A DNA stretch of 60,796 nucleotides, the filler included. It is 5 parts of 5 records of this genome, joined end to end, with 100 filler letters (N's around TTAATTAATTAA, not from the genome) between each part and the next. Parts side by side here need not be neighbours in the genome. Positions count along the whole stretch, not along the records: positions 11,645 to 33,434 come from SRR31156797_4895; 4 more parts are not named here. One strand, written 5' to 3'. The position numbers and the translations under genes are program-made. The notes beneath the pieces are model-generated. The model was not told the DNA's origin. It made no database searches and saw only the letters and a list, made by a program, of their open reading frames with translations. The first letter of the stretch is position 1. Every line of letters begins with the position of its first letter. Of this stretch, positions 1-60,796 are shown piece by piece.

Positions 1-3
1 CTT

Positions 4-75
4 TCTCTTAAGTCTCTTAGTTCTCCTAGTTTCTTAGTTCTCTGTCTTCTGTCTTCTCAATTCTGCCTTCTGTCC
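4..75. repeat. Degenerate short tandem repeats: ~4 x 9-mer TCTCTTAGT-like, then ~5 x 7-mer TCTGTCT-like
   Basis: Read directly: tctcttaag tctcttagt tctcctagt ttcttagt ... tctgtct tctgtct tctcaat tctgcct tctgtcc. Confidence 0.7.
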
Positions 76-104
76 CCATACCTTGAAAATAAATCTAAGT
101 TGGT

Positions 105-617
105 TCAGATTTGAGTTATCCAGTTTCCTTGTGCTCTGAGTACTTGCTCAATAACGTCACGCACACAGCCTTCTCCTCCTTTTTTATCCGATACGTATTT
201 GGCAATTTTCTTTATTTCTGAGTCTGCATTTGCCGGACAAGTCGGAACACCGACCATCTGCATAACTTTATAATCTGGCAAATCATCACCCATGTATAAA
301 ATCTCTTCCTTATTTAAACCACGTTTATTTACAAAATCTTCAAAGTCCTTAACTTTATTTGTGGAAGGTAAATAAATATCTTTCACACCTAATTTATTAA
401 ACCTCCACCTAACTGACTCATCTTCTCCACCTGTAATTAATGCTATGGGATAACCCTTGTCAGATGCGTGTTTAATGGCATAGCCATCTCTGATATTCAT
501 TTGTCTGGCCTGGACACCTTCAGGCAGGAGAAAAAGCGTTCCGTCTGTAAATACTCCGTCTACATCAAATACAAAAGCTTTTATATTACTTAATGTCTCT
601 TTAAAATTCTTTCCCAT
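105..617 (-). CDS. kdsC: KdsC/YrbI-family HAD phosphatase (KDO 8-phosphate phosphatase-like)
   Basis: FDVDGVFTDG HAD motif I, ITGG, YMGDDLPD, GGEGCVRDVIE. Confidence 0.85.
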   Translation of the reverse strand: MGKNFKETLSNIKAFVFDVDGVFTDGTLFLLPEGVQARQMNIRDGYAIKHASDKGYPIALITGGEDESVRWRFNKLGVKDIYLPSTNKVKDFEDFVNKRGLNKEEILYMGDDLPDYKVMQMVGVPTCPANADSEIKKIAKYVSDKKGGEGCVRDVIEQVLRAQGNWITQI

Positions 618-659
618 TTTTTAAGCTCTATAATTTTGTGCTTAAAGATAATAAAATGA

Positions 660-1436
660 TTAGGCTTTGTCCTTATCTGAGAACCTGTTTTTAATCCACT
701 TTGTTAGCAATTCATACATTTCTAAGTATTGATTACTTAAGGTTTTTTGATGTGTTTCAATGGTTTTTTTATCATTTCGTTTTGCTGGTCCTGTTTGAAC
801 TTTATCAGGATTGTTTTCAATTGCCTTTTTTGCAGTTTCTGCTATTAATGGATGAAGTAATTGAAAATCAATATCTTTTTCTTTAAGCAAGTCACTACCT
901 GTAGTATACATTAGGTTAGTGAAGTTGCAGACAAAAACTGCCGCCACATGTAATTGCAATCTTTGATTGCTGTCTATATAACTGACGTTATTTGATAATT
1001 TTCTGCTTAATTCTTCAATTGTAATTAATGTCCTTTCATTTGAAGCTTCAATGCATATCGGTATTTCTTTTAGATCAACGATTCTACCCTTTGAAAATGT
1101 TTGAAGAGGGTAGACTATACCACTATTTTTATGATTTTGACTTAATACTTCTAATGATATGCTACCTGCTGTATGCACAATTATTTGTTCTTTAGTTAAA
1201 TCTATTTCTTGAGAGATCGTTGATATTTCTGAATCATTTGTACAAACAATAATAATATGACTTGTTAAATCCTTGAAATTTTGCGAATAGTTTAAATTAT
1301 ACTTTTCAGCCAATAGCCTGGCACTTTTACCCGATTTTGATAAGATATAATCTACCTTGTAACCAGCATTTAATAAGGCTGGAACAATTGAATGAGCAAC
1401 ATTTCCTGCTCCTATGATGCTAATATTATTCTTCAT
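660..1436 (-). CDS. Rossmann-like + DUF2520 domain oxidoreductase
   Basis: IIGAGNVA dinucleotide fold, HTAGS, YPLQTFSK, LHVAAVFVCNF, QTGPAKRND; start placed at the second Met (MKNNI). Confidence 0.85.
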   Translation of the reverse strand: MKNNISIIGAGNVAHSIVPALLNAGYKVDYILSKSGKSARLLAEKYNLNYSQNFKDLTSHIIIVCTNDSEISTISQEIDLTKEQIIVHTAGSISLEVLSQNHKNSGIVYPLQTFSKGRIVDLKEIPICIEASNERTLITIEELSRKLSNNVSYIDSNQRLQLHVAAVFVCNFTNLMYTTGSDLLKEKDIDFQLLHPLIAETAKKAIENNPDKVQTGPAKRNDKKTIETHQKTLSNQYLEMYELLTKWIKNRFSDKDKA

Positions 1437-2109
1437 AACGGATGATTTCACCGAAAATTGAACTTTTTGAAATAACGTTCACCTTTTTGAGTAGCTTAAC
1501 TGTACCACCTAAAGTGGATTTAATATCGGCTTCCATAGTAGGAGTGGCAGCTATGAAACCACCGGTTCTACATTTTATTTTAGCATATTTCAAATCTAAA
1601 CTATCTGTTCTGGCTTTTCCTCCTGAATGCACTAAAGCTTCTAGTTTATTAGCTCTTCCTTCAAGTTGAATAAAGGCTCCGGATTTTACTTTAATGGTTG
1701 TTTGATTATTGTCAACTTTTGCACGAATATCTGCACCTGTAGTTGCTACAAGTGAAACATCATCAATAAACATCTCTTGATTTATTATAGTTACAGCACC
1801 TCTGTGCAAAGTGAGCTCATTAAATGAGGGCATATAAGCATTTACTTTCACTATGCCTCCTTCTATATCCAGAGGCTCAACTCGTATTAGTAATTTATTA
1901 TCTTCATATTTTGTATAAACGTCTTCTAACTTAACTTTATCTGTTTCAATAACTATATCAACCTGGTCAGATTGATGAAATGTAATGGTCATTTTACCAT
2001 CTACAACAATCTTTTTAGGAGAATCAAAATTTCTGGTTTCTTGGAACTTTTGAGAATAAACCATTTGTGATATAAAGAGTCCAAAACAAATAAGAATTAA
2101 ATTTTTCAT
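1426..2109 (-). CDS. DUF2807 / head GIN-domain exported protein
   Basis: Signal peptide followed by beta-repeats with xxSG/TGA/TGG turns. Confidence 0.7.
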   Translation of the reverse strand: MKNLILICFGLFISQMVYSQKFQETRNFDSPKKIVVDGKMTITFHQSDQVDIVIETDKVKLEDVYTKYEDNKLLIRVEPLDIEGGIVKVNAYMPSFNELTLHRGAVTIINQEMFIDDVSLVATTGADIRAKVDNNQTTIKVKSGAFIQLEGRANKLEALVHSGGKARTDSLDLKYAKIKCRTGGFIAATPTMEADIKSTLGGTVKLLKKVNVISKSSIFGEIIRYEE

Positions 2110-2332
2110 TTTTGAATAATTTACGTTTTACTAGTACAAAAATAATAATCGATTATTGTTTAAAGTTTTTTATGAAGAATTTTATAAACATGTAATAAAA
2201 ACGAACGTTTATGACATTAAATTAAGTATAAGTTGTAGGCTTCATAAAATTAACTAATTTTGGCGAACTCAACTACCTGTTATTAATTGATTTGTATAGT
2301 TTTTGTACAAATCCTGGAAAGTAAAAAGGAAA

Positions 2333-3406
2333 ATGAAAAGAATTACCATTTTGTTACTCAGTACTTTATTAATTTTTGTGGCTTGCACTGATGAATTTGA
2401 TTTATTTGAAACCGAAATAGATTTAACAAAAGGCTGGGAAGAAACAGTTGCTGTTTATGCGAATTTGAACTTGGGTGGAGGCAAAAATTATATTCGTGTT
2501 AATCGAGGATTTTCCAGTGATAACTTTTTTATATCTAATACTAATCCTGACAGTATATATTTTGATCCATCGCAAGTAGAGGTTAAGTTGTATAAAATTA
2601 GAGTAAATGATTTTTTTAATGGAGAAATTGCTGATGCTGATACATTAGGAGTGTATGTTTGTCGAGATACACTGATTAATAAGGATACTAGTGGAATATT
2701 TTCTTCTGAAAAAGTTCAATTGTTTTATACAGAAACTAATGCTTTCTTCGTAAATAACGCAGATGATCTCTATGTTGGATTAGAAGTTGTGACACCAAGA
2801 AGAGTCGTTACCGCTTACACGCAAATGATTGAAAAAACTGAATTTATCTATCCAAATCGAAATTTACCTCAATACCCAATTGAAAATTTTACGTTTGATG
2901 CCCGACTTAATCAACCTATAAACAGCCAGGTTTATGAGGTAGAAGGTTACTGCTCTTACAAAGAAATAACTAAGATTGATGGAGCATACGATACTGTAAT
3001 AAAAACTTTTTCATTTTTAATGGGAAGCCATAGAGAAAGCGCTCCTGTAAGTGGATACGGAGAAACTCATTTATGGAGAGAAAGTACTGAATTATTTTAT
3101 GGTGGACTGGAAAAAGATGTGCTACAAAATGGAGATTTAGTTAATACAGTTGCAAGAACACTGGATGGTATTTACTTTGTGGCATATTCCGGAAATGCTG
3201 ATTTAGCTTTAATGACAACGAGTAATAATATAACGACTGGTTTTAATACAGACCCTCAAAGCTTTACGAACATTCAAAATGGTTTAGGTTATTTTTCTGC
3301 TTATACAAGAATTAAAACAAAGATATTTCCATATTCACAACCCACAATTGACTCTGTAATAGATGCTTATGGGGATGAATACTATTTCCAATACGATTTT
3401 AATTAA
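2333..3406 (+). CDS. DUF4249-like lipoprotein, paralog 1 of 6
   Basis: Lipobox IFVAC-TDEFD; VYAN...IRVNRGF; C-terminal TNIQNGLGYFSA; ATG 2333 preferred over TTG 2303. Confidence 0.75.
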   Translation: MKRITILLLSTLLIFVACTDEFDLFETEIDLTKGWEETVAVYANLNLGGGKNYIRVNRGFSSDNFFISNTNPDSIYFDPSQVEVKLYKIRVNDFFNGEIADADTLGVYVCRDTLINKDTSGIFSSEKVQLFYTETNAFFVNNADDLYVGLEVVTPRRVVTAYTQMIEKTEFIYPNRNLPQYPIENFTFDARLNQPINSQVYEVEGYCSYKEITKIDGAYDTVIKTFSFLMGSHRESAPVSGYGETHLWRESTELFYGGLEKDVLQNGDLVNTVARTLDGIYFVAYSGNADLALMTTSNNITTGFNTDPQSFTNIQNGLGYFSAYTRIKTKIFPYSQPTIDSVIDAYGDEYYFQYDFN

Positions 3407-3411
3407 ATAGT

Positions 3412-3463
3412 TTTGGCCTTTGTTAGTGTTTTTATTATCTTCGGATAAATGAAAATGCTATGA
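3412..3463 (+). promoter_or_regulatory. Bacteroidota primary-sigma promoter plus leader, copy 1
   Basis: TTTG(3412)-N20-TATCTTCG(3436); 3439-3463 identical to 4585-4609. Confidence 0.65.
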
Positions 3464-4548
3464 ATTTTTTTCCAATGTCTATTTTTAGAATTATTCTATT
3501 TATATTCTTACTATTTACAACCATTACTAGTTGCAAAGATGAATTCAGTTTATTTGAGACCGAAATAGAATTATTAAGCGATTGGGATGAGGCTGTTGCT
3601 ATTTATGCTAATATTAACCTAACCGGTGGTAAAAACTATATTCGTGTAAACAGAGGATTTTTAGTTGATAACTTTTTTGTAGCTAATACCAACATGGATA
3701 GCATTTATTTCGACGCATCTCAAGTTGAAGTAAATCTATATAAATTGAGAGTATATGATTTGGATATTAATGGAATTATAGGTGCAGATACTTTAAGAAT
3801 GTATAGATGCCGTGATACATTGATTGACAAGGATTCTACCGGAAGCTTTTCTGCAGAAAAGGTCCAATTATTTTATACAGAAACAAGGGGTTTTAAAGTA
3901 AATAATGCGGAAGATCTTTATGTAGGTATTGAAGTTGTTACTCCTAATAATGTGGTTAAATCCCATACAAAGATTGTTGAAACCTCAAGGTTTATAAAAC
4001 CAAATCAATTTGGGCCACCATTTGAGTTTGAAAATACAACTTTTGATTTGCAAATATACCAGCCTAAATATAGTCAATTATATAAATCAACTGCAACTTG
4101 CTCATATAAGGAGATTATTAGAATTGATGGGCAAATCGATACTATCATAAAATCATTTACTTTTTTCGTTGGTGTCCATAGAGAATCTAGTATGATTGTA
4201 GATGATGAAGAATCTCATCTATGGAGAGATTCAACAAGTCTTTTTCATGTTAGTTTAGAGGAAGATATATTGGAAAATGGGGATACTGTCAATACTATTA
4301 AGCGACTATTAAATGACGTTTACTTTTCAGGATATGCAGGAAATGCGGATTTAGCATTGGTAACTTCTATTTCACCGTCTGGAACAGGATTTAATATTGA
4401 ACCAACAAATTATTCAAACGTGCAAAATGGATATGGGTATTGTTCCGCATATGCCAGGTTTAATTCAATAAGATTTGAATACTCATATGGAACAAAAGCA
4501 ACTGTGAAGGAATTATTTGGGGATAAGTATTTTTTTGGTATTGATTAA
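3460..4548 (+). CDS. DUF4249-like lipoprotein, paralog 2
   Basis: TITSC-KDEFS lipobox; IRVNRGF; SNVQNGYGYCSA. Confidence 0.75.
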   Translation: MNFFPMSIFRIILFIFLLFTTITSCKDEFSLFETEIELLSDWDEAVAIYANINLTGGKNYIRVNRGFLVDNFFVANTNMDSIYFDASQVEVNLYKLRVYDLDINGIIGADTLRMYRCRDTLIDKDSTGSFSAEKVQLFYTETRGFKVNNAEDLYVGIEVVTPNNVVKSHTKIVETSRFIKPNQFGPPFEFENTTFDLQIYQPKYSQLYKSTATCSYKEIIRIDGQIDTIIKSFTFFVGVHRESSMIVDDEESHLWRDSTSLFHVSLEEDILENGDTVNTIKRLLNDVYFSGYAGNADLALVTSISPSGTGFNIEPTNYSNVQNGYGYCSAYARFNSIRFEYSYGTKATVKELFGDKYFFGID

Positions 4549-4557
4549 CCTGGTTGT

Positions 4558-4609
4558 TTTGGGCTTTAATAAATTTTTTACTAACTTCGGATAAATGAAA
4601 ATGCTATGA
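4558..4609 (+). promoter_or_regulatory. Bacteroidota primary-sigma promoter plus leader, copy 2
   Basis: TTTG(4558)-N20-TAACTTCG(4582), then the same GATAAATGAAAATGCTATGA. Confidence 0.65.
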
Positions 4610-5661
4610 GTTTTGTCCTAAAATCTCTTATTTTAAGACTACTTGTTTTTGCTATACCTGTACTTTTAATGTATAAGGGTTGCAGTGACGAATTCAGTTT
4701 AGCTGAAAGAGAAATTGAACTAATAGGTGAGAATAAAGAAATTGCTCTTGTATATGCTAATATATGCCCTCAAAATGATATTCATCTTATTAGAATAAAT
4801 CGAGGCTTTACTGTGAATAATTTCTTTGATGCTAATACAAATCCTGATAGTATTTATTTTAATCCCAGTGATTTAACTGTATATGCTTATAAAATAAGAG
4901 GAGAAGATACCCTTAAAAGATTTGTTTGTAGAGATACCATAATTGAAAAAGATAGTTCAGGGAATTTCACAACAGATTATGTTAATCTTTATTATTTTAA
5001 AAGTAGTTCTCTCTCTAATATAAGTAATGATAATGAATTTATAGGAATTGAAGTTTTATATGATAATAAGTGCCTTACAAGTAAAACACTGCTTATAAAA
5101 AAACCGTTTTTTTCAAATATTTATTCAAGTAATTACCATTATAGTTTTTATTCAAGCGCTACACCTATCATTTTTGTTTATCGTAAAAATACACATGCTA
5201 TAGAATTATCGGCGAATTGCAATTTTTATGAAAAGAGGAACTACGGAAATCGGATTGATACAGTTATGATTGAATTTAAAATTCTTATAGGCAATGCAAC
5301 TTTTCAAACTCCATCTTCTACTGATAAATATCAAGATTATTCCTTTACTAATGATAGTTTTTTTAGAAACCTTGAACGAAGTATTCTTGAGCAGGGTGAT
5401 ACCATCCATACTACTAAGAGATGGATTGGTAAAATTCAATATGTAATAAGCGCAGGGAATACCGATTTGGTAATGTTTAATAGATTAACTGATGGCTTTA
5501 ATATTGGATTTCATGATGAGCTTGCAAGTTATTCAAATATTAGTAATGGATTAGGTTTTTTAATATCACATAGTGAATGCAAGTCAAATACTCTAACATT
5601 TAGAGCTGCTGCTAAAGATACAATTACCAATAGATTTGGGACTAAATATTATTTTGAATAA
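4606..5661 (+). CDS. DUF4249-like lipoprotein, paralog 3
   Basis: KGC-SDEFS; VYANICPQ..IRINRGF; SNISNGLGF. Confidence 0.75.
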   Translation: MSFVLKSLILRLLVFAIPVLLMYKGCSDEFSLAEREIELIGENKEIALVYANICPQNDIHLIRINRGFTVNNFFDANTNPDSIYFNPSDLTVYAYKIRGEDTLKRFVCRDTIIEKDSSGNFTTDYVNLYYFKSSSLSNISNDNEFIGIEVLYDNKCLTSKTLLIKKPFFSNIYSSNYHYSFYSSATPIIFVYRKNTHAIELSANCNFYEKRNYGNRIDTVMIEFKILIGNATFQTPSSTDKYQDYSFTNDSFFRNLERSILEQGDTIHTTKRWIGKIQYVISAGNTDLVMFNRLTDGFNIGFHDELASYSNISNGLGFLISHSECKSNTLTFRAAAKDTITNRFGTKYYFE

Positions 5662-6722
5662 TGAATAGTATGTGGAAACAATATAAAAAAACGAGTAAAA
5701 AAAGTTTTATAAACGGTTTATTATTGATCCTATTATTGTTTAGCATAGGTTGCAGCGATGAGTTTAATTTGTTTGAAGATGAGCTAAAACTTACAGGAAA
5801 TTATGACGAAGTAATAGCCGTGTATGCCAATATTTGCCCTCAAAATGATATAAACTTTCTAAGGATAAATCGTGGATTTGCAGTTGATAATTTTTATTCT
5901 GCCTATACAAACCAAGACAGTATTTATTTTAATCCTGAAGATATTCAAGTCTTTGCACATAAAATTAAGGGAGAGGATACTTTAATTACATATTCTTGCA
6001 AGGATACACTTATTACAAAAGATACAACCGGAGATTTTTCTACACAAAATGTACTATTATATTATTTTGAAAACAATAATTTACTCAATAATGATGACCA
6101 GGATATTGACTTTGGATTCACGATTAAAACACAATCCTCGACAGTGACCTCCAAAACCAATCTTCTTAAATCCTCATCCTTTTACTATATTCATTATTTT
6201 GATTTTGTTGCCCCAATTTACCGTTTTAGTTACTACACATATAAGGGTTATCAAATAGTGGAATTAGTTGGGGTATGTTCATTTTTTGAAAGGAGGTTTG
6301 TTGATAATCAGTTTGATACAGTTAAGGTTATCTATGAGTTCCCGATTGGTAGAAGATTTTTTAACGACCCGTTAACAGTTGATGGAAATGAAATAGAATT
6401 TGTATTGCCTAAAGGTATATTTTATGCATATTTAGAAAAAGCAATTAATAACAAAGGAGATACAATTCATACCACTAAAAGATGGATGGATAGAATATAT
6501 ATTCAGAGTCGAAATGGAAATGCAGATTATGCTGTATGGGAATCATTTACTAATGGAACTACCTTTGGATTTAATGATGAAATGGCAACATATTCTAACA
6601 TCGAAAATGGCATTGGCTATTTGACCTCATATAGTATGAGCGAATCTAATAAAATGAAGTTTACTACGAGAACACTAGATTCCATATCAAATCGTATGAG
6701 AGAATACAATTTTGAAAGATAA
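5661..6722 (+). CDS. DUF4249-like lipoprotein, paralog 4
   Basis: FSIGC-SDEFN; SNIENGIGY; TAATG stop/start overlap with paralog 3. Confidence 0.75.
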   Translation: MNSMWKQYKKTSKKSFINGLLLILLLFSIGCSDEFNLFEDELKLTGNYDEVIAVYANICPQNDINFLRINRGFAVDNFYSAYTNQDSIYFNPEDIQVFAHKIKGEDTLITYSCKDTLITKDTTGDFSTQNVLLYYFENNNLLNNDDQDIDFGFTIKTQSSTVTSKTNLLKSSSFYYIHYFDFVAPIYRFSYYTYKGYQIVELVGVCSFFERRFVDNQFDTVKVIYEFPIGRRFFNDPLTVDGNEIEFVLPKGIFYAYLEKAINNKGDTIHTTKRWMDRIYIQSRNGNADYAVWESFTNGTTFGFNDEMATYSNIENGIGYLTSYSMSESNKMKFTTRTLDSISNRMREYNFER

Positions 6723-6751
6723 AAATATAGACCAAATGAAAATTATACGCT

Positions 6752-7819
6752 ATGAGAAAAAATTTACTACTACTGTTGCTAATGAGTTTAATGTTTAGTT
6801 TAAACAATTGCTCTGATGAGTTTAACCCCTTTAATAATGAAATTGATTTGCTTTCAAAGTACACTGAGATTGCCATAGTAAACTCTAATATATGTGTGCA
6901 TGATACAATACATTATATAAGAGTGCAAAGAGGTTTTAGTGCTGAAGATTTTACAGAATATGCTCATAACTTTGATAGTTTATACTATGATCCTAACGAT
7001 ATAGAGGTCAATTTTTATATTCTAAAAGTACATCTAATTGAAGATGATGAAATTATTGAAGCAGATACATTAAAAAAGATTGTATGCAGAGATACAATGA
7101 TTTCTGTTGATAATCAGGGTGAGATAGGTGGAGATAATGTTATGCTTTATTATTTTAAATCCACCGGGTTGGCTAATTTTGGGTTTAATGAAACTTTTTT
7201 CGGATTAGAAGTAATAAATGGAGATAAAAAATATTATGCTCATACTAAGATTATTGATGCTGTTAAGTTTGCGCTTTCTGGCAATGCTAATACTTTTCCG
7301 ATAGAATATAATAACTTTGATTTATCAATGGTGCTTCCAAAATATACAGCTCGCTATATTGTAAATATGAATTGTAGATATTATGAAATAAAACTATTTG
7401 AGGATGACCTGGATACTGTCATACATACAGTTGATATTCTTATTGCGGATAAAACCAGAAAGTATCCATTAACCTCTAGCGATTCGGCAAAATTTACGCA
7501 TACAACTGAGTTCTTCTATAATAATATGGAAAAACATATTCTACAGAATGGTGATTTTGAGCATACATATTTTAGAAGGCTCAAGGATGTTTATTTTTCT
7601 TCCATTATCTGTAATTATGATTTGTTGATAGCTAATAATGAAATACAATTGGATTTGACAGGCTTTGATAATTCACCTATGTATTTTTCAAATATTAAGA
7701 ATGGGCTAGGCTATTTTTCTGCTTATGGGACAAGTAAAACTCGTATTTATTATTATACTTCAAGAACTATTGACCAGTTTATTGATTCTGTGGGATATAA
7801 ATATGATTTTTGGAAGTGA
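6752..7819 (+). CDS. DUF4249-like lipoprotein, paralog 5
   Basis: LNNC-SDEFN; IRVQRGF; SNIKNGLGYFSA. Confidence 0.75.
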   Translation: MRKNLLLLLLMSLMFSLNNCSDEFNPFNNEIDLLSKYTEIAIVNSNICVHDTIHYIRVQRGFSAEDFTEYAHNFDSLYYDPNDIEVNFYILKVHLIEDDEIIEADTLKKIVCRDTMISVDNQGEIGGDNVMLYYFKSTGLANFGFNETFFGLEVINGDKKYYAHTKIIDAVKFALSGNANTFPIEYNNFDLSMVLPKYTARYIVNMNCRYYEIKLFEDDLDTVIHTVDILIADKTRKYPLTSSDSAKFTHTTEFFYNNMEKHILQNGDFEHTYFRRLKDVYFSSIICNYDLLIANNEIQLDLTGFDNSPMYFSNIKNGLGYFSAYGTSKTRIYYYTSRTIDQFIDSVGYKYDFWK

Positions 7820-7832
7820 AAAAATAGAATAG

Positions 7833-8876
7833 ATGAGGTTACCAGTTTTCATTGTAGCAATCAGTGTTTTTCTATCGGTGAGTAGTTGCACAGATGAGTT
7901 TAACATGTTTAGAGATGAAATTGAATTAATTGCCACAAATGAAGAAGCTGTGGTGGTTTATGCTAATATTTGTCCCCAGGAGAGGATAAATTTTATAAGA
8001 ATTAACAGAGGGTTCACAGTAGAAAACTTCTATTTAGCAAATACAAATCCGGATAGTATTTATTTTAATTCAGATAAAATAAGTGTAAATGCCTACAAAA
8101 TCAGGGGTGATGATACACTTTTAAGATATAAATGTAGAGACACACTTATTTTAAAAGATCTAAATGGTAGTTTTAATGCAGAATATGTTAAACTTCATTA
8201 TTTTAAGAGCAATGCCTTATATCATGAAGGGGAACAAAATATAGATTTCGGATGCGAAATAAAATATAAAGACAAAGTAGTGCATGGTAGAACAAGTTTT
8301 TTGGATTTTCCTGAGCTTATAAGCTTTAATGAAAATATCCATACTATTGCTATTCCCGGAAGCGGCATTGATATGTCATTTTATTGTCCTATTAATTCAC
8401 AAATATTTGAAGCTTACGGTAAATGCTCATTTTATGAGAAAAGAAATATAGGAAATGAATATGATACTTTAAAAATTGAGTTTAAACTACCTTTTGGTAG
8501 AATTCAATTTCCTAGTCCGGTTTCTATGTATAATACCATTGTTAGATTTCATTTAGCGAAAGTTAGTTTCTTTAAGTATTTGGAGGATTGTATTCTAAGT
8601 TCTGGAGATACTGTTAATACTGTGGAAAGATGGATTGGTACGATTCAGTTTACCGCCAATGCTGGAAATAGCGATATGGCATTATTTTCAAGTCTTACAA
8701 ATTCATTCAATATTGGTTTTCACAATAATTTGTCGACCTATTCGAATATAGAAAATGGATTAGGGTTTGTATTTGCACGCAGTGAGGCGAGATCAAATAA
8801 CCTAACTTTTGTTAATTCTGCGCAAGATACAATTGTCGCATGGATGGGTTCGGAGTACCTATTTGTTAAACATTAA
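7833..8876 (+). CDS. DUF4249-like lipoprotein, paralog 6
   Basis: SVSSC-TDEFN; IRINRGF; SNIENGLGF. Confidence 0.75.
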   Translation: MRLPVFIVAISVFLSVSSCTDEFNMFRDEIELIATNEEAVVVYANICPQERINFIRINRGFTVENFYLANTNPDSIYFNSDKISVNAYKIRGDDTLLRYKCRDTLILKDLNGSFNAEYVKLHYFKSNALYHEGEQNIDFGCEIKYKDKVVHGRTSFLDFPELISFNENIHTIAIPGSGIDMSFYCPINSQIFEAYGKCSFYEKRNIGNEYDTLKIEFKLPFGRIQFPSPVSMYNTIVRFHLAKVSFFKYLEDCILSSGDTVNTVERWIGTIQFTANAGNSDMALFSSLTNSFNIGFHNNLSTYSNIENGLGFVFARSEARSNNLTFVNSAQDTIVAWMGSEYLFVKH

Positions 8877-9044
8877 CTATTGTTATTTCTTGATATGGGG
8901 TAGCATAATCATGAATTTTTGATTTTACCGAATATGACACTTGTTAATAAAAGAATAATAATTCAATTTTTTTCTTTTTTTATATAATAAAGATTAAATT
9001 TGAACAACTTTGCTTTTAGAATGTCTTAAAGAAAAAATATATAC

Positions 9045-9419
9045 ATGAATCCCTTAATTATTGAACCTACAGACGAATCTCCGGAAGTAATATTAGACAA
9101 AGAAAATGGTCGATTTGAATTTGGCGGAAAGTCTATGCCGGAGGACGTAAAAGAGTTTTATGCTCCAATACACTTATGGTTAGAAGAGTATGCTAAAAAT
9201 CCAAACTCTGAGACTCATGTGAAGTTTAAATTTGATTATTTTAATTCAGCTTCAGCCAAGCAAATATTGGATGTACTTGCATTTTTTGAAAAAATAACTG
9301 AAAATGGAGGAACAGTAAATGTAGATTGGTATTATATGGAAGATGATGAAGATATGGAAGAAGCTGGAGATTCTTACGGTACATTAGTAGATATTCCAAT
9401 TAATTTAATTGCTTATTAG
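9045..9419 (+). CDS. SiaC-family (DUF1987) regulatory protein
   Basis: SPEV, GKSMPED..FY, DYFNSASAK, WYYMEDDEDMEEAG. Confidence 0.85.
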   Translation: MNPLIIEPTDESPEVILDKENGRFEFGGKSMPEDVKEFYAPIHLWLEEYAKNPNSETHVKFKFDYFNSASAKQILDVLAFFEKITENGGTVNVDWYYMEDDEDMEEAGDSYGTLVDIPINLIAY

Positions 9420-9430
9420 TAAAGGACATA

Positions 9431-10555
9431 ATGCGTTTTTACGCTTTTTGTTTAATATTTTTTCTTGTAAAGTTCTCGGTTGCTCAGGTTCACAACCCTC
9501 ATACCGGAGAAATACTTCCTTTCACTGAAATTGGTGAGTTTCAGCTGTCAGATGGTAACTTTTTAAATTATAATGCTCAGTATGGTTTGATAAATCATAT
9601 GGACAGGATAAATGCTTTACCATTTGTTGTAATTCAAAGAGATTCTTTAAATCCCTGGTTAGTAATTTTGAACGGGGGGCCTGGTAGATCCAATTTAAGG
9701 TTATCTTTTGAATTGGATTCTATACTTCCAAGATATAATGTTTTAATTCCGGGTTATAGAGGAATTGATGATAAGGTATTCGAAGGTTATGATCAATTAA
9801 GTTCAGATACAATAAAATTGTTTGTTAGAAATCATCGGCCATTATTTGGCTCACAAAATGTTTGTCAAGATATAAACTTAATTACTTCTTCTCTGGGTAT
9901 TGATAGTGTTTCGTTGCTATCCCATAGCTATGGAACTATAATTGCAGCTGAGTTAGCAAATACAAATTCTGATTTGGTAGATACAATTTTTGCTTTTTCT
10001 CCGGTTCATTACAAAAAACCTTACCCTTCTCCCAATCGATTAAAATACATTTTTAAAGATATATCATTGAAGTTAGGTATTGATCCTGAAGAAATTATAA
10101 ATAAACTTGGTTTATTGGCAAATAACGCAAAATCTAATATGTTTTATATGGGAGTAATTTCTTCGATGTATACTAGAGAAGATATTGAGATTATGATTAA
10201 TGATCTTCATAATGACAACCTTAGTGTAAACGATTTTGTGCATAAGGGGCAGGGGTTTGTTAGTAAAAAATGGCTTTTTGACTTTGGCTTGAAATTTTGT
10301 GTCATTTCTCCGCTTGCTGATACTAGTAATGATATTTTTTATAAGGTATCCAAAGGATTTAAAGATATTATTGATGGCTATCTGGTTAATAAAGAATGTC
10401 AAGAAGTTAATAAGAGTTTACATGAACTGCCGGTGAGAATTTTTATTCCAGAATATGATTTTTTCTTTAATGATTTTGACAAAAACTATATAGATTCTTG
10501 CGGATGTGGACATGCAGATATGTGGAAAATAGCTCCATCATTTTTATGGAAATAA
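9431..10555 (+). CDS. Exported alpha/beta-fold hydrolase
   Basis: Signal peptide; LNGGPG oxyanion motif; SHSYG nucleophile elbow; C-terminal GHAD His. Confidence 0.7.
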   Translation: MRFYAFCLIFFLVKFSVAQVHNPHTGEILPFTEIGEFQLSDGNFLNYNAQYGLINHMDRINALPFVVIQRDSLNPWLVILNGGPGRSNLRLSFELDSILPRYNVLIPGYRGIDDKVFEGYDQLSSDTIKLFVRNHRPLFGSQNVCQDINLITSSLGIDSVSLLSHSYGTIIAAELANTNSDLVDTIFAFSPVHYKKPYPSPNRLKYIFKDISLKLGIDPEEIINKLGLLANNAKSNMFYMGVISSMYTREDIEIMINDLHNDNLSVNDFVHKGQGFVSKKWLFDFGLKFCVISPLADTSNDIFYKVSKGFKDIIDGYLVNKECQEVNKSLHELPVRIFIPEYDFFFNDFDKNYIDSCGCGHADMWKIAPSFLWK

Positions 10556-10581
10556 TCATAGTTTTCTGATTTATCAAATGG

Positions 10582-11544
10582 CTATTTGGAGATTACGATA
10601 GCCTCAACACGTCTATTTTTGTTTCTTTCTTCTTCAGTATTGCCAGGATTTAATGGCTGTGAATTACCTGAGCTACTATACCTTAAGTTTTTGAATCCTT
10701 TTTTCATTAAATATGTCATAACTGATTTAGCTCTATTTTCTGCTACTTGAATATTTTCAATAGCTTCAATAGCATCGCAATGACCTACAATCTCAAGTTC
10801 AATTCCTGGATTATTTTGGAGTATACCTGCTAGGCGATCTAATTCAGCCATTGACTCAGGTGTTAAATTATCCTGATTCGGTTCAAAGACCATAGCTTGC
10901 AGATTAACAGTACTACCTACGGTTATATAATCAAGCATTATTTCTCTCTTAACATTTTTAAATGTTGTAATTTGAGAAGTTGGTAAGTTTTCAGAATAGA
11001 ACCAATAGCCATCAGAAGTAATCACTAGTTTGTAGTTTTGACCAGCTAAATAAGATACATAGAATTGGCCGGTTTTTCCATTACTTTGTGTTGATGCAAC
11101 AATGTTACCAGTTTTATTATCAATTATCCTAACATCTGCTTTAATAGGTTTAAATGTTGCAGCATCCTTAACAGAGCCTCCCATATTTGTTCTTCTAATT
11201 ACACGGACATTTCTTTCCTGGCCTTCAAAATCAAGATTATTGCTGAAGTTAATTCTTCTGCGTTTTTCGTTTAGAATAAAGTTAATTTCAAATTGTCTGT
11301 ATCCGTTTAGTTCAACTGTAAAGTCATTTTGTTCTAAATTAAAATGCTCATAAAAAATATTATTCATTTTAATTTGATAATGATCAACATTTGGAACATA
11401 TAAAATAAATTCACCATTTCTATCTGTAAGGGTAGAATAAACATTTCCTTTACTATCTGTTGCTGTAACTTTAATATTTGCAGGTGAAATATTACCAAGA
11501 TTTGAAAGTTTTGATCTATTTAGTATAACATTTCCAAATATTTT
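10582..11544 (-). CDS. OmpA C-terminal domain protein with carboxypeptidase-regulatory-like domains, 5'-truncated
   Basis: GHCD...ENRA...NRRVE OmpA_C motifs; frame stays open from 11367 to the contig end. Confidence 0.8.
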   Translation of the reverse strand, partial: KIFGNVILNRSKLSNLGNISPANIKVTATDSKGNVYSTLTDRNGEFILYVPNVDHYQIKMNNIFYEHFNLEQNDFTVELNGYRQFEINFILNEKRRRINFSNNLDFEGQERNVRVIRRTNMGGSVKDAATFKPIKADVRIIDNKTGNIVASTQSNGKTGQFYVSYLAGQNYKLVITSDGYWFYSENLPTSQITTFKNVKREIMLDYITVGSTVNLQAMVFEPNQDNLTPESMAELDRLAGILQNNPGIELEIVGHCDAIEAIENIQVAENRAKSVMTYLMKKGFKNLRYSSSGNSQPLNPGNTEEERNKNRRVEAIVISK

Positions 11545-11644
11545 NNNNNNNNNNNNNNNNNNNNNNNNNNNNNNNNNNNNNNNNNNNNTTAATTAATTAA
11601 NNNNNNNNNNNNNNNNNNNNNNNNNNNNNNNNNNNNNNNNNNNN
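11545..11644. other. Artificial contig linker
   Basis: N44-TTAATTAATTAA-N44. Confidence 0.98.
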
Positions 11645-12014
11645 GGCTCCAATGCGTTCTCACATCTTCCACTTGTTCCACACTGTGAAAACGGGTCGTA
11701 AGGCTACTTTCTGGTATGGTGCTCGTTCTTTAAAAGAGGTATTCTATGCAGATCAGTTCGATGCTATCGCAGCTGATTTCCCTAACTTCGAATGGCATTT
11801 GGCACTTTCTGAGCCACTACCAGAAGATAATTGGGAAGGACCTACAGGATTTATTCACCAGGTGATTTACGATAACTACTTGTCTAAACATGATGAGCCG
11901 GAAGATATCGAATATTACTTATGTGGACCTCCAATGATGAATTCAGCTGTTGAAAACATGCTGTATGATATGGGAGTACCAGATGAAATGGTTGAGTTTG
12001 ACGATTTCGGATGA
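11645..12014 (+). CDS. nqrF: Na+-translocating NADH:quinone reductase subunit F, C-terminal part
   Basis: [40 protein letters not shown] terminus. Confidence 0.95.
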
Positions 12015-12026
12015 TAAAAATATATT

Positions 12027-12059
12027 ACAAGCCTCGATTTCTCGAGGCTTGTTTGTTTT
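12027..12059 (+). terminator. Intrinsic terminator after nqrF
   Basis: ACAAGCCTCGA-tttc-TCGAGGCTTGT then TTGTTTT. Confidence 0.8.
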
Positions 12060-12100
12060 ACAGAGCTTGTGTATTTTCATAGCGAATTAAGAATTAAATC

Positions 12101-13108
12101 ATGAGAAAAATATTTCTTCTTACCCTCGTTGGTTTAAGTGTTCTTTTAGGAGCATGTCAGGATCAAAAGGAAAAATATCATTTTAATGAAGGTCAGATTT
12201 TTGGCACCTTCTATCATATCATTTATGAGTATCCTAATCAGGAAGGATTACAAACTGAAATTTTAGAAAAACTAAATGAGTTTGATTATTCCTTATCAAC
12301 TTATAAAGTAGAATCGGTAATTTCAAAAGTGAATAACAACGATTCTACTGTTGTATTGGATCATTATTTTAAAACGGTTTTTGCAAAAAGTGAAGAGGTC
12401 GCTAAAATTACAGATGGAGCTTTTGATTGGACAGTTGCTCCTTTAGCTAATGCCTGGGGATTTGGTTTTAAAAATAAGTTGGATCCAGACGAAATACCGG
12501 TTGATAGTTTATTGGCAATAGTCGGATATCAAAAAGTGAAATTAGAGGCTGGAAAAGTGATTAAAGAGGATCCTAGAATCATGTTTGATGCCAGTGCCAT
12601 TGCCAAAGGTTATGGTGTTGATGTTGTAGCGGATTTTTTGGAAACAAAAGGGATTACCAATTACATGGTTGAAATTGGTGGTGAAATTCGAGCAAATGGA
12701 CTAAGTAATAAGGAAAGATTATGGAGGGTTGGAATTGATAAACCAATTGATGATCCATCGAGCTTATCCCGACAAATTCAAGATGTAATAGAATTGGATA
12801 ATGGCGCAATGGCTACTTCTGGTAATTACCGACAATTCTACGTGAAGGATGGTAAAAAATATGCTCATACTATCGATCCAAGACTGGGATATCCTGTGCA
12901 GCACAGTTTGCTTTCTGCTTCGGTTATAGCACCTGAATGTATGACGGCAGATGCTTATGCAACAGCATTTATGGTTCTTGGATTAGAGAAAAGTATTGAG
13001 ATTGTAGAGAAGGATCCGCAAATGGAGGCTTATTTTATTTATGCTGACGAAAAAGGAAACCTTCAAGTTTATATTAGTGAAAGTTTAAAGACTAGAATTT
13101 TAAAATAA
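12101..13108 (+). CDS. apbE: FAD:protein FMN transferase (lipoprotein)
   Basis: LGAC lipobox; DASAIAKGYGVD; EIGGE; ATSGNY; ADAYATA; follows nqrF. Confidence 0.95.
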   Translation: MRKIFLLTLVGLSVLLGACQDQKEKYHFNEGQIFGTFYHIIYEYPNQEGLQTEILEKLNEFDYSLSTYKVESVISKVNNNDSTVVLDHYFKTVFAKSEEVAKITDGAFDWTVAPLANAWGFGFKNKLDPDEIPVDSLLAIVGYQKVKLEAGKVIKEDPRIMFDASAIAKGYGVDVVADFLETKGITNYMVEIGGEIRANGLSNKERLWRVGIDKPIDDPSSLSRQIQDVIELDNGAMATSGNYRQFYVKDGKKYAHTIDPRLGYPVQHSLLSASVIAPECMTADAYATAFMVLGLEKSIEIVEKDPQMEAYFIYADEKGNLQVYISESLKTRILK

Positions 13109-13111
13109 GAT

Positions 13112-13209
13112 CTAGAAGTTATCGGTTTTCTGTCTGCCTACGCTTGCGAAAATGTAGTTGTTATGAAATAATACAAACAGAGATCAACGGAAAACCGATA
13201 ACCAATAGT
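13112..13209 (-). ncRNA. ssrS: Probable 6S RNA (6S-Flavo type)
   Basis: Closing stem GTTATCGGTTTTC(C/T)GT pairs 13118-13133 with 13187-13202; central AU-rich bulge; apical CTAC...GCAAGC-GTAG; resembles the short Bacteroidota 6S RNA as I recall it. Confidence 0.6.
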
Positions 13210-13213
13210 TTAT

Positions 13214-13381
13214 TTAATTTACTTCGCAATTTCCTGATTCTTCATTTTCACATCCACAAGAACTACATCCTCCACCTGTGAATTTTGCATTTTTGTCGAA
13301 TAGTAGTTTAATCGCAAAACCTGCAAATGCAAGCAGCAATAGAAAAAGCGAAAGCAATAATATTTTAAAAAATACAAGCAT
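13214..13381 (-). CDS. Small single-TM Cys-rich protein, 55 aa, NqrM-like; missing from the ORF track
   Basis: MLVFFKILLLSLFLLLLAFAGFAIKLLFDKNAKFTGGGCSSCGCENEESGNCEVN; A-rich leader AAAACTAAAAACC-ATG. Confidence 0.75.
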   Translation of the reverse strand: MLVFFKILLLSLFLLLLAFAGFAIKLLFDKNAKFTGGGCSSCGCENEESGNCEVN

Positions 13382-13485
13382 GGTTTTTAGTTTTGTACTT
13401 CTAACTAATTACGAACTTAAATCGTGTAAGGTTGTATTTTGGAAAGAGATTTAGATCTTTTTAACTTTTAAGATTGGTTAAGTGC

Positions 13486-13731
13486 TTATAAAGATTGTAG
13501 TTCTTTATCAAGAAGACTCATTTTATTGCTCTGTTTAGCATTTCTTCCTTTTGCTTGCTCCATTTTGTGCTGAGTAGTTGCACATGCAATTCCCCTCTTT
13601 TTCAGCTCTTCATTTTTCCCAATGTGCAGTTCAGGAAATCTGCCATTCTTTTTAATTAGTATAGATATTGCTAATCCTATAAAGGCAATTCCCAAAATAA
13701 CTACAGTTATAAGTAAAATTTTTACAATCAT
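13486..13731 (-). CDS. Small single-TM protein, similar to the adjacent 55-aa ORF
   Basis: TM then AISILIKKNGRFP (cf. AIKLLFDKNAKFT); single Cys; TATCTTTG -7 box upstream. Confidence 0.75.
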   Translation of the reverse strand: MIVKILLITVVILGIAFIGLAISILIKKNGRFPELHIGKNEELKKRGIACATTQHKMEQAKGRNAKQSNKMSLLDKELQSL

Positions 13732-13961
13732 TTGAATAATTCTTAATAATTTAAAGGCAAAGATATCATTTCAGTCTTGTAAGACCAAATGAATGCAGAT
13801 TTAAAGGTCTGAAATACTTGTTGAGATTCTTCTTATTTAGAATTATTCTTGCTAAATTTGATTTTGAAAAAATCAAATTAATTCTGTTAAATAAACACAC
13901 TAACATACTTAGGATATTGAAATAAGGGGGAAATTATTTCAAGTCCGACAAATACAAAAAT

Positions 13962-16406
13962 ATGTCTGAAATAGTAAAGGAAAACAAAGAAGGGAATGAT
14001 GAAAATTTATCCTTTGAAGATTTTACTTCCGAAGTTCTTAAAGATTATCGCATAGCTAATATTAGTCGTCAATTAAGTATTTTGGGGCGAAAAGAAGTAC
14101 TTACCGGAAAAGCTAAATTTGGTATTTTTGGCGACGGAAAGGAAATCGCTCAAATTGCAATGGCAAAATCGTTCAAGGAGGGGGATTGGAGATCTGGATA
14201 TTATCGAGATCAAACATTTATGCTGGCCTCTGGAATGCTAACCCCTGAGGAATTTTTCGCACAACTGTTTGGGGAAACTCAGATAGATAAGAATCCGGCA
14301 AATGGAGGTCGTTTAATGAACAATCATTATGCTTCAAGAAGTTTGAACGAAGATGGGAGTTGGAAGGACTTAACAAAGCAAAAAAATTCATCAGCAGATA
14401 TTTCTCCTACAGCAGGTCAGATGCCTCGATTATTAGGATTGGCGTATGCTTCTAAATTGTTCAGAGAAAACAAAGAATTACATCAATTCAACAAATTTTC
14501 TATAAAAGGAAATGAAGTTGCTTTTGGAACTATTGGAGATTCAAGTACATCAGAAGGACATTTTTGGGAGACCATTAATGCAGCGGGTGTTTTAAAAGTA
14601 CCAATGGCAATGAGTGTTTGGGATGATGGTTGGGGGATTTCTGTCCCGAACAAATATCAAACAACCAAATCGAATATCTCAGAAGTTTTAAAAGGCTTTG
14701 AGCAAGATGAAAATGGTGATGGATATCTAATATACAAGGCTAAAGGATGGGATTATCCAGCTCTTTGTAAAATGTATGTAGAAGGAGTTGAACTTTGCCG
14801 TAGAGATCATATACCAACATTATTTCACGTAACTGAAATGACTCAACCTTTAGGACATTCAACTTCAGGATCGCATGAAAGATACAAGACAAAGGAGCGA
14901 TTGGAATGGGAGAAAGAATTTGATCCAATCAAAAAAATGAGAGAATGGATTCTTTCAATGGAGCTGGTTGAAGGTGCAAAATTGGATGAAATAGAAGCTG
15001 ATGCCATCGAAGAAGTGAAACAAGCCCGTAAGGCGGCATGGAAAACTTTTATCGATCCGATTAAAAAGGAACGTGATAATTTGATCAAGTTGGTTGAAAA
15101 TGCCGGCTGTGATTGCAAAAAAACGGAAAGAATTGACGCTATCACCAATGGATTAAAGAAAATTATTAATCCGGTACGTAAAGATAATGTTAGTGCTGCG
15201 AAGAAAATTCTAAGACACATTTGTTCAACCTGTGAAAGTTTTAAACCATTAAAATCTCAGTTGCAAGAATGGTTAAAGAATACGATTGAAGAGAATCATG
15301 AAAGATATAGTAGTTATTTGTATTCCGAAACAGAATTAGGCATCCAGAATATAAAAGCTGTTGATCCAATATATAGTGATACCTCTAAAACTGTGAATGG
15401 TCGGGAAGTACTTCGTGATAATTTTGAGAAACTCTTCACTAAATATCCATTGCTTTTGACCTTTGGTGAAGATACTGGCTTTATTGGTGGTGTGAATCAA
15501 AGTTTAGAAGGAATGCAGGAAAAGTTTGGTGAGTTAAGAGTTACCGATACCGGAATTCGCGAAGCTACCATTCTAGGGCAAGGTATTGGCTTAGCTTTAC
15601 GAGGAATGCGTCCAATTGCTGAAATTCAGTATTTTGATTATCTATTGTATGCTTTGCAAACCATGAGTGATGATTTGGCAACCATGCAATATCGTACCAA
15701 AGGTGGTCAAAAAGCGCCGGTGGTAATTCGTACGCGTGGTCATAGACTTGAGGGGATTTGGCATTCAGGTTCTCCGTTAAGTATGGTTATAAATTCTATC
15801 CGTGGGGTACATGTTTGTGTTCCAAGAAACATGACTATTGCTGCAGGATTATACAATACACTTTTAGAATCGGATGAACCAGCTTTGGTTATTGAACCAT
15901 TGAATGGATATCGATTAAAGGAAAAGCTTCCTGACAATTTGGGAGAGTTTAAAACTTCGTTGGGAGTACCTGAGGTTTTAAATGAGGGTTCGGATATTAC
16001 TTTGGTAACTTATGGATCATGTGTTCGAATTGCAGAAGATGCAGTTAAGCAATTGAAAGATTTTGATATTTCAGTGGAACTAATTGATGTACAAACATTA
16101 CTGCCATTTGATGTGAACAGTCGAATTCTTGAATCTGTTAAAAAGACAAATCGAATTGTATTTTTCGATGAGGATGTTCCAGGTGGAGCAACTGCATTTA
16201 TGATGCAGAAGGTTTTGGAAGATCAAAAGGCATACTTTTACCTAGATTCAGAGCCTAAAACAATTACAGCAAAAGATCATCGTCCGGCTTATGGAACAGA
16301 TGGAGATTATTTCTCAAATCCTAATGCAGAGGATGTTTTTGAATTAATCTATGAGATAATGAGGGAGTCAAATCCAGATAAATTTCCTTCGATATATATT
16401 AATTAG
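13962..16406 (+). CDS. 2-oxoacid dehydrogenase E1, fused alpha/beta
   Basis: GYYRD, TPP-binding GDSSTSEG, GHSTSG, DTGIREA, AEIQYFDY, transketolase C-terminal domain. Confidence 0.9.
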   Translation: MSEIVKENKEGNDENLSFEDFTSEVLKDYRIANISRQLSILGRKEVLTGKAKFGIFGDGKEIAQIAMAKSFKEGDWRSGYYRDQTFMLASGMLTPEEFFAQLFGETQIDKNPANGGRLMNNHYASRSLNEDGSWKDLTKQKNSSADISPTAGQMPRLLGLAYASKLFRENKELHQFNKFSIKGNEVAFGTIGDSSTSEGHFWETINAAGVLKVPMAMSVWDDGWGISVPNKYQTTKSNISEVLKGFEQDENGDGYLIYKAKGWDYPALCKMYVEGVELCRRDHIPTLFHVTEMTQPLGHSTSGSHERYKTKERLEWEKEFDPIKKMREWILSMELVEGAKLDEIEADAIEEVKQARKAAWKTFIDPIKKERDNLIKLVENAGCDCKKTERIDAITNGLKKIINPVRKDNVSAAKKILRHICSTCESFKPLKSQLQEWLKNTIEENHERYSSYLYSETELGIQNIKAVDPIYSDTSKTVNGREVLRDNFEKLFTKYPLLLTFGEDTGFIGGVNQSLEGMQEKFGELRVTDTGIREATILGQGIGLALRGMRPIAEIQYFDYLLYALQTMSDDLATMQYRTKGGQKAPVVIRTRGHRLEGIWHSGSPLSMVINSIRGVHVCVPRNMTIAAGLYNTLLESDEPALVIEPLNGYRLKEKLPDNLGEFKTSLGVPEVLNEGSDITLVTYGSCVRIAEDAVKQLKDFDISVELIDVQTLLPFDVNSRILESVKKTNRIVFFDEDVPGGATAFMMQKVLEDQKAYFYLDSEPKTITAKDHRPAYGTDGDYFSNPNAEDVFELIYEIMRESNPDKFPSIYIN

Positions 16407-16427
16407 ACTTATTTTAAGTAAAGTTTT

Positions 16428-16460
16428 AATCCGTAAATATTTATTTACGGATTTTTTTGT
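16428..16460 (+). terminator. Intrinsic terminator after E1
   Basis: AATCCGTAAATA-tt-TATTTACGGATT plus T-run. Confidence 0.85.
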
Positions 16461-16464
16461 TCCA

Positions 16465-16492
16465 TGTCACCCATTATTACGTACTACTTGTT
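16465..16492 (+). promoter_or_regulatory. Putative ECF-sigma promoter, unit 1
   Basis: TGTCACC-N17-TGTT; recurs at 16689 and 16950. Confidence 0.6.
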
Positions 16493-16499
16493 ATATAAA

Positions 16500-16646
16500 T
16501 GTTCGAAAGATTAAAAGTAGTCTTTTGAAAAAACTTTTAGTTAGTAATAGTTGGATGTAATGTGGTAATTCTTACAACAATAATGACTAATCGAGCTCAA
16601 ATATAAAGAGCAACAGCCGTTTCTTTGAGACGGCTGTTTTTTGTTT
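16500..16646 (+). ncRNA. Putative sRNA, unit 1 of tandem array
   Basis: 5' hairpin 16502-16529; core TTTTAGTTAGT 16535; terminator AACAGCCGTTTC/GAGACGGCTGTT 16612-16638 plus T-run. Confidence 0.6.
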
Positions 16647-16688
16647 AAAATGATATTTATTCAAAATAAGACAAATTTGTCGATTCTT

Positions 16689-16716
16689 TGTCACCCATTT
16701 TTCGAATAAGGCTGTT
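16689..16716 (+). promoter_or_regulatory. Putative ECF-sigma promoter, unit 2
   Basis: TGTCACC-N17-TGTT, followed by AATGTTCGA at the same offset as unit 1. Confidence 0.6.
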
Positions 16717-16723
16717 TTAGTAA

Positions 16724-16875
16724 TGTTCGAGGAGAGAATTAGGGGTCTTGAATTGAATGTTTTTAGTATGTAGTGCCTATGTAATTAGGTGATGTAAAAA
16801 TATCAGGGCACAATTTTAAAGGGCTATATCATATAGCAATAAGCAGTCATTCTTAGGGGGAGTGACTGTTTTTTT
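16724..16875 (+). ncRNA. Putative sRNA, unit 2
   Basis: TTCGAGG/TCTTGAA 5' hairpin; core TTTTAGT..ATGTAAT..GGT; terminator GCAGTCATTC/GAGTGACTGT 16843-16869 plus T-run. Confidence 0.55.
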
Positions 16876-16949
16876 ATGTCTAAATCTCAGTTCATAAAAT
16901 AGTTAATACTAAGGCAAGCATGTTAAATTTTGTTAAAAATGAATTTGCC

Positions 16950-16976
16950 TGTCACCTTTTTACAATTTTACACGTC
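16950..16976 (+). promoter_or_regulatory. Putative ECF-sigma promoter, unit 3
   Basis: TGTCACC-N16-CGTC. Confidence 0.6.
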
Positions 16977-16983
16977 TTTAGAG

Positions 16984-17112
16984 TATAAGTTTTTAGTTAG
17001 TGTTGGTTTGATACATTGTGGTTAGTGGTAAAATTGTCGTAATAGATAATTACAAATCAACATAAAATATAAACCTGGCATTATTCTTTTCTGTAGAATG
17101 CCAGGTTTTTTG
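16984..17112 (+). ncRNA. Putative sRNA, unit 3
   Basis: Core 16991-17022 is 25/32 identical to unit 1; stem TGTTGGTTTG/CAAATCAACA; terminator AAACCTGGCATT/AATGCCAGGTTT, probably also serving the convergent nhaC-family gene. Confidence 0.55.
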
Positions 17113-17114
17113 TT

Positions 17115-19052
17115 CTAATATCTTTTTCCAATAAATTTTACAATTAAAAATAGAATTGTAAAGCCCAGTGGAATTAAAAGCCATGAAGAGACTCCGTAAG
17201 CGGCAGGTAATAAACCGGCAAAAATAGCAACAGATCCAACGGTTAATGCATAAGGTAGTTGGGTTCTGACGTGTTCTATATGATTACATGAACTTGCTAA
17301 AGAGCTAAGAATAGTGGTATCTGATATCGGCGAACAATGATCACCTAAAACTGATCCTGCAAGAATAGCAGAAACCGTTATATAGAAAATATTCATACTC
17401 TCAATGTCATTCATTCCAGCGGAGTGACAAAGAGCCCAGGAAGCTGGCAATATTAAAGGATAAAGAATAGCCATCGTACCCCAGGATGAGCCTGTTGAAA
17501 AAGCAATTAAAGCAGATAATATAAATGTAAATGTAGGCAAGAATTCAGGTGGAACATCTGTGGCAATTAATAAATTGGATATAAAATCAGCAGTATGCAT
17601 ATCTTTTGTAATATCAGCCAGCGCCCAAGCCAAAATTAAAATAAGTATTGCTGTAAGCATAGTTTTAAAACCACTTACCAACGCATCAATGGTTTTTTTA
17701 AGGTTTAAAATACCTTGACTAATACTTAATGCTGCAGCTACCAAGACAGCAGAAAGTGATGACCACAATAAGGCTAAATAGGAATCGGAAGATCCAATGA
17801 TATGGGATAGTTTGGTGCCAAATGCTATATTTGAATCGTTCCAAATAGTTGTATCCCAACCTGTATATATTAATCCTGCAAAAGTTCCTAATATTACTAT
17901 TAATACAGGAATTCCAGCATTGTACCAACGTGTTGGTATATTTTCTGATATATGGATGCTTTCTTCTTCATTTAATTTTTCTTTTGAGACTATATTTTCA
18001 GGATTTCGTTCACTGGTTCGACTTCTTTTTTCAGCTTTATACATTGGACCAAAATCCCTTTTCATAATAACTAACATTAGAATGAAAAATAGGGTAAAGA
18101 AAGGATAAAAGCGGGTCGGCAATGAATTCAAAAATATACTATAAGGACTTTCGTCGATATTTATTTGAGTGGTAGCTGATTGAATGTAACTCAACTCAAT
18201 TCCAATCCAGGTTGTAATCATGGCAATAGATGCAACAGGAGCAGCTGTAGAATCAACAATATAAGCCAATTTTTCTCTTGAGATTTTCAACTTATCTGTT
18301 ACAGGTCTCATTGTATTGCCAACTACCAAGGTATTTGCATAGTCATCAAAGAAAATAAGTACGCCCAATATCCAGGTAACAAATTGTCCTGATCGGTGAC
18401 TGTTTGCAAATTTTGATAGTTTATTTACTACTCCTTGCATACCTCCATTTTTTGTAATAAGGTTTACCATAGCACCTATTAACATTGAAAATACAATTAT
18501 TGATATATGACCTGAGTCGGTTAAAGATTGAATGATATAGGTATCGGAAATGGCAAATATTGCTTTAAAAAATGCAGTTAAAATTGATCCTTCTTGGAAG
18601 GTGTAAATAATTAAAGTGCCAGAAAATAAGCCTACAAATAATGCTGAAAACACTTCCTTAAATAACAAAGCCATTACAATGGCAATTAAAGGAGGTAATA
18701 TCGACATCCATAAGGGGATGGCTGAAAAGGATTTGGATTGTTCTAGATTGTATATTTGAACATTCACTTGCTGTTTTCCTTTAAAAACAAATGGAATATG
18801 AATGTTGTTTTTAGTTGGAACGAGCTTAAAATGTTTTTGATTGACGAATACTTCTAAACTGTCATTTGTATTTTGCCATTCTTGATCAAGTAGAATTTTA
18901 ATTTCAGAATTTATGTCGGCAACTATTATTTTCGGCAATTCTATTTCAAAAGATGTAATTTGCTTTTTGGGTTGAATTGTAGAGGAAAAAACATAGTGAA
19001 AATTGGACAATAAAAATAGAAGGAGTATAGTTTGGGTTAAGTATTTGTACAT
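17115..19052 (-). CDS. NhaC-family Na+/H+ antiporter with N-terminal soluble extension
   Basis: IFFDDYAN, SREKLAYIVDSTAAP, FSTGSSWGT, GDHCSPISDTTILSS. Confidence 0.9.
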   Translation of the reverse strand: MYKYLTQTILLLFLLSNFHYVFSSTIQPKKQITSFEIELPKIIVADINSEIKILLDQEWQNTNDSLEVFVNQKHFKLVPTKNNIHIPFVFKGKQQVNVQIYNLEQSKSFSAIPLWMSILPPLIAIVMALLFKEVFSALFVGLFSGTLIIYTFQEGSILTAFFKAIFAISDTYIIQSLTDSGHISIIVFSMLIGAMVNLITKNGGMQGVVNKLSKFANSHRSGQFVTWILGVLIFFDDYANTLVVGNTMRPVTDKLKISREKLAYIVDSTAAPVASIAMITTWIGIELSYIQSATTQINIDESPYSIFLNSLPTRFYPFFTLFFILMLVIMKRDFGPMYKAEKRSRTSERNPENIVSKEKLNEEESIHISENIPTRWYNAGIPVLIVILGTFAGLIYTGWDTTIWNDSNIAFGTKLSHIIGSSDSYLALLWSSLSAVLVAAALSISQGILNLKKTIDALVSGFKTMLTAILILILAWALADITKDMHTADFISNLLIATDVPPEFLPTFTFILSALIAFSTGSSWGTMAILYPLILPASWALCHSAGMNDIESMNIFYITVSAILAGSVLGDHCSPISDTTILSSLASSCNHIEHVRTQLPYALTVGSVAIFAGLLPAAYGVSSWLLIPLGFTILFLIVKFIGKRY

Positions 19053-19207
19053 GGTATAGGTATTTTAATAGGATGAAATAAATATACCCATTTTGTTTAC
19101 TTTATGCTAATAAAATTTACTTATAGCTTAAGATGTTTGCATTATGAAATTCTTTTTTTCTTTGGTAAAATTGGTTATTTTGTAATCAGGAACTTAATTT
19201 AATAGGT

Positions 19208-19798
19208 GTGGACGAAACTTCAGATTTTTTTAGAATCGATAACAATAATATTGATCCGGAAAAGGGAAAAATACTAATAGCTGAACCTTTTTTAGAAGGA
19301 CGTTATTTCAAACGATCCATTATTCTATTAGCAGAGTTCAATGAAGATGGAGCAGTTGGTTTTGTTCTAAATAAGCCAATAAATTTATCGGTAGATGAGG
19401 TTTTAATTAATATCGCTCATTTTGATGGTGATGTTTTTATTGGCGGACCTGTTGATACCAATCGAATTTACTATATACACACCATTCCGAAGTTGATACC
19501 AAACAGCATTCATATTTTTGATAATTTATACTGGGGAGGAGATTTTACGGTTTTAAAAGACCTGATTGAAGAAAAAAAAGTATTGCCACATCAGGTTCGT
19601 TTTTTTGCAGGATATGCCGGATGGAGCAAAGGTCAGCTAGCTGAAGAAATAAAGGAGAATTCGTGGTTGGTTAGCCAAACGAATGTTGACAAAATTATGA
19701 ATTTGAAGAATGAGAATTTGTGGGAAGAGTGTTTAAGAAATTTGGGCGGGAAATATAGAATGTGGTCCAATTTCCCGGAAAACCCAAGTATGAATTAA
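19208..19798 (+). CDS. YqgE/AlgH family protein
   Basis: GFVLNKP, GGPV, GYAGW..GQL..EI, PENPSMN. Confidence 0.9.
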   Translation: MDETSDFFRIDNNNIDPEKGKILIAEPFLEGRYFKRSIILLAEFNEDGAVGFVLNKPINLSVDEVLINIAHFDGDVFIGGPVDTNRIYYIHTIPKLIPNSIHIFDNLYWGGDFTVLKDLIEEKKVLPHQVRFFAGYAGWSKGQLAEEIKENSWLVSQTNVDKIMNLKNENLWEECLRNLGGKYRMWSNFPENPSMN

Positions 19799-20649
19799 GC
19801 ACCAAAAGCTGTTCTGTTCAATTCCTCGATTAAAAGTTTAGCCGTTTTATTAAAAAACCTTCTTTCCTGAAAAGCTACAACCCATTTGATACCAGTAATT
19901 GCATTGGTAAGAAAAATCTCATCTGCTTGAAGCAAATCATCAACGGATAAATCGCAATCATCGTAAATTGTTATCCCCAGTTTAATTGCTGCTTCTATAA
20001 TTTGCTCTCGCATTATTCCTGAAACCGCACCACTATCGATACCTGGTGTTAAAAGAATATTATCTTTTACAATAAACAGATTGGAGCTAATGCTTTCAAC
20101 AAGATTTCCTCTTTCGTTTAGCAACAAGCAATCATCTAATTTCAATTTCTTTTTATAATTTCCAGCCATAATAAACAGAAGCGAATTTCCTGTCTTGAAC
20201 TGTGAAATAATTCCAGTTGGTTTTTTGATATCCTTATAAATATCAATTTGTAATCCTTTTTTATTAAGATGGTAATTATCGTGATTCAGACGAGAAGTCT
20301 CAATTAAATAGGAAATATTATTGTCAGTAGGAGTGTACAATCCACCATCATTTCTAAATACAGATAAGCGAATTCGTGTTCCGCTAAAAGTTTTATTTTT
20401 ATTGATTAAATAAGTAATATCTGTACGAATTTTTTCTTTAAAATTGGAAGGATAAACCATACCAATAGTTCTCATTGCCTTTGAAATTCGATTCAGGTGT
20501 TGATCTAGAAATTGAATTTCGGTGCCGTTGGCATGTATGGTTTCAAATAGCGAGTCTCCATACTTAAAAGCTCTGTTTTGAGCGCTAAAAATAGCTTCGT
20601 TTTTTAAAAACAATTCTCCGTTGAGACTGATGTATTCCTCAGATTTCAT
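19795..20649 (-). CDS. Aminotransferase class IV (PabC/ADC-lyase-like)
   Basis: NRAFKYGDSLFET, ESISSNLF, GIMR, ADEIFLTNA. Confidence 0.85.
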   Translation of the reverse strand: MKSEEYISLNGELFLKNEAIFSAQNRAFKYGDSLFETIHANGTEIQFLDQHLNRISKAMRTIGMVYPSNFKEKIRTDITYLINKNKTFSGTRIRLSVFRNDGGLYTPTDNNISYLIETSRLNHDNYHLNKKGLQIDIYKDIKKPTGIISQFKTGNSLLFIMAGNYKKKLKLDDCLLLNERGNLVESISSNLFIVKDNILLTPGIDSGAVSGIMREQIIEAAIKLGITIYDDCDLSVDDLLQADEIFLTNAITGIKWVVAFQERRFFNKTAKLLIEELNRTAFGA

Positions 20650-20650
20650 A

Positions 20651-21148
20651 TTAAATATCTCCTCTTAGAATTTGATCGCAATACTTACTAATATTCTCGT
20701 TAGCATCAACTTTAATGCCTTTTACACCAGCAGCTTCAGATGCTTGCTTGTCTCTGGGACTATCTCCAATCATATAAGATTTTTCCTTATCGATGTCAAA
20801 CTCATTTATTGCCTGCTGAAAGAAATAGGGGCTTGGTTTACGACATTGACAAGCAGCTACACTATCGTGATGAGGACAAAAGTAGATTTTCTCGATTTTA
20901 ATATTCTCCTTTTCCAGAATACATAGTAGGTGATTGTGAACTTTGTTTACATCTTCTTTTGTATAAATACCTTTAGCCACTCCTCCCTGATTGGTAACAA
21001 TGAACAATAGGTAACCAGCCTCAGAGAATTTTTTCAAAGAAGGAATTATACCTTCATTAATAAGAAAATCTTCAACACGGTAGATGTAATAATGACCAAT
21101 ATCAGAGTTTATTACTCCGTCTCGATCAAGAAATATAGCTTTTTGCAT
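20651..21148 (-). CDS. gmhB: HAD-IIIA phosphatase, GmhB-like
   Basis: FLDRDGVIN, VTNQGG, CPHH..CxCRKP, MIGD. Confidence 0.8.
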   Translation of the reverse strand: MQKAIFLDRDGVINSDIGHYYIYRVEDFLINEGIIPSLKKFSEAGYLLFIVTNQGGVAKGIYTKEDVNKVHNHLLCILEKENIKIEKIYFCPHHDSVAACQCRKPSPYFFQQAINEFDIDKEKSYMIGDSPRDKQASEAAGVKGIKVDANENISKYCDQILRGDI

Positions 21149-21151
21149 GTT

Positions 21152-21757
21152 CTAAAAATTGAGAATCTTCTGCAAAAATACTGAGAATAATTGTGGATTA
21201 AGGAGGATTGGAAAGAGAAATCCAAACAAGGCACCATAGAAATGGGCACTGTGACCGATATTATCAATATTTTTTTTGCCCATGTAATAGGAATAATAAA
21301 GATAAGCAGCTCCAAAAATAATACCTGGAATAGGTATCACAAAAAATAAATATACGGGTTGCAATGGAGCAAAAAATATAGTTGCAAATACAACTGCAGA
21401 GGTTGCACCAGAGGCTCCAACAGCATTATAGTGATAATGTTCCCGATGTTTTCTTAAATCGTATAAAGTGGATATGACAATGGCACTTAAATACAAAGTG
21501 AAAAAATAGAACACTCCTGCAGATCCAAAATTATCAGTAAGGTAGTATTCTATGGCATCACCAAAAAAATAGAGGACGATCATATTTACCAATAAGTGAT
21601 CCCAATTTGCATGTAAAAAACCATAGGTAATTAATCGGTACCATTGATTTCTTTTTAGAATTTGATACGCATTAAACTGATATTTGTACAGTAATTCATT
21701 GTTTTTAAATGCTGCAATCGAAGTTAAAACTGTAATGGCAATTATTATAATGGTCAT
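21152..21757 (-). CDS. Rhomboid intramembrane serine protease
   Basis: WYR, H...HLLVNM, GASG, AHFYG. Confidence 0.92.
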   Translation of the reverse strand: MTIIIIAITVLTSIAAFKNNELLYKYQFNAYQILKRNQWYRLITYGFLHANWDHLLVNMIVLYFFGDAIEYYLTDNFGSAGVFYFFTLYLSAIVISTLYDLRKHREHYHYNAVGASGATSAVVFATIFFAPLQPVYLFFVIPIPGIIFGAAYLYYSYYMGKKNIDNIGHSAHFYGALFGFLFPILLNPQLFSVFLQKILNF

Positions 21758-21768
21758 ATATTTCTTTC

Positions 21769-23850
21769 TTAAAATGCTTCGACAAGTTTCACTGTAAGTG
21801 CCGATCTTCCTTGATCGTAACCTGCCGATTTGTATTGAACTCTATTATTGGTTATCCCTTTTGAAACAATATATTCAGATGCTTTTTTTGCTCTTTCTAA
21901 ACTTAGGCTTTTATTTTCTCTCTTCCCTAGATCTGAATTGGTGCAACCAATTATTTCTATTGCAATATTAGGATTTACTTTTAACAAACCCGCCAAATTA
22001 TTTAATTCATTTATTGTGTGTTCTCCTAAATTTGAAGAACCATTTTCAAATTCTACACCATATAGCTGCATCAATTCGTTTCGATTGAATTTTTGAAGTT
22101 CAATTTGCTCATATTTGTCTGATGTATATCTGTAATTGTTTAAGACTTTTGTGAAATAACCTTCTTTATAGATGATAATGTCATATGATTTTGAAGGATC
22201 CATCTCTTTTTCAAAATCACCATAATCATCCGATTCGCAGAAACTATTGATTTTATAAGTTTGATTGATAATTTCAACACTCGCATTTTCAACCGATCGA
22301 CCAGTATACTGATTAATTATGCTACCCTTGAATATTACCCAAGGAGTTTGTTCCATTGCAATATTTAATTGTTTGGTGTTTTTGGTTTGGTTGGCGAAAT
22401 ATAAAATTCGTTTGGTTTTGTAACCAGGTTTACTCACTATTAAGCTGTAATTTTTCCCTTTATAAATGTCCAGATTAAAAATGCCTTTCTCATTGGTAAG
22501 ATCAATTTTTTCTTTCGAGAGATTATCAATAAGAACAACTTCGACACTATCTAAGGCTTGTTTGTTTTTAACATCTACAATTCTGCCTTTTAGAATTTTA
22601 ATTTTATCCGGATTGCGCTCAAATAAGAAAATATCATCGTTTCCATCTCTATTGGAAGAAAAATAGCCCATTTCTTTATTTGCTTCGATAAGATATGCGA
22701 AATCATCTTTTTGAGAATTAAAAGGAGGACCTAAATTGATTGGGTAGGTCCATTCGTTTTGAGTAAATGTAGTTTTAAAGATATCTAAACCACCAAAACC
22801 AATATGACCATCGGATGCAAAATACAAATAGTTATCAGCTGCAATAAACGGAAACATTTCGTTTCCGGAAGTATTTACAGCAGGACCAAGATTAATTGGT
22901 TTACTCCAAACAAAGCCTAATTTTCTACATACATAAATGTCAGTTCCTCCATATCCACCTTTCATATTCGATATGAAATAAAGGTTTCTACCGTCAGGAG
23001 AAATGCTTGGATGTCCTATTGAATAGTTTTGTCCTGAGAAGAGAAACAATTCTGGTTTGTCCCACGATTTGCCATTAAAACGAGCAGTATAGATATTTAA
23101 TTCCGACTTTCCCTCTAAATTTAAATTCCCTTTGTTTCGAGTGAAGTAAACGAATTTTTCGTTGGGAGTAAAACAAGCTGGTCCTTCGTGGTATTTTGTG
23201 TTGAATGCGCCATTGAAAGGAACTGGCGAAAGAAACTTTTCATCGCTTCTTTCAGAATAATACAAGTCTAAATAATGCTCACCAGTTCTACCATCTTTTG
23301 TTCTGGATGTTTCATTTGGTCGTCCCGATACAATTACCAACCCATCTTTAAATAGTGCAGATGGAAAATCGGATTGTGGTGTATTTATATTTAGAGAACT
23401 GACAGTGTACAATTCCTGATCTTCTAATTCTTTTAAACGTTTACAAGACAGTATGAGACTGGCAATATTTTCATCCTTTGGATTGTGTTTGATGTATTTG
23501 TTATACCAGATTAAAGCTTCAGTATAGTTTCTGTTTTTTTTTAATAAATTGGCATACATCAGAAAATCTTTTGAGTCAGCATTTTCTTGACCAACCAAAT
23601 TTTCTATTAAGTTAATTGCTTTAGCATCATTATTGGTTTGAATGTAGCAGTAAGCAAGCTTTCTTTTTACATCGATATCATTTGTAGATTCAAGTACCTT
23701 CTTGTAATAATATTCGGCATTTGAATATTCTTCATTATTGAAAAAACGATCGCCTTTTTGTACAACTTGACTTTGGGCAAAAATACTAAAGTTTCCTGCC
23801 AAAATTAGAAGTGTTGCAAATAGAAAATTCAATCCCGGTTTACTGTTCAT
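21769..23850 (-). CDS. PorE-like TPR-PD40-CRD-OmpA_C protein
   Basis: TPR helices; PD40 repeats (GGYGGTDIY, GFGGLDIF); OmpA-like C-terminus; follows porP-like gene. Confidence 0.85.
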   Translation of the reverse strand: MNSKPGLNFLFATLLILAGNFSIFAQSQVVQKGDRFFNNEEYSNAEYYYKKVLESTNDIDVKRKLAYCYIQTNNDAKAINLIENLVGQENADSKDFLMYANLLKKNRNYTEALIWYNKYIKHNPKDENIASLILSCKRLKELEDQELYTVSSLNINTPQSDFPSALFKDGLVIVSGRPNETSRTKDGRTGEHYLDLYYSERSDEKFLSPVPFNGAFNTKYHEGPACFTPNEKFVYFTRNKGNLNLEGKSELNIYTARFNGKSWDKPELFLFSGQNYSIGHPSISPDGRNLYFISNMKGGYGGTDIYVCRKLGFVWSKPINLGPAVNTSGNEMFPFIAADNYLYFASDGHIGFGGLDIFKTTFTQNEWTYPINLGPPFNSQKDDFAYLIEANKEMGYFSSNRDGNDDIFLFERNPDKIKILKGRIVDVKNKQALDSVEVVLIDNLSKEKIDLTNEKGIFNLDIYKGKNYSLIVSKPGYKTKRILYFANQTKNTKQLNIAMEQTPWVIFKGSIINQYTGRSVENASVEIINQTYKINSFCESDDYGDFEKEMDPSKSYDIIIYKEGYFTKVLNNYRYTSDKYEQIELQKFNRNELMQLYGVEFENGSSNLGEHTINELNNLAGLLKVNPNIAIEIIGCTNSDLGKRENKSLSLERAKKASEYIVSKGITNNRVQYKSAGYDQGRSALTVKLVEAF

Positions 23851-23855
23851 AGTCC

Positions 23856-24809
23856 TTAGAAATAACGAGGTGAAGTAATTCGGCTCTTTTTTAATGATAG
23901 ATTGTAATTTAATATTATTTCATGATTTGTGAAGCCTTTTGAATGATATTTTCCAAAATATTTTTCATAAGAATATGAAAATCTTAGTTTTTGACTTAAT
24001 TGATATCCTAACAATCCAGCCCAGGAATCATCAGTTCTGTATCCAGCTCCAATCGATACTCCTGATCTGTGCAAAAATTCAAGATTAACATTAGCAATAG
24101 CCTTACCCGAATGTTGTTTTACTAATAATAGTGATGGTGCTAATTTCAATTCATGATTTAAATCCATTTTGGTACCTGCACCTACATAGAATGGGATATT
24201 TTTAACTTCTAATTTCATATTTTCAGAAAAACCTTCTGTTGATGGTTGATCGTTGGATAACAATCGGGGAGCAGAAAATCCTACATAGAATTTTGGAGTA
24301 TAGTAGTAAAAACCTATCCCAAAGTTAGGAACCCAAGTTGAAACATCCTGATCTGGAAAAGCAGGGTCATCAGGCGAAGGAAAATTGGGATCAAAAGTGG
24401 TTAATTCAGTCCATTTAATTTGCTTGTTAATAACTCCAGCCTGGATTCCCATTGATAAAATTCCCTCATAACTTATTTGAAGGTGATAGGCATAGTTTAG
24501 AAAAATGGCATTGTCTTTCTGAATTCCAAAGCTGTTATTGTAAACAACTGCACCTAAACCAAAATTGGTGTGGTTTATAGGGGCTTGAATTGAAACTACA
24601 GCAGTTTCAGGAGAGCCTTCAACATCAACCCATTGATTTCTGTAGGCTAAAACAGCTTCCATAAACTGGCTACTTCCAGCATAGGCAGGATTGTAAAAAA
24701 GACGATTATATGTATAATTTGAAAAACGGATGTCTTCCTGTGCCACTGAGTTTTCAATGGATAAAAGTAAACATCCGATATATAATACAGTTCTTAAAGT
24801 TCGGTTCAT
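23856..24809 (-). CDS. T9SS membrane protein, PorP/SprF family
   Basis: YNPAYAG, YRNQW...GSP, GAGYR, YSYE, HEI, SPRYF terminus. Confidence 0.92.
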   Translation of the reverse strand: MNRTLRTVLYIGCLLLSIENSVAQEDIRFSNYTYNRLFYNPAYAGSSQFMEAVLAYRNQWVDVEGSPETAVVSIQAPINHTNFGLGAVVYNNSFGIQKDNAIFLNYAYHLQISYEGILSMGIQAGVINKQIKWTELTTFDPNFPSPDDPAFPDQDVSTWVPNFGIGFYYYTPKFYVGFSAPRLLSNDQPSTEGFSENMKLEVKNIPFYVGAGTKMDLNHELKLAPSLLLVKQHSGKAIANVNLEFLHRSGVSIGAGYRTDDSWAGLLGYQLSQKLRFSYSYEKYFGKYHSKGFTNHEIILNYNLSLKKSRITSPRYF

Positions 24810-24811
24810 TC

Positions 24812-25483
24812 TCAGTATTTAACAACGATATAACCACTTTTTACATACTCTTTATCTTTAATAATTAACTTAAAGAAATAGGTTCCTTTGGGCAGTTTGT
24901 CACCAGGACCAAGTTTAACCCCGGTGCTGTTATAGCCACCATCCCAGGCATCTTGGTTACTGTAGTTTCTTTTTTCAAAAACTTTTGTCCCCCAGCGTGA
25001 GAAAACGATAAATTCGTTTTCGGGATAGTTTTCGATACCCTTGATGTAAAATTTGTCGTTAATGTTATCGTTGTTAGGCGAAAACGAAGAAGGTATAAAC
25101 AATTCAACTTGATTGGGATCTAACACATTTACCAAAATCAAAGCTTTATCGCACTGATTGGCTGCATTACACACTTCATAGTAAATGGTATCCGTACCAA
25201 AACTCATTTCGTAAGGATAATAAACCATTAGAGTATTATCTTCTATCAAATAAGCCTTTCCAAATTGATCTGTTTGTTTAAGAATGCTCGTTTCAATATC
25301 TCCATTATCTGATATTTTATCATTCTTAAGAAAATCAATTTCAATATAAACCACTTCATTGTTTGAACTTAGATTCGTAATAGATACGGTATCGTTACGT
25401 ACAATGGGTGATTGCCCGAAACTTGCTTGTGCGCTAAGCAAAAGTACAAGTAGTAGTAGGTGAATGGGTAAATTTACTCTCAT
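24812..25483 (-). CDS. Small T9SS cargo with type-B (gliding-motility-associated) CTD
   Basis: Signal peptide; one Ig-like repeat (GTDTIYYEVC); IPSSFSPNNDNINDKF..FSRWG..WDG..GTYF. Confidence 0.88.
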   Translation of the reverse strand: MRVNLPIHLLLLVLLLSAQASFGQSPIVRNDTVSITNLSSNNEVVYIEIDFLKNDKISDNGDIETSILKQTDQFGKAYLIEDNTLMVYYPYEMSFGTDTIYYEVCNAANQCDKALILVNVLDPNQVELFIPSSFSPNNDNINDKFYIKGIENYPENEFIVFSRWGTKVFEKRNYSNQDAWDGGYNSTGVKLGPGDKLPKGTYFFKLIIKDKEYVKSGYIVVKY

Positions 25484-25530
25484 ATTAGGGTATTGCGTAC
25501 AACTTAAGTTTTTTTAATGTTACGCTGCCT

Positions 25531-26532
25531 CTAATGGAGAATCTTAAAAATTAATTCTTTTAATAAATCTCCATGTTTGGTACTTACATCGCCATATCCT
25601 TTCGATTTTAAATCGTACTCCCGCAACATCTCAATAATTGATACCAATTTCTTGGGATTGTATTTTGCCGAAGCTTGTTTATAATCTTTTACGAAATACG
25701 GATTGATTCGTAAGCTTGAAGCAACAACTTTTTCATTTGTTTTATTTTTTATAAAATAATACTTCAAAACTTTGGAGAAATACGAGTGCAATAGGGCAAT
25801 GGTTACAACCATTGGATGATTTTTTTCGTTTGTCGAAAAGAAATTTATGATTTGATTGGCTTTAAGTACATCTTTTTTACCTAATGCATTTTGGAGCTCA
25901 AAATTGTTGTAATCCTTTGATATACCGATATTTTTCTCGATGTCATCAGGAGTAATTGTGCTTCTGTTGGTAATATTTATGGTTAACTTTTCAAGGGCAT
26001 TAGTTATTTTGCCTAAATCGTTACCTAAAAACTCGGCAAGAAGGAATGCTCCTTTTGTATCTATATTGTATTTTAATCCTGATGCATATTTTTTTATCCA
26101 ATCAGGAACCTGATTATCATAGATTTTTTTGGATTCAAAAAGTACTCCATTTTGAGCGACTTCCTTGGTGAAATTCTTTCTTTTATCTAATGATTTGTAT
26201 TTGTAATTGATCACCAGAATAGTAGATTTCAAAGGATTCTTAACATAGGAAGATAATTGATCGATATTCTTAATATTTTGAGCCTCTCGAATCACTACCA
26301 GCTGTTTTTCAGCCATCATAGGAAAACGTCTTGCTGTTGTCACAATGGTTCCTATATCAGTATCCTTGCCATAAAGAATGGTCTGATTAAAGTCCCGTTC
26401 CGATTCAGCAAGTGCATTTTCAATAATGTAATCGGTAATTTTATCAATGAAAAAACTTTCATCTCCCATTAAAAAATAGACAGGAGCGTACTCTTTCTTT
26501 TTAAGGCTTCGTAATATATCTTCGTAAGTCAT
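25531..26532 (-). CDS. holA: DNA polymerase III delta subunit
   Basis: PVYFLMGDE, DFNQTILYG, RFPMM, IGISKDYNNFEL. Confidence 0.93.
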   Translation of the reverse strand: MTYEDILRSLKKKEYAPVYFLMGDESFFIDKITDYIIENALAESERDFNQTILYGKDTDIGTIVTTARRFPMMAEKQLVVIREAQNIKNIDQLSSYVKNPLKSTILVINYKYKSLDKRKNFTKEVAQNGVLFESKKIYDNQVPDWIKKYASGLKYNIDTKGAFLLAEFLGNDLGKITNALEKLTINITNRSTITPDDIEKNIGISKDYNNFELQNALGKKDVLKANQIINFFSTNEKNHPMVVTIALLHSYFSKVLKYYFIKNKTNEKVVASSLRINPYFVKDYKQASAKYNPKKLVSIIEMLREYDLKSKGYGDVSTKHGDLLKELIFKILH

Positions 26533-26542
26533 TTTGCTGATC

Positions 26543-27313
26543 TTAAAATCTAAGGTGTTTTACCGATTGACGATTATGCATGATTTCTTTTAAAGCTTCA
26601 ATTCCCACTTCTAAATGTTCATTTACGAAATTATCGGTAACATCAGCATCACTTTTATCTGTTTTAACGCCCTCTGAAATCATTGGTTGATCCGATACTA
26701 AAAGCAAAGCTCCAACAGGAATTTCATTGTAAAAACCGACTGTAAATATGGTTGCCGTTTCCATATCTATTGCCATAGCTCTTGTTTTGGTCAGATATTT
26801 TTTAAAACGTTCGTCGTATTCCCACACTCTTTTATTTGTAGTAAATACAGTTCCAGTATAGTAATCTTTATTTCTATCGGATATTACCTGAGAAACTGCC
26901 ATTTGAAGACTGTAGGCAGGTAATGCCGGTACTTCAGGTGGTAAATAGTCGTTTGATGTTCCTTCGCTTCTAATAGCTGCTATCGGCAGAATAAGATCTC
27001 CTAATTTGTTCTTTCTTTTCAAGCCTCCACATTTACCTAAAAACAATACTCCTTTAGGTTTAATTGCGCTCAACAAATCTAAAACTGTCGCAGCATTCGG
27101 ACTGCCCATTCCAAAATTTATAATTGTTATTCCATTTGCAGAGGCATTTGGCATTGCCTTATCTTCACCCACAATTTCACAATTATGCCATTCAGCAAAC
27201 AACTCAACGTAATGGTTGAAGTTGGTCAATAGAATATAGGGTGTAAAATCTGCAAGTTCTCTTCCTGTATATCTGGATAACCAGTTTTTAACAATTTCTT
27301 CTTTAGTCTTCAT
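26543..27313 (-). CDS. AMP nucleosidase (Bacteroidota type)
   Basis: NFGMGSPNAA, LGKCGG, AIRSEGTS, DMETAT. Confidence 0.9.
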   Translation of the reverse strand: MKTKEEIVKNWLSRYTGRELADFTPYILLTNFNHYVELFAEWHNCEIVGEDKAMPNASANGITIINFGMGSPNAATVLDLLSAIKPKGVLFLGKCGGLKRKNKLGDLILPIAAIRSEGTSNDYLPPEVPALPAYSLQMAVSQVISDRNKDYYTGTVFTTNKRVWEYDERFKKYLTKTRAMAIDMETATIFTVGFYNEIPVGALLLVSDQPMISEGVKTDKSDADVTDNFVNEHLEVGIEALKEIMHNRQSVKHLRF

Positions 27314-27371
27314 TTGGTGGAGTAATTTAAATAGGAATAATCTTGTACCTTTAGCCTGTTAATGGCTTTTT

Positions 27372-27830
27372 ATGGAAAACTTAAATTTACCAACTTATTC
27401 CTTCAAAATAAAATCTGAGCTGCAAAGAAAACTAATTTTTGACAGTATTCGAAAGAAGTATATTGTATTAACACCTGAAGAATGGGTGAGACAAAATTTC
27501 ATTCGATATTTGATTGAAGAAAAAGGTTATCCTGCATCATTAATCGCGGTAGAGAAAAAGGTAGATGTCAATCTTTTACCACAACGTAGCGATATCGTTT
27601 TATACAATAGCAATGCAAATCCGGTGATGATAGTTGAATGTAAATCTGCTAAAATTAAAATTACGCAGGATGTGTTCAATCAGGTTGCAAGATACAATAT
27701 GAAACTTAGAGTTCCATTTTTAGTAGTGACGAATGGACTAAGACATTTTTGCTGTTATATGGATTATGAGAAGAAGAGTTTTCATTTTTTGGAAGATATT
27801 CCTGACTACAAAACCATTAAAGATCTCTGA
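27372..27830 (+). CDS. HsdR N-terminal-domain protein (stand-alone)
   Basis: LTPEEWVRQ, D..IVECK, Q..RYN, TNG. Confidence 0.88.
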   Translation: MENLNLPTYSFKIKSELQRKLIFDSIRKKYIVLTPEEWVRQNFIRYLIEEKGYPASLIAVEKKVDVNLLPQRSDIVLYNSNANPVMIVECKSAKIKITQDVFNQVARYNMKLRVPFLVVTNGLRHFCCYMDYEKKSFHFLEDIPDYKTIKDL

Positions 27831-28353
27831 AATTTATTTTCTGTAGAAGGTATTCATCAAGCCAGCCATCAGAAGTATTGATCCAATCTTTTTTTGAACC
27901 AATAATCTCAAATCCATTGTTCTGAAATAATCTTAAGCTATTTTCATTTTTAGAAGTTATATTGCAATACAATTGATGTAATTGAAGAACTTTAAACGCA
28001 TACTCGCAAAGAGTTTGTAAAGCTTCCGATGCGTATCCTTTTTGTTGGTTTTTTTTGTTGTGAATTAAAATGCCAACTCCTGCTCGACGATGGTATGGAT
28101 CAAAATCAAAAATATCAATTAAGCCAACAGGATTTTCATTATCAGCTCTTTCAATTACAAGTCGTAATTGTTTGGTTTCAAAAATATCAAGATGCGAACT
28201 TTCCAGATATTGTTTTAATACAAACAGAGAAAAGGGTTTCAATGTATGGCTAACCTCCCAAATAGAGGAATCGTTTTCCCATTTGTACAATAGTTTTAAA
28301 TCGGTTGGTTCCAGTGCCCGAAGACGAATATTTTTGTTGTTGAGAACTTGCAT
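27817..28353 (-). CDS. GNAT N-acetyltransferase (RimL/SpeG-like)
   Basis: LRALEPTD, QQKGYASEAL, LHQLYC, NENSLRLF. Confidence 0.88.
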   Translation of the reverse strand: MQVLNNKNIRLRALEPTDLKLLYKWENDSSIWEVSHTLKPFSLFVLKQYLESSHLDIFETKQLRLVIERADNENPVGLIDIFDFDPYHRRAGVGILIHNKKNQQKGYASEALQTLCEYAFKVLQLHQLYCNITSKNENSLRLFQNNGFEIIGSKKDWINTSDGWLDEYLLQKINFRDL

Positions 28354-28355
28354 TA

Positions 28356-31300
28356 TTAGTGTTTCTTATACCATTTAAGTTCACGGGTAAAGGCATCTAA
28401 ATAACCTTTTTTAGTTATCGATGACAATCGACTTTTAGCCTGAGAAAGAGAAGAGAATTTTTGGAAGGTATACCTCGATAAACCATCATTTCCTTTATAG
28501 ACTGACATGTTACTTTGATCTAAATTTTTAAAATAATTTAATGGGCGGGCATTTTGCAATGCCATTACCTGTATGGTATAATAATTCGAATTATTACCCA
28601 CTTTATTTTCCGGTAAGCTTTCACCGTGTAACGATTTTCTCACGAAAGCATCCCAATACCCATTTTTAAGAGCAGTTCCCAAATCTCTTATAGCCTCACT
28701 CTTGGAAGAATATGATCCAAAGGTATATCTGTACAGACCGTTTTGGTCAACGAACATATTTACATTACCCAAATCTTTAAAATAGGACAAAGGGCGAGGA
28801 TGTCTTAGGGCCATTAACTGAATGGTATAGTTTGAGTTTTCGCGATATTTCATACCCGAATACAGTAATTGATCATTGATCACCGTACGAACAAAAGCGT
28901 CCCAATATCCCATTCGAATCAAACGATTCATTTCTTGAATAGCTTTGTGATATGACTTGAATTTACGATAGGTATATCGTGTAAATCCATCACTACCTTT
29001 AAAAACTTTTACATTGTCAAGATTATCGAAAAATTCAGCTTCAATTGGCAGGTTTAATGCCATAATCTGAATGGTATAATAGGTTTCACCACCAGATTTT
29101 TCTTTCACCAAATTGTTTTCAGATAAAATTCTGATTTTTGTAGTTTTAAACCCTTTTTTAACAATTGTTTTTTGCGCTTTTGAGGCTTCTTTATAATTTT
29201 TAAATTTTCCGTAGGTATAATGATAACGCTTATTAGGACCAAGCGTTTCGATAACTCCAGCAAGTTCTTCAAACAATTCTGGTTGAGGCGAATTAAAGTT
29301 TCCTAAGTCCAAAGTAAAGGCAAGATCACCTGCTGCAATTGCTTCCACATTTGCTTTTTGATTGTCAATAGCGGAACCTTTACTCAGTTTTTTATCAGTA
29401 ATTATTTTCTTCTTATTGATTGTCTTTTTCTTTTCTTCCTCTTTTTTATTGGTATTTGTTTTTTTCTTGTTTGCTCCAATTACAGGAAGTCCAGGAGTAA
29501 CTTTTGGGACTATTGGAGTAATAGTTTTTGTATCACTTCCACTAGTTGTCGATTTCTGATTAGGTGTATTAGTTTCCTTTTTATCCTCAACTTTTGTAAT
29601 AGGTTTATTAACCGAAGTTAAACTGTCTTTTTGAACCATATTGTTGATGATCTCATCCACAGCTTTTGTGCTAGGTTCAGTCAAAATACTGTCTTTTGTT
29701 AATGGTTCAGTAAATGTTTTATCCTCAGGAATTGAATCCACCTTGGAAGCAATAGAACCAACTTCATTCAACTTACTCTCTTCAAAATCGATCAACTCAA
29801 TAGTTTGAGGATAATCTGGTTCATCCTTAGTTCTCAATGTAAGTGGCAATAAGGTAATTACACTGTGGTTTTCCTTATTGGCAAACTCAGGTGGAATATT
29901 TAAAACTGTACGAAGCGTACGATATCCTTCGGCTACAATTTCAATATCATATTTTTTCCCAGCGTCGATAATAAACAGGAATTTTCCTGTTGCTGAATTC
30001 GGAGTATAAATTCCAATGGTCTGTTTGTTTTGACTTACCGTAATCTTTGAATTTCCAACAGGAGTACCATTTGAGGTTACAATTTTCCCTTTTAAAACAA
30101 ATAATCCAACCTTATCGGCATCTGGGGTTTTTATTAGGAAAATATCTGTTCGTCCCAAACTACCTTTTCTATAGGAAGCGAAATAGGCTCTTTTTCCATC
30201 AGGTGTTGGAGTGTAATAAATATCGTCATCGGTCGAATTAATTGGATAACCAATATTTATAGGAGTTGTCCATCTTCCCTTAATTTTCACACTTTTAAAG
30301 ATATCTAAACCTCCCATAGTTTTATGACCGGCTGAACTAAAGTAAAGTGTCTTCCCATCAGGATGAATAAAAGGAGCATCATCGTTGTATTCAGTATTGA
30401 TTACGGGACCAAGATTTTTGGCTTTTCCCCATTTTCCGTTAGGAAGTTTGGTAACGGTATAGACATCCATTCCACCATATCCGCCAGGACGGTCGCTCGA
30501 AAAATAAATGGTTCTACTATCAGCCGAAACAGAAATATGACTCTCTTTACTTTTAGAGTTGATGTTTGGTCCAAGTTTTTTAGGATCAGACCATGTGCTT
30601 CCATTCAATTTACTAACATAAATGTCTCCACCTTCAGATTCTTTTCGATTTAAATATCCCGCTTTGTATATGTACAGTTCTTGTCCGTCAGCGGATATTG
30701 AGATAGAGGCATCGTGATCGATGGTATTTAAATTGGCAATACCTGTTGGCATAGACCAGGATCCATTTACCAAATGTGAAATGTAAATATCTTCGAAATA
30801 TTGTCCATCTATGTCAATTTTACTACCAGTACCGTTTCTTCTTGAAGTAAAAACCATTGTACTTTCATCAGCAGTAACTCCAGGACTGTGTTCAGCAAAT
30901 TCGGTATTAATTTTACTTCCCAAATTCACAATAGAGATATTAATTGGATTTTTAACCAGCTCCAACCCATTTTTACACATTTTTACCTCACGTTGAATCT
31001 CATTTCTGAAACTTGTATTTTGAGGAGAAATGATTTGAAGTAAATCTTTGTACACTCTTAATGCTTCTCGAAATTGATAATTGGTATGGTAAGCTTTAGC
31101 CAGATTGTAGTACACATCCATAGAAACATTATTCTTCGAGTTTGTGTATTGAATTGATTTTTCAAGTAAGGCAACGGCTTTTCCTTTTTCGGAGACAATG
31201 TTTAGGTAGCAAACACCCAATTTAAAATTAAGATCAGCATTTCTTGAGGATTGCTCTAAAAGCTCTTTGTATATACCAGCAGCTTTGGAATAATTTCCAT

Positions 31301-31418
31301 TTTCCAGAAACCTTTCTGCTAATTGATACCTTCTCTTATCTGCAATTTTTTGTTTTTTTGGACTGGCATTAAGAGAGTATGGAGTACACAACCCTATTAA
31401 AATAGAGAGTAGGACCAT
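28356..31418 (-). CDS. Exported TPR-PD40-CRD protein with low-complexity linker and four SPOR-like repeats
   Basis: TPRs; PD40 repeats; K/T/P-rich linker; 4 x YTIQxMAL...RYT..F....A......GYxDAF; start placed at ATG 31418. Confidence 0.8.
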   Translation of the reverse strand: MVLLSILIGLCTPYSLNASPKKQKIADKRRYQLAERFLENGNYSKAAGIYKELLEQSSRNADLNFKLGVCYLNIVSEKGKAVALLEKSIQYTNSKNNVSMDVYYNLAKAYHTNYQFREALRVYKDLLQIISPQNTSFRNEIQREVKMCKNGLELVKNPINISIVNLGSKINTEFAEHSPGVTADESTMVFTSRRNGTGSKIDIDGQYFEDIYISHLVNGSWSMPTGIANLNTIDHDASISISADGQELYIYKAGYLNRKESEGGDIYVSKLNGSTWSDPKKLGPNINSKSKESHISVSADSRTIYFSSDRPGGYGGMDVYTVTKLPNGKWGKAKNLGPVINTEYNDDAPFIHPDGKTLYFSSAGHKTMGGLDIFKSVKIKGRWTTPINIGYPINSTDDDIYYTPTPDGKRAYFASYRKGSLGRTDIFLIKTPDADKVGLFVLKGKIVTSNGTPVGNSKITVSQNKQTIGIYTPNSATGKFLFIIDAGKKYDIEIVAEGYRTLRTVLNIPPEFANKENHSVITLLPLTLRTKDEPDYPQTIELIDFEESKLNEVGSIASKVDSIPEDKTFTEPLTKDSILTEPSTKAVDEIINNMVQKDSLTSVNKPITKVEDKKETNTPNQKSTTSGSDTKTITPIVPKVTPGLPVIGANKKKTNTNKKEEEKKKTINKKKIITDKKLSKGSAIDNQKANVEAIAAGDLAFTLDLGNFNSPQPELFEELAGVIETLGPNKRYHYTYGKFKNYKEASKAQKTIVKKGFKTTKIRILSENNLVKEKSGGETYYTIQIMALNLPIEAEFFDNLDNVKVFKGSDGFTRYTYRKFKSYHKAIQEMNRLIRMGYWDAFVRTVINDQLLYSGMKYRENSNYTIQLMALRHPRPLSYFKDLGNVNMFVDQNGLYRYTFGSYSSKSEAIRDLGTALKNGYWDAFVRKSLHGESLPENKVGNNSNYYTIQVMALQNARPLNYFKNLDQSNMSVYKGNDGLSRYTFQKFSSLSQAKSRLSSITKKGYLDAFTRELKWYKKH

Positions 31419-31689
31419 AAATAAGAATTTCGAAACTGACGAATTCTTATTCAAACAAAGGTCTGTAGGGCAGATTATATGATTTAAATTAATTAACAAT
31501 AACTAAATATAACAGATACGAGTTAATATTCAATAGAGATTTAGTAAAAAATACCAATTTGTTAATAAAAAAGTACCTTTTACCAGCTATTTCTAAAATC
31601 TTATAAAAGTAAGGAACATAAAACTACTTTTGACTGTAATTCGGATAAAAAAAATATAATTTTTGAGTAATTGTTTAATTCAGGGTAAT

Positions 31690-31724
31690 AAAAAACCGCT
31701 GAACTAGGTTCAACGGCTCTTTTT
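31690..31724 (-). terminator. Intrinsic terminator after E2
   Basis: Minus strand CCGTTGAAC-cta-GTTCAGCGG then T-run. Confidence 0.75.
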
Positions 31725-31741
31725 ATGCTGTTTTTATAAGA

Positions 31742-33046
31742 TTATACAGTTCTATTAACATCGAAATTTTCCAGATATTCAGCAATTCTTTTCAAGAACA
31801 TTCCTCCTAAAGCTCCATCTACCACACGATGGTCGTAAGAAAGAGAAAGAACCATAATATTTCTGATTCCAATTGTGTCTCCTTGTGGAGTTTCAATTAC
31901 TGCAGGTTTCTTTTTGATAGCTCCAACTGCTAAAATTGCAACTTCCGGTTGATTGATAATAGGAGTACCTGTTGTACTACCAAAAGCACCTAAATTGGTA
32001 ATGGTAAATGTACTTCCTTTAATTTCATCAGGTTGTAGCTTGTTGGCACGAGCTCTGTCTGCCAAATCATTTACTGTTTTGGTAATGCCTGTCAGATTTT
32101 TCTCATCTGCTGATTTAATTACCGGAACAATCAGATTTCCACTTGGTAAAGCAGTAGCCATTCCTATATTGATAAATTTTTTACGTATGATTTTATCGCC
32201 ATCAACAGAAACATTCACCATTGGATAGTCTTTTAATGCTTTGGTAACGGCTTCAACAAAAATTGGGGTGAAGGTTAATTTCTGACCTTCTTTCTGTAAA
32301 AATTCATTCTTAACCTTATTTCTCCATTGCACTAAACCCGTAACATCAACATCAATAAATGAAGTTACATGTGGTGAAACTTGTTTTGAATTGACCATGT
32401 ATTGCGCAATGAGTTTACGCATGCGATCCATTTCAATAACTTCAACATTTTCACCATTATATGATTCATGAACAGGAGCAGTAATAGAAGAACTTACCGG
32501 AGCTACAATTGGTTCTTTTATAACAGGTGTAGATTTTTTATCTTCGATAAATTGTAGAATATCTTTTTTGGTAATTCTTTTGTGTTCACCTGAACCTTCC
32601 AATGAATTTAGTTCTTGTAAGCTAATGTTCTCTTCTTGAGCAATTTTTCGTACCAAAGGAGAAATGAACGATCCGTTTTCGGTTTTGCTTGTTAGTTTTG
32701 ATTCTGATTCTGAAGTCGAAATTTCCTTAGGAATCTCGAATATCTTTTCTTCTTCAACCGGCTTGCTTATCGAAACAGTAGTTTCATCCTTACTTAATTC
32801 TTCTCCCTCAGGAACAATTATCGCAACTACTTCTCCAACTTTGGCAATATCTCCTTCTGCAACAAGGAATTTTGCAATTTTACCACTTTGTGGAGCTGGA
32901 ATTTCAGAGTCAACTTTATCGGTTGCAATTTCCATTAAGGATTCTTCTTCTTCTACGAAATCACCCTCTTTTTTCAGGAATTGAGTAACGGTTGCTTCAG
33001 TGATTCCTTCCCCCATAGCAGGAATCAGAATTTCTATTTTAGCCAT
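31742..33046 (-). CDS. 2-oxoacid dehydrogenase E2 (dihydrolipoamide acyltransferase)
   Basis: Lipoyl ATDKVDSE; E3-binding SPLVRKIA; catalytic DHRVVDG. Confidence 0.93.
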   Translation of the reverse strand: MAKIEILIPAMGEGITEATVTQFLKKEGDFVEEEESLMEIATDKVDSEIPAPQSGKIAKFLVAEGDIAKVGEVVAIIVPEGEELSKDETTVSISKPVEEEKIFEIPKEISTSESESKLTSKTENGSFISPLVRKIAQEENISLQELNSLEGSGEHKRITKKDILQFIEDKKSTPVIKEPIVAPVSSSITAPVHESYNGENVEVIEMDRMRKLIAQYMVNSKQVSPHVTSFIDVDVTGLVQWRNKVKNEFLQKEGQKLTFTPIFVEAVTKALKDYPMVNVSVDGDKIIRKKFINIGMATALPSGNLIVPVIKSADEKNLTGITKTVNDLADRARANKLQPDEIKGSTFTITNLGAFGSTTGTPIINQPEVAILAVGAIKKKPAVIETPQGDTIGIRNIMVLSLSYDHRVVDGALGGMFLKRIAEYLENFDVNRTV

Positions 33047-33352
33047 GTGTGATTGTTTTTTTGATACCTATGAAGATAGGCAAAGCCGATGGATATTTAA
33101 AATTGTGAATCACAGAATCTAAATACAAATCGGAGTTAGTGTTGTTTATGATTGTGTTTATTTAGTCTAAATACTATGCGAATTTAATAAAAATGCAGAA
33201 AAAGACAAACGTATCCGAAGATACAATTTATCGATAAGCAGATAGAAAAAGCAAATGATTCAAATTCTAAACTTCAGGCTTTAAGTTTGAATTGAAATAA
33301 GAAAGGATTTATTGAGCTTGCTTAATTTACAGATTAGCTATTGGCTCAAATT

Positions 33353-33434
33353 CTATTTTAAATTTTGATCAAATGGTGTACGATGAAGAATCGATCTACC
33401 CAATGTAATTTCATCGGTATATTCCAGTTCGTCG
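33353..33434 (-). CDS. recR: RecR C-terminal fragment
   Basis: Hand translation DELEYTDEITLGRSILHRTPFDQNLK*. Confidence 0.85.
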
Positions 33435-33534
33435 NNNNNNNNNNNNNNNNNNNNNNNNNNNNNNNNNNNNNNNNNNNNTTAATTAATTAANNNNNNNNNN
33501 NNNNNNNNNNNNNNNNNNNNNNNNNNNNNNNNNN
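33435..33534. other. Artificial contig linker
   Basis: N44-TTAATTAATTAA-N44. Confidence 0.98.
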
Positions 33535-33566
33535 TGATTGGAAGAATATTCTTCCAATCATTTTTG
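33535..33566 (+). terminator. Terminator of an upstream gene not in the contig
   Basis: TGATTGGAAGA-atat-TCTTCCAATCA plus T-run. Confidence 0.7.
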
Positions 33567-33635
33567 TTTAGAAGCAAAGGTTTTTATTTCTTTAAAGCCT
33601 GAAAAACAACAAGATTAAACATTTAAAGCAAAAAT

Positions 33636-34244
33636 ATGTCGCTATTTAAAAAATCGGTAGCACTAATTGTGGTACTTCTGGTTTTGGATCAGGTGCTAAA
33701 AATTTGGATTAAAACCAATATGATGTTGGGAGAAGAATTCTCGGTTTTTGGAGATTGGTTCCTTATCCATTTTATTGAAAATAACGGAATGGCTTTTGGA
33801 ATGGAGCTTGAAGGCGAGTGGGGTAAAATATTACTTAGTCTTTTTCGTATTGTAGCCGTTTGTGGAATTGGATGGTATCTGTATGATATTTGTACTAAAA
33901 AAGCTCCTATTGGCTTAATAATGGCTATTTCATTAATATTTGCTGGTGCTATGGGTAATATCATCGATAGTGCTTTCTACGGGATGATTTTTAATGATAG
34001 TTACTATCAGGTTGCTACTTTTATGCCCGAAGCTGGCGGTTATTCAAGCTTTCTACATGGTAAGGTAGTTGACATGCTTTATTTTCCTTTACTTGAAGGA
34101 AGATTTCCTGATTGGCTTCCAATGTGGGGTGGAGAACATTTTGTTTTCTTCAGACCTGTTTTTAATGTTGCTGATTCATACATTACCATTGGAGTTGCAT
34201 TTATATTGCTATTCCAACGTACCTATTTCATGAGAGAAAAATAG
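33636..34244 (+). CDS. lspA: Lipoprotein signal peptidase II
   Basis: DQVLK, ENNGMAFG, GAMGNIID, VVDM, FNVADS. Confidence 0.95.
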   Translation: MSLFKKSVALIVVLLVLDQVLKIWIKTNMMLGEEFSVFGDWFLIHFIENNGMAFGMELEGEWGKILLSLFRIVAVCGIGWYLYDICTKKAPIGLIMAISLIFAGAMGNIIDSAFYGMIFNDSYYQVATFMPEAGGYSSFLHGKVVDMLYFPLLEGRFPDWLPMWGGEHFVFFRPVFNVADSYITIGVAFILLFQRTYFMREK

Positions 34245-34264
34245 AGAAATTTACTTAATATAGT

Positions 34265-34289
34265 AAAAGCCCTTAAAAGGGCTTTTTTT
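34265..34289 (+). terminator. Intrinsic terminator after lspA
   Basis: AAAAGCCCT-taaa-AGGGCTTTT plus T-run. Confidence 0.8.
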
Positions 34290-34695
34290 GTGCCTTTATG
34301 TAAGGTATTTTGATATAACTCTAGTCAATTTGCGAAATGTAATATTAGATATATTTATCGTTATAATATTTAAATAAATAATAACATATAAATTAATTTT
34401 AATATTTGCAGGAAATTGTAGTTTGTATTATATTTATTATTAAATTCAAATTAACGACTACAAGCGATTGTTTATGAGGGGATAATATTCATATTATTTT
34501 GTCTTAAAAGCAGCTACGACTAACGACTACTAATATTAAATTTATGAAAGAACCATCTACTAATTTTCAAGAGAAATGTACGATTTGTTATAGTCCTAAT
34601 TAAATACTTATACGAATACAATAAATGAAGATAAATCTGTTTAAACAGACTGATTTTTGTTCTAGGAGTGTAAATAATTTAATGAGGATAATAAC

Positions 34696-35439
34696 ATGAA
34701 AAAGAAGATTCGTATTTTAATTGTCGAAGACGAATATGTTATAGACGAAGAGATTCTGTGTCGATTAAATGAGATGGATATTGAAATCACTAAAACTGTT
34801 TTTCATTCAAGAATTGCCATTCAGTATTTGACGGAATCAGAAATTGATATTGTATTGATTGATGCAAATATAAAGGATGATCTTGATGGATATCAATTAG
34901 CAAGAATTGTTAAAAAAGAATTTCACAAGCCTTTTATTTATCTAATACCATCAGGGATACAAGACAATATTGAAAAGCTAAATGAATCAAATCCTAGTGG
35001 AATAATCTTACAAAATTCATCTCTAAAACAAATTTATTTTTCAATTGCCCTCGCAATTTGTAATGATCAAGAGTCAAGTGGAAATATGATTTCTAATGCT
35101 GATGAAAATACCTCCTTAAACCTATTGAGTAATTGTTTATTTCTTAAAAAGAACAATCATTTTGATAGGGTTAGTTTCGATGAGATATTTTGGTTGCGTG
35201 CCGAAAATAATTATACTGTTATTCATACACTTAAGGGGGATTATTTATACTCTATGGTATTGAAGAAATTTGTTGAGAAATTACCACAAAAGCAGTTCTT
35301 AAGAGTACATAGGTCTTATATTATAAATCTTCACAAAATTGAAGGATTTGAAGGGAAAATGGTAATTATCGATAATCAGCATATTCCAGTTGCAAAAAAT
35401 TGTTATAAAGATGTTTTCGATCTATTACCAACTGTTTAA
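34696..35439 (+). CDS. LytTR-family response regulator with atypical receiver
   Basis: ILIVEDE/LID receiver; AENNY, FLRVHRSYIIN LytTR motifs. Confidence 0.88.
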   Translation: MKKKIRILIVEDEYVIDEEILCRLNEMDIEITKTVFHSRIAIQYLTESEIDIVLIDANIKDDLDGYQLARIVKKEFHKPFIYLIPSGIQDNIEKLNESNPSGIILQNSSLKQIYFSIALAICNDQESSGNMISNADENTSLNLLSNCLFLKKNNHFDRVSFDEIFWLRAENNYTVIHTLKGDYLYSMVLKKFVEKLPQKQFLRVHRSYIINLHKIEGFEGKMVIIDNQHIPVAKNCYKDVFDLLPTV

Positions 35440-35481
35440 GGTGAGAATACTGTCCAGTAAATTCTTAAAATGATTTCAAAT

Positions 35482-35506
35482 AAAAAAGAGCCAATTGGCT
35501 CTTTTT
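35482..35506. terminator. Bidirectional terminator
   Basis: AAAAAGAGCCA-AT-TGGCTCTTTTT between convergent genes. Confidence 0.75.
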
Positions 35507-35510
35507 GGTA

Positions 35511-35786
35511 TTAACATCTTTTTATTTCACAAATTCGAGCTGCACCATCCAATGGTTTGTAAATTTCAATTAATGCAGCTTCATTAATTGCGTTAGGATA
35601 AACATCTTTTGCATTACAGAAGAAACGATAATTTACCCCTGAAACAACTTGAGTTGCTACTGCAACCGGAGTGTAATGAACTCCTAATATTTCTTTTGTT
35701 GCATTAATGAATACGTTTAATTCTTCATTCGAAATTTTTGAATTGTAAGGAGTGTATGCTCCTACCATTTCTTGTGTTTTTTCCAT
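35511..35786 (-). CDS. Small cystatin-like protein (91 aa)
   Basis: N-terminal MVGAY and TQVVSGVNY (QxVxG); ATG 35786. Confidence 0.6.
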   Translation of the reverse strand: MEKTQEMVGAYTPYNSKISNEELNVFINATKEILGVHYTPVAVATQVVSGVNYRFFCNAKDVYPNAINEAALIEIYKPLDGAARICEIKRC

Positions 35787-35956
35787 TTTAATTTTTTTAT
35801 AGTTAAAATTTAATTTTAACACAGATATGTAATTAACTTAACTGTATTATAAAAGTTAAGATCTAACTATAAAATGGGAATTAAAAAATAGATTAATGAG
35901 CGGTATTAATTTATGAGTGAATAGCAGCTTTGTTTGAGTAAAGCAATATAAAGAAA

Positions 35957-36343
35957 CTATGAATTAACCTGATTCGCTTTTCTTTTGCGTTGAGCTTTAA
36001 AATAGTTTATCTGACTTCGTAAACTCCAAACACCACCCAATATAACAATTAGGAATATCCATTGTTTTCTGCCCCATCCTGCATCTCCAAAGATTCCTTT
36101 TGTTAGCATGATTAGAGCCGTAACGATAAGTAATGTGGTTACCAAAGCTGCTACATGTCCTATTGCAGCATTTTCTTTTTTAATTCCAGGAGTGCATAGA
36201 AATAGAATAACTCCAAAAAACAGAGGGATTAAAGCTGTAAATTGCCAATCGCCCATTTGATAATATCTAGCCAAAAAGCCAAATGCTCCTGCCAGAATTA
36301 AGATTAAAGAATAAACTTTATTGATTTGATATGCTTCTTTCAT
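35957..36343 (-). CDS. Four-TM hypothetical membrane protein
   Basis: Four hydrophobic segments; TALIP motif; basic tail. Confidence 0.7.
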   Translation of the reverse strand: MKEAYQINKVYSLILILAGAFGFLARYYQMGDWQFTALIPLFFGVILFLCTPGIKKENAAIGHVAALVTTLLIVTALIMLTKGIFGDAGWGRKQWIFLIVILGGVWSLRSQINYFKAQRKRKANQVNS

Positions 36344-36430
36344 ATTTGTTATTTTTATTTAGAAAAAATCTAAATACTAAATTACAAAAACTCTTTAAGA
36401 AACAAAATAGACTTGCAAATTACTGAAAAT

Positions 36431-36462
36431 AAGAAAGGCTATCCCTCCGGACAGCCTTTCTT
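36431..36462 (-). terminator. Terminator after coiled-coil lipoprotein gene
   Basis: AAGAAAGGCT..AGCCTTTCTT inverted repeat. Confidence 0.7.
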
Positions 36463-36492
36463 GGACAACCTTAAAACTCAACCATGAATTGA

Positions 36493-37356
36493 TTATCGTA
36501 CCGTTACTACTAAATACTTTGAAGATTTCCAGAATTCTACTGGATCTAGAATAGTAATACCTTCAATCTTTTCAACTCCCTCAACCTTATAAGAGCTACT
36601 AGGATGACTTGTTACTAAACTAATCTTCTTCCCGCTAACAGGAATAGTTGTAGTTTTGGTGATATCAATTTTCTTAAATTCATTTGTATTAAAATCCTTG
36701 TTAAGAACTGCAGTTTTACCAATTCCAATAAATCCACCATCTTTGGTAATTACTTTCTTTTCTTGCAATTCTTTACTTGTACCAAAAACATAAAAGCCAG
36801 TATTTAACTCTGATGTTTTTTCTTCAATTTCTTTGGTTTTAGCATCATTTTCAGTGTTTAAAGCTAAAACTGTTCCGTTCAATTCAGTTACCTGCCCATT
36901 TAAGTTTTCAACTTCAATGTTTAATTTGGCAACCTTACCGTTTAAAGCTATGATTTCAGTTTCTTTGTTTTCTAATTCAGTTTTTAAACGATCAGTTAGT
37001 TTACGCAACTTTGAATTTTGGTACCAACTATTATTTAGTTTTTTATCTAAATCTGCTATTTTCTCTCTGTTCTGCTCCAATAAGTTATTAATTGAAGTCA
37101 AATCACTTGCGATTTTTTGTTTCTGAGATTTATTTGGGTTTTCAGAGTTAACCGCAATAATTGTTTCTTTCTCTTTGATGATCTCCAGGTTTTCTTCAAT
37201 TGTGTTTAAAGACTCAATAAAATCGTTGATTGTAGAATCTTTTTGCTTAGCCATTGAAGTAAGCTGCTGATTTTGCTCTTTTAATTGCTTTAACTCTTTT
37301 TGGTTACAAGCCACAAAAAATGGAAGAATCAACAATACTAGAAAAATGCGTTTCAT
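36493..37356 (-). CDS. Coiled-coil lipoprotein (Cbp1-like family)
   Basis: FVAC lipobox; long heptad coiled coil; C-terminal GTSKEL..GGFIGIG..HPSSSY..FWKSSKYLVV. Confidence 0.75.
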   Translation of the reverse strand: MKRIFLVLLILPFFVACNQKELKQLKEQNQQLTSMAKQKDSTINDFIESLNTIEENLEIIKEKETIIAVNSENPNKSQKQKIASDLTSINNLLEQNREKIADLDKKLNNSWYQNSKLRKLTDRLKTELENKETEIIALNGKVAKLNIEVENLNGQVTELNGTVLALNTENDAKTKEIEEKTSELNTGFYVFGTSKELQEKKVITKDGGFIGIGKTAVLNKDFNTNEFKKIDITKTTTIPVSGKKISLVTSHPSSSYKVEGVEKIEGITILDPVEFWKSSKYLVVTVR

Positions 37357-37406
37357 ATAAATTATTTTAGAGATTGGGGTTTCAATATTCTTTCTTAATT
37401 TATGAA

Positions 37407-37422
37407 GTGAATATCGTGCCGA
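37407..37422 (-). promoter_or_regulatory. Putative sigma54 promoter for the lipoprotein gene
   Basis: TCGGCACG-ATAT-TCAC: good -24, imperfect -12. Confidence 0.5.
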
Positions 37423-37538
37423 AATTCAATCTTGTTAAATAAAATTAAATATTTAAAGTGTAAATTACATATATTCAGCATGTAAGCGTGGAGGTGTTTT
37501 TTTGATTGATTTTAACTTATAATGTTATACTGACAACT

Positions 37539-37580
37539 TGTGGGGAAATTTTCTACACATTTCGGGTAAATATTCCCCAA
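37539..37580. promoter_or_regulatory. Two tandem near-palindromic enhancer-like sites
   Basis: TGTGGGGAAATTTTCTACACA and TTCGGGTAAATATTCCCCAA, ~120 bp upstream of the sigma54-like box. Confidence 0.5.
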
Positions 37581-37680
37581 TTGAAACAGGTTGTATCATT
37601 TTTTGTGGGAAATATCACTTCAAAAAAACTTTATAACTTTACAAGAAGCTTATGAAATAATTAAATTAATTGATGCTCAG

Positions 37681-40224
37681 ATGAAAACAGAAAGTAGAAG
37701 CAGCATAAAAATTAAAGTAGTATTAGGTTATATTTTTGTGTTTCTTGCAATTATAGCTTCTGTTTTTATTGCGTATAAGTCCTACAATAAATTACTTGAT
37801 TCTGTTATTTCTTTATCTAAACCAGATGCAGAAATTGCAAGAATGAACAGAGTTTTGACTAATTTGTCTGAAGCCGAAAACAAAATTAGAATTTACTCAC
37901 TTACCAAAAAGGAACGCTACCTGGCACATTATGCAGAGAATATTCTTGAGATTCAAGCTGATTTGGATTCCTTAAGATCTTTTAGTCCAGACAGTAGTAA
38001 ATCAATACTTTTAATTGATTCAATGAGCTTTTTATTAGAGGAAAGAGCCGAAAAATTGGAGGAGTTTGTAAGAATAAAAAGAGCTAGAGAAAGGGAAAAC
38101 CTAGCACAAAAAGCAATGCAGGAATTGAGTGTTGCCTCTGATTCTGCAAAAACGAAAATAAAAACTACAACCACAACAAAAACCTTTCTGGATACTGTGG
38201 TTACGCCTACCGAAGTAAAAGAAAAAAAGAAGGGACTGTTGGCTAGATGGTTCGGTAATAAAAAGGATACAATAAAAATTGATTCTATTGAAACGGTAAT
38301 AAAACGAACGGAAGTACAAGTAGATACAAGTTACTTGCCTCAGAGTGATAGCTTACTACGAAGCCTTGAAAACATGTTGTTAATTGCTCAGGAAAAGGAT
38401 AGACGTAACAGAGAATATGTTTCGAGAAAGGAGCTTAAATTGGTTGAAGAGAATTCCATAATGTGGGATAAAATAAAAATTCTACTTCGACAGCTTGAAG
38501 AGGAGCGTTTGGAACAGCTAACTACAGAATCGACTAAAGCAAAAGAGATTGCCAGCAATTCCATATTTATTATTTCAGTAATCATTATTGTCGGATTCGT
38601 TTTGGGTGTTCTATTCATCATTTTTATCCTTACTGATATTACCAAAAGTAATTATTACCGTAAGGAGTTGTTGTTAGCAAAAGGTAAGGCAGAAAAATTG
38701 GCAAAAGTAAAGGAGGAGTTTTTGGCTACAATGAGTCATGAAATTAGAACGCCGCTAAATGCGATTATCGGATTTACAAATCAACTGAATAAAACTTCAC
38801 TTGGAAGTAAACAGCAAAGTTTTGTTAGAGTTTTAAAGAGTTCATCGAAACATTTACTGGGATTGGTAAATGAAATACTAGATCTGTCAAAAATTGAAGC
38901 TGGAAAGTTAAGCATTGAAAATATTGCCTTTAATCCATTTAGCCTAACATCTGAGGTTTATGATGTACTGAAGGTGAATGCTACGAATAGGAATATTGAC
39001 TTTTCAATGAATTTTTCAGGTGACAAAGAACTTAAATTAAAGAGTGATCCATTTAGAATAAAGCAGATTTTGCTAAATATGGGATCCAATGCTATAAAAT
39101 TTACAGAAGAGGGTAGTGTGAAAATAATAGCCTCGGTTATTGCCGATAACGACAAGTATTTGTTTAAAGTGGATGTTGAAGATACTGGAATTGGAATAGA
39201 AGAAGATAAGCTAACTACTATTTTTGAAGACTTTAATCAGGCAGATTCATTTTCAGCAAGAAAGTATGGAGGAACAGGTTTGGGTCTTTCTATTAGTAAA
39301 AGGCTAGCCAATTTGTTAGATGGCAATTTATTTGTAGAGAGTGAGTTTGGTAAGGGATCTTGTTTTACTTTGCAGATTCCAATGTTTGAAGATACGATGC
39401 CTGTGGTTGAAACTAGTTTTACACCTGACGAGGAATTGTTACCAATTTTAAAGGTGAAAAAGTTTTTAATTGCTGATGATGATGAATACAGTTTGTTGCT
39501 TTTGAAAACTATTTTTACAAACTGGGATCTTAATGCGGATTTTGTAGAAAATGGTGAAATAGCCTGGAATTTGCTTCAGAAAAATAACTACGATATGGTA
39601 TTAACCGATATCCATATGCCAGTAATGGGAGGAATTGAGCTTTGTAGGAAAATTAGAAGTACAAATAATAATTTCGCCAATATTCCAATAGTTGCTTTAA
39701 CAGCCAATGTAAGAGAAACAGATTTAAAAGAATATATCGATTCAGGTATGACTGAATGTTTGGTAAAACCATTTGATGAAGCCATCTTAAACTCAATGCT
39801 TTCCGAATTGTTACTTGATAAGCAAAGTGATTCTTTAAAGGTGGTTGATGAAAAGGAATTAATAGCCGACGATATTCTGTATGATTTATCCCAAATTAAA
39901 CAATTTACTGCCGATGATTCGGATTTAATTCAGCAAATCTTAAATCAATTTATAGTATCTGCTAAGGAAAATTTGATTGATTTGAACAAAGCAAATAGGG
40001 AAGAAAACTATTTAGAGATTGGTTCCATCGCCCATAAAATGCTAAGCTCATTTACACAACTTAAGGTAGTTAATGTGATTCCATTACTTAAAGAATTGGA
40101 AGATTTACTGCACAAAAAATCCGGAAATGTTAATGATCCGGATTATATAAAAGAGTTGGTTGAAGAAGTACAACAAAACACAGATATTATAATATCATCT
40201 ATTCAAAAAGAGGTAACAGTTTAG
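37681..40224 (+). CDS. Hybrid sensor histidine kinase (periplasmic sensor-HisKA-HATPase-REC-HPt)
   Basis: Two TMs; MSHEIRTPLN; NAIKFT; DTGIG; GGTGLGL; LTDIHMP; AHKM HPt; ATG 37681. Confidence 0.92.
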   Translation: MKTESRSSIKIKVVLGYIFVFLAIIASVFIAYKSYNKLLDSVISLSKPDAEIARMNRVLTNLSEAENKIRIYSLTKKERYLAHYAENILEIQADLDSLRSFSPDSSKSILLIDSMSFLLEERAEKLEEFVRIKRARERENLAQKAMQELSVASDSAKTKIKTTTTTKTFLDTVVTPTEVKEKKKGLLARWFGNKKDTIKIDSIETVIKRTEVQVDTSYLPQSDSLLRSLENMLLIAQEKDRRNREYVSRKELKLVEENSIMWDKIKILLRQLEEERLEQLTTESTKAKEIASNSIFIISVIIIVGFVLGVLFIIFILTDITKSNYYRKELLLAKGKAEKLAKVKEEFLATMSHEIRTPLNAIIGFTNQLNKTSLGSKQQSFVRVLKSSSKHLLGLVNEILDLSKIEAGKLSIENIAFNPFSLTSEVYDVLKVNATNRNIDFSMNFSGDKELKLKSDPFRIKQILLNMGSNAIKFTEEGSVKIIASVIADNDKYLFKVDVEDTGIGIEEDKLTTIFEDFNQADSFSARKYGGTGLGLSISKRLANLLDGNLFVESEFGKGSCFTLQIPMFEDTMPVVETSFTPDEELLPILKVKKFLIADDDEYSLLLLKTIFTNWDLNADFVENGEIAWNLLQKNNYDMVLTDIHMPVMGGIELCRKIRSTNNNFANIPIVALTANVRETDLKEYIDSGMTECLVKPFDEAILNSMLSELLLDKQSDSLKVVDEKELIADDILYDLSQIKQFTADDSDLIQQILNQFIVSAKENLIDLNKANREENYLEIGSIAHKMLSSFTQLKVVNVIPLLKELEDLLHKKSGNVNDPDYIKELVEEVQQNTDIIISSIQKEVTV

Positions 40225-40227
40225 TTG

Positions 40228-41580
40228 TTATACCTCAATGCCATATTGTTTAATTTTATTGTAAAGGGTTTTACGATCAATATTTAAAAGTCTGGCAGCT
40301 TTCGATTTATTAAAGTTTACCTTTTGTAATGTGGAAATAATAAGCTCTTTTTCGTTGGCAGCCTGAATTAATTTTAAGTTCGAACCTTCTGTTACAATAT
40401 TATTCTGAACTTTCTCACTCATGATTTCGGTTGGTAAACTGATGAGTTCCACTTGCTCTCCTTGGCTCAATAAAACCGAGCGGCGCACAACATTGCGAAG
40501 TTCTCGCAAGTTACCAGGCCAGGAATAATCTTTAAATTTGTCGAGAACTTCATCTGAGAATTTTGAAATGCTCTTATTTAGTTCGTTATTCGATAAATCT
40601 AAAAAGTATTTTGCAAATATTTTGATGTCTTCTCCTCTGTTTCTAAGCGCTGGAACTGTTATTTTAAATTCGTTAAGGCGATGATATAAATCCTCTCGAA
40701 ACGTTCCTTTCTCTACAGACAATGCTAAATCTTCATTGGTAGCCACTACTATTCTAACATCTACATCCACATCTTTATTACTTCCAATTCTTCTGACTTT
40801 TCTTTCTTGTAATGCACGTAAAAGTTTCACTTGAATTTCGTAAGAAAGATTACCAATCTCATCAAGAAAAAGGGTACCACCTTTGGCAGCCTCAAATTGT
40901 CCTTCCTTATCGGTAATTGCTCCGGTAAATGAACCTTTTATATGACCAAAAAGTTCACTTCCTGCCAAATCGGTTGATAAAGCTCCACAATCTACAGCAA
41001 CAAAAACTTTACTTTTTCGATTACTTTCAGCGTGAATTCTTCTGGCTGCAATTTCTTTTCCAGTACCACTTTCTCCTTCAATGATAACGGACATATCAGT
41101 AGGTGCAACCAATCTAACGTATTGATCAATTTGGAGTGAACTCGAACTTTCTCCACGCACAAAATCAACGACAGGTTTTTTCTTTTTTATTATAGTTTTT
41201 GGAGTCTCTTGTTTTTCTTCAGCTTTCTCTAGCGCCGATTTGATTAGTAAAAGAATTTCATCAGGATTAAGAGGTTTGGTAACATACTCGAAAGCTCCCA
41301 TCTTAATTGCACTAACTGCAGTTCTAATATCTGCATACGAAGTCATGATGATAACCGGTACATGAGGATGCATTGCTTTTATTTTTTGCAATAACTCCAA
41401 TCCATCAAAATCAGGCAAACGAAAATCACTTAAAACCAAATCAAATTTGTCGATTTCAAGTTTCTTAATGGCTTCGCCAGCAGAAAAAACTGTATCAGCA
41501 TCAAAATTCTTTCGCTTAAGCAATCCCTGAAGCATCAGGCATATGGTAGCATCATCATCGATAATTAAAATTCTCTTCAT
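40228..41580 (-). CDS. Sigma54-dependent (NtrC-family) response regulator
   Basis: REC; GESGTGKE; GSFTGA; LFLDEIG; WPGNLREL; Fis HTH. Confidence 0.95.
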   Translation of the reverse strand: MKRILIIDDDATICLMLQGLLKRKNFDADTVFSAGEAIKKLEIDKFDLVLSDFRLPDFDGLELLQKIKAMHPHVPVIIMTSYADIRTAVSAIKMGAFEYVTKPLNPDEILLLIKSALEKAEEKQETPKTIIKKKKPVVDFVRGESSSSLQIDQYVRLVAPTDMSVIIEGESGTGKEIAARRIHAESNRKSKVFVAVDCGALSTDLAGSELFGHIKGSFTGAITDKEGQFEAAKGGTLFLDEIGNLSYEIQVKLLRALQERKVRRIGSNKDVDVDVRIVVATNEDLALSVEKGTFREDLYHRLNEFKITVPALRNRGEDIKIFAKYFLDLSNNELNKSISKFSDEVLDKFKDYSWPGNLRELRNVVRRSVLLSQGEQVELISLPTEIMSEKVQNNIVTEGSNLKLIQAANEKELIISTLQKVNFNKSKAARLLNIDRKTLYNKIKQYGIEV

Positions 41581-41768
41581 GCGGAAATGGATTGTTGTTC
41601 AGTATTCTGGAAGACTTTCAATGTAGTTATAGCCCATTAATCAAGCCTTTCAACCAAAATTACATAAAAAGAGCGGATGAAAGAAATCGTTCGGATTCTT
41701 TTATAATTAATTAAGATTTTGCTTTTCTCTTATAATTAAATCAGAATCCGATAGATATCTTAGAACTC

Positions 41769-43913
41769 TTATTTTTCGTTTGGTAATATAAAATCAAGTT
41801 GTTTTGCGACTAAATTGGCTTTTGCCACTTTAATAGAAATCTTATCACCCAATTGATAAATTTTACGATGATGACGACCAACAATGCAGTAATTGTCTTC
41901 ATCGAATTCGTAATAATCATCTTCTAATTCTCGAATAGACACCATTCCTTCACATTTATTTTCGTCGAGTTCAACGTAGAAACCCCATTCGGTAACTCCA
42001 GATATGGTTCCTTCGAATTCCTGCCCTAAATGTTCTTGCATGAATTCCACTTGTTTGTATTTGATTGATGCACGTTCTGCATTGGCGGCTTTTTGCTCCA
42101 TTTCGCTGCAATGCTGGCAGTATTCCTCATACTTATCAGCATTAACAGATTTACTACCATTAAAGTACTTCTCTAACAAGCGATGTACCATCATATCCGG
42201 GTAACGGCGAATAGGAGAAGTAAAATGTGAGTAATGATCGAAATGCAAACCATAATGACCAATATTTACAGTTGAGTATTCAGCTTTAGCCATAGAGCGT
42301 ATTGCAAGAGTTTCAACTAAATTTTGAATGTTTTCGCCTTTAACATCGTGTAATAATGTGTTTAAGGATGTTGAAATGGATGATGCATTGTTTGTTTTAA
42401 TGCCATATCCAAATTTGCGAATGAATTGATTAAAGGTATTTAGCTTTTCTGGGTTTGGCTGATCGTGAGTTCTGTAAATAAAGGTTTTTGCTTTTAAGCC
42501 TTTGGTAACTTTACCAATTTTTTCAGCAACTTTTTTGTTTGCCAAAAGCATAAATTCTTCAATCAACTTGTTCGAATCTTTCGATTCTTTAAAGAAAACA
42601 CGAGTCGGTTTTCCCTTTTCATCAATTTCAAATTTTACTTCGAATCGATCAAAATCAATAGCTCCTTTTTTAAATCTTTTCTCACGAAGTTGCTTTGCCA
42701 ATTTATCCAAACAAAGCACATCCTCTTTATAATCACCTTCTCCGGTTTCAATAATTTCCTGAGCTTCTTCGTAAGTAAATCTTCTGTTCGAATTAATTAC
42801 TGTTTTCCCAATCCAGGTATCAAGAATTTGAGCTTTTTCGTTCATTTCAAAAACTGCTGAAAAGGTAAGTTTTTCTTCATTCGGACGAAGAGAACAGACA
42901 CCATTCGACAATCTTTCCGGAAGCATTGGCACAACTCTATCTACCAGATAAACAGAAGTTGCTCTATCAAAAGCTTCTTGTTCTATAATACTCCCTTTTC
43001 TTACGTAATGGGTTACATCAGCAATGTGAACACCAACTTCCCAATTACCATTTTCTAAAGTTCTTAATGATAATGCATCATCAAAATCTTTTGCATCATG
43101 AGGATCAATGGTAAAAGTGGTGATGTCTCTAAAATCTCGGCGAATAGCAATTTCTTCTTCAGTAATCTCATCGGAGATTTCCTCAGCTGCATCGTTTACC
43201 TTTTGTGGGAATTCGTGAGGCAAATCAAATTCGGCAAGAATTGCATGCATTTCAGTATCATTATCGCCAGGTTTTCCAAGTACACTTATAATTTGTCCAA
43301 CTGGGTTTTTTGATTTTTTAGGCCATTCTGTGATTTGAGCAATCGCTTTATCTCCATTGTTGGCTCCATTTAGTTTGGAAAGTGGCAGAAAAATATCATA
43401 AGGCATTTGTCTGCCGGTAGGAACCAGAAATGCATAACTTGCCGAAATTTCTACAACTCCAACAAAAGTGGTTTTTTTACGCTTGATAATTTCTACAACT
43501 TCACCTTCAGGTTGCTTACTGCGCTTTTTGGCATATAAGTATACTTTTACAATATCACCATGCATGGCACGATTTAAGTTGGCTTGCGAAACAAAAACAT
43601 CTTCCTCAATATCTTCAGATACAATAAAAGCTGCACCTCTGGCGGTCATATCCACAGTACCTGTAATATGACCTATTTTTGATTTCATTTTAAATTTACC
43701 GGTTGATATTTCGGTGAGAAAATCAAGGTCAACTAAATCGAATAAAATTCCAACAATTAATTGCTTGATTCCCATATCTTTTATCTCCAGTTGTCTGGAG
43801 ATTTGTTTGTAGTTGAATGTTTTATCAGGATTATTGCTGAAAATCCCTACAATCAGTTTTTCTAAGCTTTTACGACTATATTTCGGTCCTGAATTTTTTC
43901 TTTTTTTTGTCAT
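41769..43913 (-). CDS. rnr: Ribonuclease R
   Basis: TIDPHDAKDFDDA, IEEFMLLAN, HFTSPIRRYPD, S1 domain. Confidence 0.96.
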   Translation of the reverse strand: MTKKRKNSGPKYSRKSLEKLIVGIFSNNPDKTFNYKQISRQLEIKDMGIKQLIVGILFDLVDLDFLTEISTGKFKMKSKIGHITGTVDMTARGAAFIVSEDIEEDVFVSQANLNRAMHGDIVKVYLYAKKRSKQPEGEVVEIIKRKKTTFVGVVEISASYAFLVPTGRQMPYDIFLPLSKLNGANNGDKAIAQITEWPKKSKNPVGQIISVLGKPGDNDTEMHAILAEFDLPHEFPQKVNDAAEEISDEITEEEIAIRRDFRDITTFTIDPHDAKDFDDALSLRTLENGNWEVGVHIADVTHYVRKGSIIEQEAFDRATSVYLVDRVVPMLPERLSNGVCSLRPNEEKLTFSAVFEMNEKAQILDTWIGKTVINSNRRFTYEEAQEIIETGEGDYKEDVLCLDKLAKQLREKRFKKGAIDFDRFEVKFEIDEKGKPTRVFFKESKDSNKLIEEFMLLANKKVAEKIGKVTKGLKAKTFIYRTHDQPNPEKLNTFNQFIRKFGYGIKTNNASSISTSLNTLLHDVKGENIQNLVETLAIRSMAKAEYSTVNIGHYGLHFDHYSHFTSPIRRYPDMMVHRLLEKYFNGSKSVNADKYEEYCQHCSEMEQKAANAERASIKYKQVEFMQEHLGQEFEGTISGVTEWGFYVELDENKCEGMVSIRELEDDYYEFDEDNYCIVGRHHRKIYQLGDKISIKVAKANLVAKQLDFILPNEK

Positions 43914-44045
43914 TTTGTATAAATCTTAATTAAGATTTGATTTGAAAAGAGGCTTTGAATTTAAAGTAAGAATAAAATTTGTATTTTGATTGCCGAAACC
44001 CTTTAATTAAACATTAAAAGTATATTTCTACGATCCGTTATAATT

Positions 44046-44873
44046 ATGAAAATGCCCTTTTCAAATAGTAATAAGTCAATATTAAATAGCCTTTTCTTTG
44101 TTGTTTTTAACTTGATTTTTCTCAACCTATCCTATGGAGCTGCGGTTCGGGATACGGTTAATCTTGTTGATGAAGAAAATCTTAAACAAGGATATTGGAT
44201 AGAATATTGTAATGCCACAAAGATACGAGAAGGAAACTACATTGACAATAAAAAGATAGGAATCTGGAAAAACTATCGTAAAACAGGCGTTTTATCGTAT
44301 ACTATTCGATTTACTAATGGGGTGCCAAATGGTGAAATGTGTTCCTATTATTCCGATGGAAAATTATTAGAGAAAGGAACTTGGGTTATAGATCATTGGG
44401 AAGGTGAGTATTACACTTATTTTGAAAATGGGAAATTGTCGGGGCATTTTTTCTTTAATAAATACGGTAAAAGAACTGGATATCAAGAATATTATCATGA
44501 AAATGGAGAACTGAAAATTTCTGGTTCCTGGAAAAATGGAAATAAGGAAGGTACAATAAATGAGTATTACAAGGATGGATCAGTAAAATGCAAGAAAGTA
44601 TTTTGTAAAGGAATGTCTAACCCAGAATTACAAGAGGAGTTTCCAAAAGGTATAAAATTAGCAGAAAAGAAAAATGGAAACTCTGAAAGTTCGATGTTTT
44701 CAGGGAATGGATATCATGTATTTTACAACAAAAATCAGCAAACTGATAGAGAAGGTGATTTTAAAAATGGCAAACTAATAAACGGTAAAAGATACTATTA
44801 CAGCCTGAAAGGAATTCTTCAAAAAACGGCTATCTATCAGAATTCTAAAGTTATTCGTTGGATTACTCACTAA
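44046..44873 (+). CDS. Exported MORN-variant repeat protein (YwqK-like)
   Basis: Repeated G.W..YY.NG.L units after a signal peptide. Confidence 0.8.
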
Positions 44874-44932
44874 GAGCGATAATTTTTTATAATTTTACAG
44901 CCCCAATACAAATTCGAATTATTTTAACGGAT

Positions 44933-45515
44933 ATGGAAAATAAGTTGTTCATTTATAATACACTAAATCGTAAAAAAGAGTTGTTCGAACCAATTAATGC
45001 ACCGCATGTTGGTTTGTATGTGTGTGGTCCTACTGTATATGGTGATGCGCATTTGGGACATGCTCGTCCTGCAATTACTTTCGATTTACTATTCAGATAC
45101 CTTACTCATTTGGAGTATAAAGTGCGTTACGTAAGAAACATTACCGATGTGGGGCATCTTGTGAACGATGCTGATGAAGGGGAAGATAAAATTGCTAAAA
45201 AAGCAAGATTAGATCAACTTGAGCCAATGGAAGTGGTACAGTTTTTTACTGATCGCTATCATAAAGATATGGATGATTTGAATGTACGTAAGCCAAGTAT
45301 TGAGCCTCGTGCATCAGGACATATTATTGAGCAAATGGAAGTAATTGATAAATTACTTGAGAATGGATTTGCTTATGAAAGTGAAGGTTCGATTTATTTT
45401 GATGTGGAAGCATATAGCAAGAAACACAATTACGGTAAATTATCGGGACGCAAAATAGAAGATTTAATAGCGAATACTCGTGAGCTGGAAGGACAAAGTG
45501 AAAAGAAAAATTCTT
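44933..45515 (+). CDS. cysS: Cysteine--tRNA ligase, 3'-truncated
   Basis: [29 protein letters not shown] 44933. Confidence 0.95.
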
Positions 45516-45615
45516 NNNNNNNNNNNNNNNNNNNNNNNNNNNNNNNNNNNNNNNNNNNNTTAATTAATTAANNNNNNNNNNNNNNNNNNNNNNNNNNNNN
45601 NNNNNNNNNNNNNNN
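45516..45615. other. Artificial contig linker
   Basis: N44-TTAATTAATTAA-N44. Confidence 0.98.
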
Positions 45616-46567
45616 GGTAGGAATGCTTTCTACTTTAGGTATTACCTTAGCTACGGATGCTTTTGGTCCGATTGCAGATAATGCTGGTGGTAATGCGGAA
45701 ATGTCAGAGCTTCCGGCTGAGGTTCGTGAGAGAACAGATGCTTTGGATATGCTGGGAAATACCACAGCAGCCACAGGAAAAGGTTTTGCCATTGGTTCTG
45801 CAGCCTTAACAGCTATGGCTTTAATGGCAGCATATATGGAAGAAATTAAAATATGGTTAAAGCGTGCTTTAGTGGATGGAGAAACCGTTGTTCAAAACTC
45901 GATTCAATTTGTATTGGATTCGTCAGTGGAAGTGGCAGAAGGGGTAAAAGCTGTTGTTATCTCAGAAGCAACTTTAAAGGACTTTTCTACATTCTACGAT
46001 CTATCCTTATTTAATCCATTGTTGCTAGCCGGTTTGTTTATGGGCGCTATGATGGCCTTTGTGTTTTGCGCCATGACTATGAAAGCTGTGGGAAGAGCCG
46101 CAGGTTCTATGGTAGATGAGGTTCGTCGTCAGTTTAAGGAGATACCCGGGATTTTAGAAGGAACTGGTACGCCTGAATATGCTAAATGTGTGGCTATCTC
46201 GACCAGAGGGGCACAGCGAGAAATGTTGGTGCCATCTTTATTAGCCATTGTGGTACCTATTGTTGTTGGAATTATATTTGGTGTTGCAGGTGTGGTAGGA
46301 TTATTAATGGGAGGTTTAACCACAGGGTTTACCTTAGCTATCTTTTTAAATAATGCTGGTGGGGCATGGGATAATGCTAAAAAGTATATTGAAAAAGGTA
46401 ATTATGGAGGTAAAGGTAGTGATGCGCATAAAGCAGGAGTAGTAGGTGATACTGTGGGTGATCCATTCAAAGATACATCCGGTCCATCTCTAAATATCTT
46501 AATTAAATTAATGACTATGGTAAGTGTGGTGATGAGCGGTTTAACCGTAGCATTTGCGATATTCTAG
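45616..46567 (+). CDS. hppA: Membrane Na+(H+)-translocating pyrophosphatase, K+-dependent type, 5'-truncated
   Basis: [18 protein letters not shown] (Ala, K+-dependent type), [23 protein letters not shown]. Confidence 0.93.
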
Positions 46568-46699
46568 CATATTAAATGGATTGTTAGATTTTAGACAAAG
46601 ACTTGAGACTTGTTTACAAGATGCTAACTCTATAAACTATCTAACAAATATAAAAACCTCAACGGATTGCTGAGTAAAATTAAGTTTTTAAAATTTCAT

Positions 46700-46732
46700 A
46701 ACCCGGCACTGGTTTTTCAGGCCGGGTTTTTA
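46700..46732 (+). terminator. Intrinsic terminator after PPase
   Basis: AACCCGGC..GCCGGGTT plus T-run. Confidence 0.75.
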
Positions 46733-46782
46733 TATATCTGCGCTATACTTTTTATTATCTTGATGTACTAAAAGATGACTGT

Positions 46783-47727
46783 ATGATTTTACCTACTTTT
46801 TCAGATGTTGAAGAGGCTTATGTTCGAATTGAGCCCTATGCACATCTAACTCCGGTGTTAACCTGTTCGGCATTAAATGCTATAACAGGAGCTGAATTAT
46901 TTTTTAAATGTGAGAATTTTCAAAAAGTAGGTGCTTTTAAGTTCAGAGGAGCTTGTAATGCAGTATTTGCTTTAAGTGAGGAGCAGGCCGATAGAGGTAT
47001 TGCTACGCACTCATCAGGAAATCATGCCGCAGCTTTGGCTTTAGCTGCCAAATTACGAGGAACACATGCTTACATTGTCATGCCAAAAAATGCACCGGAG
47101 ATTAAAAAGAAAGCCGTAGGTAGTTATGGTGGAGTGATTACCTTTTGTGAGCCTACCTTAATCGATCGTGAAGAAACACTGGATAAAATTATTCATGAAT
47201 CCGGGGCTTTAATGGTTCATCCATACAATCAACTGGAAGTAATAGCAGGTCAAGGAACTTGTGCTTTGGAGTTTATGCAGCAACAAAATGATTTGGAGGT
47301 GATGATGGCACCTGTAGGCGGGGGTGGTTTATTGAGTGGGACATCTATTACAGCAAAATATTTAAATCCGGATATTGAGGTGATTGGTGCTGAGCCGGAA
47401 GGTGCAGATGATGCTTATCGCTCTTTTAAGAGCAATGAAAGATTACCCATGTCCAATCCTCAAACCATAGCAGATGGTTTGTTAACTGCCTTAGGAACAC
47501 TGACGTTTGAACTTATTACTAAAAATGTGGATGATATTTTTACAGTAAGCGAAGAAAGCATCATCAAAGCCATGCGTTTGATTTGGGAAAGAATGAAAAT
47601 TGTAGTGGAACCTTCAAGTGCTGTGCCCTTGGCTGTAGTGATGGAAAATAAAGCACGGTTTAAAGGTAAAAAAGTAGGAATTATCCTAACAGGTGGTAAT
47701 GTGGATGTTGAGAAGTTGCCTTTTTAA
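46783..47727 (+). CDS. PLP-dependent serine racemase / Ser-Thr dehydratase family
   Basis: KCENFQKVGAFKFRGA, SSGNHA, PVGGGGL, TGGN. Confidence 0.88.
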   Translation: MILPTFSDVEEAYVRIEPYAHLTPVLTCSALNAITGAELFFKCENFQKVGAFKFRGACNAVFALSEEQADRGIATHSSGNHAAALALAAKLRGTHAYIVMPKNAPEIKKKAVGSYGGVITFCEPTLIDREETLDKIIHESGALMVHPYNQLEVIAGQGTCALEFMQQQNDLEVMMAPVGGGGLLSGTSITAKYLNPDIEVIGAEPEGADDAYRSFKSNERLPMSNPQTIADGLLTALGTLTFELITKNVDDIFTVSEESIIKAMRLIWERMKIVVEPSSAVPLAVVMENKARFKGKKVGIILTGGNVDVEKLPF

Positions 47728-49103
47728 TTTAAAATTAAGGTAAAAGTTGTGTTTTGCGAGCTTGAATGCACTTTTAATGATCCACCGTGCAAACGCATTA
47801 TTTGTTTCGAAAGACTTAAACCAATTCCGCTTCCATTTTCTTTTGTAGAATAGAATGGAACAAATATTTCATTTAATACATCCTGAGGAATCTGAGGTCC
47901 GTTATTTTGAATTGAGATTTCTGTTTGGTTCTGTATCGTTTCTTGAACCTCAATAATTATTTCCGGATTGAGTGTTTTCTCTAAGGCTTCAAAACCATTC
48001 TTAAAAATATTAATAACAACCTGAGAAAGAAGTTTTTCATCTGCATTTACTTCAATATCTTTATTATCCATCTGCAATTTAATGTTTACATCTGTTCCAT
48101 ATGATCCTGCCCGACTTAAGAGGATGTTTTTTTCAAGAAAAGCATGTAGTGGAATAATTGATTTATTAGGCTTGGGCAATCGGGTTAGTTTGCGATAAAG
48201 GTCAACAAACTTGATTAAGCCAACACCTTGCTCATTAATGACACATAAACCGCGCACTGTTGTTTGAATGACAGATTCATCAATATCATCTTTTGAAACG
48301 GGAGAACCATTTTGTGTAAATAAGCCAGAAAGACTATCTGCCAGGGAAGTAATGGGCGCAATACCATTCATTATTTCATGGGTAAGCACACGTATAAGTT
48401 TTAAATAAGAATCCAGTTCCTTTTCGTCCAACTGCTGATCGATATTTTGTAAGCTTAATAACATCATTTGTTTCTCTTGCTGAAAAAATGGAACTGATTT
48501 AAGTAATATATTTTGTTTCTGTTTCCCACTATCGAGCTGAAACAATTGCTGTTGCTGAGATTTCATTTCAACTACTGTTTGGAAAAAATCGCTATTTACT
48601 TTATTCAGCTGCTTAATATGACTTAATTGTGAAAGATGCAACAGCTCCCTGGCAGTGGCATTGGCATGAATAATAAAACCATTTTCATCATAGGTCAATA
48701 CGCCAATACTGATATGCTCGATGAGTGCTTTAAAATACTGCTCTTTTTGTTCGTTTTCCTGAATAGAGTTTTTAACTTTTGTATGGACTCTATTCAGGTT
48801 TCTGTATATCTTTTTTAAAGATGAACTATTAAAGTGCTGATTTGAATGGACGCTAAAATCATCGTTCAAAATGGCTTCTAGATAATAGTTGATATGATCT
48901 GGCACTTTGTTCAGAAGCCGAAAAAACCAGGGTATAGAAAAGACTATTGTAAAACCAATTACTATTGTACTAGCATAATGCCAATATAAAATACTATATG
49001 TACTTAATGCGCTTAAGGATATAATCCATAAGATGAATAAAAAATTTTTAAGCTTGTAGTTTTTAAGCATATCCAAGTAGTTTGAACAATTAATTAATTC
49101 CAA
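47724..49103 (-). CDS. PAS sensor histidine kinase (NtrY-like)
   Basis: Two TMs; PAS; LTHEIMN; FYSTKENGSGIGLSL. Confidence 0.9.
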   Translation of the reverse strand: MELINCSNYLDMLKNYKLKNFLFILWIISLSALSTYSILYWHYASTIVIGFTIVFSIPWFFRLLNKVPDHINYYLEAILNDDFSVHSNQHFNSSSLKKIYRNLNRVHTKVKNSIQENEQKEQYFKALIEHISIGVLTYDENGFIIHANATARELLHLSQLSHIKQLNKVNSDFFQTVVEMKSQQQQLFQLDSGKQKQNILLKSVPFFQQEKQMMLLSLQNIDQQLDEKELDSYLKLIRVLTHEIMNGIAPITSLADSLSGLFTQNGSPVSKDDIDESVIQTTVRGLCVINEQGVGLIKFVDLYRKLTRLPKPNKSIIPLHAFLEKNILLSRAGSYGTDVNIKLQMDNKDIEVNADEKLLSQVVINIFKNGFEALEKTLNPEIIIEVQETIQNQTEISIQNNGPQIPQDVLNEIFVPFYSTKENGSGIGLSLSKQIMRLHGGSLKVHSSSQNTTFTLILN

Positions 49104-50460
49104 ATTTCTTCATCTTGTTATACAACGTTTGTCTGGTAATGCCTAGTTTATCAGCAGCAGCACTAATATTTCCAGGGTTTTTATCCAATGCCTGATAAAT
49201 ACAATTCTTTTCCATTTCTTCTAAGTTAAGTGAACTGGAATTTGCAGTTAGGGTACAGCTTGAAGTTCTAAGTAAAAAATCATCTGGTTTAAGCGTTTGG
49301 TTATCACTTAGTATAACTGCTTTTTCAATGCTGTGTTGAAGCTCCCTTATATTGCCAGGCCAATGATATTTTAATAGTTTTTCTTGTGCGGAAAGGTTAA
49401 GTTTTAAATGTGGTTTATCGTATTTATGATTGTATTTTTTTAAAAAGAAATTCGCCAGTAGCAAAATATCGTCACCCCTTTCTCTTAAAGGCGGGACTTC
49501 AATTTGAATGGTATTTAGGCGGTATAATAAATCCTCTCTAAACTCGGCTTCACTTACCATTTTTTCAAGATTTTTATTGGTGGCAGATATTAATCTTATG
49601 TTTATAGGAATGGATTTATTGCTACCTAACCTTGTTATTTCACGAGTTTGCAAGGCAACCAGCAATTTTGCCTGCAAGGAAAATGAAAGATTGCCAATTT
49701 CATCTAAAAATAAGGAGCCGTTATGTGCCACTTCAAATTTGCCAACCCTGTCTTCACGAGCATCTGTAAATGCACCCCTTACATGGCCAAATAATTCACT
49801 TTCAAATAATGTTTCGCTAATGGCTCCCATATCTACATTCACTAACATTTCGTTGTTACGTTTTGATAAGCGGTGAATTTCGCGGGCAATTAACTCTTTC
49901 CCTGTTCCATTTTCACCCATAATTAAAATATTCGTATCTGTTTTTGCCACTTTCCGAACCATATTGAGCACATGCATTAGTTTAGGAGAATTTCCAATAA
50001 TGTATTGGTTATCTTTATTTACCTCCTTTTTTAATACTTGTTCTTTTAGCTTTAAGGTGTGTACTTCTTCTTTAGAGCAATGGAGTTCAATAGCAGATTG
50101 TATGGTGGCCAACAATTTGGCATTGTCCCACGGCTTTAGAACAAAATCTGTAGCTCCCTGCTTTAGTGCATTGACTGCAAGTTCAACATCTCCATAGGCA
50201 GTCATCATTACAACAGAGGTGTTAGGTTTTTTCTTTTTTATTTGATTAAGCCAATAAATACCTTCATTGCCATTATTAATACCGCTGGTAAAATTCATGT
50301 CCAGCAGTACCAAATGATAATGTCTTTCATCAAGTTGATGATTGATCTGATTTGGATTAGAAAGACAAGTCACATGAAAGTTTCTTAAAAGCAAAACCTC
50401 TAATGCACTTAGTATACTTTTATTGTCATCAACGATTAAAATATTTTCTTTTTGTGACAT
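49090..50460 (-). CDS. Sigma54-dependent response regulator
   Basis: LLDMNF; GENGTGKE; GAFTDA; WPGNIREL; HTH. Confidence 0.94.
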   Translation of the reverse strand: MSQKENILIVDDNKSILSALEVLLLRNFHVTCLSNPNQINHQLDERHYHLVLLDMNFTSGINNGNEGIYWLNQIKKKKPNTSVVMMTAYGDVELAVNALKQGATDFVLKPWDNAKLLATIQSAIELHCSKEEVHTLKLKEQVLKKEVNKDNQYIIGNSPKLMHVLNMVRKVAKTDTNILIMGENGTGKELIAREIHRLSKRNNEMLVNVDMGAISETLFESELFGHVRGAFTDAREDRVGKFEVAHNGSLFLDEIGNLSFSLQAKLLVALQTREITRLGSNKSIPINIRLISATNKNLEKMVSEAEFREDLLYRLNTIQIEVPPLRERGDDILLLANFFLKKYNHKYDKPHLKLNLSAQEKLLKYHWPGNIRELQHSIEKAVILSDNQTLKPDDFLLRTSSCTLTANSSSLNLEEMEKNCIYQALDKNPGNISAAADKLGITRQTLYNKMKKFGIN

Positions 50461-50512
50461 AGCGTTAGATTTTGCTTAAAGGTATATGATTTAGCACCGT
50501 TGTAATATGCAA

Positions 50513-50622
50513 GTGTCAAATAATTTTACAGATATGTGTCAAATATTTTTACTCTTCATATATGGGTGTGTGATGTATGATGTTGACTATTAGCTTGAAA
50601 TAAATTTTGGCATAATTTCAGA
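50513..50622 (+). promoter_or_regulatory. Paired enhancer-like sites plus sigma54-like -24 box for the efflux operon
   Basis: GTGTCAAATAATTTTAC (50513) and GTGTCAAATATTTTTAC (50536); TGGCA at 50608 with a weak -12. Confidence 0.5.
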
Positions 50623-50645
50623 AAAGAGATTGTCAAAATGATCAT

Positions 50646-51974
50646 ATGAGAGTTGCCATCATATATATAGTGCTTTTTAATTATGTAGCATCAAATGCAT
50701 TTAGTCAGAAGAAAATGGATTTGTCGTCATGTATCGATTATGCCATAAAAAGTAATTTAATCATACAGAATAGTCGAATTGAATACCGGAAGGCAAATGA
50801 ATATTACAGGCAATCAAAAAGAAATTTAACACCTGGTATTCATGCTTCATCTAATGCTCAGGTTTATTTTGGTCGTTCTATCGATGAAAACACTAATGAC
50901 TATGTTAATCAACAATGGTTTTCAAATTCATATGGATTAAGTTCATCTATAACGTTGTTTAATGGTTTTCAGAAATTGAATACCATACGTTTAAATAAGT
51001 TTTTGCAGGAGAATGCAAAGCATGCTGAACAGAAAGAAGAAGATGAACTGGCCTTTCAGGTAATGCGATCTTATTTTGATGTATGTTTTTATACTCAATT
51101 AATAGAGATCGCAGAGGAACAAGTAGAAACGAGCCAGCTAGAATTAAAAGCAATGACTCGTCAAGTGGAATTAGGCTTAAAATCAAAAAGTGATTTACTG
51201 GAGGTAAAAGCAAATTTAAAAGCTGAAGAATTGTATTTGCTGCAAATGCAAAATAGTAAGGATCGTATCCTTATGAATTTAAAGAAACATATGAATTTCC
51301 CTCAAGAGGATACCATACTGATTGAAGAGTTTAGAGAAATAAACCATCCTATTCAAAGTTGGAATTTGGATGATGCATTTAAAAATAATGAAAAGTCCGA
51401 TCCTGGTATTATACAAGCACAAGCTGTTCTAAATGCAAGTCGCAAAAGGTTAGCCATCTCAAAAGGATTATTACTTCCCAGTATTTCCGCTTATGCCGGA
51501 TTAAGTTCGGGGTTTTATGAGACAGCCAAAAATGATGAGGGAAGAACAATAAATTTTCATAGTCAATTGAGTAATAATTTGAGTGAATACGTGGGTGTTT
51601 CGCTATCTATTCCTATTTGGAATAGATGGTCCCACTACTCAAATGTTAAACTATCCAAGCTAAACTATTTACAGGCGCAAAATAATTATCAAATCGTAAA
51701 GCAATCTTATGATACCGATTTGGAAGAAGATATTCAGAAAATGAATGCACTCCAAAAGGAATATGTAGAAAACATAGAGCAAAATAAACTGAATGAACAA
51801 GCATTTAATGTGGCACAAAAAAAACTGAATAAAGGTTTGATTGATGTTGTGACTTATTTTCTAGCAAAAAATAGACTAGCACAGGCACAGGCACAAAAAC
51901 TAAATGTTGAAATGCAAATAAGAGTTCAGTATAACTTGCTGCAATATTATAAAGGAATACGGTTTTGGGAATAA
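50646..51974 (+). CDS. TolC-family outer membrane channel
   Basis: Signal peptide; TLFNGF; LPSIS..LSIPIWN duplicated OEP halves. Confidence 0.9.
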   Translation: MRVAIIYIVLFNYVASNAFSQKKMDLSSCIDYAIKSNLIIQNSRIEYRKANEYYRQSKRNLTPGIHASSNAQVYFGRSIDENTNDYVNQQWFSNSYGLSSSITLFNGFQKLNTIRLNKFLQENAKHAEQKEEDELAFQVMRSYFDVCFYTQLIEIAEEQVETSQLELKAMTRQVELGLKSKSDLLEVKANLKAEELYLLQMQNSKDRILMNLKKHMNFPQEDTILIEEFREINHPIQSWNLDDAFKNNEKSDPGIIQAQAVLNASRKRLAISKGLLLPSISAYAGLSSGFYETAKNDEGRTINFHSQLSNNLSEYVGVSLSIPIWNRWSHYSNVKLSKLNYLQAQNNYQIVKQSYDTDLEEDIQKMNALQKEYVENIEQNKLNEQAFNVAQKKLNKGLIDVVTYFLAKNRLAQAQAQKLNVEMQIRVQYNLLQYYKGIRFWE

Positions 51975-52062
51975 ATAAAAGGTCAAAGGAAATAGGATTA
52001 AGGTTTAAAATGGGAAATAAATCCATTTCAGCATTAACCTAAATAAAGCCAAAAAAGCGAAA

Positions 52063-53313
52063 ATGGACAGAGTTATAGAAAAGAAAAAAGGTTTAAAACG
52101 TAAGCATATATTTTGGGCTGTTGGTATTTTGGTTCTTACATTTTTTATATACAACATGCTTTTTGCAAGCCATGTTTCAGTATTTAGAGTGGACCGGGAC
52201 AAAATTACGGTTGGCGAAGTAAAACAAGAGCAGTTTAATGATTATATCTCTGTTTTGGGAAAGGTAGAGCCCATATCCACCATATTTTTAGATGCCATTG
52301 AAAGTGGCAGGGTACAGGAACGGTTTATCGAAGAAGGTGTTATGGTGAAGAAAGGGGATATTATTTTAAAATTGGAAAATAAGCAGCTTTATCAAACTAT
52401 TTTAAATAGCGAAGCGGCTCTGGCCGAAAAGGAAAATTACTTACGTAGTACGCAAATTAGTTTTGAGTCAGAATTGGTTTCATCCAGAAGAAACTTGCTG
52501 GATAATGAATTTCAGTTGATTAGAAAAAAACGTACATATGAGCAGTATCAGGATTTATACAATGATGAATTGATTGCCAAAGAGGATTTTTTAAGGACAA
52601 AAGAGGATTACGAGTATCAGTGTAAACTGATAGAAATAAACCGACTAAAAGCCAAAAATGATTCTTTAATACGTCTGACATCCATGAAAACGCTGGAGCA
52701 GGATTTGGAGAAGATGCGAAAAAACCTTGCGCTGGTATATGAGCGCTTGGATAATTTAAATGTAAAGGCTCCGGTTGACGGACAGTTAGGTATGCTGGAT
52801 GCTGAATTGGGTCAGTCCATTGGTCAGGGAAAGCGTATTGGAATGATCAACGTACTCACTAATTACAAAATTAAAGCGTCCATCGATGAGCATTATATAG
52901 ATAGGGTGATCCGCGAATTGAATGGTAGCTTTGAACGAAATCAGGATACCTTTCAATTGCATATTAAAAAAGTGTATCCGGAGGTAAGAGAAGGGAAATT
53001 TGAAATTGATATGGTTTTTGGTGGCCATAAACCAGAGCATATCAGAACAGGACAAAGTTATCATATCAAATTACAGTTGGGAGAATCGAATAGTGCAACC
53101 CTATTAAACCGAGGAGGCTTTTTTCAAAGTACCGGGGGACAATGGGTGTTTGTACTCAATAAACAAGAAACGGAAGCCGAAAAGCGCTTCATAAAAATAG
53201 GGAAACAAAATCCACAATATTATGAAGTATTAGAAGGGCTTGAACCCGGCGAAAAAGTAATTACCTCAAGCTATGAAATGTTTGGGGAGAATGAGAAGAT
53301 AGTTATAAAGTAG
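52063..53313 (+). CDS. Efflux periplasmic adaptor (MacA-like)
   Basis: N-terminal TM; VKKGD and KAPVDG lipoyl-like halves; EVLEGLEPGEKVI. Confidence 0.9.
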   Translation: MDRVIEKKKGLKRKHIFWAVGILVLTFFIYNMLFASHVSVFRVDRDKITVGEVKQEQFNDYISVLGKVEPISTIFLDAIESGRVQERFIEEGVMVKKGDIILKLENKQLYQTILNSEAALAEKENYLRSTQISFESELVSSRRNLLDNEFQLIRKKRTYEQYQDLYNDELIAKEDFLRTKEDYEYQCKLIEINRLKAKNDSLIRLTSMKTLEQDLEKMRKNLALVYERLDNLNVKAPVDGQLGMLDAELGQSIGQGKRIGMINVLTNYKIKASIDEHYIDRVIRELNGSFERNQDTFQLHIKKVYPEVREGKFEIDMVFGGHKPEHIRTGQSYHIKLQLGESNSATLLNRGGFFQSTGGQWVFVLNKQETEAEKRFIKIGKQNPQYYEVLEGLEPGEKVITSSYEMFGENEKIVIK

Positions 53314-53366
53314 AAAGGAACATGGAGTAAGTAGAAAGGAGAAGTGAACATGGAGAACGAAGAGCT
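53311..53366 (+). repeat. Purine-rich degenerate heptamer array (8 units)
   Basis: tagaaag gaacatg gagtaag tagaaag gagaagt gaacatg gagaacg aagagct. Confidence 0.7.
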
Positions 53367-53415
53367 AATTATTTTCAACTCAAAAGTTTATTTTTATTGA
53401 TTTAACTGTAACACT

Positions 53416-53775
53416 ATGAGTAAAATTGAAAAATTTGAAGATTTAATAGTTTGGCAAAATGCCGTAAACTTAAGTACCAAAATATACCGTACATTGGATA
53501 GTTGTAAAGATTATTCCTTTCGGGATCAGATTTGCAGAGCATCTGTATCTATACCTTCAAATATTGCAGAGGGTTTTGAGAGACAATATAACAAAGAGTT
53601 TATACAGTTTTTGTATATCGCAAAAGGTTCAGCCGGAGAAGTTAGGACCCAGTTACTCATAGGTAGAAATCTTAAATATATATCAGAAGAAGAATATGAA
53701 GCTTTGTATAACGAAATAGTATTTATTTCTAGTCAATTATTTAAACTAATCAAAATAAGGAAAGAAAAATTTTAA
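53416..53775 (+). CDS. Four helix bundle protein (23S rRNA IVP-like, TIGR02436 type)
   Basis: FEDLIVWQ, DQICRASVSIPSNIAEG, FLYIAKGSAGEVRTQL. Confidence 0.92.
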   Translation: MSKIEKFEDLIVWQNAVNLSTKIYRTLDSCKDYSFRDQICRASVSIPSNIAEGFERQYNKEFIQFLYIAKGSAGEVRTQLLIGRNLKYISEEEYEALYNEIVFISSQLFKLIKIRKEKF

Positions 53776-53798
53776 AAATTCGCAGAGGATACATTGGA

Positions 53799-53840
53799 CG
53801 AATAGGGAATAGCTTGTTCCCTTCTCCCTTTTCCTTTTTC
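53799..53840 (+). repeat. Heptamer array, pyrimidine-rich in its 3' part
   Basis: cgaatag ggaatag cttgttc ccttctc ccttttc ctttttc. Confidence 0.7.
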
Positions 53841-53853
53841 CAAACAAAGTGTT

Positions 53854-54147
53854 ATGATAAAAACAGAAGAATTAACTAAAATCTTTCGCACTGAAGAAAT
53901 TGAAACCAGTGCTTTGAATAATGTAAGCCTGCATGTTGAGAAGGGCGAATTTGTGGCTGTGATGGGACCTTCGGGTTGTGGAAAGTCCACCTTGCTTAAT
54001 ATTATTGGGCTTTTGGATAATCCATCTAAGGGAAAATATTACTTTGACGGGAAAGAGGTTGATGGATTAAAAGAAAGACACAGGACACAGCTCCGTAAAG
54101 GAAATATAGGATTTGTGTTTCAGAGCTTTAATCTGATTGATGAGTTG
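53854..54147 (+). CDS. ABC transporter ATP-binding protein (MacB/LolD-like), 3'-truncated
   Basis: GPSGCGKSTLL; IGFVFQSFNLI. Confidence 0.92.
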
Positions 54148-54247
54148 NNNNNNNNNNNNNNNNNNNNNNNNNNNNNNNNNNNNNNNNNNNNTTAATTAAT
54201 TAANNNNNNNNNNNNNNNNNNNNNNNNNNNNNNNNNNNNNNNNNNNN
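54148..54247. other. Artificial contig linker
   Basis: N44-TTAATTAATTAA-N44. Confidence 0.98.
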
Positions 54248-55279
54248 GCCTTTGGTGTAGATTTATCTACTTGGGGATATTACAAAATCATGAATATGGA
54301 TGGTAATATTTTTACAAGAATAGATGGTGTGATGATTATTGGTATGTTTGCAGGTTGTATAGCAGCAGCATTTTGGGGAAATAATGTAAAACTTAGAATG
54401 CCAGCAAGTAATATTAGAATCTTTCAAGCGCTAATTGGTGGTATTATTGCAGGATTTGGTGCAAGACTTGGTATGGGTTGTAACCTTGCAAGTTTCTTTA
54501 CTGGTATTCCTCAATTTACATTCCATGCTTGGATGTTTACTATTGCTATGATTGTAGGTGTTTATTTAGGTGCAAAGTTTTCTTTACTACCTTTTTTCCA
54601 ATCTAAAATCAGACTTCAAAAAGTATCTTGTACTAAACCTTTAGAAAAAGATGAGTCTAAAGTAAAAAGTCTATTTACTCTTGGTTCTTTTGTTTTTATT
54701 GCAATTATTATTTGGGCTTTATATCTAATCTTTGCACAAGGAAGTACAAAACTTGGTATGGCTATGTTATTTGGTAGTGCCTTTGGTCTAGCAATTGCAA
54801 AAGCTCAAATTTGTTTTACATCCGCATTTAGAGATATTTTTACTACAGGAAGAAGTGAATTAGCTAAAGCAATTATTATTGGTATGGCTGTTGCAACACT
54901 TGGAGTATTTTCATATATTATGATTGGCCAACCTCCTAAAATCATGTGGGCAGGACCAAATGCTATTATTGGTGGTATTCTTTTTGGTTTTGGTATCGTT
55001 TTAGCTGGTGGTTGTGAATGTGGTTGGATGTATAGAGCAGTTGAAGGTCAAGTTCATTTCTGGGTAGTTGGTATTGGAAATGTTATTGGTGCAACTTTAC
55101 TTGCATTTGTTTGGGATGACTTATCTTTAGAGTTAGCTACAAGCTGGCCAAAAATCAACTTACTTGAAGTATTTGGAAATTATGGTGGTCTATTCTTAAA
55201 CTATGGATTACTAATTTTACTTTTCGCACTTATTTTAGTGTTAGAAAAAAGATATTTAAATAAATCAAAAAATAGATAA
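54248..55279 (+). CDS. yedE: YedE/FdhT (YeeE-family) selenium/sulfur transport membrane protein, 5'-truncated
   Basis: GARLGMGCNLASFFTGIPQF, AQICFTSAFRD, LAGGCECGWMYR; frame open to contig start. Confidence 0.88.
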   Translation, partial: AFGVDLSTWGYYKIMNMDGNIFTRIDGVMIIGMFAGCIAAAFWGNNVKLRMPASNIRIFQALIGGIIAGFGARLGMGCNLASFFTGIPQFTFHAWMFTIAMIVGVYLGAKFSLLPFFQSKIRLQKVSCTKPLEKDESKVKSLFTLGSFVFIAIIIWALYLIFAQGSTKLGMAMLFGSAFGLAIAKAQICFTSAFRDIFTTGRSELAKAIIIGMAVATLGVFSYIMIGQPPKIMWAGPNAIIGGILFGFGIVLAGGCECGWMYRAVEGQVHFWVVGIGNVIGATLLAFVWDDLSLELATSWPKINLLEVFGNYGGLFLNYGLLILLFALILVLEKRYLNKSKNR

Positions 55280-55288
55280 GGATAAAAA

Positions 55289-55528
55289 ATGAATAGTGAA
55301 GAAATTATTCCTGATTATAGACTTGATATGCAAGGGGAACCTTGCCCATATCCTGCTGTAAATGCTTTAGAAACTATGAAAGAACTAAAAGAAGGTGAAA
55401 TCCTTGAGATAATCAGTGATTGTCCACAAAGTATTAATAATATCCCTGCTGATGCAAGAAATCATGGGTACAAAGTATTAAATGTAGATAGTAGTGGTCC
55501 TACTATTCGATACATTATTCAAAAATAA
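55289..55528 (+). CDS. yedF: YedF/FdhU TusA-like sulfurtransferase
   Basis: LDMQGEPCPYPA, SDCPQSINNIP; AGGA SD upstream. Confidence 0.9.
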   Translation: MNSEEIIPDYRLDMQGEPCPYPAVNALETMKELKEGEILEIISDCPQSINNIPADARNHGYKVLNVDSSGPTIRYIIQK

Positions 55529-55600
55529 ATAGTCAAATTATTGATTTAAACTACTTTAAAAGAGCACATTGAGTATAATACCTCTTAAAAAAGAAGAAGT

Positions 55601-56206
55601 ATGACTCCTTTAGAAATTGCTGACATAATTGGTATTATCTCATTTGCTCTGAGTGGTTTTTTAATTGCTGTACACTATAAGCTTGATATTTTAGGTGTAT
55701 TTATCTCTGCATTTTTAACTGCCCTTGGTGGAGGAATGATAAGAGATGTAATTGCCAATAAAACACCTTATGTTTTAAGTGATAATCTTCCTATTATCTT
55801 AGTTAGTTCAACTCTACTTTTATCATTTATATTTAAACTTCACAAAACAACTGACCTTGAGGGTAAAACTTGGTTTATCATCTCTGATGCTATTGGATTA
55901 GTATCTTTTGCTATTACAGGAGCACTTATAGGTATAAAAGCAGACTTTAACTTCTTAGGTGTATTGATGCTTGCATTTTTAACAGCTGTTGGTGGTGGTA
56001 CAATTAGGGATATTTTAATAAATAAAGTTCCATCTATTTTAGTTTCAGAGTTTTATGGAACTGTTGCAATTATAGTTGGTCTTATAACTTATTTCTTACA
56101 TTTAGGTGGTATTTCATCAATTATTACTCTAACTATCACATTTATCTTTGGAGTAACACTAAGACTTCTTGCATATTACAAGAAGTGGAGTTTGCCTAAA
56201 CTATAA
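55601..56206 (+). CDS. TRIC / UPF0126 membrane protein
   Basis: Duplicated TALGGGMIRD / TAVGGGTIRD. Confidence 0.88.
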   Translation: MTPLEIADIIGIISFALSGFLIAVHYKLDILGVFISAFLTALGGGMIRDVIANKTPYVLSDNLPIILVSSTLLLSFIFKLHKTTDLEGKTWFIISDAIGLVSFAITGALIGIKADFNFLGVLMLAFLTAVGGGTIRDILINKVPSILVSEFYGTVAIIVGLITYFLHLGGISSIITLTITFIFGVTLRLLAYYKKWSLPKL

Positions 56207-57118
56207 AGAGTTTACAACCTCATTTCTTCCATGTTTTTTTGCAATATAAAGTAAGTCATCGGCTCTTTTAAGTGTTGTTTCAATTGTTTCATTATTTTCT
56301 TGATTTACAGTTGCAACACCAAAACTAGCAGTAATATCAACTTCATTATCCTCTACATTGATGATTGTATCTTCAATTTTTACTCTCATCTTTTCTGCAA
56401 TTGTTGTAGCCTCATCTAACTTGGCATTTATAAGTAAAATAATAAACTCTTCCCCACCAAATCTTGCTACAATATCGCTTTTTCTAATACTACTTTTAAA
56501 TACATTTGCAACTTCAATTAAAACCTCATCACCAATATTATGCCCATAGGTATCATTGATTTTTTTAAATCTATCAATATCAATTGCTATAATACTAATA
56601 TCTTGTTTATTTCTTTTTGCTAACTCTAAAGCTTTTTCAGAGTATTCATTAAAATATCTTCTATTGTAAACTTTTGTTAGATAGTCTTTATTTGTTAAGT
56701 CAATCAACTCTTTATTAGCTCTTTCAAGTTTTAAGTTGATTTCACGTAAAGCTGTTTTATCATAGATATATAAACAAACTATTTTTCTATCTAAATCATA
56801 AGGAACTATAGTTACATCTTGTTGCATAAATTCATAATTTGCATTAATAGAGTTAATTCTTATTTCTATTAAGTGTTTATGTGGATCAACATTAAAGTAT
56901 GAAGGATTTTTAGTTACAAGGGCTGCTTTTACTTTTCTTTTTAGCTTTTTTTCATCTATATATGGAAACTCTTTACAAATATTTTTATTTTCAATTTCAT
57001 CTTTTAGAATATTTGTTCTTATCTCTAACCATCTATTCCAAGCTAATATATTTAGATTCTCATCAAGGATTATAATTCCATTGTCGATTGTATTAAATAC
57101 AGTATCATTAAATTTCAT
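56201..57118 (-). CDS. PAS-GGDEF diguanylate cyclase
   Basis: DIDRFKKINDTYGH, RKSD I-site, RFGGEEF. Confidence 0.92.
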   Translation of the reverse strand: MKFNDTVFNTIDNGIIILDENLNILAWNRWLEIRTNILKDEIENKNICKEFPYIDEKKLKRKVKAALVTKNPSYFNVDPHKHLIEIRINSINANYEFMQQDVTIVPYDLDRKIVCLYIYDKTALREINLKLERANKELIDLTNKDYLTKVYNRRYFNEYSEKALELAKRNKQDISIIAIDIDRFKKINDTYGHNIGDEVLIEVANVFKSSIRKSDIVARFGGEEFIILLINAKLDEATTIAEKMRVKIEDTIINVEDNEVDITASFGVATVNQENNETIETTLKRADDLLYIAKKHGRNEVVNSL

Positions 57119-57119
57119 C

Positions 57120-57740
57120 TTAAAACTCTTCTAATACTTTGTTTAAAGCTTCTTTTAAAAAGATAGTAGCTTCATCTTTTGAAAGAATTAATAACTCTCC
57201 ACTAATATTTTGTTCTTTAAAAATTATATCCGTTGAGATGATAATAATATGGTCATACTCATTTATATAACTTCTATAAAATGATTCAGAATTTTTCACT
57301 ATCTCTATTTGTGGTGGTGAAAATGATATACTTGTTTCGATTAGTCCTGCTAATTTACTTAATGTAGTAGATGTTATGATATTTGAAATCTCTAAAATTA
57401 CATCTTTTAACTCATCATCATCTTTAACTTCTTCTTCATCTAAGTCAAACTCTAAAGCTAAGTTTTCAGTTGATTTTCTATCAATAACAAACATTGTTTC
57501 ACCACAAAAAGAACCACTAATAAGCTGGTTTGTAATGAAATACTCTTTTTGAATATTTAATTTCTCTTTTAGATAGTCTTTAAACTCTTTAGTTGTTACT
57601 GTTTTGATATTTGGAATAGATAAAGTTGCTTCTTTATTTATAATATCAGCAATAGCTGCTGTTGCTGAACCATATGAAATATTCATCAGTTCTTGTAAAC
57701 AATCTTTCTCTTCTTCATTAAATTGGGCGAAATTAGACAT
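57120..57740 (-). CDS. CheC-like protein
   Basis: DCLQELMNI and LEISNI (two ExxN motifs). Confidence 0.8.
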   Translation of the reverse strand: MSNFAQFNEEEKDCLQELMNISYGSATAAIADIINKEATLSIPNIKTVTTKEFKDYLKEKLNIQKEYFITNQLISGSFCGETMFVIDRKSTENLALEFDLDEEEVKDDDELKDVILEISNIITSTTLSKLAGLIETSISFSPPQIEIVKNSESFYRSYINEYDHIIIISTDIIFKEQNISGELLILSKDEATIFLKEALNKVLEEF

Positions 57741-58104
57741 TTATTAATCCTAGCTTTTTTAACATTGATTCTAAATTATCTTGGTTAATTGGTTTTTTGA
57801 TAAAACCTTTAGCTCCATTTTGTTTAGACTTTTCCATTGAACTCTCTTGGATATCTGCACTTACAATAATGATTTTTGCATTAGCATCATGTTTAATAAT
57901 TGATTGAGTTGCTTCAAATCCATCCATAATTGGCATTGTCAAATCCATCAAACACAAACTTGGTTGATGTTCTTTATAAAGCTCTACTGCTTCTTGTCCA
58001 TTTTCTGCTTGAATTACTTCATCATCTTCATTAATCAAGCTTTTTAATGACTTTATTGTCATTCTTCTTGCCATCTTAGAGTCATCTACAACCAAATATT
58101 TCAT
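57733..58104 (-). CDS. Single-domain response regulator (CheY-like)
   Basis: VVDDS, MDLTMP, VSAD, KKP. Confidence 0.9.
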   Translation of the reverse strand: MKYLVVDDSKMARRMTIKSLKSLINEDDEVIQAENGQEAVELYKEHQPSLCLMDLTMPIMDGFEATQSIIKHDANAKIIIVSADIQESSMEKSKQNGAKGFIKKPINQDNLESMLKKLGLINV

Positions 58105-58157
58105 GTCTTCTCCAAAAAAATAAAAAGATAAGTTACTATACCATTATTATAATAATT

Positions 58158-58733
58158 TCACTTTATAACAGTTTTAAGCGATTCAATTATTGTAATTGTT
58201 TCAAGTTTTTTAATCTTTTCTTCCAAACTTTCTACTGTTTCATTCTCTTCTAAAGTAATTTCATTTTGTAAAATGAACTTACCTTCATCATAGTTTTCAT
58301 TAACAAAATGAACAGTACAACCAGACTTTTTTTCACCATTTTCTATTACAGCTTTATGAACATTTGTTCCATACATACCTTTACCACCAAACTTTGGTAA
58401 AAGTGCAGGATGTGAATTTATAATTCTATTTTCAAATGTTTTTACTAAATTTTCTTCAATTTTTTTCATATATCCTGATAAAAATATAAAATCAACTTTG
58501 AACTCACTCATCATATCAGTTATTTTTTTATCTAAATTTTCGTCAGGAAATTTTTTAGCATTTACAATGAAATTTGGTATATTTTTTGATTGGGCTTTTT
58601 GTAAAACTTGTGCAGTTGAATTATTTGATATTACAAGAACCACTTGAGCATCTAATTCCTTGTTTTCGCAAGCTTTTTGGATAGCATCAAAACCACTACC
58701 ATTATGAGAGGATAAAATTCCTATTCTTTTCAT
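58158..58733 (-). CDS. purN: Phosphoribosylglycinamide formyltransferase
   Basis: INSHPALLPKFGG, GCTVHFV..YDEG. Confidence 0.9.
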   Translation of the reverse strand: MKRIGILSSHNGSGFDAIQKACENKELDAQVVLVISNNSTAQVLQKAQSKNIPNFIVNAKKFPDENLDKKITDMMSEFKVDFIFLSGYMKKIEENLVKTFENRIINSHPALLPKFGGKGMYGTNVHKAVIENGEKKSGCTVHFVNENYDEGKFILQNEITLEENETVESLEEKIKKLETITIIESLKTVIK

Positions 58734-58766
58734 TAATTTTCCTATAATTTTCTATTATAATTATAA

Positions 58767-59645
58767 CTAAGCTTTTCTTTTATTAATTAAAAAGACTCCA
58801 AGGAATATTAGAGCCGTTGCAAAGAAATCTGAGGTTTTAATCTCTTCACCCACAATAAAAAATCCTATTACTAAAGCTACAACTGGGGGAAGGTAAGTTA
58901 TTGATGAAGCTAATAAAGCTCCAAATTTTTTAATTGCATAATAATACATAATATAAGCAAAGCCTGTTCCAAAAATTCCCAATCCTAGAATCATTCCAAG
59001 TGAACTATGAGTATCTTGCCAAATATCATTTATTCCTTCATAATCAACAATTATTAGCATTATAAGTAGTGCAAAACTTAATTGATAAGTTGTAAGTGCA
59101 GCAGGATTTAAATTTAAAGGCATAATAAACTTTTTTGCATAGATAAATGAAGCTCCAACACTTAATGCTCCAACTATTATTGCAAGACTTCCTTCTATGT
59201 TTGTACTCTTTAAATCTTCACTAAAAACTCCACTAATAATTACTACACCTAAAAAGCCTAAAACAAGTCCAAATATTGCTATTTTTGTTATTTTTTCTTC
59301 TTTTAAAAATAGTGCTGCTAATAAAAATGAGAAAACGGGAATTAGCCCACTTAAAGCCCCTGCAATTCCAGAAAGAAGAAGAGATGAACCTTTTACAAAA
59401 CCATAATAATAAATTACAGCAGCCAATAAAGACATCATAAAAAAATGAATAGAATATTTTAAATCTTCAAGCTTCAAAGCTTTTTTATAAATTGCGTAAG
59501 TTAAGACAGGAAGCAGTCCAAAAACAACCCTGTAAAAAGTTACTTGCATAGGGTCTAAATAGACTGCTGCCATTTTCATATAAATAAAGTTACTACCCCA
59601 GATTATTCCAAGGGCCAAAACAATCAAAATTGAACTATTTTTCAT
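58767..59645 (-). CDS. DMT/EamA-family transporter
   Basis: ~10 TMs; IWGSNF; LKEEK; TYLPPVVA..GE. Confidence 0.88.
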   Translation of the reverse strand: MKNSSILIVLALGIIWGSNFIYMKMAAVYLDPMQVTFYRVVFGLLPVLTYAIYKKALKLEDLKYSIHFFMMSLLAAVIYYYGFVKGSSLLLSGIAGALSGLIPVFSFLLAALFLKEEKITKIAIFGLVLGFLGVVIISGVFSEDLKSTNIEGSLAIIVGALSVGASFIYAKKFIMPLNLNPAALTTYQLSFALLIMLIIVDYEGINDIWQDTHSSLGMILGLGIFGTGFAYIMYYYAIKKFGALLASSITYLPPVVALVIGFFIVGEEIKTSDFFATALIFLGVFLINKRKA

Positions 59646-59648
59646 ATT

Positions 59649-60125
59649 TTATTTTAATCTTTGAGAGTGAGTTAATGCAATTGCAATTGCATCTGTAATA
59701 TCAAGTGGTTTAATCTCTTTTTTTATTCCTAATAATCTTTTCACCATAAAGGCAACTTGTTCTTTTTGGGCTTTTCCATTTCCTGTAACAGCCTGTTTTA
59801 CTTGCAGTGGAGTATATTCAGCAAAATGTCCAAACTCCTGTAAAACTTTTAATGAGATAGCTCCTCTAAATTGAGCTAATTTTATAACTGTTTTTGGGTT
59901 GAAAGCATAAAACATATCTTCAATTGCAACTTCGTTTAAATCGTACTTTCTAAAGATCATTTCAAGACCTTCACACATCTCTACAATTTGCTCTTGAAGT
60001 ATTTTTGTTTTTATTTTTATAAGACCTGCTTCAATAAGCTTAATTTCTCTTCCATTTTTTTCAATAATTGCATATCCACAATTTCTTGTTCCCGGATCTA
60101 TTCCTAATATTTTCAAGTTTTTCAC
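59649..60125 (-). CDS. ruvC: Holliday junction resolvase
   Basis: [35 protein letters not shown]. Confidence 0.96.
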
Positions 60126-60250
60126 ATTTCCTATGATTTTAAGTATTCACATGGTGAATTGCCTTTATATTGGTAAATTATATATAAATATTCACTTAAA
60201 AGAAACTAATTTTTCACTTATTATTCAATTTTCATTCACCTGTGAAAAAC
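60118..60250. other. oriC subregion upstream of dnaA with Campylobacterota-type DnaA boxes
   Basis: About seven TTCAC/GTGAA cores (60121, 60146, 60154, 60191, 60213, 60235, 60242), incl. TCATTCACC, between divergent ruvC and dnaA. Confidence 0.75.
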
Positions 60251-60306
60251 TTTTAATCTAATTTTAGTTATAATCTAACAATTTATATATAAAGAGCGTT
60301 TTTTTA

Positions 60307-60796
60307 ATGACAAGCAAAGAGTTTTTATCGATAATTGAACAAGAAGCTAATCCTACTGATTTTAAAAAGTACTTAAAACAGCTTACTTACAAAAAAATAT
60401 CTTCAGACGACAAGATTGCCGTATTTGAAGTATCTAATAAATATATTGCTTCATGGATTAAAAGCAAATATAGTTCACTTATTCAACACTGTTTCGAAAA
60501 ATACGATGGTACAAAGCCAGATATTGAAATAAAAATTGCAGGTGAAAAAAAGAGTAAAAAAGAGATTATCTCTGAAAAAGCTAAAAATGAAACTGCAGAA
60601 AGTACTATCTTAAATCCATCATACACATTCGATTCTTTCGTTGTTGGAAGCTCAAACCAAATGGCATATAATGCCTCTTTAGCTGTTTCTGAAAAACCAG
60701 GAATCCAATATAACCCACTATTTATCTATGGTGGAACAGGACTTGGTAAAACTCACCTTTTACAAGCAATTGGTAATGATGCCATTGAAAAAGGTA
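60307..60796 (+). CDS. dnaA: Chromosomal replication initiator, 3'-truncated; missing from the ORF track
   Basis: Hand translation MTSKEFLS...[20 protein letters not shown]...[23 protein letters not shown]. Confidence 0.96.

Follow-up and report, generated by a model that had tools for sequence, protein, structure and literature searches.

Three tandem candidate sRNA genes of Marinifilum whose conserved cores are predicted to pair with leaders of SusC/TonB-dependent transporter mRNAs

A 648-bp intergenic gap lies between the gene for a fused 2-oxoacid dehydrogenase E1 and a convergent nhaC gene, and the three similar modules that fill it raise the question of whether they are sRNA genes and, if so, which mRNAs they would act on and which signal would switch them on. 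The original prediction regarded them as sibling trans-acting sRNAs, all transcribed by one ECF sigma factor in response to envelope stress. Within the window (the whole stretch of DNA analysed, 60.8 kb), the gap resolves into three promoter-core-terminator units, arranged as follows:

13962..16406, plus strand: E1 gene, fused 2-oxoacid dehydrogenase E1 alpha/beta, upstream neighbour (context)
16428..16460, plus strand: intrinsic terminator of the E1 gene (hairpin 16428-16453), insulating the array
16465..16495, plus strand: unit 1 promoter, class A (GTCACCC-N16-TGTTATA), a motif also found before fecR of one ECF locus
16499..16642, plus strand: unit 1 candidate sRNA, ~144 nt from a putative start, with 5' hairpin 16502-16529, antisense core, and terminator 16612-16638 followed by a U tract
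16527..16573, plus strand: antisense core of unit 1, with three blocks of complementarity to the BT2264/Omp121-type susC leader of genome G001
16689..16719, plus strand: unit 2 promoter, class A
16723..16875, plus strand: unit 2 candidate sRNA, ~153 nt, with UAGGGG-loop 5' hairpin, variable core 16759-16812 and terminator 16841-16871
16950..16979, plus strand: unit 3 promoter, a variant with a CGTC -10 element and a spacer one base shorter
16984..17112, plus strand: unit 3 candidate sRNA, ~129 nt, with unpaired 5' seed, central multi-stem and terminator 17071-17108; pairing core 16984-17031
17115..19052, minus strand: NhaC-family Na+/H+ antiporter gene, downstream and convergent with the array (context)

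Every feature that had been described for the three modules was recovered in its place. The gap holds no ORFs beyond five short ones of 22-44 aa, each unit has an ECF-type promoter (TCACC-spacer-YGTY) and its own terminator hairpin, the cores of units 1 and 3 are identical at 25 of 32 positions, and a terminator-like hairpin follows E1 upstream of the array. The pattern TGTCACC-N15..18-YGTY occurs three times in the window, always in the array (16465, 16689 and 16950, with spacings of 17, 17 and 16 nt), against a chance expectation of 0.13, and none of 100 shuffles reaches three; a sigma-70 promoter scan gave 3 sites where 5.8 were expected. Folding z-scores against shuffles, terminators included, are -5.2, -3.8 and -5.0 for units 1, 2 and 3. 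The terminator of unit 3 is a perfect 12-bp inverted repeat with a 14-nt loop and, since nhaC lies on the minus strand and converges on the array, probably terminates nhaC as well. The AATG shared by the starts of units 1 and 2 is present, but ATG is found in only 9 of 34 unit-1 homologues. Four RNA runs provided low-depth contigs over parts of the array and both flanking genes, with no discrete ends. From this anatomy, each unit would form its own transcript, with the putative start sites listed above.

Judged by its E1 gene, which is 99% identical to a Marinifilum record (L001, genome G001) and 84-92% identical to those of other Marinifilum, Labilibaculum and Ancylomarina, the window comes from a Marinifilum. 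By a covariance model built from 34 unit-1 copies, with strict filters on its matches, 23 of 97 Marinifilaceae genomes have the family and none of 149 other Bacteroidales genomes sampled does, and the exact core pattern occurs in 3 of 400 other Bacteroidales, which is the control level. Four weak matches of the model (E 0.002-0.007) proved to be gene ends with terminators. A metagenome search returned two loci, each a near-identical Marinifilum array; six viral matches were set aside for lack of unit anatomy. Most copies sit after E1, one to four per genome and in differing combinations. In the window, the unit-1 model also detects unit 2 (E 3e-7) and unit 3 (E 0.008), which supports their paralogy; promoter, core and terminator are all kept in relatives, and the proposal of sibling trans-acting sRNA genes is supported. 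Comparison with Rfam yielded 12 weak matches, all far under the gathering scores, and hence no named family. Literature searches of openly readable text on Marinifilum and Marinifilaceae sRNAs and on the promoter motif found no description of the family and nothing relevant on the motif. This is a conserved and previously undescribed family of candidate sRNAs.

In the RNAalifold consensus for the type-1 alignment, misalignment led to wrong pairing of the 5' hairpin, and a structure set by hand was used instead. The 5' hairpin is predicted in all 34 unit-1 copies although their sequences differ. In the hand-set structure 16 of 24 pairs are altered on both sides, including 7 of 9 in the 5' hairpin and 8 of 8 in the terminator, and 87.9% of cells pair compared with 32-54% when the structure is slid, counts that are biased upward by the manual setting and inflated by the relatedness of the sequences. 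Both hairpins covary. The units combine an own promoter, an intrinsic terminator and a conserved structure with no conserved ORF, as is generally required of trans-acting base-pairing sRNAs.

Several variations on the array have been observed. Labilibaculum-like arrays contain a fourth unit type (L002:7747-7950, L026:7746-7950 and equivalents in L101, L103, L104 and L264) with a GCAACC-type promoter and a partly different core, matched by the model at E 1e-9 to 1e-13. In some Labilibaculum-like genomes an extra type-1 copy at a separate locus (L099, L102, L119, L267, L268) has an added upstream hairpin and no TCACC box. In several genomes the units are separated by inserted genes or mobile DNA (L007:7700-12300, L027:7960-8450, L026:7950-8251), and the array therefore appears to be an insertion hot spot.

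As the three cores of G001 are identical to those of the window, targets were read from this close relative rather than from the window's own genome. The cores were scored against 39 hand-curated leaders of TonB-dependent transporters and 70 control leaders (109), and later against 253 leaders in total, a small fraction of the G001 genome. Unit 1 pairs with a BT2264/Omp121-type susC leader at -42.2 kcal/mol, the next best of the 109 leaders reaching -25.4, and this duplex is also the best among the 253; unit 3 has the same best leader (-38.4 kcal/mol), and unit 2 prefers that of an Oar-like TonB-dependent transporter (-35.2 kcal/mol). Shuffled cores have a mean best over the 109 leaders of -23.4, -25.0 and -27.4 for units 1, 2 and 3, and for each unit none of 40 shuffles equals the observed energy. 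The top leaders of all three units are unchanged in the wider set, and full-length co-folding keeps them (-28.5, -20.2 and -23.8, against medians of -4 to -6). Unit 3 also pairs with a RagA-like susC (-30.6 kcal/mol, with 19 contiguous pairs extending to the AUG) and with the susC next to it (-30.0 kcal/mol). The two susC genes in question are located as follows:

G001:C1, gene start near 159566, minus strand: Omp121-type susC, predicted target of units 1 and 3, closest solved relative BT2264/Omp121
G001:C1:705731, minus strand: RagA-like susC, candidate target of unit 3

Searched with a following ATG, the anti-seed (the shared seed in reverse complement) has seven matches in G001, four directly at SusC starts and three at no real gene; the genome has 24 full-length SusC genes. 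The pattern is not commoner than its reversed control (7 vs 15) and is striking by location only. The duplex of unit 1 consists of three blocks covering most of the ~60-nt Omp121-type leader, whose start is deduced from a sigma-A-like box, and the type-1 seed is predicted to be only ~40% unpaired in most copies. What is new here is that, by computed complementarity, conserved cores are antisense to the 5' leaders of particular mRNAs for SusC/TonB-dependent transporters in G001. The Omp121-type susC is the predicted main target, of units 1 and 3, and the RagA-like susC (unit 3) and the Oar-like transporter (unit 2) are weaker candidates. BT2264, the sole close solved relative of the unit 1 target, is an abundant and peptide-binding protein. 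RagAB is a peptide importer as well, and in P. gingivalis it ranks among the most abundant proteins of the outer membrane, according to the available text of 10.1101/755678.

Conservation of the pairing was followed in 24 genomes, a non-random sample picked for a core match in themselves or in genomes listed next to them. The Omp121-type site is matched in 19 of the 24 and the RagA-like site in 15, with zero control matches. Against the Omp121-type leader of their own genome, type-1 copies reach a mean of -41 (range -28 to -50, 29 pairs) and type-3 copies a mean of -37 (19 pairs), in a set where two cores were mis-trimmed and are longer. Type-3 copies average -25 with their own RagA-like leader (15 pairs), within the shuffle range (-27.4 +/- 2.2), and only the window and G001 show strong pairing of this kind (-30.6). 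The 34 type-1 copies were compared at 31 pairing positions; among the 1054 cells, Watson-Crick pairs account for 989 and G-U pairs for 35. The antisense blocks are the most conserved part of the RNA (column identity 0.94 vs 0.74). At one intermolecular position the pair is A-U in nine genomes, U-A in six and the window, and mismatched in two, a count that omits G051 and the G068 copy used, where the block is absent. Of 20 genomes with the RNA, 19 have an intact 5' block in the Omp121-type leader, against none of nine without it; in the exception, G051, the RNA is changed there too. The two 3' blocks are nearly intact in nine genomes where no RNA copy was found; the leader is therefore constrained for reasons of its own, and its conservation alone is no proof of pairing. 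The covariation seen in nature at one position and the co-occurrence of one block hint at seed-mediated regulation, but both track kinship and amount to few independent events; the tree of SusC N-termini is mosaic and uninformative on species history. As a separate observation, ~35-45 nt of non-coding leader are nearly invariant in at least 29 genomes, RNA-less ones included (L235-L259, L478-L481, L495-L515), which suggests a further conserved reader, for example a protein or a translation enhancer.

Unit 2 is less uniform. In G062, G064, G065, G067 and G068 it has a different core, which pairs with the Omp121-type leader of its own genome through other blocks (about -38 in four genomes, -29.5 in G068). 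The pairing with Oar is not kept in G063, G065 and G068; in G049 the seed is present and no Oar orthologue was found, and a search for an alternative unit-2 target in G049 and G050 found none.

From the computed anatomy, conservation, hairpin covariation, complementarity and promoter distribution, we infer that the units quite probably act as ECF-activated trans-acting repressors, which would pair in vivo with the mRNAs of major SusC importers and occlude their initiation region. In the proposed mechanism, an ECF sigma factor would start each of the three paralogous sRNAs independently, and the 5' hairpin (units 1 and 2) and the terminator hairpin would protect the RNA ends. The U/G-rich core would form a duplex of 30-45 nt with the short, A-rich leader of an mRNA for a SusC/TonB-dependent transporter, and this duplex would cover the A-rich stretch just upstream of the start codon, blocking translation. 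Upstream adenines serve in Bacteroidia in place of Shine-Dalgarno pairing, as stated in the accessible part of PMC13000457. A gene with an RRM domain (PF00076) was not found in G001, G057 and G069, with a positive control in B. thetaiotaomicron, nor CsrA in five genomes, so that no known chaperone can be named for these genomes.

An alternative, considered unlikely, is that the units are decoys for a protein recognising UAGGGG-loop hairpins, the antisense core being a relic of an inverted susC leader or a side function. In many copies, UAGGGG/AAAGGG hairpin loops are found at the 5' hairpin, in the middle and at the terminator, the RagA-like susC leader of most of 15 genomes has as many as three or four, and multi-copy arrays would fit titration; yet unit 3 and the window's unit 1 lack the loop motif, it is the antisense blocks that are best conserved, the search for CsrA and RRM proteins gave no candidate, and ATTYTAAAGGG is weakly enriched genome-wide (13, 19, 22 vs 10, 4, 15). 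It is slightly less likely still that the RNAs pair with susC leaders but activate or stabilise the mRNAs. The unit 1 duplex begins near the deduced 5' end of the leader and ends before the AUG, and in one fold of a longer upstream segment the start region is sequestered; the short leader, however, is nearly unstructured (-6.2 kcal/mol), which leaves little to open, and the A-rich stretch ahead of the start codon lies within the duplex, unit 3 even reaching the RagA-like AUG. A reading of the units as DNA repeats or protein-binding sites, neither transcribed nor functional as RNA, is improbable: copy number and spacing do vary, other genes or mobile DNA lie between units and the RNA runs gave no discrete ends, but every unit has a strand-specific promoter and a U-tract terminator, the hairpins change on both sides of their pairs, the locus is fixed instead of being dispersed, and changes opposite the target are tolerated as G-U. 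Leaderless mRNAs for tiny peptides are scarcely credible, since the ATG TTC GA with which units 1 and 2 begin corresponds to ATG in 9, GTG in 8, TTG in 6 and a non-start codon in 11 of the 34 copies, in a frame of 5 to 50 codons, so that this reading is largely refuted.

The strict class-A motif of units 1 and 2 has 52 matches in the 24 genomes against 4 for the control. By inspection, 23 lie in the array, 19 before a fecR-like gene, 6 before another sRNA-like element, 3 before a small membrane ORF and 1 elsewhere. Of those before fecR, 18 belong to one orthologous locus and one to another ECF locus, and near-matches precede fecR in G049 and G050. The locus encodes, in order, a C1 peptidase, a TIGR02985 sigma factor, a FecR-like anti-sigma, a long SusC, SusD and an Mx1 metallopeptidase, and an orthologue of the sigma factor was found in 20 of the 24 genomes. 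Within 1.5 kb around the 30 sigma-domain matches of G001, on the sense strand, the one full class-A match is that of the fecR locus. In units 1 and 2 only, the promoter is shared with the regulon of one ECF sigma factor, and these two units are most likely, with reasonable though not high confidence, read by the TIGR02985 sigma of this locus. This protein scores above the cut-off for TIGR02985 and far below that for RpoE (TIGR02939). Sigma-FecR-SusCD systems sense ligands, as described in the available text of PMC13472631. Since the class-A promoter is the one in front of fecR in a cell-surface-signalling ECF locus, it points to ligand sensing, and the envelope-stress signal originally proposed is not supported. 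If this sigma factor reads them, the signal that induces the peptidase-sigma-fecR-susC-susD-peptidase importer would also turn down housekeeping importers.

The proposal of a single ECF sigma factor for the whole array is not supported either: unit 3 has a third promoter variant, unit 1 in most other Marinifilum genomes is driven by a second one (TCACCC-N16-TGTCT), and the G044 copy has a sigma-A-like box. The idea of one sigma factor and envelope stress is therefore too simple, and several sigma factors probably feed the family. The TCACCC-N16-TGTCT variant is also observed before DsbD/thioredoxin-like genes and before a gene for a cysteine-rich protein with a TonB receptor, labels taken from translations by inspection (L396, L399 and L413 in G001; L126, L129 and L132 in G057; L397 and L400 in G049; L410, L412 and L416 in G065). 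These conserved sites are a probable redox or metal-stress ECF regulon; loose promoter patterns, this variant included, are not enriched over controls, and only strict class A is. Separately, class-A promoters before ileS (L388, L419 and L373, in G052, G053 and G058) lie ahead of a small hydrophobic ORF, ~70-80 aa long and different from genome to genome.

Other RNA elements lie close to the family in sequence. A fourth sRNA candidate of ~95 nt directly follows a class-A promoter (L420, L377, L423, L425, L427 and L428, in G062, G063, G064, G065, G067 and G068) and combines a small hairpin and a strong terminator with a FopS-like UUUUUUCAUAG stretch antisense to ATG AAA AAA starts; it has no strong target among the G001 leaders (best -19.6). 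About 175 nt upstream, the RagA-like susC leader (L220-L234) carries its chain of up to three or four UAGGGG(UA)/AAAGGG-loop hairpins, with the same loops as many sRNA copies; it has no Rfam match and is possibly an undescribed cis-regulatory RNA motif. About 130 nt upstream of other susC genes (L100 in G056; L106 and L269 in G063), the shared seed and the second seed of unit 3 occur in a terminator-like hairpin that can pair with the initiation region of its own downstream gene, as a cis attenuator or gene-linked sRNA would. Further intergenic elements with the ATTCTAAAGGG motif are L340 (G057), which has a sigma-A box and a terminator and looks like another sRNA, and L341 (G069), whose opposite strand is rich in UUGGUUAGU.

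These elements can be joined, tentatively and with more doubt than confidence, into a transporter-swap circuit new for Bacteroidota. FecR-type SusC signalling would transcribe an sRNA arm (the array and the fourth, FopS-like RNA) silencing major peptide importers, with other copies under the control of a redox-type ECF and of the housekeeping sigma factor. The UAGGGG-loop hairpins that the RNAs share with the RagA-like leader would be bound by an RNA-binding protein, in bacteria that gave no RRM or CsrA match, so that the RNAs would be both antisense and decoy.

Bacteroidota sRNAs with known targets are few and come mostly from gut Bacteroides. From sequence alone, a nearly complete circuit emerges here for free-living marine relatives, of which several are in culture. 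Its parts are named RNAs, the duplex predicted on a near-invariant leader, an Omp121-type importer and a candidate sigma factor. The complementarity predicts that the importers are probably switched off on arrival of a stress or nutrient signal. If this is true, ECF sigma factors of this phylum possess an RNA repressor arm, FecR-type nutrient signalling can reach unlinked transporters via RNA, and anti-susC sRNAs evolved more than once. The array would also be a model for long antisense pairing that blocks Shine-Dalgarno-independent initiation without a known chaperone.

In enterobacteria, MicA, RybB and MicL give sigma-E a repressor arm by silencing abundant outer-membrane proteins, using short seeds and Hfq in response to envelope stress. 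In contrast, pairing here would extend over 30-45 nt, SusC/TonB-dependent importers are the predicted targets, and the leading candidate for the sigma factor is an ECF coupled to FecR in surface signalling. The analogy with MicA and RybB drawn in the original prediction is therefore strengthened by the predicted targets, which are outer-membrane transporters, but not by the candidate sigma factor, which is not of the RpoE type. Bacteroides are reported to lack Hfq in the available part of PMC7366714. The array would share with DonS-type cis-antisense sRNAs the repression of a susC-containing locus by RNA in Bacteroidota (proposed here); in the available portion of PMC13750123, DonS acts as an antisense at its own polysaccharide utilization locus, whereas the array RNAs would pair imperfectly in trans, their predicted targets in G001 lying ~46 kb (RagA-like) and ~500 kb (Omp121-type) away. 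The accessible text of the same source, a 2026 review of gut-commensal sRNAs, contains no 'ECF' and lists no such family. For Flavobacterium, the available text of PMC9723704 describes ECF-type CGT promoters, one of them ahead of a putative regulatory RNA.

GibS, as far as it is described in the available part of PMC7366714, is similar in its length of ~145 nt, long AU-rich seed, non-canonical promoter (PM2) and repression near start codons; its targets differ from those predicted here, and its R1 5' sequence, which it shares with FopS-10, occurs neither in the units nor in G001, even at two mismatches; membership in GibS was rejected. The closest parallel is FopS of Bacteroides thetaiotaomicron (Rfam RF04319), which represses susC by pairing with the start region (available text of PMC11697453). 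Both have multicopy paralogues, a U-rich extended seed, an intrinsic terminator and pairing at susC initiation regions, the last in silico here. By the same partial source, FopS RNAs are ~70 nt long, are transcribed from housekeeping sigma-ABfr promoters, place their R1 seed across the start codon and bind the RRM protein RbpB; the units, unlike them, are 130-155 nt long and in tandem, with ECF-type promoters, extra hairpins and predicted pairing mostly upstream of the AUG. Membership in FopS was rejected on four lines (model, seed, promoter and RRM partner): RF04319 has no match at E up to 10 in 15800-17800 (control L292, 77.5 bits), the R1 pattern is absent from G001 at up to 2 mismatches, the units align with 12 FopS-type loci no better than shuffles do, those loci have TAnnTTTG promoters whereas the units have TCACC-spacer-YGTY, and the PF00076 search for an RbpB partner found no gene in the three genomes named above. 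The best reading of this comparison is that the array RNAs would work like FopS, yet are not members of the FopS family.
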